Source of the DNA: Paecilomyces variotii
Taxonomy: Eukaryota
Length of the DNA stretch: 64,000 bases
Direction: 5' to 3' (one strand)
Assembly: GCA_004022145.1 (NCBI GenBank)
Contig: RCNU01000001.1
The notes under the pieces are model-generated. The model searched no databases. It was not told where the DNA came from and saw only the letters and a list, made by a program, of their open reading frames with translations. This document shows, piece after piece, positions 1-64,000 of this stretch. Every line of letters begins with the position of its first letter. Positions within the stretch are counted from its first letter, which is position 1. The translations under genes and the position numbers were made by a program.

Positions 1-226
1 CTCTGGCGGACTTTGGTATTGAGAATAAGAGGCGTTTGAAGACGTTGAAGGTTACCGGTATGTCCAATCAATGCTTGACCCACCAATGTTTTTTGCGCAA
101 ATGTGGTTCTGCGTACAGAGTGACTAACACAACGCGAAAATAGAGCCCCCACCACGACAGGGTGGAGGCAAGGTCGAGGATGTCGACGGTCTCGTCTCTA
201 AGCTCAAGGAGCTGGGCGCTCTGTGA
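1..226 (+). CDS. Electron transfer flavoprotein beta subunit, 3' end (5' part lies outside the window)
   Basis: Splicing intron 58-143 (GTATGT...ACTAAC...TAG) gives LADFGIENKRRLKTLKVTEPPPRQGGGKVEDVDGLVSKLKELGAL*, the typical ETF-beta C-terminus; TGA at 224-226. Confidence 0.85.
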
Positions 227-3200
227 GCTGTGAGCAAGTAGATGTTTCAAGGCTTGTTTTTGTTGTCGTTGTTGTTGATCTATTATATTGAAATGTGCCG
301 CTGCGTTGCGTTTTATAGCCCCGTATGATTTGGGTCTACGAGCTTTTTGTCCCTAGACGATTTTTGAGGATAAAAACGAAAGTCAATGATAATTTGATTG
401 TTTCCGGAACATTAGTGAATAATGTACGGTAGCTCTGGGAGAGTACTTTCTCCACCTAGTTTCTAGGAAAACTAACGTGATCTAATCTAAGCAAAGTAAT
501 ACTCTAAAGTTCAAGATCAGCGTTCTGGCTATACATTCCAGTAATACAGTACTGTACATAGTCAGGCTGAAAATGGGACGGACTCCTCCCGCCGTACCTA
601 TACTAGCAATACGAAATAAAATGAAATCAAATCTATCAGACCCTCCTAACTAGACATAGTAAAATATAACCATACAAGTGATCAGATAGCACAATATCTT
701 CAGAATCAGAAATTCCATAGGAAACCCTTTCGAGGTCTTGACCCTTTTTGTAGTTGATATATATCTCTACCCCACCTATGTAGGATAGGATAGGATAAAA
801 TAGGGCTTAGCGAGGAAAGAAGTCGATCTGAGACTTTGTCGGATAGGCTTCCATAGGGCCTATCTAGTACGTCTATCCGAAACTTCAAAGGAAGAAAAAA
901 AGAAACAATGCATTGAAAGTCGGGCTAAATATCGCCCATACATTAGGTAGCCTTTGAACTCCCCTGACAGGGAAAAGAAGAATTGAGGAAAAAGAAAGAT
1001 ATTAGCATCATGCGAGCAAGGAAAAAAAAAAAGAAAAGAAAAGAATAGATATGAAAATATCTCCGTAATTGAGATCAACAGATGGGCTTGCTTGCTATTT
1101 GTCTTGGAGGGAGTCATAGCGAATGGCCATAACCATTATTCCCGAGTCTCGACAAATCATACTGTACTGTAAGTAGTAGCGCAGGATCCTCGAGGCTCGA
1201 GCCCCCGACGGTCGGGATTTTTTTTTTTTCAAATCAGTCTGCAAATAAACTAACTAACTAATAATGGAGGGATTATTAGTCTAACTTATGGTGGGTAGAT
1301 AATTAATGTATTAATGTAGTTAGTTAGTTAAGCCCGGGATTAATTACTTCTTCATAGATAGTTGGCCGGAGAGGATCGGACCCTGGAGGTTGTTAGTCGG
1401 ATCCCGAGGCTGGGGATAATGCGCAGATCGTGTGGATTTGTTCGCTTCACGGCAAAGTCCAGATGATCACTAACTAGGTAGACTAGACTAGACTAGATAC
1501 ATTATGGTATGGTATGGTATGGAATTGGATGAGGGCTGAGAATGACGATATTTCTCAAATGTCCGTCCGGAACGCTGTAGCCGTGACTGACGTACTGTAC
1601 TCCGTACTCCGTACCTATATTACTGTCGCTTCGCTTCGCTAACTAAGTACCTAATGTAAGTAACTAGTGCTTAGCGACTACTTACGGTAGAAACGGGCCT
1701 ATTTAACTATCTGTCATGAATACGGAGTAATAATAATAGTTCGCACCATCGCCATGTGGCATGGATGTACCTGAGAAAAATCCTAGTTTAGGTATGTCTT
1801 GGCGCGAACTCGATTTCAATTTTCATCGCATATCAGGGATAATAATAATATAATAGGTTAAGATAAATAAATAATCTCGACAAGACGGATGGGCTGAAAT
1901 GGACGACGGCGTGAGGTTGTGCGCATGCATATGAGGTGTCACAACTTAATCAACCCCCTATGCGGACATAGTAAGCAAGCCGCATGGGTGATCTTTTGAA
2001 GATATAGGATGATTTCAAATATCGACCGGATATTATTATATTATTACCGCGAGAGAGGAATATGCAGGGGTTACTTAGTTAGTTAGTTAGAGTCTTTAGA
2101 GAAAGAGGGGATATCATAGAGAAACAGCGTGAGGGCGAGACTAAGTATTTAGTTAGTTAGTCGAGTTTTTTCCTGTTATGATGTATTTTCCTCCGCGGGC
2201 CGGGTATCAGAGAAGAATGCGACGACATTCCCCAGCAGACACAGCGTTGAAGTCTTTGGAATTCATGGATGATGATGATGATGGTTATTATTATTATTAT
2301 TCTTATTGATGCGCTAGCACAAAGAAATTGCGTGTTTTATAATAATAACTAATAATAATAAGTTAATTAACTAATACAGTCCGGAAGAGCGTAGGCGAAA
2401 AGCCGAAAAACTCCACCATCCGGATCCACCGCGACGAGGGAATCATCCACGATGGTTCGTTCCAAGCAGAGAAGAAGAAGAAAAAAAAATACATACATGA
2501 CATCGATCCGCTCGTTTTTTCTCGTCAGCCACGGCGCCACGCGGGGACCGTCAGTCCTTCCGGCCTCAGCCGTGCTGATGCTGATGGAGGAGGCCCAAAG
2601 AAATTCCCTCCCCCGTCATGCTTGTTCTGCCACTAGCAAGTATGAAGCCTGTAAGACCCAGGTTCATTCCCGGATTGCCCGCCCCGTCCTTCTCGAACCT
2701 GCTAAATAATGTCTAATGACCGATGATTAATATTTTATTTGATTTTATTTAATAGTTGACTATTATTCCCCTCCTCCCACCTTCAGCTCGCGGCTTCAAT
2801 GAGAATAATGGGTCGACACCCGATCCATATCCGCGCTGTTGCTGGTTCTCGGATGTCACAACTCTAAATTAAAAAGGACTTTTCTTGCTCTCTTGGGTGG
2901 CTCCTCAGTGGGTTTGGATGTGGCCCTGGCGATCTCGGTTCACACCAATAAATCCGTGGTAGCTCACCCTCTGCTGCATCAGATAACATCGTCCCATGCA
3001 AGGCGTGCTCTCGGACGCTGCGAGCCTGCGACACATTCTTCGTCTCCGAGAGCGCTCGATCGTCCACCAACGCGGCTCAGGCCCAGAAGAATTTGCATTC
3101 CTATCAGATTGAGGACATTGTGGTCAGCGTGTGTCTGCCCTTCTCGTCGTGAATTCAGCCCCTCGCGACCTGGCTAGTATTATTGCGAGACCGTTGCGTA

Positions 3201-3294
3201 TACAAGGACCGCCAACCGCCATCATCCTTGGCCGTCTGACCGACTACGTTCTCCCCCGCTGCATCTTCCGTCCGACCAGGTTGTCCCGGACACC

Positions 3295-5529
3295 ATGGCG
3301 CCGTCAGCGTGGGAGAGGACCTTCGGGTATTCGAAGAAAGGCTTTGACAAGGCCTGGCAAACCCTGGACAAGTTGGGCGCCCCCGTCAACCGTCTCTCCA
3401 ACCGTGTGGGTGCGGAGGCCTTTTGGCCTATGTCACTGGACAAGGAGAGTGATAAAGCTGCCCGCATTCTGCGCAGTTTCTGCAAAGATGGCTTCTACGA
3501 AGACTTGACTCCAGACGAGGAACGAATGAAGCGGGATTCGAAGGGTAGGCTCGATCGACCGCAAGGAAAACAACGAGTACTGAAGAAGATTCCGACGGAC
3601 GTGATCAAACAAGCAAAGGGACTGGCGATCTTTACAACCATGCGAACGGGACTCTGGGTCAGTGGCGCTGGCGGGAGTGGTGTGTTGCTGGCGAGGATCC
3701 CAGAGACGGGAGAATGGAGTCCGCCGTCCGGAATCCTGCTACATACAGCAGGGATAGGATTCATGGTGGGCGTCGACATCTACGATTGCGTCGTCGTCAT
3801 CAACACATACGAAGCGTTGGAGGGTTTCAAGCGAATTCGCTGTACGCTGGGCGGAGAAGTAAGCGTGGCGGCGGGACCGGTCGGTATCGGTGGTATTCTC
3901 GAGACGGAAGTTCACAAGCGCCAGGCTCCTGTGTGGACATACATGAAGAGTCGTGGTATCTATGCGGGGGTGCAGGTGGATGGCACAATCATCCTCGAAC
4001 GAAACGACGAAAATGAACGGTTTTACGGCGAAAAGCTCCGTGTCCATGACATCCTCGCCGGCAAAGTGAGGCATCCGCCAGACTCCCTCAAGATGCTGAT
4101 GCAAACCATCAAGAGCGCCCAGGGTGACTCAGACGTTGATGAATCTGTTCTTCCATCTCCAGGACAGGCACCAGGTGATATGGAACTGGTTGACAGCAAC
4201 TTTGGGATCCCCGCAGCCGACGATCCAGATCCTTTCGGAGTCAAAGCTCTGGAAGCAGAAGGTCTCTTCATTCGCGAGGCAGCAACCAAGGCCAGGCCAA
4301 GTCACGAAGTCTTTGAGTTTCGCCCAGCACCATCGAGTCCTATCTACAACACATTCCCGCGGTACAGCATGGGCAGCTCGCGGCGGACGAGCTGGCGGGG
4401 TAGTCTGCAGAGTTATACCAGCGTCGATAGGGGAACGCAAACTGAAGATCGTCCCATGACTGCGACCACTACGACAAGCAGGATGTCATCTCCTCGGAGC
4501 ATCAAGGAGTCTATCTCCCCGCAGCCGGAAGAAGTTCTCGAGGAACGCGAAGAACACGCAGAAACCGAATATACGAACGGAGACCACGAGCCCAACGGTG
4601 AGCCGGAAGTCCACGAGATTGGCACTACGACGGTTGCCAAGCGTGAGAGCGCTGTCAGCATTCCTCCCACTGTTGATGACCAGACGGTCTCGCCCGAATC
4701 CAAGCGACTGTCGCCGACATTCACGCGTGCGCGGTTGGTAACAATTCCCAAGCGGATCCCACCGGCTCTCCCACCACGAAACCCCATACGCAAACACGAT
4801 TCGATGTCAACAACCGCTTCCTTGCCCTCGCCGACTGCGTCCCTGCGACGCGAGATCAGAATGTCGAACGAATTTTCCGGTGGTGAAACAAACGGCCTTG
4901 ACCATCTTCCTGAGCACGCGGATGCCTCGTCTGAAGAACTTCCTCCTGACGTTGAAGCTCGCATTGACGCCCTTGTCGATGAGTTTGCTAATGGCCAGCA
5001 CGAGGATCATGTCGCTACGACTGTCACGGAGAAGGATGAGTTCCACTCGATTGCTAGTTCTCAAAGATCGTCGAGGAGCGAGCTGGTTGCCCGTGGAGAA
5101 GAGCAGGAGAACCGCGGGGAAGACAAACACGAGACTGAAAACGGGGAATACAAACACGAGACCGGAAACGAGGAACACAACCATGAGACTGAAAACGAGG
5201 AAGACAAACATGAGATCGGAAACGACGAACACAGACACGAGACCTCAAACGAGGAAGAACCCCATGCTGTGTCATACTATGAGAGTGTCTCCCGACGTAA
5301 TTCGACAAAGGAGGACCACACCACAACTGAAGTCGATGTCGAGGATGAGGCCGAGAGGGAAACTGTGAATGGGATCACGGATGATCAGGTCCATGAATCT
5401 CACCCTGGCACGGTTTATCTGACAGATGACGCCGCAGAGGACGAAGAGAAAACTAAGAACGAGCCTGCCCATGGGGCTGCCCACGAGGCCGTGGAGTCCA
5501 CCAAGACTGACGTCCACACGTCGTCATGA
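3295..5529 (+). CDS. Ysc84/SYLF (DUF500) actin-binding domain protein with long acidic disordered tail
   Basis: 744-aa ORF with AKGLAIFT...GSGVLLAR...WSPPSG, D.VVVIN, SVAAGPVG and Y.KSRG.YAGV.VDG...ERNDEN.RFYG motifs of the SYLF domain; PPALPPR proline motif; no SH3 domain seen. Confidence 0.85.
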   Translation: MAPSAWERTFGYSKKGFDKAWQTLDKLGAPVNRLSNRVGAEAFWPMSLDKESDKAARILRSFCKDGFYEDLTPDEERMKRDSKGRLDRPQGKQRVLKKIPTDVIKQAKGLAIFTTMRTGLWVSGAGGSGVLLARIPETGEWSPPSGILLHTAGIGFMVGVDIYDCVVVINTYEALEGFKRIRCTLGGEVSVAAGPVGIGGILETEVHKRQAPVWTYMKSRGIYAGVQVDGTIILERNDENERFYGEKLRVHDILAGKVRHPPDSLKMLMQTIKSAQGDSDVDESVLPSPGQAPGDMELVDSNFGIPAADDPDPFGVKALEAEGLFIREAATKARPSHEVFEFRPAPSSPIYNTFPRYSMGSSRRTSWRGSLQSYTSVDRGTQTEDRPMTATTTTSRMSSPRSIKESISPQPEEVLEEREEHAETEYTNGDHEPNGEPEVHEIGTTTVAKRESAVSIPPTVDDQTVSPESKRLSPTFTRARLVTIPKRIPPALPPRNPIRKHDSMSTTASLPSPTASLRREIRMSNEFSGGETNGLDHLPEHADASSEELPPDVEARIDALVDEFANGQHEDHVATTVTEKDEFHSIASSQRSSRSELVARGEEQENRGEDKHETENGEYKHETGNEEHNHETENEEDKHEIGNDEHRHETSNEEEPHAVSYYESVSRRNSTKEDHTTTEVDVEDEAERETVNGITDDQVHESHPGTVYLTDDAAEDEEKTKNEPAHGAAHEAVESTKTDVHTSS
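5125..5259 (+). repeat. Coding tandem repeat, about 5 x 27 bp (9 aa)
   Basis: KHETENGEY/KHETGNEEH/NHETENEED/KHEIGNDEH/RHETSNEEE, with recurring DNA units like AAACACGAGACTGAAAACG. Confidence 0.85.
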
Positions 5530-6626
5530 TTGGTGATATTACCACACGATCTTTCATTCTCCATGACTTATTTTGCGACAACCCAAGTTTCTCGACCACT
5601 CGATCAGGTTCATTGATACCTTCTGCGGGCAAAAAAGAAGTCTAGCTGTTGGCGCGCTCATCTTCCATTGTATATGATTCACGGATTCGAATTCTCATTC
5701 GCCAGATGATAGCGAAGTCGGGCATTATTCTTCATGGTTTTGACTATTTTCTGATATTGTATTTTTATTCCTGCATTGGACCATTTCTGCCCATACGGGT
5801 TATATTGGCGTCATGGTACGGGTGCATCAGGGGACCATCTACCTTACGAGGTTCGTGGATCGTGGACTCTCTGCTTTCTGCTTTTTTTCTAGATTACTTG
5901 GCTTTTAGGCCTTGATGGTTTTTATCTCAGGTTACAGCATGGAGAAGGGGGTTGGGGTAGGGGAATGGGAACATGCCGTTCCTACCTTGAAGAATCCCGT
6001 TGGATGGATAGACAGTTCTACTTTACATGTATTTACGAACTTCATTCAGTAAACACTGCTTGATCTTGTTCTGAGTATCATGTGAAATTTCTCGTACGAA
6101 TTAATGTAGTGACAATGAGGGAATTCTCTTGCTTCATAATTCGAATGCAATACTTGTCTGGGACATTTACTTTGAACCTGACTGAAATAAATAATAAATA
6201 AATTCAGGGTTATTCTGGGGTAAAAAGAAAAGGGCTAGGAGCAAAGAAAACTTATGTTGGTCTAGAGGATCGAAGATACGTATCCCTACGCTGCGTAGAT
6301 TGAGTTGAGCCTTGCTCGGCCCCTCAGGAAACCGTGTTCGCTGCGTTAAGTACAGGGGTCTATTATCAGCAAAAGGCACCGCCTGATAGAAAAAATGGTC
6401 TTTTCAGGTTGTAATTGGAAGGCTGGGATTAAGCATTAGTACACTTGGCAAACACAACTTCTCCCACTTATTCCACTCCCGGGGTTGCTCTTCTTTGTTG
6501 TGATCAGGCAACCAGCTCGGATTTATGAAAATAAACAAACTGAACTACCTACTCTGTCCTTGTTATTTTTCCCAGCGCCCTTTCTAAAAGATTTCCCCTT
6601 CTCTTCCAACATAATCCTTAGCAAAC

Positions 6627-7919
6627 ATGCATAATCATATACTGTCTCTCTCACTCCCCAAAGCTGAAGCCGCACAATGCAACAGAAACCTCATGCAAGA
6701 GTTCCAGGCGGCGCTCGAAAAAGACCCAACAGTGGATCTGATCTCTATTATTCCCGATTCATATTATCGCGAACACTATAATGCGCAATGTCAAGAGCTA
6801 TCTTATGCAGCTCAGATCAATCTCCGCACAATAAATGAGCTTTATCAGGAACTGGAGATTGAACCGGAAGCCAATCTGCTATCTTTATTCCCGAAGAACT
6901 ATAACCGCAGGATTCAAATGGCGACTGGATCCAGAACGGCGCCTTCGTTGGAAAAGAGCGAGATACAAGGTCCTCCTGAGTTCCGCACACGTCTTGATCT
7001 CGCTGATACTGCTACTGTTGTGTTTCCGTTATCTGAGAAGACTACGACTTTGCTTACGCGATATTCAGAAAGGTCAGGCTCTGCGTTTGATACCACAGGG
7101 GAATCACTTGCTGTATCTCTGAAAAAACTTCTGTGGGATTCTCCTGTCCTCTGGGAGAGCCATGTCAGGGGTGTCGTGGTTAAATGCAGCGAGGACATCG
7201 TTGCCAAAGTTATTACGGGACACAGAGATTACACAGAATACACTAGCATGCAATACCTCGAAGAAAAGGTGCCTGATATCCCAGCGCCAAGGCCCCACGG
7301 GCTGATCGCATTAGGACCCTTTCGCGTCATATTCATGTCGTATATTCCAGAAATCACATTAGCCACAGTATGGGATGGACTATCTCCCCAGGAAAAGCGC
7401 TCGATACAAGATCAACTGGATGATATCTTCGTCCGATTGAGAAATCTTCGACAGGACGACGGCAATGAACTCGGTGGTGTGTGTGGAGAAGGCGTGAAGG
7501 AACATAATGTCGATGAAACTGCCCTGTGGAAAAATATCACTCAGGCTAAAGAGTACAATGACTTGCAGTTTACGGCCCGTCATCATGGCAGCAATACATA
7601 TGTCAAGTTGTTACGTTCATTCCTGGACACGACGGCTATGCGGGGATCGGTATTCACACATGGTGATATTAGGAAGGAAAATATCATGGCGAAACGAGAT
7701 TCAGGTAGTCGTGATTCATATGTTGTTACGGGAATCATTGATTGGGAGGATAGTGGTTTTTATCCTGAGTACTATGAGTGTACTACATTGACGGGCAATC
7801 TTAGTCTGGTGGAAGAGGATGATTGGTACTTGTATCTTCCGAGGAGTATTGCCCCGTCTCGATTTCCTATTAATTGGTTGGTCGATCGGCTTTGGAAGAT
7901 TCATCTTAGGACTACGTAG
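6627..7919 (+). CDS. Aminoglycoside phosphotransferase/choline kinase-like (APH family) protein
   Basis: Intronless 430-aa ORF with VAKV...EY..MQYL..., IPAPRP, IFMSYIP, FTHGDIRKENIM (Brenner motif) and IIDWEDSGFYPEYYE. Confidence 0.85.
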   Translation: MHNHILSLSLPKAEAAQCNRNLMQEFQAALEKDPTVDLISIIPDSYYREHYNAQCQELSYAAQINLRTINELYQELEIEPEANLLSLFPKNYNRRIQMATGSRTAPSLEKSEIQGPPEFRTRLDLADTATVVFPLSEKTTTLLTRYSERSGSAFDTTGESLAVSLKKLLWDSPVLWESHVRGVVVKCSEDIVAKVITGHRDYTEYTSMQYLEEKVPDIPAPRPHGLIALGPFRVIFMSYIPEITLATVWDGLSPQEKRSIQDQLDDIFVRLRNLRQDDGNELGGVCGEGVKEHNVDETALWKNITQAKEYNDLQFTARHHGSNTYVKLLRSFLDTTAMRGSVFTHGDIRKENIMAKRDSGSRDSYVVTGIIDWEDSGFYPEYYECTTLTGNLSLVEEDDWYLYLPRSIAPSRFPINWLVDRLWKIHLRTT

Positions 7920-8792
7920 ATGGGAATGAGCATGGAGAAATGGTTTGGTTTGGGGACTAATACAGTATGCCATGATGAATTCTAAGAATAACACTACGGA
8001 ACAACATGAAGTAGCCATAACTCGTATCCTCTCCACATTGTCTGCGTGGAAAATGAGAAACTGCCGAACCCTAATTGCTTGAATTGCTTGCTTGACTCTA
8101 GTTCTGTATACACACGTGTACTTCTGCTCCCTGACTTCCTGCCAAGCCAAATATTTCAGGACAGAAGCACTTTGGATGGCGCTAAGTAACAACGGCTCGA
8201 TTCAATTTTGATCAAACCAGGGACACTACATCCGTACACACTCAGCGCCTAAACCATCACATCCGGAAGAAGCCGATCGGCCGAAGTCTTCGTGATAGTT
8301 GCCTGAACATTTGGTAGCCTGAACGATCACATGATTCGCTAGAGCCGAGCTACGCTTAGATCCCAGGCAGCAGCAGGCAGAGACGCCGTCCCGCGCGCTG
8401 GGACTTCCTAATTGGGGAAGCTGGCGGCCCACAGCTGTCGAGCTTGGACGTTAGAGAGTAGTAGAATACCGACTCTTGCATCAACTCTCTCTCACTGCTT
8501 TGCGGTGGCGTATTCTCTGGGATCCGATTTAAGAGCGTGTCGAGACCCCGTGGTTTGGCTTTTATTTGTTTCTCAACTTTCAATTCAGCTTTCTAGCAGT
8601 CTGCGAATTGTCATCACGACATTGACTACCTAGTTAAGTTACTTCTTTCGATTCATTGAGAGGAACTTGGATGCTTGAGGAAAGATTTACTATTTATTGA
8701 GCTGTGCTTTTGCTTCACTTCACTTCACTTCCAACTTATTTACATCTATTTCATTCTACTCTTTCTTTCGAAAAAGCGAAGTTCATGCCACT

Positions 8793-11065
8793 ATGACTCG
8801 TCGGTCTGCTGCGTTTCTCAAAGACGCTGTTGTCGCCGTGACTGGCACATTCCCAGGCTATAAACAATGTAAGAAAGCCCATTGGAATTCCTCTCTTGTT
8901 AATATCTACAATTGACACGTTCTTTAGCGGATCTGAAGACGATTGTCGAAGAGTACGGCGGGACTTTCGTCTACAGAGTCATTCCAGAATGTACCCATTT
9001 CATAGCGACGCAGAAGGAGTTCGACGTGAAAGGGAGCAAAGGTGAGTGTGCTATCTTTCACTCTTCCGTTCGAAATAATGCTTGTGGTGCATGTGTTTAT
9101 GATGTTTGTTATACAGTTATACAAGCTATGAAGGTGTATACCTGCGACATTGTCACGCTTGACTGGTTGCTTGAGTCTGTTGAGGCGAAGAAGCAACTCC
9201 CTGGAAAAGATTATCTCTTCGAGACGAAGAAAAAGAACGATACAAAGGACGATAATGCGTCTGCAGATGATACGAAAGACTCCAAGAAATCAAAAAAGAG
9301 CAAGGAAGACGATAAACCGCCCAAGAAGCGGCCACTTGAAGAAGCTCTCAAGGAAGAGGATGATGGCCACCTCGATAAAAAGCAGAAAGATGGCCAGCTG
9401 GCTAAATCTAAGGATCTGAAGGTGGATGTCGACGACGGTTGCTATCTGAGGAGTGAGTCGAATTGTTTCGCTAGAGAAGGATTAGCATTTACTGATTGAT
9501 GGTTCTCAGCCAACCATCGTGTCTACATTAGTGATGACGGTATGATTTGGGATGCGACGCTTAACCAAACCAATGCGGCTGCGAATAATAACAAATTCTA
9601 TCGGATTCAACTGCTTGAGAGCCATACCGGAAACTCCTACAAAACATGGACTCGATGGGGCCGTGTGGGAGAGATCGGTCAGAGTGCAATACTAGGACAA
9701 AATCTAGAGAGTGCAATGGCTGAGTTCAAGAAGAAGTTCAAGGACAAGTCAGGTCTCACGTGGGAGAATCGACTGGATCCACCCAAAAAGGGGAAATACA
9801 CCTTCATTGAGCGCAACTATGAAGAGGATTCAGACAACGATGAAGATGAAACGAATGGCAAGAAAAAGAGCACAGAAGAGAAGAAAGAATCGAAGGCAGT
9901 CGAAAGCACACTCTCGGTTCCAATCCAGAACCTGATGAATTTTATCTTCAACCAGGGGCATTTCCTTTCCGCGATGGCTCAAATGTCATACGATGCTCGT
10001 AAACTGCCGCTGGGAAAGTTGAGCAAACGAACCTTGCGCGCAGGTTTCCAGATTTTGAAGGATCTTTCTGATCTTTTTGCGGACCATTCTCTCGCAATGT
10101 CCAAATATGGTGTCTCGTATCGGGATGCGACGGAAGACCTCAGCAACCGTTATTTCACGACGATACCTCATGTTTTCGGTCGTAATAGGCCTCCTGTGAT
10201 CGACAATGAGGCCATGATTAAGAGGGAGGTCGTGCTCTTGGAAGCGCTGACAGACATGGAGATTTCAAATGAAATCATGAAGGACTCCTCCAAGGATGAA
10301 GAAGAGATCAACCGCCTAGATCGCATGTTCCAGGGACTAGGAATGGAAGAAATGACACCTTTGGACCACAGCTCTTCTGAGTTCATGGAAATCAAAGATT
10401 ATCTCCTTGGGACGCACGGTTCGACGCACCACTTGCGCTATCAGGTTAGTCACACTACATTTTTGAAATTATCTTTTGCTGACGTCTGTCTTCAGGTACT
10501 CGACATCTTCCGCATTGAGCGCCAGGGCGAGAACGATCGATTTAACAAATCCCCGTATGCAAATCTTCCGAACAGCAATCGCCGTCTCCTCTGGCACGGC
10601 TCTCGAAGTACCAACTTCGGAGGTATTCTCAGCCAAGGTCTTCGCATTGCACCACCAGAGGCTCCTGTCTCCGGATATATGTTCGGTAAAGGTGTCTATT
10701 TCGCAGACATGTCGAGCAAGTCTGCCAACTACTGCTGGTCATCCAGCAGTGCCAATATGGGTCTCTTGCTCCTCTGCGACGTGGAACTGGGTGATCCAAT
10801 GCTCGAACTCACCAGTGCCAACTTCAATGCCGGCAATGATGCAAAGGCGGGCGGTATGCTGTCCACGCTGGGGAAGGGCATGACAGTACCTCAGGGCTGG
10901 AAGGACGCGGGCTGCGTCCACCCGAGTCTAAAAGGCGTCAAGATGCCTGATACTTCGGCGCCTCTAGGTAGTTCGGGCGGATTCCATGGATTGATGTACA
11001 ATGAGTATATCGTCTATGATGTTGCTCAGATCCGCCAAAAGTACTTGCTTCATGTCCGCATGTGA
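8793..11065 (+). CDS. prpA: Poly(ADP-ribose) polymerase (BRCT-WGR-regulatory-catalytic; PrpA-like)
   Basis: BRCT start (VAVTGTF...CTHFIAT...IVTLDWL), WGR domain (NKFYRIQLL...TRWGRVG), LPLGKLSK, catalytic LLWHGSR, GYMFGKGVYFAD and YNEYIVY (H-Y-E triad). Introns near 8869-8928, 9042-9116, 9453-9509 and 10445-10495. Confidence 0.93.
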
Positions 11066-12121
11066 GCTGGATTAACAGGTGCTTTATGCGTTGAACGACA
11101 TCGCGACTTCTCCGATATTTTATCATTCTCGTTTGTTAAAAGGGCCACCGGCTGGCGTTTACGAAGCGGGTTTCGAGGTTCTATCTTTGCTTTCTGTATA
11201 ATAGCTCTTATCTATCTAATTCGTGTCAGTATTGATATCGATAAAGTCCACGTTCATCCAACCGGTCATAGTTATGTATTATTGATGATTAATGGCCTGG
11301 ATTGGGACATCTTTACCCCCAACTTCTGATCCGTAGTAGATACAGGAAATTATAAAATAATATGTAGGTCCCCGATAGTGATTTTGGGTCAATCCAGCCG
11401 GGCGCGAACAGTCTATTAAGGATAGAAAAAAGCTTCTTACTGAATGAAGAAAATTAATCCCGGCTACTCCAAGATTCCTGCACGAGAGATGCGACTAAAC
11501 CATATGTTGATTATGCGACACGATATGCCAGAGATCTAACATGGGAACGCGTCATGATTTCCTGTTTCGGATAACGACCATCACGATACACTAGACGGTG
11601 TCCCGAAGAAGATGGTATTGTTATTTCTTAACTGACAAGTCCATCGACTTAAAAGTACATGCGAGTCTGTTGGATCTGCAGGGACTCCCGGCATGTGCGA
11701 CTGTTAAGCTACGAGATCAGCGTAGCCGCCTTCCGCTTTCCGTTTGGCACGAGAGATAAGGCGTAACTAGGGCCGGTCCGATAATGACTCCAGACCCCAG
11801 AGACCTCAACTCCTCTGAACGAGAGCCTGTGTACTCCGTTACCCCATACCAGGATCTTTGAGTCTTTCAGCAGTGGCCACGATCCTGAAGGGCACTGAGC
11901 TGGGAGTGGCAACCGTTCCTGGTGATCTCGTGCTTGTTTAGTAGCTAGGCGACGTTACGGAGCCTTGAGAACCTTGGGGGCCCAGGTAAGTCTGCTCTTG
12001 TCCCGTATATAGACGCATTTCTCGCTTCTCTTCTGTTTTTTTGTGATTTTCTTTTTGTTATTACCGGGGAGAGGCATCTGGTTTTCTTCCTGGGCTGTTT
12101 TCGGCCCAATACAACGCGGCT

Positions 12122-14148
12122 ATGGGGTTTCTTGCGCGTTATTTCGCCGTAGCTAGTCTGGCGGGCGGTGTTGCTGCTCAGTACTTCCCCGCGACGCCTG
12201 AGGGCCTCAAAGTCATCAAGTCAAAACATGAAGAGGGTGTGACTATTTCTTATAAAGAGGTACGTTTTATTCGTTAGATACACGTTTGTCAGTTGTGCTG
12301 ACGTACCGCCAGCCGGGAATCTGTGAGACCACCGAAGGGGTGAAATCATATGCGGGATACGTGCATCTTCCCCCAGGCACATTGGAGGACGTCGATGTAG
12401 ACCAGCGTTATCCCATCAATACATTCTTCTGGTTTTTCGAGTCTCGACATGACCCGGCTAATGCGCCGCTGTCCATATGGATGAACGGCGGCCCTGGATC
12501 GTCCTCGATGATCGGTCTGCTTCAGGAAAACGGACCGTGTCGAGTCAACCCTGATTCAAACTCGACGTATCTAAACCCCTGGTCGTTTAACAACTATGTC
12601 AATGTCTTGTATATTGACCAGCCTAATCAAGTTGGATTCAGCTACGACACACCCACCAATGGGACTTATAATCAGTTGAATTCAGAGTGCGATGTGTCTC
12701 CATTTTCCGATGGCGTGCCGGAGCAGAACAACACTTTCCAGGTCGGAACCTTTCCCAGTCAAAATCCAAACTCTACGGCGAACAGTACTGAGAACTCCGC
12801 TCGGTCTTTGTGGCATTTTGCACAGACTTGGTTCTCTGAGTTTCCAGAGTACAAGCCCAACGATGATCGCGTCAGTATCTGGACCGAGTCGTATGGTGGA
12901 CGCTATGGTCCATCTTTCACTGCCTTTTTCCAGGAACAGAATGAGAAGATCCAGAATGGTACCCTGAAGGGTGATGGGGAGACGCACTATATCCATCTAG
13001 ATACCCTTGGTATCATCAATGGCTGCGTTGATCTGCTCGAGCAGCAGCTGTCGTATCCAGAATTCGCATACAATAATACCTATGGTATACAAGCTATCAA
13101 TGAGAGCGTTTATAACGCTGCTGTGGATGCCTGGAGCAGACCCGGTGGCTGCAAGGATCTCATCATTGAATGCCGCAATCTGGCCGCTGAGGGAGATCCG
13201 GGGCTCAATGGCTCCAATGCCACAGTCAATGAAGCGTGTCAGAAGGCAAATTCGTTCTGCGGAAATACTGTCGAGGGTCCGTACGTTGAGTTCTCCGGAA
13301 GGGGATATTATGACATCGCCCATTTCGATCCCGATCCATTTCCTCCCCCATATTTCCTTGGCTATCTGAACCAGCATTGGGTTCAGAGTGCGCTTGGTGT
13401 ACCTGTCAACTTCACCGAGTCGGTCAGTAGCGTCTACGAGGCGTTCTCCTCGGTGGGTGATTATCCCCGATCTGACGTACGCGGCTATCTTGAGGATATT
13501 GGCTATATCCTGGACTCCGGCATTAAAGTTGCCCTGGTTTATGGCGACCGTGATTATGCTTGCAACTGGATCGGAGGAGAGGAAGTCAGTTTGAAGGTCA
13601 AATATACCGACTCAGACAAGTTCCGTGCTGCTGGCTATGCCGACTTGCATACGAACAGTTCCTATGTCGGTGGCCAGGTTCGTCAGTATGGGAACTTCTC
13701 TTTCACCCGTGTCTATCAAGCCGGTCACGAGGTGCCCGCGTACCAGCCAGAGACTGCGCACGAGATCTTCTATCGAGCTCTGTTCAACCTGGACCTCGCC
13801 ACGGGCAATGTCTCCACTGCCCAGAATGAAAGCTATTCCACTGAAGGCCCGAGCTCGACTTGGGATATCAAAAATGATGTTCCTGACAGCCCCAAGCCGA
13901 CCTGTTACATCTTGGCCATGGGCAGCACCTGCACCAACGATCAGGCGCAGAGTGTGATCAACGGATCTGCGACGGTCAAGGATTATATTGTGGTCGACTC
14001 CAACTCTGAGGGTCTGTTTGATGGCAACGAGACATTAAAAGATGGCGGATCCAGCAGTTCCTCAGCGAGTGCCGTCGCCGGGAGACTCGAGTTCGCTGCC
14101 AGTTCGGTACTGGTCTCCGTAGCTCTTGCGATGGCGTTTACTTTGTAG
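12122..14148 (+). CDS. Secreted serine carboxypeptidase (S10, carboxypeptidase S1-like), possible GPI anchor
   Basis: Signal peptide [19 protein letters not shown]; intron about 12260-12312; [16 protein letters not shown] (Ser), GDRDYACN (Asp) and AGHEVP (His); Ser-rich spacer then hydrophobic C-terminus. Confidence 0.92.
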
Positions 14149-14559
14149 ATGATTTACTAACCTGGCGATGTTATATACACAGGGCGAGCAACATGTGATC
14201 ATAGATAACCAGTGAACGTTCTGGAGGGTTATACAGCACGCTGATGATATACCATGATGGCTAAGGACTCACCGGGTGATATTGTCATGCACTGACGAAT
14301 GCGTATCCCTGCTAGGAGTATTTTTATGATACAGACTCGGTTTCGAGAAATACTGTACATATTCTACTGTTATGAGACGTCTAGCACAGACAGCAGTGGC
14401 GAAAGAAACCAACAATGCCATTATGATACTACCGTAGTTCTTACGGCGGGCCGTGCCAAAGCCGTAGAATAGAAAACCCGATCTCGGTCCGGGTCTGAGC
14501 GCGATAGGGCCGTCCCGGTCCTCCGGGGCCCCGACTCGAGGTGGGTCACCGCCAACTTA

Positions 14560-14920
14560 GAACCTCAAATCGTATTTGGAGATATTTTCGGCTCTACCTC
14601 TATCAGTCTGTCGAGGCCTTGCATTTCCCATCTGGACACACATGTTGCGGTGTATTATGGTTTTGTACTGACTATCAACCCATCCTGATCCAGCGTGGGA
14701 TTGTCACAGCGTCCGGAGAATGGTCAACCTTGACCAGATCCTACAGGACCTCATCCAGCTCATCAAACGGACTGGTATTGAGGTTGGTGAGCACTCTGGA
14801 GACGATCTCTTCGCACGGTTTGCCGAGTTTCTGCATGCCTTCAAGGCTGGGTGCATGCAACGTTTATGCCGGGAGAAAGCGCCTCAGGAACCGCTTGGCC
14901 GTATGATAACTCGATGCTGA
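14560..14920 (+). pseudogene. Possible gene relic resembling the C-terminal region of fungal Zn2Cys6-type transcription factors
   Basis: Branch site and acceptor (ACTGAC...CCAG) followed by WDCHSVRRMVNLDQILQDLIQLIK...DDLFARFAEFL; no upstream coding body. Resemblance is from memory only. Confidence 0.3.
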
Positions 14921-15160
14921 ACCGACCGGATGTCAATGAGATAGTGAATCAAAGCCCGGAACAGTTGAAATCTATGGACCTGGGAAATAATATATGGCTA
15001 GGGAACATTTTTGGTTGGTCATGAGTGGGCAGATATTTACTACCCAGTGAATAGAATGATATAGAAATGTATATAGCTTTAAAAATATTTTATTATACAA
15101 CTTATTAATTTTAATTCAAGGAAACGTCCTAATAATAATAATAGATCTCGGAGAGCTTAG

Positions 15161-15468
15161 CTTATCAGGAACGCCCGCTGATAACGACTACCGAAAAGAG
15201 TATGGAACTATCTTATCTGCCATCTCCCACTCCGCCATGTTCACGCCAGTTGCTCATTATTATTGCGGAAGAACATGCCTATTCCAGCCATCGCTTAATC
15301 CCGTAGTCCGATTGCTTTTCCCTAGCCTTCCGGGAATCATAATAATAATGATGAATTAATTAATTGAGCGTTGTTCTTCTCCGTTCGGCCATTCTTTTTT
15401 TTTCTGGCTCGGCGATTGCACGCGGCGTGAGGGTGGATGGAGCTCTGTGATTGGCTGTGATCGCCGAC
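15161..15468. promoter_or_regulatory. gatA upstream region: clustered GATA sites and a CGG-triplet/CCAAT composite (AmdR-like)
   Basis: CTTATC, TGATAA and TATCTTATCT at 15161-15218; minus-strand GTCGGCG-ATCACAG-CCAAT at 15450-15468; TATATAAA near 15509. Confidence 0.55.
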
Positions 15469-15791
15469 GGCCAGCATCATCGCGGGGCAGCTCCAGCTCG
15501 ACCGCCATTATATAAAGCCACCAGCGAATGTCTCGTCGCTGAAATTCTGTCTCGGGAGCTACTGTTTCTACTGCTTCGACTGTTTCTACCCGTCGTCTAT
15601 TTGACGAGTTGTGCTCAATTGGGTGTTTTTGAATCTCTTGTACTTGTCAGGGGACCTTCTGGAGCTCCGTGCCCAACCGAGCTTCATTACTCCACATTCC
15701 ACCCAGCGACGTCAACGTCAAGGGAACTTGTTCTTCCTCTGACAGTCGAATTTGACAATTGTCATCTTAGAGACATTCAAGCATCATCAAG

Positions 15792-17459
15792 ATGGCTTCG
15801 ATCCTCCGTTCCAGCTCCGCGAGCCTGCGTTCTGCGGCTCATGCCTCCGCTACTCGCTCTCTGAGCACCGCGGCTCACTATTTCCCCAATGAGCCTTCTG
15901 GTCCTCAGATCAAGACTCAGATCCCCGGCCCAAACAACCAGAAGGCCACGGCGGAGCTGAATGAGGTCTTTGACATTCGAAGCTTGAATCTGATGGCGGA
16001 CTATGAGAAGTCTGTTGGTAACTAGTACGTGCGGACTGGTCACCATCAGAAGCGGGGGGGTATATCATGCTGACAAGAAATAGCATCGCCGACCTCGATG
16101 GAAATCTGCTTCTGGACGTGTGAGTAACCAGTTTGATTTATCAACGGTTGAATATATAAAAGCTGACGATCGCAGATATGCCCAGATTGCTTCGATCCCG
16201 GTTGGATACAACAACCCGAGCCTCGAGAAGGCTGCCAAGTCCAAGGAGATGACCAACGCGTTGATCAACCGACCGGCTCCGGGTAACTTCCCGTCTGCTG
16301 ACTGGGCTCACATCCTGAAGACCGGTCTCCTCAAGGCCGCCCCCAAGGGCATGAACCAGGTGTTCACTGCCTCGTCTGGCTCTGAGGCCAACGAGACTGC
16401 TTACAAGGCCGCTTTCATCTACTACCGTCAGCGTGAGCGCGGCGGCCCCAATGCGGAGTTCACTGAGGAGGAAACCACCTCGTCCATGGTGAACCAGACC
16501 CCCGGTTCGCCTCACCTGTCCATCCTGTCGTTCAAGAAGGCCTTCCACGGCCGTCTCTTCGGCAGTCTGTCCACCACCCGCAGCAAGCCCATCCACAAGC
16601 TTGATATCCCTGCCTTTGACTGGCCGCAGGCCCCTTTCCCGGCCCTCAAGTACCCCCTGGAGGAGCATGCCAAGGAGAATGCCGAGGAGGAGAAGCGCTG
16701 CCTCGAGGAGGTCGAGCACATCATCAAGACCTTCCACAACCCGGTCGCCGCCGTCGTGGTTGAGCCTGTCCAGTCCGAGGGTGGTGACAACCACGCTTCG
16801 CCTGAGTTCTTCCGTGGTCTGCGTGAGGTCACCAAGCGCAACAACGTTCTCCTCATCGTCGACGAGGTCCAGACCGGTGTTGGTGCCACCGGTAAGTTCT
16901 GGGCCCACGACCACTGGAACCTCGAGACTCCCCCGGACATGGTGACTTTCTCCAAGAAGGCCCAGACGGCCGGTTACTACTTTGGCAACCCGGCTCTGCG
17001 CCCCAACAAGCCCTACCGTCAGTTCAACACCTGGATCGGTGACCCAGCCCGCGCTCTCACCTTCCGTGCCATCCTCGAGGAGATTGAGCGTCTCAACCTG
17101 GTTGAGAACACCGCCCTCACCGGCGAGTACCTCTACGCCGGCCTCGAGCGTCTTGCCCAGCAGTACCCCAACGAGATCCAGAACCTTCGCGGTAAGGGCC
17201 AGGGTACATTCATCGCCTGGGACTCTCCGACTCGTGACGAGTTCGTGGCCAAGGCCAAGACCGTCGGTCTGAACATTGGTGGCAGTGGTGCCAGTGCTAT
17301 CCGCCTGAGGCCCATGCTGGTCTTCCAGAAGCACCATGGTAAGTATTAATCCATTCCTCTCAAAACACATAAGAATCATCAGTATACAAGTTGCTAACTT
17401 TTATCTTTTAATTAGCCGATCTCCTGCTCGAGTTGATCGAGAAGATCTTCAAGTTGTAA
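15792..17459 (+). CDS. gatA: 4-aminobutyrate (GABA) aminotransferase, mitochondrial-type presequence
   Basis: YAQIASIPVGYN, SGSEANETAYK, FHGR, IVDEVQTGVGATG and PLP lysine in TFSKK; three introns; last exon ADLLLELIEKIFKL*; Arg/Ser-rich N-terminus. Confidence 0.95.
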
Positions 17460-18181
17460 GGAAACGATCATCTACAGGTCCTTCATCGATGAATGAATGA
17501 TTGACGTTTCTTGTCTTTTTTTCCATTTTTCTTTCGGGACTTTACTTTTCCTACATAGGCGTTTGATCGATCCAGCCCCTTGGTGGTGGCTTATATTGTT
17601 TCGGGTTGAAACTCTTTTTCTCTTTTTTTTTTCTCGTTCTGTTTCTACAAGCATATAATCAAGCGGATATGCGATGCATGTCCATGAGTTTAGCCAGAAG
17701 CAGTAAAGATATGATATATCTCTGCTCAGATGAAGAATGAAAATGATGATCCATCCATCCCATTATCACATTCAAGTAGGAAAAAAAAAGGAGCACTGGG
17801 TATAACTTTATCACAGTATCGATACATCTATCCATTTTTCAATAACCACACCGTTATATAATAAATAGTAAGGTAATTAATGCCTAAGTGAGATATAAAA
17901 AGGAGAATATTCACACGAATATAATAGGAATATAACAATAACAATCCCCAAATACACAACTCCATCGCTATCTAACCTTCCACCATCGGAGGATGGATGC
18001 ATGCCAAAAGCAATAATTTTCTTATGTTGCGAGTAAAAACAGATGTCCCTTTTTTCCCATTTTCCCTGAAACTCCGTGGCAAATAATAGTATAATATGAC
18101 TGGTTTCGATTTGTCCTCCACGCGCGCTCTCACACTCTCACGCAAGGTATCAAGATGATGTAGTGGTGGTGGTGGTGGTGA

Positions 18182-18800
18182 TTACGCTTCTTCTTCAAGG
18201 GAGCTTCCATCGCGTCTGTAGAGATATTGAATCGTCAGAACTAGGGTCCATACTGAATGAAGCTAGAGTGAGAAGAGGATCTGAAAAGGAATTTAACTTA
18301 CGGAATGTATTTCACACCCGCATCTTCTAGACTCGCGACTACTTCTGATGGTAGCTGTATTGCGCGAATTTTTTTCAAGTTAGTTCGGTTCAATACACTG
18401 GCCGTGGCCACCAGGGATCACATCCGGCAAGGAGATGCAGAGATGAAAAGAAGGAAACTCACCGATCCAACCACTTTAACTGCATATGTTCCAGGAACGT
18501 ATCCTTCCAACCGCTGCCATCGAGCGACCCAGCTGGTGCGCACATCAGATAGAGCGATCAGACCCTCGAAGACTTGTGACGTGCACTCCTGCACGGCTTC
18601 GCTGTTGCCGCGGAGACTCAGGACATGGTCGCAGTTGGGACAGCCTTCGCGGACGAATTTCTAGACGGGGTTAGCATTGTAATGTAATCATGAGGAGGGT
18701 GAAGATAGAGGCTATAACTCACGCTTTGGAGCTGGACGAGGGAGCAGACCATGCACGCGCGGAGAGTGCGCTGCTGGCCTGGAGCAACGTAGTAGGACAT
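18182..18800 (-). CDS. spt4: Transcription elongation factor Spt4
   Basis: Spliced product MSYYVAPGQQRTLRACMVCSLVQ...GCPNC...VQECTSQVFEGLIAL...SWVARWQRLEGYVPGTYAVKV...Y.PRDGS; three introns. Confidence 0.93.
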
Positions 18801-19262
18801 GGTTGACGGAGAAAGATAAAAAAGAAAAAGAGGGATCTGATACGGGTAGACTGTCGAAGGTTTCAGACTCTGGATGTTCTCTGCGCTTAGAGGCAAGTTA
18901 TAAAATGAGTGTCGCGTTGCGTTCAAGGTGCTGCGCTGCGGAGGAGACGTTCTCCAAATCACGGCTCTCAAATGGCGATGCCAAGACCGGCGTTGGCATC
19001 GGAGAAAGAAAGGGTGGATGGAGCTGGTCGTCCCTCAGAAGAAACAGAAAGGTACCGCAGCTTTCGACAGACGGCAAATCTCAACCCCTCTCCACTCCTC
19101 TTTGCTACCGGTCGATATTATTTCTCCTCCCTCCTTTACCACTGGCATCTACGACTCAGTTCGAGCTTGTATCTCAGTCTCTCTTTACCTGCGATCCCTC
19201 CGTTTCCCCCTCTCTTGTGCGTCGTGTGCCACTACCGATAACTTCCCCTCAGTTCTCCGCCG

Positions 19263-20997
19263 ATGACTTCGTCCGATGCTGAAGCCGCCACTGCGCTGAA
19301 GCTGCAGGGCAATAAGGCATTTCAGCAGCATGATTGGCCTACCGCCGTCGACTTCTACACCAAGGCCATAGAGAAATACGACAAGGACCCTTCGTTTTTC
19401 TCCAACAGAGCGCAAGTACGTCTGGACCCCCACTCGAGCGTGCTACATCTGTTGCGACGCGACGATTCTTGAAGGGTTTCTCGCGGAAATAGTATTGGAT
19501 AGTTGCTGACTTTTCGTCCTTTTCCAGTGTCATATCAAACTTGAGGCTTATGGCTATGCCGTCGCCGATGCGACCAAGGCCATTGAGCTTGACCCCACCT
19601 ACGTCAAGGTTAGCAGCCTACTCTGTTCTTAGAATGAAATGCACACTCGTGTAGTTATTTGTATACTGATGCGCAGTGGTTTCTAGGCGTATTGGAGAAG
19701 AGCGCTGGCCAATACTGCGATCCTGAATTCTCGTGAGGCGCTCAAGGACTTCAAGGCGGTCGTCAAGAGGGAACCAAACAACCGAGATGCAAAGCTAAAG
19801 CTGGCGGAATGCGAGAAGCTGGTCCGTCGGATCGAGTTTGAGAAGGCGATCGAGGTTTCCGACCCGCCGTCGGCATTCGAGGACCTGGACATTGACTCCA
19901 TCGTCGTCGATGACAACTACGACGGCGTCCGGCTAGGATCGGAGATGACGCAGGAGTTCATCGACGATATGATCCAGCGCTTCAAGAACGGAAAGAAGAT
20001 TCATCGCAAGTATGCCTTCCAGATTATCAAGGCAGTGAGAGACATCACCTATGCGGAGCCAACAATGGTGGAGATCGGGGTGGACGAAGGTACCAAGCTG
20101 ACGGTCTGTGGTGACACGCACGGTGAGCACTTCCACTTCACTATGTTCCTTGGTGCGCTGTTTTCTGATCTGTGGCAGGACAATTCTTCGATCTTTTGGA
20201 GATCTTCAGACTGAACGGCTTCCCGTCGAACACACATGCCTACCTGTTCAACGGAGACTTTGTCGATCGTGGATCCTGGTCGACAGAAATCGCGTTCCTC
20301 CTATACGCCTACAAATGGCTGCGACCGAACAAATTCTTCTTGAACCGTGGCAATCACGAGACAGACGATATGAACCGGGCGTACGGTTTCGAGGGCGAAT
20401 GCAAGGCGAAATACAACGAGCGGACTTTCAAGCTCTTCTCCGAGTCGTTCTCTGCTCTGCCTCTGGCTACGTTGATCGGCAATAAATACTTCGTTCTCCA
20501 CGGCGGTCTCTTCTCCGACGACAACACCTCCTTGGACGACATCCGGAAATTGAACAGACACAACCAGCGCCAGCCTGGTCAGCAAGGCTTGATGATGGAG
20601 ATGCTATGGACCGATCCACAGCCCACTCCCGGCCGTGGTCCCAGCAAGAGAGGTGTTGGAATGCAGTTTGGCCCTGATGTCACCAAGCGCTTCTGCGAGA
20701 AGAACGGTCTCGAGGCGGTCATCCGATCGCATGAAGTCCGGATGGAGGGATACGAGATCGAGCATGACGGTCGCTGTATCACAGTCTTCTCTGCGCCCAA
20801 GTACTGTGACACGACCGAAAACAAGGGTGCTTACATCAACATTGGCCCCGAGCTGAAGCTGGAATTCCACAAGTTCGATGCCGTTCCTCACCCAGACATT
20901 AAGCCTATGGTACGTTCTATCTCACCCCCTTTTGTAGCTGCATTATGCTGATGTTCAACAGGCCTATGCTCAAAACTCGCTCATGTCGATGATGTGA
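19263..20997 (+). CDS. ppt1: Ser/Thr protein phosphatase 5 (TPR + PPP domain)
   Basis: N-terminal TPRs (LKLQGNKAF...YTKAIE...SNRAQ); GDTHGQ, GDFVDRG and RGNHE metallophosphatase motifs; FSAPKYCD; C-terminus [18 protein letters not shown]. Confidence 0.95.
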
Positions 20998-21585
20998 TGA
21001 ATCTCTGCATCAATTGGATCCTGGGAGAAGGCGGAAGGCGTTTTCGGATGCAAAGGCGATTTCTGTAGACCGATAGATGCCCTTTTTTGGTTGAGTGACA
21101 CGATGTTGGGAGATTCCCCCCACGAGGCATATTTCTACTTCTGGGACCGTCTATTGCATGTTTCTTTTTACATACAGAAGCAATCTGTATAATCCTCTTT
21201 ATCTTTCTTTCTCTTGCAGCGTTTTGCATAGCGATACGACGGAAAGCGGGCCTTGGGTTTTGCGCTTGGGAAGTGCTTTCCGCTTCGGAGAGCTGGTGAA
21301 CGTCGGGGTTAGTATATGAAGCCATTTAGCAAACGGGTAACAGACCCGATAGAAACGACATGATTTTCAATTTTTGATATCTAGGACGTGAAGTGTAGAG
21401 AGGTTAAGCAGTAGCTACCAGGTCGTCTTAATTGAAGAAGACGTCTTCACCGAAGCCGCGGAGTAAGATGCCGTAATGACCCCGCGGCTTGCCAATAACT
21501 TACTAAGTCCAACACCTGGTGCTTTTTTTCTCTTTACCATTCTTTCTAGAGCTCTGTTCGTGCTCGTCCTATAAATTAGACAGGC

Positions 21586-23359
21586 ATGGAGCTGGATCCT
21601 AAGACCCGTACGTCCTGTCTTCCCCGCAACGTATCCATCCTTTTATTTTCCCCATGGAGGGGCAATCCAGCTAACCCCGCCAACCACCAGCTCAATACCT
21701 CACCTCTGACCCCAAGAGCTTCGCCTCTGTCTCAGCACATGAGCGATGGCCGGTCATTGTGGTAAGTCACTTTCTCCGTATATCCTTCCGTATTCCGCAT
21801 ACTAATTACCATTCCTCCGTCTTACAGACGGGCGCAATTGACGATCTCCACCGAACTGTTGCGGACGTCACCGATGAGGAGAAGCGCGCTGAGGGCAAGA
21901 GCATCATCGAGTCCCTCGCAAAGCTGAAATATGAACTTCAACATAACAGGCAGTTGACGTGAGTGCTTGTCGGGAAATCTAAGACAGAAGCCAGGACTAA
22001 ACCCTATTCCCCGCAGGCCACTTCCCGACGATGGAGAACCAGATATTGCCGAATACAATAAGGAGTTAGAGCAGAGGGGAAATCCGACATGGCACAATGT
22101 AGCATGGCTGTTCTCAGAATGCTATCTCTGTATGTTCTAAGACAAATTCGGAGGCCTCCATCTACGGTAGCTGACTGTGATCCATAGACAGGCGCATAAG
22201 CACCCTATTCCGGCTCTCCAAGCATTGGAAGGGCTATGATGTCTTCTCTCGCCAGAAGATGTCCACGTTCAAGTCCTCCCGCCCTGCTGTACTGGAATTG
22301 GCAGGTAAATACAGAAAACTTGCTCAGGAAGCAGAAAGCGGCAAAGGGACCGACGGCAAGAGCCCAGAGCAGGTCGAGGAAGCAGAGAAATTACTCTTCT
22401 CTGAGATGTGCGAGATCTGTCTCTGGGGGAATGCCACTGATCTCTCCCTTCTCACATCGCTTACCTATGAGGATATTCAGAAGCTTCAGGGCGCGGATGC
22501 CCGCAAGGCTTCCCAGAAGAACATCATCGTCAACGACATGGACGCTGCGTTTGATGTTCTGCGGAATGCGCGCAAGACCAAGAAGAACCAGGAACGCCGT
22601 GTAGATATCGTTCTCGATAATGCCGGCTTCGAGCTGTTCGTCGACCTCATCCTGGCGGGTTACCTCCTTTCTGCAGACCTGGCCACGACCGTCGTCCTTC
22701 ACCCAAAGACCATCCCGTGGTTTGTCTCAGACGTCATTCCTAAGGACTTTTCGGACCTGCTCAACGCCCTCTACGACCCACAAGCATTCTACACTGCTCC
22801 TGACGACACGGGAAAGACCTACGAGCCTCTATCCGACAGGGAGGTTGAGGAAGTCAAGTTCCTCTTCAGCCAGTGGAGTCACTTCCACGCCGAAGGAAAA
22901 CTGGTCCTGCGTCCGCACAGGTTCTGGACCACACCCGGAAGCTACTGGCGTCTTCCAACTACAGCTCCTGAGCTCTTCGAGGACCTACAGCAGAGCGAAC
23001 TGGTCCTGTTCAAGGGTGACCTTAACTACCGCAAGCTAACAGGCGATGTAAGTTTTCATTCCACCAGCGAACAACAAAACAAAAACCATACTTTTCTAGA
23101 CTTGCTAACTTTTTCTCGTCCCCAGGCTGATTGGGATCCAACCACCCCGTTCACCACTGCAATTGGGCCTCTTGGTCCCAAATCCGGTATGCGCACACTT
23201 GCCTTCCGCACTTGCAAGGCTGATGTCGTCGTCGGACTGCCCGCTGGCGTGGACGAGAAGCTCCGACAGGCAGAGAATGGAGGTGGCGATTCCGGAGCCC
23301 GCAAGTGGGCTTGGAGCGGTAAATGGGCCGTCGTCTCTTTCTGCGACGGCAAGGCCTGA
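21586..23359 (+). CDS. DUF89/ARMT1-like damage-control sugar phosphate phosphatase
   Basis: SFA..SA.ERWPVI, WL.SECYLYRR, LWGNATDLS, VLDNAGFEL, WFVSDV, FKGDLNYRKL and RTCKAD motifs; five introns. Confidence 0.92.
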
Positions 23360-24000
23360 GCAGGAATATCAAAGTCCACGTGAGCTAGAAATGGCGGCTT
23401 TGTTGCGTCTTTCGCTCCCTTAATGATGGCACATACGTATACATGGCTAGATCGGATATACTTTGTATCTATGCTCTCTTTAATAGATTAGTTTACCATT
23501 TACAATTTTCCGTAAAACAACAGACAAGTCGCATATATATATATATATATATACGTTGAATGTCCAAGCTGTACAGTAGGGAGTAATACTGACCTAAACA
23601 GCTACATTTCAAGAACACTTGCCGCGAGCGAAGATTGAGCGGCTAGAAAATATATAATTTCCCAATCTGACTTGAACCGACTGAAAAACGCTAACCACGA
23701 CTCGGGTCTCCGGGTATATCCCATTGAAAAGAGAATGAACTCAAGAGACAAAAGAGAAAAAAGAAGAGTAATGAAAGAAATGAAGAAGCAAGACTGAGGG
23801 ATAATGGCTGGATTAAAATAAGAAGCAAAGCAGGTTGTAAAGGAAGCAAAAACCCAACCACTTGCGCCGTATCCCATACCGCTAAGAATGCTTCGCTTCG
23901 CTTCGAAGACGCCATACTCCCGGCTCTAGCGACACCACTTCCAACAAATATGCAAAACAAGTTCAATTTCAGCAGCGTAAAAGCAAAAAAATAATTCTGA

Positions 24001-26275
24001 TCAATTAACGTAGGCTTTCATGTTTTCTTTCCCTAGGAGCTCTTCGCCTTTTCTGCTCTCGTGTTTTCTCTGTTGCAGCCTGGCCTGGGCGGCAGCTATG
24101 CGTTCGGGGGACATAGCATCTCGTTTGACACTTGCCAGACTTAGGGTCCGGCCATTGTCTAACAAGGCCGGCTCCGCCGACACAGTATGCAAAACAGGAG
24201 GCAGATTGTTGGTTCTATGACGAGACTGCCTGGAACGATGTGTATTGTGTCTTCCATGATCTTCTGGCTTGTCGGAACTTGCAGAAAAATTGATCATTGT
24301 AGGCCGAGGAGAGGGCAAGACACGACGGCTAGGTTGATCATATTGGACTTTCTGGGGTGACACGCGTGATCGATACTCGGTAGGGAAGAAGTCAGGAGGC
24401 GATGAGGGAGGAACAGCTTCAGCAGCCTTCGTGCGACGGGCGTCAGAGTGATAAGCAAGGTATTTCGATGGAGACCCCTCCAGGGTGATTATCGGGTCCT
24501 CATCATCATGATCCATAGGAGGCCTTTTGGACAGTCTCCATCGATCAGGGACGCCATTGGGAGCATTACTCCGCATCTGACGGCTATCGCGTTTGGATGC
24601 AGGGCTGGGGCTACCGGGTTCCTCGAGTTCACGCTGCTTGCCGACGTATGCGGTTTGCGGTTCTACTGCGAAATCGTATGCTTCGACCCCGGAGAGGCGT
24701 TTCGTCGGGCTGTAAGTATGAACCGCACCAGATGTACCAGTCTTAAACCGTCCGAGACTTGTGATTGTGCCTTGCAATGCGTCAATGCGTTCCTGCATTC
24801 GTTTACGTTCCTCGTTGAACGACTGCTCGGCATCGCGTCGTTCCTGGGCAGCAGCCTTCAGGCGTCCTCGGTATTCCTGGTTTCGGGCCTCAAGCTTGGC
24901 CTCCCGTTGTTTCAGTTTAGCTTCTTTCTCCTTCCGCCGGCCTTCATACTTGGTCATCTCCTGCTTGACGCGCGTGAGGCTTTGCTTAAGCCGTGTATTC
25001 TCCTTCTCGAGAGAGGCGGCCTTCTCTTCGAATGTCCGCGCTAAATTTTGGAGTCTTTCCATATCTGCCTGTTGAAGTGATAGTTGCTCGATTTTCGCAT
25101 TCGCTTGGTCCAATGCTTGCTGGGTCTTCCTAAGGTCCTCTTCTCTCTTTTCAGAGACCGTGTCGTCATCGGGTTGTTCGGCGTCGCTCCCGACAACACC
25201 ATGCCGTTCGAGGAGCTTCCGTAGCCTATTCACCTTGTGCTTATACTGTAAGGCTAGAGCTGTCTGTTTCGTGAGGTCTTGAATGAGCTTTTCCTTATCG
25301 GCATCGCCTCCCGTGCCAACCATAGTAGAAGCAAGGTTGGAAACGTGCTGTTCCATATCCGCAACCTTGGCCTCTTCTTCTCTAAGCTTCTCTGCCAGGC
25401 GTAGTGACTCCATATCCTTCTTTCTGGCGTAGGACTTCGCCACGGATCGATATTGGATAAGTTTCTTGATCTCGCGATTTGTTCTCATCCTATAGCTTTC
25501 GAATTCTGCTTTCCAATATTTCCCTGATTGAGAACGGGGATCGTCCAGGTTGATTGTCACGTCTTCCGGATCGTCCTCTAGCTGGTCTCTTGTCGCAGAT
25601 TCTGTCCCCTGAGGGGTCTTAACGGGCTTCGATGAATCGAGATTCGGCGGATCAAGTGATGGGTTATTCCGAGCATCGAGTAAACTTTGCGTAAGTTTGC
25701 TTCGAGCTTTGTTCTTGCCATCCAGCGGAGTCGACGTCCATTGGCTACTGACATTCCCCGAGGGTGTCAATTTAATTGCCTTGGACGCTTGTTCATCCTT
25801 CTTGCGTTCATTATCCATGACTGATTCACCAAAAGAGACAGTCTTCCGGCGGTTGGACGTGGTTCCTGGCGTAACTAGGATACTCTTGGTAGGAGACGCT
25901 GCAGGCGGCGGCTGTGGCATCTCGTTGTCCGAATCCTTTCTTTTGGGCATGTCTATTGGTACCAGCTTATCTGCTGATGGCTTCGGTGCTTCATTTTTGC
26001 TTCGCGGGAGCTCTACTGGTCGAGTCTTCCTCAGTATGTTCCGCTCACCATCTGCGTCGTCCTCTGCTCCCGGAGTGCCGAAAAGGGCACTCTTGAAGGC
26101 GCGAATTGCGAAGACAGGGGCGGGGGTTTCTGGGGGCTCGAGGACTCTAGAGTCATCTGCACCAGTCAGTATCATCTTTTTTATCTTTCTGATGTCAAGG
26201 CAGGAAGCAAGGTCGCGTTTCCAGGGCTCCTTTACCTGCTCCGTCCCCATTCTGGCCAGTGATCCAACCCAACAT
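24001..26275 (-). CDS. Spindle-pole-body associated Cut12-domain coiled-coil protein
   Basis: Exon 1 MLGWITGQNGDGA, intron 26157-26235, then EPPETPAPVFAIRAFKSALFGTP, SPTKSILVTPGT...RRKTVSF and DVTINLDDPRSQSGKYWK followed by a long coiled coil. Confidence 0.8.
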
Positions 26276-26426
26276 TTTGCCCGCTGAAAACAAAAGAGCT
26301 GGTCTCAAGTCACGCACACGGAAGCAAGACACATGGCACTGCGAGCCCCATTGGGTTGACGTGGAACGATGCGCTTTGTTTACCTGGTGGTTCTGGCATC
26401 CGCATTAGACTTTCTTGGGGCGTTAA

Positions 26427-26555
26427 TGTTGAAGGCCCCCTCCGGCTGCCCCTTTCGGCGCCCTGCTTCCTAATGATCACATGACCTAGGCGAGCCCATA
26501 TAGGCTTCGCCTAGCTCCTAGATCTAATTAAGTAAGCTTTCTTTAGCTTTCTTTA
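26427..26555 (+). repeat. 5' LTR
   Basis: Aligns ungapped with 31593-31721; 11 differences, all C/T or G/A transitions. Confidence 0.95.
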
Positions 26556-29500
26556 GGTTATATCGCCCTTATTTTTATCCCTTAAGCTATAAGCTAGTTA
26601 CCTGTTAAATTAATATTTTATTTATTCTATTAAATTCTTTAGGTTCTATTTACCTATTATAAGCTTTTATAGCTTTAAAATATACCCTATTTTAATATTT
26701 TATTAATCTATAAAAATTTTTCTTTAATAAACCCCTAAAAAGCCCTAATTATTAAAAGTATTAGCTTAAGGATAGGTATATTTAGTTACTTATTATAGTC
26801 TAATATAATATAATAATATTATTATTCTAGACACTATATTGCTTTTAAAAAAGCTTTATTAATTATCTAATTAAATCTAAATTATAGTTTAATGCCTATT
26901 ATATATATATAGGCAGCTATATTTAAAGGATTCTTAGCTATTTTAATATTATAACAAGTAGCTGACCTTTTATTAAATAAACTAATCCTTTTTATAGAGC
27001 TAATAGACCTTATTCTTAATAAATAATTATAAGAAGAGATTAAGATAGCATCTATATAGCTAGAGAAGACTTATATAAAGATCTCTTATAATATTCTAAT
27101 AAAGTTAGTTTATAAAACTATTTCTTTATTATATATTTTCCTATAGGAGACTCTTTATTAATTTATAGAATAAGAACTAAATAATATCTGTCCTATTATG
27201 TTAGAGATATATTAGGGTTTATTCCTATATTTAAACATTTAAGGCTATTAATAATTAATACTATAGTTAGTATTAACTATAAATCCTATTATTTTATTAA
27301 ATTCCCCCTTATTATAGTAGTAGGAAGAATATTATAATATTAAAGTTAATCTATTGCGCAAATAAATTAATAATATGCTTAAATAATTAAAGATACCTTA
27401 ACTATAATTAAATAGCAGCAATTTTTAAAATTAAAGCTAGCAGTTTAAGCTCGCTATTAATAATCTAAATATTAAGAATCTTAATATCTTTAATTAAAGT
27501 ATTTTACCTAAGAAAGATAGCTAGTAATAAAAAACTATTTAATCTATTATAAAGAATTAAATTATAATATTGCTAGACCTAAGAATCCTTAAAATTATTT
27601 AATTTTTAGACTAGCTTATTATTACTAATATCTAGCTAAAGCTAAATAAGTAATTTAGTATTATTAGATCTATATATTAGGTTAAGCTCTGCTAGGAATT
27701 TATAGAGCTTATTAATCTCTTTATATTAATCTTGCCTATCTCTACCTATATAAAGATAAAGTATATTCTTACTAAGCTTTAAGATTTTAATACTATGCTA
27801 AAAGATCTCTTTTATAATTAATTCTTAAATTTTATTATTAAATAGGAGTTTAGCTAGGCAAATAATTATTTTAAATAGTTTTATATTACTAGCACTATTA
27901 AATACCTAGATATTAAAAATCTAGATATTAGAAAGATATTAAAAGACCTTATCTAATATAAAAAGACTATTACTAATATTAGATCTATATAGAGACTAAT
28001 AGTTTAAAATACTCTAATAATATTAAAGCCTATAATAAGGTCTACAGATTTAAGACCTAGAGCTCTATAGAAACTATATAGTGTCTATAATAAATTAGGC
28101 TATATTATAGAGAGATATTAGATAATATACCCTAAACTATATCTATTGTAGAATTAGAATAATATAATCTCTAAATCTATAGTATTATTAAATCCTAATC
28201 CCTTAGTTTATTTTATAATCTATTAAATTAATAGTATCTCTGCTATACTGGGAGTAATATCTATATATTATATAAAGAGGAATTAAATACTAGATATTAG
28301 ATTAGATATCTACCTAATTACTTAAAGAGAGGTATTTCTAGTATTTAAATCTATAAGAATTTCTACAGCTTACTTTAAGGATATTTATAAAAAATAATTA
28401 TTATCTTAAAGAATTAATACTATTCTAATATAATTTAATAATATTCTATTATTTATCTCTAATATTTATTATGCTTTAGAAGCTAATAATAATATTCTAT
28501 TATTTATTTTATTAAAGAGCTAAGGATTTAAGATCTCTATAGATAAAGATAATAAATATTTTACTATAAAGACCCTAGAAAATAGCTGTTTTTATAGTAT
28601 TATTATTCCTAAAGGGTAAAAATATCTTATATATCTTATAATATCCTCTCTTAATAAATAGATTTATATTGTTTTATCTATTACTGCTATAAATATTTCT
28701 AAATAGAATATTACTACTTAATTAGTTAATCTTAAACTATTTAAAGCCCTATCTCCCTATTATATTACTAGATTCTTAATAGAGTAGTATTAAATTTTTA
28801 GTTATATTAATTAAGGCGATCTGCTCTATTTAATATATAATCTCTTTTTTAGTATTATTATTATAGAAGCTAAAGATCTCTTATTCTATATTATTTATTA
28901 ATAGGCTAAAATTATTAAATAAGTCTTATAAAGGCCTATGCTTAGAGCTATAGTATCTGCTAAATATTTTTATATTAATATTATTAATAGTAGATATATA
29001 TTAGATTATAAAATAAATAAAGACCTCCCTAATTATATTAAGATAAAATATACGCTATTAATTATAGATAATACTATCTGCTATAGATAGGTATATCCTA
29101 TAGTAAATAGAGCTTATATTCTGTTCTTTATTAATAATTTAATATATTAATTAAATATAGAGGGTTTTATAATTATATATATCTGATTAGATAATAAGCT
29201 TTATATTAAAGCTCTAGATATTTTTTTTAAGACACTAGGCATTGCCTATAAACCTATAGCTGTTTATATACCTTAGCAAGATAGTATAAATAAATGCTCT
29301 ATAAGGACTATTATAGAGTAAGCCTGAGCTATAATAATTAACTCTAGCTTAAAGCACTTTCTTTAGCTATATATTATTTAGTATAGTATATATATTATAA
29401 ATTAAATCCCTATTTTAGTTCTATTATTTTATAACTATACTTTAAGAGCTATATCTTATAACAGTAATATTAAGCCTGTTAAATAGCGCGTCTTAGTTTA

Positions 29501-31592
29501 AGCTTAGAAGAATGCCCCTATTATAGCTTTATACCTGTACTAATTTAGAGCTTTAGTATATTATTTATTAACTGGCCTTAAAACTTTATTAAATAAGCTT
29601 CTCTTAAAGGGTAAATTAGTCCTTTTTTTTAATATATCTAATAAAAGCAATATATTATTACTAAATACTGCTACTAAAATAGTAGTATAAATTCTATATT
29701 TTTATATAAATAATATTGCTATATTAGTAAAGCCTAGCCCTAAGCTTTATAAGCTAGCGCTTATTATCTTAGCTATTATATTAAATTTAACTAACTATAA
29801 GGATCCTGCAGTATATAATAAAGAAATTAATTTTATTAAAGATTCTAATATTATTTAATACTAACCTATTAATTTAATAAGAATTTATATAATTTTATTT
29901 TAGGAGAAATTAAATATTCTTAAGTTATATAAAGCTATTATAATATATATTAAAGTTCCTTAGTAGCAGGAAGCTATAAAGAAAGAAATTAACCTATTAG
30001 TAAAGTAAAAATACTAGTATTTAGTCTATTAAGATAAGCTCTTCTTTAGGACCTATCCTATATCTAGCAGATAGGTATATAAAAAGAAAAAAAGTCCTAA
30101 TAATTTAATTATTTATAAAGCTTACTAAATTATCTATAGTAATATATTAGATAAGATTATATTTAATATAATAACCTATATTTTAGTAGTCTTTACTATA
30201 ACTACTAATATATTAATAGCCTCTATTATTTATTACAGCTAGGCTATTCTTTAAGCTAATATTATATAGGCCTTCTTAAATAAAAAATTAAAATATAATA
30301 TCTATATATTTTAGCCTATTAGCTTCTATAAAAATAAAGATAGTATTTTAGTTTATAAACTGGATTAAGCTCTCTATAAATTAACCCCCTTTATAAAGAT
30401 ATAGTATAATACTTTAGTAGAGTATTTACTTAGTGTTGGCTTTAGGCTATCTCTATATAACTCTTACCTTTAAATCTCTATTATTATAGAAAATATCTAT
30501 ATTATTATCTATATTAATAACTTTTCTATATATGCCTTTAAGTAATCTATTATTTAAGTAGTTTATAATAATATTTCTAAGTAATTTAAAATAAAGAACT
30601 TAAGGCCTATTAAGTATTATTTAAGAATAAAAGTCTCCTATAATAAAAAGGATATATAGCTTACTTAAATAGAGTATATATATAAATTTATCTAATCTTT
30701 TAGATAAAAAGATTTTAGCTATATAGAATCTTTTATAGATTCTAAGCTTTAAATTAATAATAAGCCTAGTTCTATAGTTAATACTAAAGAATATTAATAA
30801 GATATTAGCTGCTGCTAATAGCTAGCTATTAAAACTTACCTTAATCTATTTAAAATTATAAGCTTATTAATTAAAAAGAATTTTTGTCTAATTTTAAAAA
30901 GCTATATAGCTTTAAAGTATATTATATACTATTTAGCTAAATACCCTAACTATAGTATTATATACTATAAAGGTAATAGAGATATTAAACTCTTATAAGT
31001 CTATTATAATTCTAATTATGCTAAGGATTATAATAAATATTATTTTATCTTTAGATATATTTTTATATTTACTAGCAGACCTATTTTATAGAAAATCTGT
31101 AAATAAACCTATATCTTAATTAGCTCTAATAAGGCAGAATATATAGCTGCTTTTAAAGCTGCTAGAGAAGCCTAGTAGATATATTATTTAATAATTAATA
31201 TAGATATTATAAAGAATACTAGTCTAATTATTCTAAATATTAATAATAATAGAGCCTAAGATTTAATCTATGCTTCTGCTAGCACTAAATACTTTAAATA
31301 TATTAATATATAGTTCTACTATATCTATAATATACTTGCCTAAGGTATAATTAATTTAAAATATATTAATTTAGCAGATAATATTATTAATAGTTTTATT
31401 AAGGGGCTAATAATTCTAAAATTCTAGATATAGCTTAGGTAGCTTAGCTTAACTATAACTACTTAACCATATAACTAAATTATTTATTTCTTTATTTTTA
31501 TATACTATCTACTTTCTAGTTAGTCCTATTTATTTATATTTAGTTATTTAGATAATTGCTATATATTCCCTAATGCTTAATATAAGGGTAGG

Positions 31593-31721
31593 TGTTAAAG
31601 GCCCCCTCCGGCTGCCCCTTTCGGCGCCCTGCTCCCTAGTGATCACGTGACCTAGGCGAGCCCATATAGGCTTCGCCTAGCTCCTAGATCCAATCAAGCA
31701 AGCTTTCTCCAGCTTCCTTCA
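31593..31721 (+). repeat. 3' LTR
   Basis: TG...CA termini, followed by the GTTAA duplication; contains GATCACGTGACC and the inverted repeat CTAGGCGA...TCGCCTAG. Confidence 0.95.
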
Positions 31722-31976
31722 GTTAAGGCTGAGGCGGAAAAATGACGGGGCGGGAAGTCTATCAATACCGCTCTTTGCTTAAACTCACTTGTACATACTT
31801 GCATTCACTGCTCTGCCCGTCAGCTCACTCATTCACTCCCTCGTTTCATTCACTGTTCAGCATGTCAGTCAAGAGATAAGAGGCCTGCAGCTTCGGCTGC
31901 AACACTTGTCACTCACACGTGACAAGGGCCAACACCGTCGGATGCAGTTTCTCCGCGCCGCTCAAGGACCCCCGCG

Positions 31977-34900
31977 ATGCCTCACAAGCACAAGAAAACG
32001 AATAAAGATGCCCAGAAGAATGGCTCAAAAGGGTCTGATGACAAGTCGGCCCCTCTGGAGCCAGATGCTGTGTCTCTGCCACTCCTAGCCACCACGAATT
32101 ACCGAGAAATCCATCAAAACGAAGCGGAAGCACTGCGTTCGATCTACGGCGATGACTTCGAAGAAATAGAGAACAGACGTTCAGCGTGGCATGTACGTAC
32201 ATGGACTCATGATTGCAGTATGCTCACATGCTAACGGTTGTCTCAGCAATCCTCAGATGTCGCATTCAAGCTTCGACTGCGAGCCTCCTCGAATCCTGAT
32301 ATCGCAGTCGTCTTAGTAGTCGAGCTTCCAGCGACGTACCCGAAGACCGCGCCGCAGCTTTCCTTGCAAGAATTAAATGATCTCCGTCGCGGAGCAAAAT
32401 CAAGGATCGAGGATATCGTTCGGAACAAACCTAAAACCTTGCTCGGTTCTGAGATGATATATGAGGTTGCGCTGTCTATCCAAGATACTCTCGAGGACGC
32501 AGCACAGGCGCAAGCGGAAGACAAGGATATCCCAAGCTTGGAGGAAGAACGCATTGAACAGGAGGCAGTCGCGATCCAGCACGCTGAACAACTCAGGCAG
32601 GAAGAGCTACGTAAGCAGGAGGCAGAAACAGCAGAGGAAGAACGAACGCTACAGCAGCTCATTCAGGACAAACTCAAGCAACGAGAACGGTCTAGGATCT
32701 CAAGGAGGAAGAGTCGCATAGCCAATATGGATGGCAATCTGCTGGAGCCCACGGAGGAGACTCCGGGTGTCATTACTTTCGACCCTCCTCTGGTCATGAA
32801 TGACAATGAAGGCCAACCTCTGGTTTTCCGTGGTATCTGGGGGAAGACTATGCTCAAGAGCACGCACGACAAGGAGACCTTCACGGTTCGGCCGGCAGTC
32901 CGCGATAACAAGGACAAGCTGCGCGCACCCCCTCTTCTTCTGAAAGAGATTTTTCTTGATGAGCAGGGCCCCGAGACACCAGCTTTCCGCCAAAAGATGC
33001 GGACCAGCGAGGACAAGCTGGAGTCACTAAAGAAATTACGACATCCCAATCTGGTCGACTTTATCGGGTTCAAGATCCATAGACCACTCGATGCGTACGA
33101 TTCTTATGACAACACATGGCGCATATACGTGCTATTTGAATTCGCAAATAAAGGGTCATTGTCCGAGCTATTGGACATTATCGGCAGCGTCTCTGTAGAG
33201 ATCATTCGTTCTTGGATGCTTCAGCTTCTACAGGCACTTGAGTATTATCATCGCTGCGGCATATCTCATGGCAACATCAACTCTACTCGTGTTTTTCTTT
33301 TTCGAAGCCCAGCGGGCGACACGACTGTAAAATTGCAGGCAAGCGTTGAGGAAGCGTTGCCCCATCCCTCAGGCACGAAGCAATCTCTGGCAACCTCAAA
33401 GTCACCATTTTGGTTGCCACCAGAGCTCACTCAGGACAGTGTGTCGGCAACGAATAAGACCGACATATGGGATCTGGGTATTGTGTTTCTCCAGATGGCA
33501 TTTGGAAAGGATGTTCTACAGCGGCACACATCTGCCAATGCTCTGATGGGTTCACTCGACCTCTCAGAGCCGCTTCAAGATCTGCTCCACGAGATTTTCA
33601 GACCAGATCCTAAGAAGCGCCCTGGAGCCTTTCAGCTTCAAGCATCCGAGTTCTTCCGTGTCGATGTCCCATTGATCATGCCCAGAAGTGCATCGAACTC
33701 TGTTTCGCTTCAAAGACGCCCTAGACTTGATTCTCAGGGTGTGATGCCTGCCTTTTCACGGTACGGCCAAGATTTCGATGAAGCAGGTCGCTTGGGAAGG
33801 GGGGGTTTTGGCCAAGTGGTCAAGGCAAGAAACAAGCTAGATGGTCGTTTCTACGCCGTGAAAAAGATTTCCCAGACATCCTCTGCGGCACTCAAGGATA
33901 CTTTGTCGGAAATTATGTTGCTTTCACGACTTAATCACCCCTATGTTGTACGATACTACACCGCATGGCTGGAAGAAGACTTCGACAACGTCGATGAAGA
34001 GGCAGTATCCTCCACGGATGGGGACCCTCTGTCTAGCCGAGATGAAGGTGACGGGGATGATGAGACCGAGTATGAATACAGTACGACTGGTGGCCTTGAT
34101 TATATCAGTTCGAGTGGCTATCCTAAGGTCGAGTTCGGCTATGACACAGATGAGGAGAACGATGGGACGGCCACTGAAGATAACGAATATGTAAATGGAG
34201 ATCATACGTCAACGAGCGACGGTCGAGAACTTGCTCGAATGACGTCGGGCTCCCAAGGTCGGCCCGTTACCACGACACTGTACATACAGATGGAGTACTG
34301 CGAGAAGCACACTCTTCGCGACCTGATCAGGAATGGACTCTACGATGATATTGACAGTTCATGGCGTCTATTCCGCCAGATCTTGGATGGACTGAACCAT
34401 ATCCACGGCCATGGCATAATACACCGGGATTTGAAGCCTGACAACATCTTCATTGACGTCGCTAACAACCCACGTATCGGAGATTTCGGTCTGGCTACAA
34501 GTGGCCAGTTTTCCACTGCGGTGCTCTCCTCTGGAGCAGCCGAATATGCTGGCAACTTCACCCGCAGCATCGGCACCACCTACTATGTTGCTCCAGAGAT
34601 GAAATCGGTCGCCGGTGGTAACTACAACGAGAAGGTGGATATGTATTCTTTGGGTGTCATCTTCTTCGAGATGTGTCATCCCCTCAAGACAGCCATGGAG
34701 CGTGACCAGACCCTACAAGCAATTAGGGAAAGGGTTCATACGCTTCCTGCGACCTTTGAGCTTCCGGAGAAAGCTGTGCAGGGCGAGATCATCGAGTCGC
34801 TTCTCAGCCACCGCCCAAGCGAACGCCCCTCAGCCGCAGACCTTCTTCAGAGCGGTAAAATCCCACTTCAGATTGAAGAAGAAACATTCAGACGAGCGAT

Positions 34901-36936
34901 CATTCGTCTTCTTTCAGAGCCAAACTCTCCAGACTACAAGAGAATCCTCTCCGCGATTTTCTCCCAGTCTCCCAAGAGATTTGAAGACATTACGTGGGAT
35001 CTGGACTCTCGCGGCACTCCAGCAGCAAACGAAATGCTCGTTCAGGGATTGGTGAAGGAGAAATTGACCGCCATATTTCGAAGACACGGTGCAGTCGAGA
35101 CTTCGAGGCAGCTGCTTTTCCCTCGGTCAGGGCATTATGGCAATGGCGTCGTGAGACTCTTAGACTCCGCAGGTAATCTGGTCCAGCTTCCTTTCGACTT
35201 GACTCTTCCAAACGCTCGCGCGATCCCGCGTCAGCACACTTCGCTCGAAAGGACATTCGCGTTTGGTACCGTCTATAGGGAATCTCCTCATGGTGGTGAA
35301 CCTAGAACCCACAGGGAAGCTGACTTTGATATCGTCTCCCACAATACTTTGGATCTCGCCTTAAAGGAGGCCGAGGTCATCAAAGTGCTCGATGAAATCA
35401 TCGAAGAGTTCCCGCCATTACGAGCCGTGCCCATGTGTTTCCTCATCAATCATTCGGACCTGCTCGCTGTGATCATGGAATTCTGCCGTATCACTCCTTC
35501 TCAGGTCCCCGTTGTGAAAGAGGTCATCAGCAAGCTGAACGTGGGCAAGTGGACCATGCAGAAAATAAGAAGTGAGCTTCGTGCCCCTTCCATAGGCGTT
35601 GCGTCTACTTCTCTAGATGATCTGGCGAGATTCGATTTCAGGGATACTCCAGAAAAGGTGTTGCATAAATTAGAGACGATCATGGAAGGCACGGAATACA
35701 CTGAGAGGCTCCCGCCGATATTCGCTCGCATCAACGGTCTGATTTCGTATCTTCAAGGCTTTGAGATCAAGCGAAAGGTTTACGTGAATCCCCTGAGCAG
35801 TCTGAACGACAAGTTCTTCAGGGGGAGTATCCTCTTCCAATGCGTCTTTGACAGCAAGAGTCGTGATGTATTTGCCGCTGGTGGTAGATATGACCGACTG
35901 ATCCAGGAATTCAATCCTCGGGTCCTCTCCAGTCGGTCCCAGCCGCATGCAGTCGGTTTCAATTTGAGTTGGGACAAATTAAGCAGCAGCATGTTCGACT
36001 ATCTGAAAGCGACAAGTAAAACATTCTTGAAAAGTTCAGAGACGGAAACCGGGGGATTTTGGCGCACTCGAAGAGTAAGATCCCAGTCCCAGATATGAGA
36101 TTAGTTATCTGACAGCAGCAGTGTGATGTTCTCGTTGCGAGCTTTGATGCCACTGTTCTGCGTACTGTGGGTATCAAGACTGTCCAGGAGCTATGGGCGC
36201 ACAATATCAGCGCTGAGCTTGCTGTTGATTCTTCATCACTTGAGGAGCTCCTTGCAAGATACAGAGATGACAATCATGGTTGGATTGTCATTGTGAAGCA
36301 AGATAGCAGAGAGCGTGGCTTGAAGGTCAGAAGTCTTTTCCCGAAGGAGGAGTTCGACGTGAGGAGCTCTGAGCTAGTTCCCTGGTTGCGAAACGAGATC
36401 CGCGCACGCAATCAACGCGAAGGTACCGCGGAACATCCAAAGCTGCACAGATTGTCCAACCAGCAGGAAGGCAATCTCTCTGCCGGTGATCGTGGAAATG
36501 ATGTGCGCATCTTGGTCTCACAGCACAGGAACAAGAAGACCAACAGAAGAAATATCGTGGAATCTGGTAAGCTTATCACTTTTTACCGTTACTATACTGC
36601 ATCTTTCTAATCATGACTGCAGCTCTTCTGCGCGCTCGTGAAGTAGCTGACAAGGCACTTAACGGCCCTATCGCTGCCATCGACACGAGAGACGATGTCC
36701 TCGACGCAATCAGAGACACACGCTTGTCCGACCCCGACAGCTGGCGCACTGTCATCCAGAGTGCGCCTCTGACTGAAAGAAAATATCTAACTCAAGTGCA
36801 TGAGTTACTCAATGATCTTGCAAACGAAAGTCGTGACGCCGATGACGGCAAGGAGAGCTACTCGAACGCATTTATTTACAATTATCGCACGGGATCGTGC
36901 ATCTATTACGATCTGACGCGTGGAAATGAGAGATGA
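31977..36936 (+). CDS. gcn2: eIF2-alpha kinase Gcn2 (CpcC)
   Basis: RWD domain (EAEALRSIYGDD...YPKTAP), pseudokinase, kinase (GRGGFGQV, YAVKK, YIQMEYC, HRDLKPDN, DFG), HisRS-like domain (AAGGRYD) and C-terminal domain; three introns. Confidence 0.96.
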
Positions 36937-37142
36937 AAGTTACGACGACAGGAGTTCATGTCTATTGGTGGTTATCTGATGTCAACAAGACAGATCTTGG
37001 TCTTCCAGGTATTACATTTGTAACGAGGAATGACTTTTTTGAGGTTATCGATCGAGAAACAGGATTTCCCCTTTAGGTATCGCTACTATTGTACACTATG
37101 TATGCAGAAAAAAACAGAGACCAATGAAGCATTGCTATGGTT

Positions 37143-38497
37143 TCAATCACTTTCATCATCACTGCCGTAAGCAACCAATGGACCTGCCGTTTTTTGAGGC
37201 GCCTGCGTCGTGATATTTGCTCCCGCAAATCCTTTTAAGGCCGCTAAAGTTGAACTTGAGATAATTCCACCACCGCCTGCTTCTTGTTGAGGCTGTTCCG
37301 TAAATGCGGGAACAGGGGCGCTTTCAATAAGCCGCCGCTCTTCCGGTGCCTCTAGCTGCTTCGACTGGTCTGTCGCCTCCAGCTCCTTGGCCCGCGCATA
37401 CCACACCTCATCTGGTGGTTCATAGCCATCCAGCCCGAAACTTCCCTCAATCTTTTTTCTCTTGCGAGCCTCTGGGTCTCTGCCTTCCAGCTCCGCCACG
37501 AATTCTGCTGGCAGTGCCCTGCGCACCGCTTCAGCGGCCTGCTCATCAATTCTCTGAGCCTCACGCTTCTGCGCCAGAGGATTCGGATCCACAGTCGCCC
37601 AGCGAACATTGAGCACTTCATTATGATCAAGACTCTGATGGGCCATGGCTTCTTTTGCAAATTGTGAATTCGCCTCGTTCGAATACGTAACGAAAGCAAC
37701 ACCGCGCGAGGTCAGAACTCGAATACGTTCGATCTGGCCCCATTCCGCGAAGTGGCGAGAGACCACCTCCTCAATGTCGTCGGTAACGTGTATCCTGCCT
37801 ACGTAGAGAGTTCGATTCTGCCGCATGAACGAGCCAACGCCACCCATGTCGTCGCGGTAGTCGCTGAACTTGTCGCGGCCGAAACAGTCTACGTTCGGGT
37901 TGAACATGTCGTGTATGGTAGGTAGACGATGAAGATATTCGCATTCATGTCCTTTGGGACTGTATCCTTCAGATTAGCATCGGAAGGGATGACGCTTCAT
38001 GGACATATAAAGAGCTAACTCACCAAACACCCCGAGCGAAAAACAGACAGAAATACGATCCAGGCACCTTATCAGCGCGCGTATATCCACTATCCTTAGC
38101 AATATTACATCGCGACGGAGCATGAGTCTTAGAAAGGTATTTATCCTCGCGATCACCGCCTAGAAAATGTTGCCCTCGCCGTCAGCCTCTTTCAATCTCT
38201 CCATGCGCATGGATTTCCCAACGACTCACCTGACCATTTATTATACCAGATATTAAACACCGTACCCGTCTGAGGCGGTGGTTCTGATTTGATCGTCGAC
38301 GGGTCGACTTGCGGTCGCGCAGGTCGTCGTTTGCGACGGATTATCTTCTTAGTCTTCTTCTCTCCTTCGTTGCCGCCGTCCGTGGACGTGATTGCGTTCT
38401 CGGCATTTTGGGTCGTGAGTGCGTTTTCATTCGTGGAGGTTTGATCTGTTGTGTTCTCGTCTCGCTCCACGGGTGGAGGACTCGTTGTGGATGCCAT
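37143..38497 (-). CDS. cwc2: Pre-mRNA splicing factor Cwc2 (CCCH + RRM)
   Basis: RRPARPQVDP...FNIWYNKWSGG, RCNIAKDSGYTRAD, FC.FFARG.CPKGHECEYLH, DCFGRDKFSDYRDDMGGVG and RRM TLYVGRI; two introns. Confidence 0.95.
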
Positions 38498-39127
38498 AGC
38501 TGCTGTTTGGGGACCTGGTCGGTCTCATTTGCGACTTGCGATGAAGTCGTTGATAGTCTGGAGAGCTATCTGGATTATGTAATGATTCGCGGGTAGTTTG
38601 TTAGTTAATGCCTCAGGCAGTAACTATATTCTATGGAATGCCGTTCATGTATGTCTATATTGTGCGAGATGGGAAATCTAATGGGTATTAATTCTTGCTT
38701 CAACTTATACTTATTTGAAGGCTGTTGAGATTTTTTAAATGTGAAGCGTGGTGGCCAAGAGGATGATCATACCCGGCCCTTTGTACACTACATATAGTAT
38801 GTAACTATGTAACAGTGCTTAGTCCTTATATAATTACATGTACGGCTATCAATTACCTGGACCCTCATTGCACTTTGGACCGTTTAGCAATCATCAGTAT
38901 TTCCGTAGCCATTTACGCCAGGGCATATATATGGATCCAACTCTTGATCTGCAATTACAAGAATTGATTATCTAGCATTACGGCAGCTAGACTCTTCCAG
39001 CATGGATACTGACGACGTATTAACTGCTTGGTATCTACGGACGTCTTTAGACCATCAAGAATAGCTCTTTACAGATGACGAGATTTCTCGGATCGAATTA
39101 ATCCGCATAACGTTATCTACACATTTC

Positions 39128-40857
39128 TCATTTGGCAACTATCGAAACGACATCCTCATCTGCCACGACATGACCCAATCCAACTCTCTGCGGGATATGT
39201 CTTGCGCTAGCGCCCCATACCAGAGCGTACTTGAATGTCTCCTTTAGTGTGCGGTGGATATGGTCGCACACGTCTTCGATAGTAGAGTTGCTGCGCACAA
39301 TGAGCGCTTCGTTGAAATCGGGGTCGACTCCTTTTCTATACGGTGATTTTGTGGTTAGTCTCTTTCTTCGTTTGTTTGGGATTCGAATCTGGAGGGGAAA
39401 AAGGGGGAAAGAAGTTGCCTACCGCTTGGTGTATATTCGGATTAGTCGTAGTTCTTTCCAGACGCGCTCGACGACGTCGTCGATTCCAAGATCGAGCTCA
39501 CAGCTCATTACGATCGTGTGTGGTTCGCGAGCGAGTTTGTCGAGAAAGTCGATGCTCACACTGTCGATTTTGTTGTATACGTAGAGACTGCTAGATATTA
39601 GTGCGGGTGTTCGGCTGTTTATCATATGGGAAAGTATCTTGCGTACCATTTAATGTATTTCCTGTGATCCTTCATGATTACATCGATAAGGTCATCGACG
39701 GTAGCTATAGCGCGAGATAGAAATTAGTTATTTGCCAGAGACAGGTGAAAGGCGGGAGGGTGGGTATATTGATCATACCGTCTTCATCTCTTATCAACAC
39801 TTCGCAGTTGAGAAGTTTGTAATCTCGAAGAATGTTGGAGATCATTTTTTCATCGATGTTCTTCGGTGGCGTCTGGAAAGTGATCTTCATGCCACCGGCT
39901 TTCTTGGGCTTCAGGTAGATATTCCTGATCGACGTTAGTCATTCATGATCGAAGACAGACGATGCCAGAAAATGAGGAGAGCATGGACTGCAACATACGG
40001 AGGTTCCCGATTGAGTCGAATTCCAACAGCTTCTAATTCAGCTTCCAACAGGGCGCGCTGCTCAGCTCGTTTCGTAGCATCCAGGACCATCATAATCAGA
40101 TCACTTGTCTAGAACCCGACAGATCAGCCTCAGAGACTCCAATCCATTAATACAGAAGACGCCTACGTACTTTCGCCGCAGAAATGACCTGTCTTCCTCG
40201 TCCCTTACCCTCAGCAGCACCCTCGATGATACCCGGAAGATCAAGAATCTGAATCTCAGCACCACCATACTCCAACACGCCGGGAATAGCTGTGAGCGTC
40301 GTAAACGAGTAAGCAGCAACTTCACTCTTCGTCTTGGTGATCTTGGACAAGAACGTTGACTTTCCCACGGACGGGAAACCAACGAGTGCCACACGTGCAT
40401 CACCACTCTTGCTGACATCGAATCCTGCACCGCCACCAGAGCCTGCACCACCGGTGGGTTCCAGTAGTTGGGCTCTTAATCTGGCGAGCTTTCTATACGG
40501 CGGGGTTTAAGTCAGTGACCAATGATAATGGTGCAGAGAAGGAATGTATCTACTCACCCTTTCAGAAGACCAAGGTGATATTCTGACATGAATGAGTTAA
40601 TAAAGGTTCTCTTTTAAAATAAACCTTCCAGAAACAGTAATATCCCACCTGTCGCCTTGTTCTCTGTTTAAACTCATTAATTAGCGGGGTCCATTCAGAG
40701 AAAAAGAAAAGAAAGAGGATATTCGAAAGATCTTACTCTGCGTCCTCCGCATCTCATCTTCGATCCTACATAGAATCCCGAGTCAGATCATGCATAAATA
40801 CCCTTGATCAGGACGAATCATCTCTCACTCTTTGATCTTCTCTGTGATGTTCACCAT
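39128..40857 (-). CDS. rbg2: Developmentally regulated GTP-binding protein DRG2/Rbg2
   Basis: [38 protein letters not shown] (DRG2-type), [21 protein letters not shown] and TGS domain ending VSIVAK*; many introns including 5' micro-exons. Confidence 0.9.
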
Positions 40858-41441
40858 TTTGGCGGTAGTTGGAGAAGAGACCCCGCGATCAGATTACTAA
40901 AGAAAGCGGACCACCCTAGAGGGGCAAAAAGGTCTTCAGAGATTCTGTTGAACAAGATAAACAAGAATACAAAATCAACGCCAAGGGGCGAGAAATATTT
41001 CTCCGGTTCTATGAGAGTCGTGAACAGGATATTGCCGAATATCAAATTCATGAAAGCGAGCGGCGCCAAGCCTTTTGAAGCCGGAGGTCGAGCGCACGTG
41101 ACGTGGGATGGAAGACAATGCTATCCAATTTTTACGCACCGAGTAGGACTCGAGAAACGAAGTCTGCAGAGAAGGTTGACATGATTTATTTACCTATCTT
41201 TGGAAAATTGGTGCGCCTAAATGATACTCGACTACGTCGCTCGTATGAGGATGGTCTGATCTAAGGCGCTACGGCATTGCTACTAGTCAATACTACAAGA
41301 AAAGGAGGTATTATGGAGAATTAATGTTCATTCAATCTATATCCACATGCATACGTCGCGAAAACATAAGATCAGAAACGAGAACCCGATCCTCCTTCCT
41401 ATAAAGCCAAGACTCCAAGAGAACAAACTACAGATAACAGA

Positions 41442-42833
41442 TTAGGCAGCGGTGGCAGCAGCCGCAGCGGCGGCCAGTTGGTTCTGCATGCCAGTGGTGG
41501 GCTGCACACCAACGCGCTCCTTGGCCAGGAGGTCAACCAGCAGAGGGCTGGGACGGCTGTCCCGCATCGGCTGGAAGACGGCCTGGCTGTTCTTGTACTT
41601 CTGTACGCTCTCAAGGTAGATGTCAAAGAGGTAGGAGGAGTCAAGAGGACCACCCTTGGCCTCAGGGTGGAACTGGGTGCTGAAAATAGGACGCGACTTG
41701 TGGATCATACCTTCGTTGGAACCGTCGTTGAGGTTAACGAAGTATGGCTTCCAGTCACTCGGCAGGGTGCTAGCATCGACAGCATAACCGTGGTTCTGGG
41801 AGGTGATGTGGCAGCGGCCAGTGGTCAAGTCCAGAGCGGGAATGTTGTGAGCACGGTTTCCGTACTTCAGCTTGATGGTGCGGGCACCGGAAGCCAGAGC
41901 CAGGAGCTGGTGGCCGAGACAGATACCCATGATAGGGACCTGAGAGCTTTCCATGAGCTTGCGGAGGTGGTAGACGGTCTCCTGGCAGTGGGTTGGGTCA
42001 CCAGGGCCGTTGGAGATGAACACTCCGTCAAAGTGGTGGGCCACCTTGTGGATCGGGTAGTCGTACGGGAAGACAGTGATGCTGGCACCACGGTTGACCA
42101 GGCTGCGGAGGATGTTCTCCTTCACACCGCAGTCAATCACAGCGACATGGCACTGGGGGTCAGCAGCGCTGACGTGGAACGGAGCTTTGGTGCTGACCTG
42201 GCGGACCAGGTTGATCTGCTCAGGGTCGATGAAAGCCTCGTCCTCGTCGGCATCGTACTCCTCACCAACGGTGATACGGGCCAGAGAGGAACCCTGCTCA
42301 CGGAGGTAGGTGACAATGGCACGGGTGTCGACGCCAGAGATGGCAGGAACACCCTCACGGGCGCACCACTCACCCAGACTCTCGACCGCGGTCCAGTGAC
42401 TGTACTGCTCCGCAACGTCGGCGACAACGACACCAGCCGCCTGGAGGTTGGGGGACTCGAAGTACTTGAGGAGTCCATTGGGGTCCTTCTCAGCGGAGGG
42501 GACGCCGTAGTTGCCAATCAATGGCTGGGTGAAGACCAGAATCTGGCCACGGTAGGAGGGGTCGGTCAGAGACTCGGGGTATCCCACCAGAGAGGTGGTG
42601 AAGACGGCTTCACCAGAGATGTTGGACTTGGCTCCAAAGGACTTGCCGTGGAATACGGGACCATCTCGGATCGTGAACGTCGCGCGGTCGTGTGACACGG
42701 GCGTTCGTCTAGCGGAAGGCGTGGGGATCTTACGGTCGACAGTGGCCATAAATCGAGCCTGAAGGGTGGGTGCCTTCATCGAGGCCATAGTACTGGCCCT
42801 GATGGGGGCGGTGGTGAATAGTCGAGCAAACAT
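41442..42833 (-). CDS. cpa1: Arginine-specific carbamoyl-phosphate synthase small subunit
   Basis: GEAVFTT...[18 protein letters not shown], catalytic GICLGHQ, SQNHGY and QFHPE; mitochondrial presequence. Confidence 0.96.
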
Positions 42834-42882
42834 TCTTTCTTGTTTCGTGTGAGTAGGGCTTCGTGTCTTGTTCGACTATGGC

Positions 42883-43118
42883 TCAGTTTATGTTGGCTTT
42901 CCAGAGGTGATCTAGAATGGCAGGTCAGTCAGTATGCAGCTCAAATTCGACAATGCTTCACACTAGCATACCCGAGATGTAGTCCTATTGAGAGAAGAAA
43001 TATTAGCTTCTGTTGAGTGCCCCCGTGTGGTATGTGGCGTGCCCCCCGAGGAAAGGCCGTCCGCGGGAGAGAAAAAAAGACTTACCTGGGAGGTGAAGAT
43101 GGAAACAATCACACGCAT
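42883..43118 (-). CDS. Arginine attenuator peptide (AAP) uORF, 24 aa in three exons
   Basis: Exons 43118-43086, 42984-42972 and 42911-42883 with GTAAGT/GTATGC donors give MRVIVSIFTSQDYISDHLWKANIN*, matching the AAP pattern (D12, Y13, W19). Confidence 0.93.
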
Positions 43119-43322
43119 AAGCGCGGTTTTACTTTTCTTGCCGTCAGTATTAGATGGGTGTATAATTGATCGATACAACGTTGGTATCGAGAAGGCCGGT
43201 GGCAGGGTTTGGTAAATGGAAGATGGCTATGAAGTCAGACGTGAGAAGAAAGGAAGAAAGAGAACGAAAGAAGGCGAGGGGCGGCAGGCTTTTTCTGGCT
43301 CGGCCGGAGCGAAGATCGGATC

Positions 43323-43329
43323 GAGTCAT
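43323..43329 (-). promoter_or_regulatory. Gcn4/CpcA-type element upstream of cpa1
   Basis: ATGACTC on the minus strand about 200 bp upstream of the AAP start. Confidence 0.5.
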
Positions 43330-43638
43330 CGGGCTCACCGCTTCGCCGCCGCCAACCAGAACCCGCCGATTTGCGCCCACAGTCCGGCTACGGCTTCCGG
43401 TGCCGATAAAGACAGGATGGAATGTTGGGATGACTTAAGAGCATCTATAATCTATTATTCTTGACTAAATATCTACTATCGTACAGTTCTATCTCGTCTA
43501 ATAAATCTCTATCTACATCCAATCTGCCCAGTGGCCTCTCTATGCCCATACTCTCTCTCTCTGTCTCTGTCTATATCTCTATATGTTGACAACATCGCCA
43601 CTATCTGCAAGAAAGAAAAAGTGCTTGCCCGTCAAAGT

Positions 43639-44911
43639 TTACTCGACCCAGCGCATAGCGCCAGGCACCTTGGGGTCATTCTCAACATATCTGCATGTCG
43701 TAAAAGTCGACCACAACTGGCCGATAAAAGAGCTCTGCTCACAGTGGTATAGGTCTCCAAGGAGAGGCTTAATGGCCTCCGTTGCCTCTTCAGCCTTGTA
43801 GAAGGGAATACGCCTAACAAAGATTTTTAGTAAACCGGCTTCTATCTTAGTTTTCTGAGAAACTTACGGGAAAAGGTGGTGAACCACGTGGGTATCAATG
43901 ATTCCGTGGAACAGAGAACGTCCAACCCAGCCAAAGTCTCTGTCCACGGTTGCCAAAGCGCCCTTAACAAAAGTCCAGCCCTCGGGAGTATAGTGATGAA
44001 CATCGGGGTGGGTGTGGTGTAGGTATGTAATTGCAACTAAAGCACGTTAGTATGGCTGGCCGCAGAATCAAAGGGCGGGGAGAAACAATACCAAGCCAAT
44101 GATGAACCCAGAAATAGGGAACAATATATAGGAGGAACACGGCAGGCCATCCGATCGCAGTGGATGCGAAGTAGAGCGCAGTCAACGTCAATCCAATACC
44201 AAGGTCCGACAGCGCAATATATACAGCCTCGTTGAGTCGGAATACAGCGCTCCTCGGCTCGAAGTGGCTCATCCGCCACCAATTGGGTTCCTCCCGCTGC
44301 TTGCTTTTGACACCCGCAGAAACATTGAAGAACAGGTACAATTGCCATCCGAACAACTGATGGCCAAGAAGCTGTACAAGCTGTACAATTGGCGCGTCCT
44401 CGAACATCTCCGGGTCGAGGTATAAGGTTTTCAGGCCTGGACGTCCCTGCGCATCCTTCGTCTGGGGCACAAAGGCCATGTCCTTCTCCATGTGTCCGGT
44501 AAACCGGTGGTGACGATGGTGCGAGAACTTCCACGAGAAGTATGGTACGAGGAGACTCGAGTGAAGCACCCAGCCGACGAAGTCATTGAACCGCCGGTGC
44601 ACCGAAAACGCACCGTGTCCAGCCTCGTGGGCCAAAATCCAGATGCCAGTACACACCAGCCCCTGAGCGTAGCCATAGGCCATCCAGGCGACGCCGCGCA
44701 GAAGCGCGTTAGGAATTTGTGGTATGTATGTCAAGGCTGCCCATCCGAGGACTGCAGCCATAGTGACATCGCGCAGGACATAGCCCATCGAAACCCATGT
44801 CGAAGGCTGGAAGCAGTGGGAAGGAATTGCATTGCGAATTGTCTGGATGTCGGGGAATTCTTGGGTGGTTGTCACCCGGCTAGAAAGCTCGGTGTTCCGA
44901 TGTTTCGACAT
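43639..44911 (-). CDS. Methyl-end fatty acid desaturase (delta-12/omega-3 type)
   Basis: [10 protein letters not shown]; His boxes HEAGH, HHRHH and HVVHH; two introns; C-terminus ...[18 protein letters not shown]...GAMRWVE*. Confidence 0.9.
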
Positions 44912-45521
44912 CGGATCTGGATGAGATGGGAATTAGGGCTAGTAGATGACTGTTGCAGCAACCTTCTAGAATGCACGATTATTCACAGAAGGTGCTTAAC
45001 GTGCAGCAAAATAACTAATAACACGTAGAGGCCTCCTGAGGAGATCTTTTCGGTGTTAGACGCTAGCATCCTTTGGGACAGCTAGGCGAAGGGGACGGTG
45101 CCCCTTGCCCCTTGGCTAGGCTAAAAAATTCAGTGCCATTGAAGCCTCCGAACTCTGTGTTCGTTGTTGCGGAGGACCAAAGTACCTCGAATAACTACAT
45201 GATGTTGAGTTAGTTTTAGGATAGCAGCCACAGCACAGCCTGAGGCTGGGGGATCTGAGGTCAGGTGCTGCCCCTGCAGAATATGTACGATAGAGTTACA
45301 TGGTCTTGGCAGACTAGTTACTTACCTGCGAGAGACAGGTTTTTTTTGCCGATTTCTTGATCTATAAGACAACAATTAATTATTGCACTCGCCGATTTTC
45401 TAGGAGAGAGTATTTACCTATTTTGCTTTTCATGTATATACTGTCCAGTATGGTTGGTGGCAGAATAAAACCTACACGGTCTGACGCCTACACAACCCCT
45501 GAGTGATAGACATAGATTGCC

Positions 45522-47216
45522 TCAATAATGAGCCTTGAGTATATCCTCCGCAGCAGCTTTCTGGCACTCCGCAAGAATAGTTGCCTGCTTTGCTATGTCT
45601 CCCAACTTGCTCAGCACATGCTTATTACTATCCAGGATCCCATAAAATGCATATGGAATTCCAACGTCTTCACAATACTCCAGGACGAACTTCTGCGCCC
45701 GGGCCAGATTATGCCGCGGCATTCGTGGGAACAAATGGTGTATAACTTGGAATTGCAATCCACCGTACCAGAAGTTCAGCCACTCCGGACAATCAACATC
45801 CATGGTTGTCCGTAACATCTTCTGGGGAAATGACTCGCTGGCACCCAGGTCGGCGGTGCTCATGGCGAAATGGCTGACGGTGAACAAGACATGCAAGGGC
45901 ATGGTGACCATATGGCTGACCATCAGGAATGCAAAGCGATCCCACATTGTTGGAATCGATTTGTATAGGATGCCGTATCCAAACCAAGCCCAGAAGAAGA
46001 CTTGCCCTACCATCTCGTACCAGCGATGCCACCACGCGATGCCTTTCCTAGGACCCAGCCCTCTTAATAGATGTTCCCAACTGAGTCGATAGAGATTAAA
46101 GCGTCCGAATAGTAAGATAGGATAATACATCCAATGCTGGATCCGGATTAGTACCCTCGCGGCAGCGTCATAGGTCATGACACGTTCGTAGAATGTGCTT
46201 CGAAGAGATGTGAAGAAACGATGAGAGATGGCAAAGAATGGAATGTGCTCGATATCAGGATCATGTTCTGGCGCATTCGTCACGACGTGATGGATATTGT
46301 GGTTTCGCTTCCACCAGCTGGCGCTGAGCCCACCGATGAAGCTTGCAATGGTAAATGCAATGAGAGAGTCCGTCGTGTAGTCGTGTGTGATGGCCAGATG
46401 CGCTGCATCGTGTACTGTAAATACCAGCAGGTGCCATAGCATGCCCAGAAAAATGGCGCTGGTGTTGTACCAGCCTAGTCGGAGAAATAGTACGAAGAGA
46501 AGAGCGACGAGGACATATCGACATGTTTCAACGGCGTAGGCCCGGTATGAACAATCGTATAAACCCTCCGATATAACCCGTTCGTGTAATTTATGGAATT
46601 TGCGTACGACCTCATCTTGCTTTGCAGGGTCAACAGACGGATACCTTGAGAGGTCGAGATCGATCTCTTGTTTTGTGCGGATATCAAGAAAGCTGGTCTT
46701 CGGTAGAGACTTCGCATCGGCTTTGATACCGTTCGACGTGATCATCTGGGGTCGAGATATCGTATTCCCGTCTTGGACAGTCTCATTTTTGATCTTCAAC
46801 GCCTCACTCTCACACTTTTCTTCCACACGACGTCGAAAGGTTCCCCCTTGTATCGGAGGAACGAAATTCACCCATCGTTCTTCAACTCTCCCTATCTGAT
46901 ATCTCTGCATCATGTGAACAGCACTATCAGAATGGAACCTATCCCATTGGAAACCGTCAGCCTCTACAATGAGCTCCAGCGCACGGGATGGAACAAGGAA
47001 AAGGGAGTATGCTTGCTACATCGTGATTTCATCCGTGGCATCTTTGCCCACCATATGCAGAATTGCCTTGTCACCCCCCGGGTGGTATTGCAGCCATGCG
47101 TCAACCTTTAAGACCTTTCTATCGAAAATGACAATCTGGTGGCCGTCTGCTATCAGCTGTTCAATCTCTCCGCGGGATAGAACCTTCTCCCGACGTGATT
47201 GGGTCTTGAGTGACAT
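45522..47216 (-). CDS. Cytochrome b5-fused front-end desaturase (sphingolipid delta-8 / delta-6 family)
   Basis: HPGG cytochrome b5 domain; HDAAH, HNIHH and QVIHH boxes; single intron about 46939-47019. Confidence 0.88.
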
Positions 47217-49697
47217 TGTGGAGCTCTTTTTATTTGTGGATGGATTGGAATTTGATTTAATTGCACTGAAATGCGTTGTTGGGTATGTTCGTCTTGCTCG
47301 TCTTGTGTTGGATGCTAGGTGAGAGATTGAAATCAAAGAGCGAAGGGGAACATCAGCTCAAGGACACAAAGGTGTTACCATTCGTCAATACTGGAGACGT
47401 AAAAGGAGGCCAATTGACAAATGAAAGATGTTTGCAGTTGATGTATAGTTGTGCTGAAAAAGTTCCAGCAAATGGTTGCATCTTGCTTGTTTGTTTGGGG
47501 GTATATCCTGTTGCCTAATAATAGCTGCCGGAAAGGCAGGGGAGATAGCTGGTATATCGTAAGATGCTGATTAACTTCTAAACTCCACACGGGAAAATAC
47601 GATAGGCTTGAAAAAGACCTCGGAACATCTCTGCATCCAAATAGAGCCTAGATATCTCCACATGTTCCCAGCCTGCCAATTCTGCAGTTCGCGTGGTATG
47701 ACCAACCACATCTTCGACGGTAGCATTGCTGGATGTTTCATGTTGAGGAACAGAGTCAAACAGGGCACCATGACGATGCCCCTGCTTCCATTCAAGCTTC
47801 TCAAACGGCATCCGGGGGACGTTTCAGGTGTATCTCCACACTATGCCCAGAATGCGAGAATATGACAGGCGCACGCGTGAAGACTAGCACATCCCGCATT
47901 ATATTATGGGAGACATGAGCAAGACAACAATCATCCAGAGTCTGTTTATGTCTTTTACATATCCCGCCTAATTTCGTCAGACTCTTATCTCCTTTCCCTG
48001 CATTTACTGTAGTCCAAGCTGTAAGGAGGCATTGTCCAATCAAGACCAAGGTTATCACGAGCTCCCATGTCGAACATTAATCGGATAGCGCCCAACGAAT
48101 TTCCTGTCTGGTGGCCACTCTCGATACTCATCATAATAGCAATCTTCCCAGTCTTGAATGCGGATCAATCGCAGCTTAGTATCGTGCATAGTTAGAATGT
48201 ATCTGAATACTCAGCCACGAAGCGCTTCGTTACGTCGACCTGCTGTAGAGTGTCTCGAACTGCCCACTATAAGGCATGGAGTTTTAGCTTTGATTTAGAT
48301 ATGAAGGCTCTGGCAGAGTATAAGAAGAGTACACATACTTTTGGATCGTTAATTCCAGGTTCAACCGGTGCAGCCTGCGTTGTCACTGCTCTCCCATCAG
48401 GCCCTTCGTCACTTTGGCAATGTCAGTGCGACTGCAAACCCCATCTTTGGAACTAAATAGATATATCTTGTTTCTGAGCTGCTCTCGCATTAGATGTGGG
48501 AGGTCATTGTGACCATCGATCAGTGGAGTAGTCGACAGAATATACCGCGTCCGCACCTCGTATTCCTTGGAGTCAATCTCATTCTTGGTGGCGGACAGAA
48601 ATGACCAGCTGGAGGGACGATATATGCGACTATTACAATGAGGGACGAAACTAAAAGGTATAATACTGGAAACGACATATTGGAGATTTGCCTTCGTGCT
48701 TTCTCCATTTGAAACTCGGCGGGTGGAATGCAGCCCTGTTCCTGAGTTCTACTTAAGTCCTCGGAAGGGGTAGGCTCTCCGGGACATCCGAACTGGTGCT
48801 CAAACAAATTCGGATGCAAAGACCTAGAGTTCGTCCTCTTTGGGTCACCATATTTAATTTTATGAGTCCAAGTCGATGATGAAGGAGCTTTGTCGAGTTG
48901 CTTGATCTTCCAACCTGATAGTGCTAGGGCCACTTTTCTCGAAGATCCTATCTCAAATTGTCTATCGCGTTGGCCTCTTTCCTTATATGACATTCTTTTT
49001 ATATACGCTCCCAATCCCGCAATGGACATTCTCGAGGCAAGGGCACAATGCTATCTTCGCTGATCAGATAGTTAATTCTTCTAACTTTGTAAGCTTTCAA
49101 CCGTGAATCGCCGTTCACGCGGCCAATGGCGGCTTACGCAAAAATGATTACAATCCCCGAATCTACCAGTCAATCACGATGCGCGGCTATTCTTTCGTTA
49201 AGCCTGGATAAGACAAATATGTTCATTGACAGGTATAGAAGCAGAGAATAGCAGACATACCTCAATAATAATGTCCATTGCCTGTCTACACGATTATTTC
49301 TCGGAGGTCGATGTGCTTCTTGCTACTTCCTCACATCTCCTTCCCACGCCAATATGGACTGTCACACGATCGGTGCATTATTAAGACAACTGCATTCCGA
49401 TTTATTCCTTCGGCGATCGCCATTGTCAGGGACAATATTGGCGAGTTCTGGTCCAGAGCGCTCGGGAGGAAAAAAGGCACCAACGCCGCGTGACAGGACA
49501 ACCGCGGGTTCGGGAGGAAAAGCGGGCGTCTACGCCTCAGTCTTTCCCCAGAACAGCTATTTGATGTGTCAAAGTCGAGAGAGTCTATTGTTAGTGCCAC
49601 CCAGAGGTCGGGAAAAGCGCGGAGCTGCCGGTCGGGATCGGGCAACAAGTGGAAGCCGACAAATTTGATCCCATCCCGCACGTTTTGGAGTAGACGT

Positions 49698-49728
49698 CTC
49701 CGCGGTAGCGCACTGCAACTCCGCGGAG
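49698..49728. promoter_or_regulatory. Two NirA-type sites (CTCCGHGG) upstream of flavohemoglobin
   Basis: CTCCGCGG at 49698-49705 and palindromic CTCCGCGGAG at 49719-49728. Confidence 0.7.
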
Positions 49729-50028
49729 ATGCACGACATACATCAGAATATCCCCAGGCTTGGCGGTGATCAGACATCAGACGATTCAACGTGCAAAGAG
49801 ACCGGCCACCGGGGTCATGAAGAAGATAGACAAGACTGGTCCTTTTACAATTTACGACAATATGGTTGGTCGGTTGGCCACCATGACGATAACAAAGCGT
49901 AGGGGGTTAAATACCTAGCAAGGACCGTTGCCTGTCCACAGTACCAATTTCTTCAATAAGTGTCTTTTCTTACTATTAGCAGTCATCATTTCTTTGTTGT
50001 ATAGATCGTCCAAAAGTCTATCGACAAG

Positions 50029-51294
50029 ATGGGTTTGACTTCGCAACAGGTTGACATCATTAAGGCGACTGTGCCTGTGCTCGAGCAGCATGGCCTCGCT
50101 ATCACAACCACTTTCTACAAGAACATGCTCGATGAGCACACGGAGCTCCATGGAATGTTCAACACGGCCAACCAGGTGACTCGGCATCAACAGAAGGCAT
50201 TAGCTGGTGCTCTGTACGCATATGCTGCCAACATCGACAACTTGGCGGCACTGAATGATACTGTGGAGCTTATCACCCAAAGGCATGCATCTCTGTACAT
50301 CAAACCAGAGCACTACAAGATCGTCGGAACTTATCTTCTGGCGGCCATGAAGATCGTTCTTGGCGATGCTTTGACGCCAGAGATCCATGATGCTTGGGCT
50401 GCCGCCTACTGGCTACTGGCTGATCTCTTGATCGAGAAAGAAGCCAGCTTGTACCGTTCTGCTGGCGACTGGAACGACTGGCGCGAGTTCAAGATCGAAA
50501 AGAAGGTCCCCGAGTCGGATGAGATCACCTCCTTCTACTTGAAGCCCGTGGATGGCAAACCTCTGCCATCTTTCCGCCCGGGACAGTATATCTCTGTCAT
50601 GGTGGATGTTCCGGCCCTCAACTACCCTCAGGCCAGACAGTATTCCCTGAGTGATATGCCTCGACCAGACTACTACCGTATCAGTGTCAAGAAGGAAACG
50701 GGAGTCAACCCGTCGAACCCGCAAGCTGCTGGTCACCCCGGCTACATCTCCAACATCCTCCATGATATCAAAAAGGAGGGCGATGTTGTGCTTGTCTCCC
50801 ACCCTTACGGCGACTTCTACCTCGCAGACTTCGATGGCGAGAAGGCCACCAGCAAGAATCCCATTGTTCTCATCTCCGCTGGTGTTGGTCTGACCCCGCT
50901 GACATCCATTCTCAACACGATCACCTCCAAGTCGGGTCAGACAGACAGGAAGGTTCACTTTGTCCACGGTGTGCGCCGCGGAAGTGCTCGTGCCTTCAAG
51001 GATCACATTCAGAATACCGCGAAAGCTCACTCGAATCTCAAGGTGACATTCTTCAACAGCCTTCCATCTTCCACGGAGAAACAGGGTGTTGATTACCACC
51101 ATGCTGAGCGGGTTAACCTGCACAAGTTGGACCGCAACGATGACTTGTTCCTCGACGACAAGACCACAGAGTACTATCTCTGTGGACCGGAGAGCTTTAT
51201 GACCGCCATGAAGAAGCAACTGCTGGAGCTTGGCGTCGAGCCAGCTAGAATCAAGTTGGAGCTCTTCGGCACTGGTGGTGTCCCTGCTTCTTAA
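50029..51294 (+). CDS. fhbA: Flavohemoglobin (NO dioxygenase), cytosolic type
   Basis: Globin (IIKATVPVL...FY.NML...H...HY.IVG.YLL), FAD-binding (PGQYISV, RQYSLS) and NAD-binding (SAGVGLTP, YLCGP, ELFG) motifs; intronless; no presequence. Confidence 0.95.
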   Translation: MGLTSQQVDIIKATVPVLEQHGLAITTTFYKNMLDEHTELHGMFNTANQVTRHQQKALAGALYAYAANIDNLAALNDTVELITQRHASLYIKPEHYKIVGTYLLAAMKIVLGDALTPEIHDAWAAAYWLLADLLIEKEASLYRSAGDWNDWREFKIEKKVPESDEITSFYLKPVDGKPLPSFRPGQYISVMVDVPALNYPQARQYSLSDMPRPDYYRISVKKETGVNPSNPQAAGHPGYISNILHDIKKEGDVVLVSHPYGDFYLADFDGEKATSKNPIVLISAGVGLTPLTSILNTITSKSGQTDRKVHFVHGVRRGSARAFKDHIQNTAKAHSNLKVTFFNSLPSSTEKQGVDYHHAERVNLHKLDRNDDLFLDDKTTEYYLCGPESFMTAMKKQLLELGVEPARIKLELFGTGGVPAS

Positions 51295-52537
51295 AGCGAC
51301 TTTTTAATGGTTATGACGGCGTTTTTGGTCAGATGGATTTTTCTACGCCCTAGACGGGTTAGACAGATAGTTACTACTCCCCTCTTAGAAGATTATTTTT
51401 CTTATAATTAGTTCATGAGCTTACATGTCTACATTTTTCTGTTTCCCATTTCATCTTATCTTAGAGGAGTAATATCGATTTTCATCATAAACCAAACACA
51501 GCTTCGAGCTTGACATTAGCAAGAAATCGCCAAGGATCTGATACTACTATATCTATATAGATCGTATATCGGTTATGCGATCTCTCCCAGTCATCATCTG
51601 CATTCTGTTGAACGCTATTGTTTTGAGGCCTTCTTATTCATAAAAGCACTTATTTTGGGCACTGATACCTACAAGCAAAGCTTGATTTTCTGACAACATG
51701 GGTTGAAAAGATGTATTTTCGAATCCTAGAACTGGAAGCATGGCCTTTTCATGCTGATAGGCTTCACTTTCAATAGCGAGCACTCATTGAAACAGGCACT
51801 GGTCGCTGGGTTTGTGAAGTCTATTTATACAGTACAGTGATATAAGACGGGTGTTTGATCGCGTAGTTCAAGCAAGCTTAATACCATCACTCCGTTGATG
51901 AATCTTCTTTTTCTTTTTTCGAGAATGAAAATGAAGAACTGATACTCAATCGCAACTGGTATTAACCACGCTATCGAAGCTCTTACGTTCGTAGAAGAGC
52001 ATCCACGAATATTACGATATCAACCTTGAGGGTTTGTTTGACAACTTCTAACCCAGTAACTATGGTTTCGAGAAGGCAATAGACTACTATTTGACTTGTG
52101 ACGAAGTTACTCGCTACCGCGCTCTTCTGTGTGAGGGCTACTATACAATACCGAAGTTCACCACGCTCCTTAGATATCCGCCATATCTCAGCATCAATCT
52201 CTAACATACTATGTAGTCACCCAGGACCAGCTCCTGACAGATAGAAGAATGCCAAGTAATACCCGCGTAGAGTCCCGCGCTATATCTTCTGAAGATTTGA
52301 TTTTCCTCGACAGCACCCACCACCCTTCCCTTCTGGCGGGTAGTCGATCACAATGCGCAACATCGCCAATATCACAACCACCAATCCACCAAGTAACCAT
52401 TCTAACATCGAACAACACAACCCAACCCCCTCCAATCAAAATAACATCACTTGAGCAAACAAAACCCTCTCTACAAACAACGCAAATATTCGAGTCCTCG
52501 CTTGCTACTAGCGCCGTTATTCCCCTGGCCACAAAGG

Positions 52538-52585
52538 TATAAATACCCCCTTCTCCCCTCCCTTTCTTCTTTCTCTTTTTCTCCA
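52538..52585 (+). promoter_or_regulatory. TATA box plus pyrimidine (CT) tract with no downstream protein gene
   Basis: TATAAATA at 52538-52545 followed by about 38 nt of pure C/T. Confidence 0.55.
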
Positions 52586-52830
52586 AGCCGTCTGGACGGA
52601 TGGCAGTAAGCCCTACCGCAGAGGTAGGCAACCAACTCAAATCCTCTTGTGCGGGCAGCGCGAGTCCTACTACGTAGGCAGCGGAATTCCTGCTATGGTA
52701 GGCAGAGTCAAGCCCTCACGTATAGACGCGCAAGTCCTACAAAGTACCGTAGACAGCGCAAGTCTCACCGTGTAAGCAACTCGAGTCCTCATGAGCAGGC
52801 AGCTCAAATCCTCCTTCTTTAGGAGGTCGC
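52581..52830 (+). repeat. Degenerate tandem array of about 10 units (22-30 bp), each a linker plus a hairpin
   Basis: Recurring C(A/G)A(G/A)T-CCT...(GT)AGG-CAGC; perfect stems CCTACC/GGTAGG, CCTAC/GTAGG and CCTCCT/AGGAGG. Confidence 0.75.
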
Positions 52831-53400
52831 GACCAGCTCCTGGCCAGGTTTCAATCTTTGTGGGATTTTCTTCTGGGGGCTTTCAGGGGTGTTTACACCT
52901 CGGATGGGTGGGCGGGCATATCAATCATCAGGACGACTCTTACACCACGGCCTCCGTGTGTAAAGGATACGACAAGAAAAAACTATATCGAGTGAAGACA
53001 CGAGAGAGGAGAGACAGGAGATCGGGAAAAAAAACCCCCCACACAAGTGTTCTTGGCAATGTCCCATTGTCCAAGGAGTCTGCGATACTTATCCGCTTAC
53101 GTGGTGTTTTTCTTCCTCTTCTACTCCCCAATCTTACACACATCTCTCTTCCTCGATATTGGTTTTTCTTATCTTTTCTCTATCATTTCTTCATACCGCC
53201 GTTGTCGTCCCTGATTCTACTTGTTCAATCTTTGGAATCTCATCAAAGTATACACATAATCGTGTATACGCATCTCAATACCTTTTTTTTTTTCATCACT
53301 ATCTCTCGCATGTTCCGAGGGGTGTGGAGAAGAAAAATGGCAGTTGCGATGTGTGAAGTTGAGTTTTGTATGGCTTGGGTGATGTGATGTGATAAGTACC
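52581..53400 (+). ncRNA. Candidate structured non-coding RNA
   Basis: Promoter-like upstream region, hairpin array, further strong hairpins and no credible ORF. Transcription is inferred, not shown; ends are approximate. Confidence 0.4.
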
Positions 53401-53960
53401 TATGATACGACGCGTCGAGGAGACAAGTACGTCGCGGTTCTTAATGTAAATATTTCTTCGCTCGCTCATATTACCTACATACAAGTATGCAGTTATGTGC
53501 ATTCAGTTTATTAACTCGTAGCTATATATCTTTTATTCCCTTATGATTACTTTATTCCTTCCTATAGGTATGCAGGATAGATACTTGATCCCGATGCTGA
53601 TCTTATAGAACGCTGACTTCTCCTTCTGTGTGGATAAGAAGTTGGTTCTTGGTTCCCTGCTACAAAATGTGGAAGAACTAGCTGATTGTTTCCTGTTCCA
53701 GACTGGAGCGGTACTGGAATACAAATTTCGCAAGATTCTCTTGAGCCGTTGTCGAGATGATATAGGGAAGGTCTTTTTTGTTTTACTATCGAAGAGACAA
53801 GAGAGGATTGATTCGAGTGTCGCACAGCTATGTATGTAGAAAGGATCATACGGGACACAGGTTCTGGTTTAGAAAGGCCAAGGTAATCGACAGGGGAGCA
53901 TGAATTCATTATGGAACAGAATGGTATCTTTATATCTTGTCGGGTATGCGTGCAGTCCAA

Positions 53961-55755
53961 TTATTTATCCTTTTTGCCAGACTTGACGGTCTCATCCTTT
54001 TTCTGGTTTCCGGAAGAGCGGGTCACTGAGAGAAGTTTCCACAGCGCCCAGAGGAATCCGAGGGCAACGATGATGATGGTACCAATCTCAATGGTCCTGG
54101 CTTGGATGATCCCTTCCAGACCTTCCTTGATTTCCAGAACGGGGACGTCTACCTGCTCAACCAGTCGGGACTGGACTCCTGGAGTCTTGTCCTTTGAAGG
54201 TGAGGGAGATAACTGGTAGAACATGGTCTTGGGTCCGAAGAGACCGTCCCAGCCGAGATTTACACGGTCGAACGGGTTGACGCCCATTTTGGTCCCTTCC
54301 TCAGCCGTGCAAGCCCAGAACACGATAGGCCAGGGGACAGATACAGTGCGGTTTCCAGATGGAGATGGTTTCAGGTAGCGGAGGTGAAGTGGTATGGTAA
54401 CTTCCCAGTCCTCCTTGGCCGAATCGGTTTCTGCAGGCGTCGCCAGTTCCAGAAGGAGATTCGAGCCCCAGCGAGAAGTGACCCAATCGGGAGCTTCCAG
54501 ATCCGTCTCACCCGAAATGGTGCGTAGAGCAGCCAGGTTATGGGACTCCAGGAAAAGACGATCGGTGGTTGAGAGCTGGTACTTATCGGCGAATATTGGG
54601 GATGGTAGCGTGAGATAGGAATGAAGAGCACATGTCGCATCTGCAGGAGCTGGCGGTGCAGACAGAGAGGAACGAGGAATCGAGATCTTCATCGTCGGAT
54701 GAAGACCGGTCGGTGCCAGGAACGAGACTGTATAGTCCGCAGCCTCCGGTAGCGGATGATGTCGCGACGGGAAAGAGAACATGGTGCCATCTGCGAAAAC
54801 GTTAATAATCCATCTTCAGCAAGAATGACACGAAACATACGCGGATGGTCATCCTCTCCGATGACGGCCAATAATCCAGCGACAGACAATTCCTCTGGCT
54901 CCGTAGCTGGCTGGCTGCTCAGCAGCCCAACCTCTATCTTCTCCATCCCGAGCTCACCCTTCCTGACGTCTGCTATCCATCCATTCCCCTCTGGAGACTT
55001 GGCCCAATATGCCGACACGGTCAGAGCATGCGATATACGATCATAATCGATGTCGAGGTAATCTGCAGATAGAAGCGACGAGGCATGGTTCTGGCATTCC
55101 GCATCCGACGATGGACATAATTTCTGCTGAATATATGTAACGAGTTCACTAATCGAGGGCAAGAGGCTGTAAAACTGATAAGATGCAACAGATGCGAATC
55201 GCTGAGAAATCAGGGGCGGAGTCGTAAACGATATCTTTCCTAGTGTCAACAAGCGATCCAACGAGGCGGTAGCACTGATAAGCTTACCTCTGGCAGCGTA
55301 CACTTCAATTCCTCACTGAACGCCTTCTTGAGCAGCGGACAAAGACCCTCTCTGAAAAGGCCAATTAGTATCACGTATATACCGTATAGAAAGCTCGAAG
55401 CACGTACGTCAATCGCTGCGAATCGACCGGGGTAAAGAAGACATGTAAACCGGGAGACACCCTGCTGGAAAAGGGAACGACAGCTTCAAATGGCCGCTCA
55501 GTGGCCCATCTGATATGGAGTTCATGTGCATGCTTCAGGACATTCCAGAGCTATATGGCAGTTAGCTTGGGCCAGTATCATGTTTGGTTGTAGGTATAAA
55601 GCTACCTCCGACGGGAGCTCGTTGAAGCCAAAGGTAACTCGCTCCTCGCGGGCGGAATCCAGGCCTCGAAGCTTCAATGCATCGCTGGTCAACTGGACTT
55701 GATCCTGGTCAAAGGGCGAATCTGGTCCCTGAGCGAAAGTAATCCGTCTTCTCAT
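53961..55755 (-). CDS. pbn1: Pbn1/PIG-X (GPI mannosyltransferase I subunit)
   Basis: MRRRITF...AREER.T....ELP, FTPGLHVF-like segment, FSFPSRHH, PTGLHP, C.LH.YLTLP..IFADKYQL, GETDLEAPDW, IPLHLRYL; C-terminal TM followed by KKDK. Confidence 0.9.
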
Positions 55756-56123
55756 TTTGGGAAGCGTGTGTACGAATGCCAATTGCGGCGTTGTTATCTC
55801 GGGGTCTGGAGAAGGCGGTCCGCCCGCCCAGATTCGGTCTAGCCCAGTTAGGGATGACATCACAGAGGGAACGCATCGAACATTGCCAGAATTAATTTAT
55901 TACAATTCTCTATCAAGTCTAATTAATGGAATTTGGATATCTTTTGGAATTTCTCTTATCATGTCCAATAGCAACCAGGCCGAGAATTAGGAAATATTAT
56001 AAAGACGAGGCACAAACATAGCATAAAAGTTGCAATCGACACCACCCGACCAGACCGGGTCATCCCAAAACGCCTGAAATGCAACAACATCAATCATAAA
56101 AGTTCTCGCTCAAAAATAACAGC

Positions 56124-57414
56124 TCATGGCAGAACGTCCTTCAGAATATCTTTCTGGGCAGAGGTGAGGCTTGGAGGGAACTTGACGTTCACGCGGACAA
56201 CCAAGTCTCCGCGTTCGCCCGGCTTCCTAGAGTTGGGCATACCCTGACCGGGGAAGTGCTCTTCGTGACCCGGTTGCGTAGGACCGGGCTTAGAGACACG
56301 CAGTGACTTCCCGTCGATCGTCTTGACAATGCGCTCCCAGCCGGTCAATGCCTCTTTCAGGCTCAGTTCGACGGTCACGATCAGGTTGTCACCCTGGCGC
56401 TTGAAGACGGGATGCTCTTTCTAAAGGATAGAGTTAGCACCGGATTCTAGACATTCGTGCGTATAATGATAGTAACTTACCTCCTTGACGATCAGGTGAA
56501 CATCCTGCTTGCCACCCTCTTCCTGGTCTCCGACATTCCGGTACTTGATCTTGGAACCAGCCCGCAGACCAGGTTTGATGTTGGCTTCCAGGGTAACCTC
56601 TTGTGTAGTACGCTTTCCACTCGGGTCGAACACCTTGCTCTTGGTCACGACCTTCTTTGTTGTTCCGTGGAACATCTCCTCCAAAGTGACAGGCAGATCC
56701 TTTTCCACTACAGTAGGCTCCGGGGTTGGTGCACGACGAGCTTGCTGCTGGAATCCGCCTGGGCCTCCCCTAGTCTTGAAACCACCACCGCCTCCGCCCA
56801 GGCCGGCGCCAAACATCGTCGAAAAAAGATCATCATCCATATCCGCTCCACCACCTCCGCTCTTGGCAAAGTTTTTGAAGATGTCGTCGGCTGAGCTGAA
56901 CCGGAAGCCGCCTCCAGCTCCTGGACCGGTCGTGAAGTGGAATGTACGGGCGCCACCGCCGCCGGGCATACCACCGAAGGAGAAACCACCAGGCATACCA
57001 CCAGCGCCGAAAGGAGTGCCGCCAGCTTCAGCACCGGGCGGAGGAGCGGCACCGCCGCGTAGGAGGAATTCTAGACCATATTGGTCGTAGACCTTGCGTT
57101 TCTCAGGATCGGAAAGGACTTCGTATGCTTGTGAAACCTCTGTATGGAGTTAGCATTGATTCACAATGGGAAGCGACAAGCTTCGAAGGACTACATACCT
57201 TTGAACTTCTCTGATGCTTGAGGGTTGTCCTTGTTCTTGTCAGGGTGCCACTTCAATGCAGCTTTCCTGTTTGATAGAAGTTGTCAGTGTCAAGATAACT
57301 CAGAAGGATTAGAGGGTGCTAGCAATTCACATACCTGTAGGCTTTCTTGATCTCTTCTTGAGAGGCACTAGGGCTAATGCCTAGGGAGTCGTATAGTTTG
57401 GTCTCCGCAACCAT
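56124..57414 (-). CDS. sis1: Type II Hsp40 (Sis1/Psi1)
   Basis: MVAETKLYDSLG...KKAYRKAALKWHPDKN J-domain, G/F- and G/M-rich region and DnaJ C-terminal domain; three introns. Confidence 0.93.
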
Positions 57415-57853
57415 AATGTGAAAGGGTTACGTAGCAATGTGAGGGTAAGAAGGTGTTGTCTTGTGTCTAAAAAATATACAACAGAAAGTAGATTGAAGTT
57501 TGCGGAATCCAATCAGACTATATGAGAAGGAAACAACGTGCGATGGTGAAGTACGCTTGAAGGAGGACGTTGGGTGAGGTCGATGACGGAAGAGTTCCTG
57601 AGTAGATGACGGCCAACAGCGGGGATCAGCTGTTTCGAATTGCGTAGAACGTTCTTGGAGGACGAGCGAGGGACGGAATGCTCCGTACCATAGACCTTGC
57701 TGGATAAAACGATTCTTGCAGTCTAGCGTCTGATAGTCGAGAAATTGATTCTTCAGTGTTCCTCACTGGCGAAGAGGTTGGGATTCTTGAATGAAGCGAA
57801 GCCTCGAGCAGTGACGTGAGGGCACGAGCAGCCTCCGAGAAGCGTGACACGAC

Positions 57854-57873
57854 AGAAGCTTCCAGAAGGTTCT
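57854..57873. promoter_or_regulatory. Perfect four-unit heat shock element
   Basis: aGAAg-cTTCc-aGAAg-gTTCt, 440 bp upstream of the sis1 ATG; partial element aGAAc-gTTCt at 57646-57655. Confidence 0.85.
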
Positions 57874-58650
57874 ACGAGGAGAGTTGCCCAGTTGGGAATG
57901 GCTTGTTTAACATGATGAACATGCACGAGAACTCCATACTGACTGCCAGTACAGCTAGCTAATAATGCTGGTGCGATTAATCCAAGCCAGAATCCCCAGA
58001 GTATTGTCGCGAGGCAGGGATGGCATACAAATAATGATGATGACAATCTAGAATAAGCGATGGCGGGGGGCTCTACTCTAAACTGGCTCTAGCCGATCAG
58101 ACCCACGGCTCGTGTGGCGCGATCTCCGGTCGTTGCCGCGCTGAGCAGACGAGGAGACTCTCTATCCGCCTCGTTGGGTACCTAATGGTTTCAAAACAAA
58201 TGGAGACGATGGAGAGAGTAGACGACCTAAAGTTATATAGTGCTCTCTCATGGATCCATTTATACATCCATTTGTACTGTACATCCATCTTTAGAAAGGC
58301 TAAGCGAGAGTGATCCAGACTCCAGCCGCCTGGGCCAGTCTAGATGGTAGTGAAATATATCAACTACCTAGTTAAGGTCAATTGCTGGCTGGATCCGTCA
58401 GAAAGATCATGACAGGACTGAGAAAAGTCTGGTTTGAGCCTCAATTAAGCTGAATCTTATTGCTTTTCTTATTTATGATAATTTTGGAATCTTTAGCCGG
58501 AAGAAGAATAACTACCTTTTATTAGCTGACTACGCTAAGAGCAATAACTAACTTAGGTACCTATACAAACACGGATCCTCGCATGTTTACTTCCTCCTCT
58601 CGTCAATAAATGCCTCCCTCCATACTCGAATTGGTCGCGTGTCGCCCTCG

Positions 58651-59451
58651 CTAGATGTCCAGCTTCACAACATAATCGTGATCACGGAGTTGTTCTTCAC
58701 TTAGCGCGACGTGGTCGACACCAGTGATGGTCTCTTCTGTCTTCAGGCTCCCAACACCCTGGTCTCTTCCGCTTCTTCCTCTCAGTCTGCGAACGGCAGG
58801 CTGATGAACACACGGTGCCATGATCTCATTCCACACTGCAACCGCTTCGTCACCGGTGAACTGGTTCGCTGCAGCTTCAGCAGCTCGACACTGCTCAACA
58901 GACGACTCAGGTGCATGGCACGAATTCTCCATGCGATCGCAAATGGCGTTCATAAGTTTTGACAAATCACCATAGATATAATACGTCCCTGCGAAGAGGA
59001 CGCTGTATGTGCCTCGAATCCTTGGAGCCGTGTGGGGGCAGGTGCCCAGATCATAATCTGCTGGTGGAGTGTCCATGCATGTAACAGGCACTTCGGTCGT
59101 TACAGTGGCCGTGGTCGTTTCTGTTGCAGTGGTCGTGATTGTTTCAGGCGGTTCGGTGATAGTGGTCGTCTCTGTGGCTGTATCGGTGATGGTACTTATT
59201 TCCGTAGTCGTGCTAGGGATACAAGGCGTGCAGGGAGCACCAGGGCTTGGTGTTGGCATAGGCGTTCGCGTTGGCTTCGGATGCGGGTGCGGGTGTGATG
59301 GAGGATGCGATGGCTTCATCGAAGGCGGCGGCACAGCAGGATACGTAGGTCCCTCTGGTTCAGGAGCTGGACAGGCATCATCTCCGTATTGCGCGTTGAC
59401 CGTGATCAGAAAGAAGAGGGCCGATAACAAAAAAGAGACCTCCCACCGCAT
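58651..59451 (-). CDS. Secreted Pro/His- and Thr-rich protein with Cys-containing C-terminal domain (266 aa)
   Basis: Signal peptide MRWEVSFLLSALFFLITVNA from ATG at 59451; PSHPPSHPHPHP; TTTATETTT repeats; DLGTC...ICDRMENSCHAP....EQCRAAEAAA. Confidence 0.75.
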   Translation of the reverse strand: MRWEVSFLLSALFFLITVNAQYGDDACPAPEPEGPTYPAVPPPSMKPSHPPSHPHPHPKPTRTPMPTPSPGAPCTPCIPSTTTEISTITDTATETTTITEPPETITTTATETTTATVTTEVPVTCMDTPPADYDLGTCPHTAPRIRGTYSVLFAGTYYIYGDLSKLMNAICDRMENSCHAPESSVEQCRAAEAAANQFTGDEAVAVWNEIMAPCVHQPAVRRLRGRSGRDQGVGSLKTEETITGVDHVALSEEQLRDHDYVVKLDI

Positions 59452-62186
59452 CTTGATCAGTATATCTTTCCAAGCAACGAGGACAAGTTGTTTGTTTAAA
59501 CCTATACTACGACGGAGAATAAATAGATACACGCTTGTAGAGTACCAACATCGCTGACTTCTTATAAGTAGTGATTCTACACAATCATTCTGTTTGAGCA
59601 CTTCGTCCTGAAGTCTCACATTTTTCTAGATATTCGCATGCGACCCCTAGATTCAAATCCGTCCCAGAGACCCTTCCCCAGCTATATCTTATCATGTGAG
59701 AATGGCGCATGGAGTTTCCGACCCTCACATACCTCGCAAGGTCGACCGAATTCGATTCGTTAAATTGCTACTATAAGTAATACTGTTCTCCCTTATCGAA
59801 AATAAATCAAACCTCCTATACAAGTATGCGCCTCGTAGCCAAGGCGAAACGGATACATATCACGGTTTGCAATTTATAAGATGACCAAAATGCGCACAGA
59901 GTTTACTTCTGATATATTTACAGGGTCTGGACATGGCCATCTACTAGATCAGATTTCTTTAGTGAGCTACCTTAACTATCCTACATTATGGTAATACTTC
60001 CGAGGCCGCCTCATTTTGTCAGCACAGGGAAACCTTAGATGATCCTGTCTTGGTATACATTGCAAGAGAAGTAGGAAACTACTTGCGGAAATCCATTTCT
60101 AACTAGATCTGTCTGACCCTAAACGCGAGAAAGATAGAATTTGATATCCTCCCTTGCTATTCCTAATTAATTGTCGAAGATCGATACTCAGGAGACTTCA
60201 TTCTCAGACAAGGAAATTTATCAGGATCTAGAAATGCATCTATACCATACCTAGTTATCGAGTTAGATAAATAGAGTGGATTGTTCCTAAGTAGAGGAGG
60301 TTACATCTAATCAATTCGGATAATCTCGTTTTGCCTTTCACACTCGCCTAATCAGATTATCTGACTAGATCCAAGTCGGGCTTGTCGGTAAGAACGCCAA
60401 TCTACTTAACCACTCAAAGAAGAAGAGCTCCACCGCACACGATTCACAACGTCAGAGCGCTGCGCGAATGCTTGAACTGTCTTTGCATCGCCATATACTC
60501 CGCAGGTACGTCTCTGGTATAATCCCGAAAAACGAACAACATCAAATTCGACGAGTCTAATCAGGATATAATCTTTTTTTGTGATCACCGATCAACCTTC
60601 ACATGCTCAGCGCGCGCTCACTGAGTATGGAGTAGATACCCACTGAGTCTGACAGATAACAACACCTAGTTAACTAACTAGCGTCTATGGTATAATTCGA
60701 GAGGCGCTGCGTTGGGGCGTCCACCCAACTAATAATTTTGGCTGGACATCCAATAGAGTATAAGGCCAAGAGAGAAAAAAAAAGCTTGCGCAATAATAAT
60801 GGGCTACCAGAGTTCGTGATCGGGTGTTCGTACGCCATTACCGTATCTAACTTGATGCACGGATCACTAGATGCTCATGTCGGATCTATAGTATCGGTCA
60901 AAACACTGCTCTAAAAATGAGGAAAGAAACATGAGGGAATCGGTTCCTGGGCTAGAGTATCATTATTTATTATCACGATCATGGCTATTTGTATTATGGT
61001 TCGTAATGCGGCCCCTAGCAGAAAATGACCAGGGTGCTTTCTGCGCTATTTGTTGGTTAAACGCTCGATTAAAAGGAAGCTAACTACCAGTGTCTAGAAT
61101 TGCAGGGAAGTGAGACAGAGAATCCGATTGTGCCATAAAGTCAATTGTAAACGGGCCAAACTTAAGAGAAACTTTGACGGAATATACCAAAAATCAGCTG
61201 CAGAATAGTGATTCATGACTCGACACATATGCAAGGTGCATAGGCATCCCACGTCGGTCTCTTATCTTATTATTATTAGTATTATGGTGCGCTTAGCTAC
61301 TGCGCACATCTCCTCAAGAAAAGAAAAGAAGAAGAAGAAGAAAAAAAAAAGCAATACACTCTAAGTTATTCCGAGATCATCCGCCGGATCAGAGGCTCTC
61401 CTCTGTGTGTTTATTACATAAATGGACCTTGCACGCAAATCTGATTGGGCGGTCTTGTCAGCTAATATTTTCCAAAAGGTTCCGCGGAGACTCCGGATGT
61501 GTTTGCTGTTCGCAGTCGCTACTGAGTAAAAGACTGAAGATGAAACTGTTCTGTTGGCTGCGGGAGTAAAAATAATTTGTATTCCCGGACACGTTCGTGG
61601 TGGACATAGCCTGTCACAAGGATTTTTGTGAACAAAGTTATCGGATCGCCTTCTGTACCTAGCTAACTAACCTAGATAGACAATCTCTGCCTGTCGATCT
61701 GCAGATTGACACGGAGGCTTCCAATTGTAGTTATCGTCTTGGCAGATGCACCGTGGGGTGTTCGTCTTCTAGCAAGGAGCTCCAACCGGCCCACATTTAC
61801 GACTCTTCGAAGTTCGAAGTCGGCCCCTGAAGGATCATCAAGAGGGTTCTTGGACGCTAAAAGAATTAAATCATCATTATGCTTCGAAACTGATGGTAGT
61901 CTCATTATTGGGATATCAAGAAATCCACTCTGTTGCAGGGTCCCTCAGTCTCTTTGACGCTCTCCTGGTATTGCAGATAAACCAAGTCGTTAGGTGCCGC
62001 AAGTCCTCCCAAGTTGTGTTATTTTTTAATACCCTTGATAATTTTCATTGCGTGTTTTTGTTCCAGTTTCATTAGTATATGATACAAACGTCCAAGAGTT
62101 TATGGAACGTAAATCTTGTACGTAACGCCATAAATATCGTAACCGCTGCACATATTTGTCGTATTCAACCCGTGTTAGGAAGGCCT

Positions 62187-63626
62187 CTACAAGGGACCTC
62201 TATCCTCAAAAGGTGAATCATGAGTAAAGAATTCAAGTGGACTTGAAGACCCAGACGACCGGACTTCATCCTCTCCGACCCGTACATCGCAGCGTGACTC
62301 CATATGCTTCTGGTCATGATCCGGAAGGCCAAGGGCCTTTGAAGACGCCGGTAGCATTTCATGTTGGGAGTTCCTCGACTGGGTCCATGTTTCCATCTCA
62401 ATCGTACGCAATATCTCAACTCGCTCGGGCCCGTCGCTACTCGCGTGTTGCTGTGCAGATGATAACCTGGATCGGGAGTCTTTCGAGAGCCCAGTAGACC
62501 TCCAGAGTTTTTGCGTACGACCGCTTTGGCCCAAACTTGACGAGGCGAGGTTGCGCGTCGACTGAAACAACCGCGGAACGAAGTGTGCCACCAGTGGACG
62601 GAGAGCAGGTGCGGAAGCGCAAATCTTGACGACAGTTAGCAGACACACAATGTGGCAATGGGGTCTCAAAATAACGTACCAGGCCCAGGTTGATTTCAAT
62701 AGCGGCCGCAAGGAAAATCGGCCAGCCTACCCATGTTGAATCATACGAGGCGATCAGACTCTTATAAACAAAGGCTGTCCGGATGGCACCGGCCACATTG
62801 ACCACGATTCCCACGCCGAAAATGGAGATTACTGCCACGCGTTGTCGGACTGGCAGTTTCAATCTCCAGATCAGAGGCATTGGCAGAACGGTGCACAACA
62901 GATCGGTGAAGATATTGACGACACTGGCCGCAAAGACATCGTTATTCCCATTGAGACAGTGGTACGGGTAACTTGGCTCCAGATCCCAAAACGCACGAAC
63001 GGGGCTATAGGCTCGAGGTCAGCGGTCGACAAGTCATGTCGACAGAAGTAAGTAGGGCACGTACTTGCACTGAAAAATCGTCATACAGACGAACGTGATG
63101 CACATCGCTGCGACAACAAACATTGCCGCGATGAGACAGAGATTGAATGACCGAAAAGCGCCCTTAATCCCGGCTCCCAGTAGTCGCCTGCAGAACCACA
63201 GCAATGACAGCTTGGTCAGTGTCGAGGCGAAAGAGAAGAAGACCTGAAACATCATGTTGAGTTTCTCTGAAGTGGGGATCCATTCCAATGGTACATCCCA
63301 GATATGTCGGTTCCAGCCATACTGAGCGGACGCAAGAGAGGTGACAACGGCCATAGCAATCGCAAAGAGCTGCCCCGGCAGTTGTTAGCTCTATAGTTTA
63401 TGGGCAATGTTTCTCGCGGCCTTACCATGCTGACAATGATAGTCGCATCGTCGAGACCAACGCTGCCAGTGATCCTCAGCCTAGTGTAGATGCGCATGCA
63501 AACGACTAAGAACGATAGAGAGGTGAAGACGATATTGACAACTAGCAGTGCACCTCCACGACTCAGAGGATCGATGTAATTCGGCGTTGGCCAGTGGGCC
63601 ATCACGCTTGCAGGAGGCAACTGCAT
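62187..63626 (-). CDS. PTH11-like / fungal rhodopsin-domain integral membrane protein (no CFEM domain)
   Basis: MQLPP..V.AHWPTPNYIDP, R.YTR....GLDD, YGW.RHIWD, TKLSLL, IFQC, LPMPLIWRLKLP.RQR and EINLG.ICASAPALRPL; three introns. Confidence 0.88.
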
Positions 63627-64000
63627 GGTGGCAGAAAGACCGTTTGAACGAAAACCGAAACCCAACGAGCGAAGATGACCGCAGAGCGGTCACTTGGGAA
63701 GGATTGACTCCGATCTGTTATTGCAGCGCAAGAATTCAACATTTATGTCAAAGGGATGACGGTCTCCATATACCCATGCCGGCCGAATCTCCTCCAGCCA
63801 AAGTTTCAGTCAGAAGGGGACTACCCCAGGGACCAAGATTTAGTCGATACCAGCTCCATCGACAGAGACTTTGCCAAAACTGCTCGCAGAGCCGTTCTAA
63901 CGAGAGTATAAGCCGCAGTGATGCATCCACATCTTCCATCATCGCGTGGTACTGTGCAGTGAGGGGGCATTATTGGCGCCCTTAGTGTGCATCGACGGAT

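Follow-up and report, generated by a model that had tools for sequence, protein, structure and literature searches.

Minisatellites, that is, head-to-tail copies of 10-100-bp units, are the nearest described counterpart of the array that we analyzed here, which likewise consists of head-to-tail units (23-31 nt) on one strand and at one locus and differs in length in a relative. However, its units diverge from each other far more than those of typical active minisatellites. In mammals, the A-repeat of Xist comprises about 8-10 units, each of roughly 24-26 nt, close to the 5′ end of this Pol II non-coding RNA, and its small hairpins are thought to recruit proteins. By analogy, the array is alike in form, with about ten short hairpin-prone units near the 5′ part, but it belongs to another kingdom, its sequence is unrelated, its spacers are not U-rich and 4 of its 10 units are unfolded. 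The sponge RNAs CsrB and RsmZ share with it the idea of many short stem-loops in series; nevertheless, their loops carry a constant GGA and their hosts are bacteria, CsrA being a bacterial protein, whereas the loops of the array vary and its host is a fungus. The meiRNA of fission yeast is a fungal Pol II non-coding RNA that acts via repeated short motifs. It is a decoy with DSR hexamers (UNAAAC), and these motifs are single-stranded rather than stems.

A preliminary description of this DNA had proposed a decoy or scaffold RNA conceptually like CsrB/RsmZ or meiRNA. Neither likeness withstood closer comparison. GGA occurs 4 times in the array (52594, 52598, 52683 and 52822) against 4.2 expected, never in the middle of a unit loop, and to this are added the fungal host and the absence of an Rfam match; for the DSR hexamer UNAAAC, the count in the array is 0. 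Overall, the repeat is real; the picture of hairpin modules is so only in part, and a decoy function lacks support. We favor the view that the locus is a lineage-specific, old and degenerate minisatellite that descends from a palindromic founder and lies in the 5′ portion of what is probably a non-coding transcription unit. We consider the chances of this view being right and of its being wrong about equal.

In the window, by which we mean the whole 64-kb stretch of DNA that was analyzed, the array sits in the gap between two convergent genes. The flavohaemoglobin gene at 50029-51294 on the + strand encodes a product with globin, FAD-binding and NAD-binding domains that shares 99% identity with a Paecilomyces variotii protein and 92% identity with a P. 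lecythidis protein; because of the former identity, the host is a fungus, and one like Paecilomyces variotii. The PIG-X/PBN1 gene (Pfam PF08320, E = 4e-72) lies on the - strand, with its stop codon at 53961-53963. A distance of 2.7 kb separates the two stop codons, which is long for a convergent pair. The G+C content is 0.53-0.55 in the array, 0.47-0.51 in the 300 nt on each side and 0.35-0.47 in most nearby intergenic DNA. Full-text searches of the accessible literature turned up no account of this locus and none of lncRNAs with hairpin repeats in Paecilomyces. The promoter region and the array are arranged as follows:

52473-52556, + strand: core-promoter island with a TATA box, aligned in two relatives
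52539-52546, + strand: TATAAATA box, read from the sequence
52547-52583, + strand: C/T-rich tract, likely the transcription-start region
52584-52830, + strand: degenerate tandem array of 10 units with a basic period of 23 nt, from periodicity and a unit model

All ten consecutive units of the preliminary description were recovered in place. From U0 to U9 they measure 23, 31, 23, 23, 24, 23, 28, 23, 23 and 26 nt, and their consensus is about CAAGTCCTAC-NNN-GTAGGCAGCG. The head-to-tail periodicity (23-28 nt) is far above chance. The array shares 32 4-mers at lags of 20-30, compared with 11.2 ± 4.3, and none of 500 dinucleotide shuffles reached 32. When at most 3 mismatches were allowed, the unit-junction motif matched the 64-kb window at 11 sites, compared with 2.0 expected. 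Six of these sites fall inside the array, all on the + strand, at spacings of 23, 47, 28, 23 and 23. Similarly, a covariance model of the unit gave 21 matches in the window at E ≤ 10, 10 of them in the array, and the best 8 are all array units. Neither scan revealed a second array of the unit or of the junction motif elsewhere in the 64-kb window. The best internal block alignment, 32/42 at a lag of 144 nt, corresponds to units in register and thus to no higher-order repeat. Ten head-to-tail units on the + strand at a single locus, each within 10-100 bp, place the array among minisatellites by definition.

The copies are nonetheless strongly degenerate. Tandem Repeats Finder recognized just 2.2 copies (52654-52705, period 23, 79% matches), and a single unit of the ten (U3, with 1 mismatch) comes within 3 mismatches of the 20-position consensus. 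Linkers and stem bases had been described as conserved; the tandem units behind that statement are real, but their conservation is weaker than it implied.

We folded each unit alone and compared it with 200 shuffles, which yielded the following z-scores:

52584-52606, + strand: U0, z = -2.98; hairpin of 7 pairs including G-U, in a register other than that of the preliminary description
52607-52637, + strand: U1, z = -2.92; 6-bp hairpin CCTACC/GGTAGG, pair probability 0.63
52638-52660, + strand: U2, z = +1.07; without a stable hairpin
52661-52683, + strand: U3, z = -0.61; the unit most like the consensus, a 3-nt loop on a 5-bp stem, pair probability 0.43
52684-52707, + strand: U4, z = -1.51; weak hairpin in another register
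52708-52730, + strand: U5, z = +0.40; without a stable hairpin
52731-52758, + strand: U6, z = -2.10; hairpin with an 8-nt loop, pair probability 0.87
52759-52781, + strand: U7, minimum free energy 0, z = +0.77; unfolded
52782-52804, + strand: U8, z = +1.67; without a stable hairpin, pair probability 0.02
52805-52830, + strand: U9, z = -3.28; 6-bp stem CCTCCT/AGGAGG, pair probability 0.99, the sole unit with a compensated stem change

A hairpin had been drawn in each of the ten units, with the remark that three units pair only weakly. Our data reduce this picture: the hairpin is clear in 4 of 10 units (U0, U1, U6 and U9), weak in 2 (U3 and U4) and absent from the remaining 4 (U2, U5, U7 and U8), which fold no better than their shuffles. 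The proposal also depended on the folding of the array exceeding that of shuffled sequence. As a whole, the array does so marginally on the + strand (z = -2.07, with 9 of 200 shuffles folding equally well), but 4 of the 10 units stand at z > 0. The - strand of the array folds worse than the + strand (z = -1.15). The region downstream of the array, at 52831-53060, is without a structural signal (z = +1.05 and +0.48).

Placing the units in context changes their pairing. In the minimum-energy fold of the 250 nt, 40 of 73 pairs join different units, and the stems previously drawn in U0 (CCGT/ACGG), U4 and U8 have pair probabilities of about 0 in the full array because other registers win. Perfect hairpins, with a stem of at least 5 and a loop of 3-12, number 5 in the array, whereas the window averages 3.2 per 250 nt, and as many as in the array occur in 16% of 250-nt windows; the density of perfect hairpins in the array is therefore ordinary for the window. 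Complementarity between the arms is slightly higher within than between units: 3.78 versus 3.31 Watson-Crick pairs of 5 (511 of 20,000 permutations reach the total), or 4.11 versus 3.68 with G-U allowed (70 of 20,000), in a test whose register was picked by hand and is thereby biased towards structure. A model-fitted unit alignment followed the sequence register rather than the hairpins and misplaced the long-loop units, and the pair counts were taken from the hand register instead.

Several stem changes had been described as keeping the pairing. At arm position 4, U2, U5, U8 and U9 share a change from A to C, and the matching G is present in 1 of these 4: the change is compensated in U9 and uncompensated in U2, U5 and U8. 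The consensus unit is itself palindromic, so that its copies largely inherited their stems as a single feature. The picture is that of a palindromic repeat in decay, with at most a faint sign that pairing was maintained.

Directly upstream of the array, the TATAAATA box and the CT tract are both present, as previously noted. We take the latter to be the start region from general knowledge of filamentous-fungal promoters. In the more distant of two relatives (contig X3 record 15), colinear alignment is limited to three pieces, 51353-51392, 52355-52382 and 52473-52556. The third piece, which is the promoter island, differs in 14 of 84 letters, and beyond 52556 the contig continues as an unaligned end that is likewise C/T-rich. 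The closer relative (contig X3 record 14) aligns across the island as well. The promoter is therefore preserved while the sequence behind it changes fast. That both relatives retain the TATA island makes some transcription from the locus probable.

Ten of the 19 listed sequencing runs contain part of the stretch, and the contigs of four runs were aligned to the window. Two contigs cover the locus:

52553-52997, unstranded: contig from an RNA run of the same organism (X1 record 5), 445 nt with 0 other letters and 0 gaps, unspliced
52921-53352, unstranded: metatranscriptome contig of a relative (X2 record 12), 432 nt with 13 other letters and 10 gap letters

Six of the 7 aligned X1 contigs are at least 99% like the window. 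The run contains RNA, because its pbn1 contig is without the two introns (54791-54840 and 55235-55287, missing from the RNA-run contigs); the X2 metatranscriptome likewise carries a spliced pbn1 contig. The X1 contig over the array starts at 52553, 14 nt past the first base of the TATA box. Additionally, X1 holds contigs in the upstream intergenic DNA, at 51742-51892, 51937-52087 and 52161-52413. Because this DNA is covered alike, unspliced background or DNA carry-over is possible. Contig depth was 3.87 for X1 over the array and 6.79 for X2, compared with 69-597 for the contigs of the neighbors (427-597 for the neighbors in X1), although depth is a single value for each contig and reflects expression poorly, so that low abundance is a hint only. 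X1 leaves 52998-53520 uncovered, X2 leaves 51446-52920 and run X11 the whole intergenic region, but such gaps in cover carry no evidential weight. Taken together, the RNA-run contigs of two studies, which are unstranded and without defined transcript ends, make transcription of the locus plausible, and such transcription would proceed on the + strand from the TATA promoter.

No open frame runs through the array, each of the three + frames being interrupted by stops. Its region contains three ATGs (52600, 52695 and 52791), which open 25, 26 and 198 codons. The frame of 25 codons was correctly described, but its ATG is not the only one nearby, as had been stated. Two features bear on coding capacity:

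52791-53387, + strand: 198-codon ATG frame starting within the array, judged not coding
Exons 52600-52605, 52659-52771 and 52823 on, with introns 52606-52658 and 52772-52822, + strand: two-intron model, a rival gene model

The 187 residues encoded by 52824-53384, the part of the 198-codon frame beyond the array, had 0 homologues among 1.84 billion representative proteins, and Pfam gave no above-threshold match for 7 translated frames, including the stop-to-stop frame 52776-53384. In the near relative, indels of -1 (52977), +1 (53106), +2 (53142), +1 (53162), +1 (53248) and -3 (53284) interrupt the region, and the 1-nt deletion at 52977 shifts reading into a frame that stops at 52995. We judge the locus to be non-coding. 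The earlier non-coding reading agrees with all of these data, namely stops in every frame, 0 homologues, no Pfam match and frameshifting indels in a relative.

The array matches no recognized RNA family either, as had been supposed. A search of Rfam, whose families include CsrB/RsmZ, snoRNAs, snRNAs and telomerase RNA, over 51300-54000 gave 4 matches at E ≤ 10, none of them in the array, the best with 19.1 bits against a gathering score of 70. Searches for tRNA and tmRNA found 0, and telomere-type hexamer motifs, used in the scan for a telomerase-RNA template, occur 0 times in the array. By-eye inspection for snoRNA boxes gave nothing convincing, and a scan for bacterial-type promoters and terminators is uninformative for a fungus.

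The comparison with the closer relative was the most telling for the array itself:

52559-52880, no strand assigned: segment without conservation in the close relative, in which X3 record 14 joins 52558 to 52881

In this contig of 17,299 nt, 244 other letters replace the 322 nt and are not alignable at ≥85%. The flanks align with 53 other letters and 8 gaps in 732 (the left flank, 51827 to 52558) and with 89 and 31 in 2520, an identity of about 93-96%, that is, a divergence of about 4-7%. The contig behaves as genomic DNA of a near relative, because it keeps a pbn1 intron and includes intergenic DNA. The array and its immediate surroundings are the sole part of the interval that is not alignable at ≥85% in it. 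A lack of conservation in relatives had been named beforehand as an outcome that would refute the decoy proposal, and this outcome was obtained in the sole close relative examined, in which the array is not alignable at ≥85%. Furthermore, 29 metagenome PBN1 loci (≤60% identity, 187,777 bases) were without a flavohaemoglobin neighbor, alignable intergenic DNA or clusters of the unit motif, these loci being too distant to judge conservation among close species.

We therefore return to the degenerate minisatellite and provide a putative course for its formation. A founder unit of about 23 nt, with the 5-bp inverted repeat CCTAC-N3-GTAGG, may have multiplied head to tail about ten times via replication slippage or unequal exchange. 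The copies would later have drifted apart, four units being already without pairing. If the founder was palindromic before it multiplied, then most hairpins would be one inherited property and not ten separately maintained modules. The few "compensated" stems could have arisen free of selection, for example, through template switching within quasi-palindromes. According to a preprint, template switching during replication can generate hairpins (bioRxiv 10.1101/2021.04.15.439925), and it would offer a selection-free route to perfect stems and to apparent compensation like that of U9. We infer this mechanism of origin and, similarly, that the array is without a sequence-specific RNA function. 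Several observations run against the minisatellite. The TATA island is kept, RNA-run contigs lie over the array (X1) and downstream of it (X2), the G+C content of the array is above that of most surrounding DNA, the + strand folds better, and pairing within units is in slight excess. We also remained puzzled by the age of the array: the strong divergence of the units makes it look old, yet a relative that is 4-7% diverged has nothing alignable there. The missing alignable array in a near relative needs a rearrangement or unusually fast change, and a neutral minisatellite fits this only loosely.

Apart from the puzzle of its age, these same observations sustain the possibility that the locus encodes a Pol II lncRNA whose repeated linker-plus-hairpin units are predicted protein-binding modules, acting as a sponge or scaffold, with fast turnover of the units. 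Many lncRNA repeat domains evolve quickly by unit turnover. We kept this possibility, as a doubtful one, because of the conserved TATA island, the contigs that RNA runs of two studies provide at the locus, the G+C content in excess of most surrounding intergenic DNA, a + strand that folds better than the - strand, and complementarity that is slightly higher within than between units; the absence of coding capacity, the ten units on one strand and the four strong hairpins speak for it as well. However, the array is not alignable at ≥85% in the close relative, 4 of 10 units are unfolded, three of the previously drawn stems are out-competed in context, compensation is found in 1 of 4 units, and Rfam gave no match. 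Moreover, the X1 contig begins only 14 nt past the start of the TATA box, at 52553, and similar small contigs cover the upstream DNA at 51742-52413. The part of the earlier proposal that concerned a promoter-driven non-coding RNA fits the data, whereas the decoy or scaffold part is unsupported, given the unaligned array in the relative, the 4 of 10 unfolded units and the lack of an Rfam match. A more specific version is rather unlikely: a Paecilomyces-specific Pol II lncRNA with a conserved TATA and C/T promoter and a 5′ domain of about ten 23-nt modules that would recruit or titrate an RNA-binding protein. If true, it would be a fungal counterpart of Xist A-repeat-like domains, kept by unit turnover and not by sequence conservation. 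An lncRNA of this kind would join a very short list of modular repeat lncRNAs known from filamentous fungi, and its small size and its location behind a well-defined promoter would make it easy to test.

The remaining alternatives are less likely than the modular lncRNA. A cis-acting DNA element, in which the palindromes would be candidate sites for a dimeric DNA-binding protein acting on the promoter or on chromatin, is improbable. The CCTAC-N3-GTAGG inverted repeats may resemble the sites of dimeric factors and recur every ~23 bp beside a conserved promoter, and the array contains 4 copies of AGGCA, presumably a site that a zinc-finger factor binds in filamentous fungi; nevertheless, the TATA box is upstream of the array, the arm spacers vary from 3 to 8 or more, the palindrome is lost in 4 units, and the relative does not conserve the array. 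We consider it very improbable that the locus holds a small protein-coding gene with two short introns (227 codons and a stop, ending at 53387). Both putative introns of this model begin with GTAAGC and end with AG, with a pyrimidine run before the second AG; frame 0 is open over 52512-53387 save for one TAA at 52773-52775, and the TATA and C/T promoter is followed by an ATG 60 nt downstream. However, the sole RNA-run contig that covers this model follows the genome without splicing, and the model's branch sites (CTCAAAT) are poor, the branch-site consensus being of the CTRAC type. Its exon 3 encodes the 187 residues for which neither a homologue in 1.84 billion representatives nor a Pfam match was found, the frame crosses T-rich low-complexity sequence, and in the relative the 1-nt deletion at 52977 ends it at 52995, with more frameshifting indels behind. 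The least probable of all is the remnant of a MITE- or SINE-like mobile element with an internal tandem repeat. A perfect 12-nt direct repeat, GACCAGCTCCTG, at 52225-52236 and 52831-52842 brackets the promoter and the array, and 15-nt arms that are 80% complementary occur at 52529-52543 and 52849-52863, but both are at chance level; we estimate the probability that a 12-mer is repeated by chance within 2.7 kb at about 0.2. In addition, the close relative aligns through the left boundary of such an element, from 51827 to 52558, and the 64-kb window contains no other array of the unit or junction motif.

If the degenerate minisatellite that we favor is the right reading, its main value is as a caution: to a reader of the raw sequence, a tandem repeat with a palindromic founder mimics hairpin modules with compensatory changes. 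Proper controls are to compare complementarity within and between units, to fold the units in context and to examine near relatives for conservation. The 64-kb window has few tandem repeats overall, 9 rows in all. Among the sequencing runs, four others, whose organism label X1 shares, contain all sampled words of the stretch and possibly represent one strain, and in run X11, labeled as the same species, pbn1 has 77 differing letters in 585.

Through the degenerate 23-nt tandem repeat (the array, 52584-52830, +) and beyond it on both sides, a long frame stays almost continuously open, and the surrounding sequence holds further repeats and the end of a transcript. The features considered are as follows (window coordinates).

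52512-53387, + strand: near-open reading frame of 290 codons, with a sole stop, TAA, at 52773-52775
52225-52236 and 52831-52842: perfect 12-nt direct repeat, GACCAGCTCCTG, flanking the promoter and array
52966-52992 and 53152-53178: a pair of 27-nt arms in inverted orientation, with 81% complementarity and a separation of 159 nt, in non-coding DNA downstream of the array
53521-53960: region where the PBN1 transcript has its 3′ end, judged from X1 and X2 contig ends
5118-5258: the strongest of the window's tandem repeats, with 5.2 copies, a period of 27 (or 54) and 79-83% matches
27455-27979: clustered AT-rich tandem repeats

We considered whether the near-open frame, which includes a 198-codon ATG frame starting at 52791, might encode a protein. 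No homologues were found for the 187 residues read from 52824-53384, the part of the frame that was tested, and the frame gave no Pfam match. It is also frameshifted in the near relative. This DNA is rich in T and C, and the open frame probably results from that composition.

The direct repeat GACCAGCTCCTG occurs at about chance level, with our own estimate being approximately 0.2 in 2.7 kb. Folding of the region downstream of the array as a whole, where the inverted arms lie, was not better than that of shuffled sequences.

Toward the PBN1 gene, the contig from X2, a metatranscriptome containing a relative, ends at 53774, and the adjoining T run is a poly(A) tail viewed from the opposite strand. 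The contig from X1, an RNA run whose contigs are mostly nearly identical to the window, extends beyond this end to 53521, which suggests that the PBN1 transcript has alternative or longer 3′ ends. Within the PBN1 gene (54202-55236), X11, a run that shares its species label with those matching the stretch, differs from the window at 77 of 585 letters and at 58 of 394, and it has a different intron boundary (54786 to 54843). The letter differences and the other intron boundary together indicate that the species label of X11 spans more than one species-level lineage.

Elsewhere in the window, the repeat at 5118-5258 may be a coding repeat, because its period is a multiple of three. The covariance model of the array unit gave a chance match at about 29864 (G+C 0.13); this match and the repeat cluster at 27455-27979 suggest that the central part of the window contains sequence very rich in A+T. 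The window and the near relative (X3 record 14) differ by a 191-nt insertion or deletion at 51636-51826, 3′ of the flavohaemoglobin gene. In the relative, position 51635 is joined to 51827 with a lone G in between.
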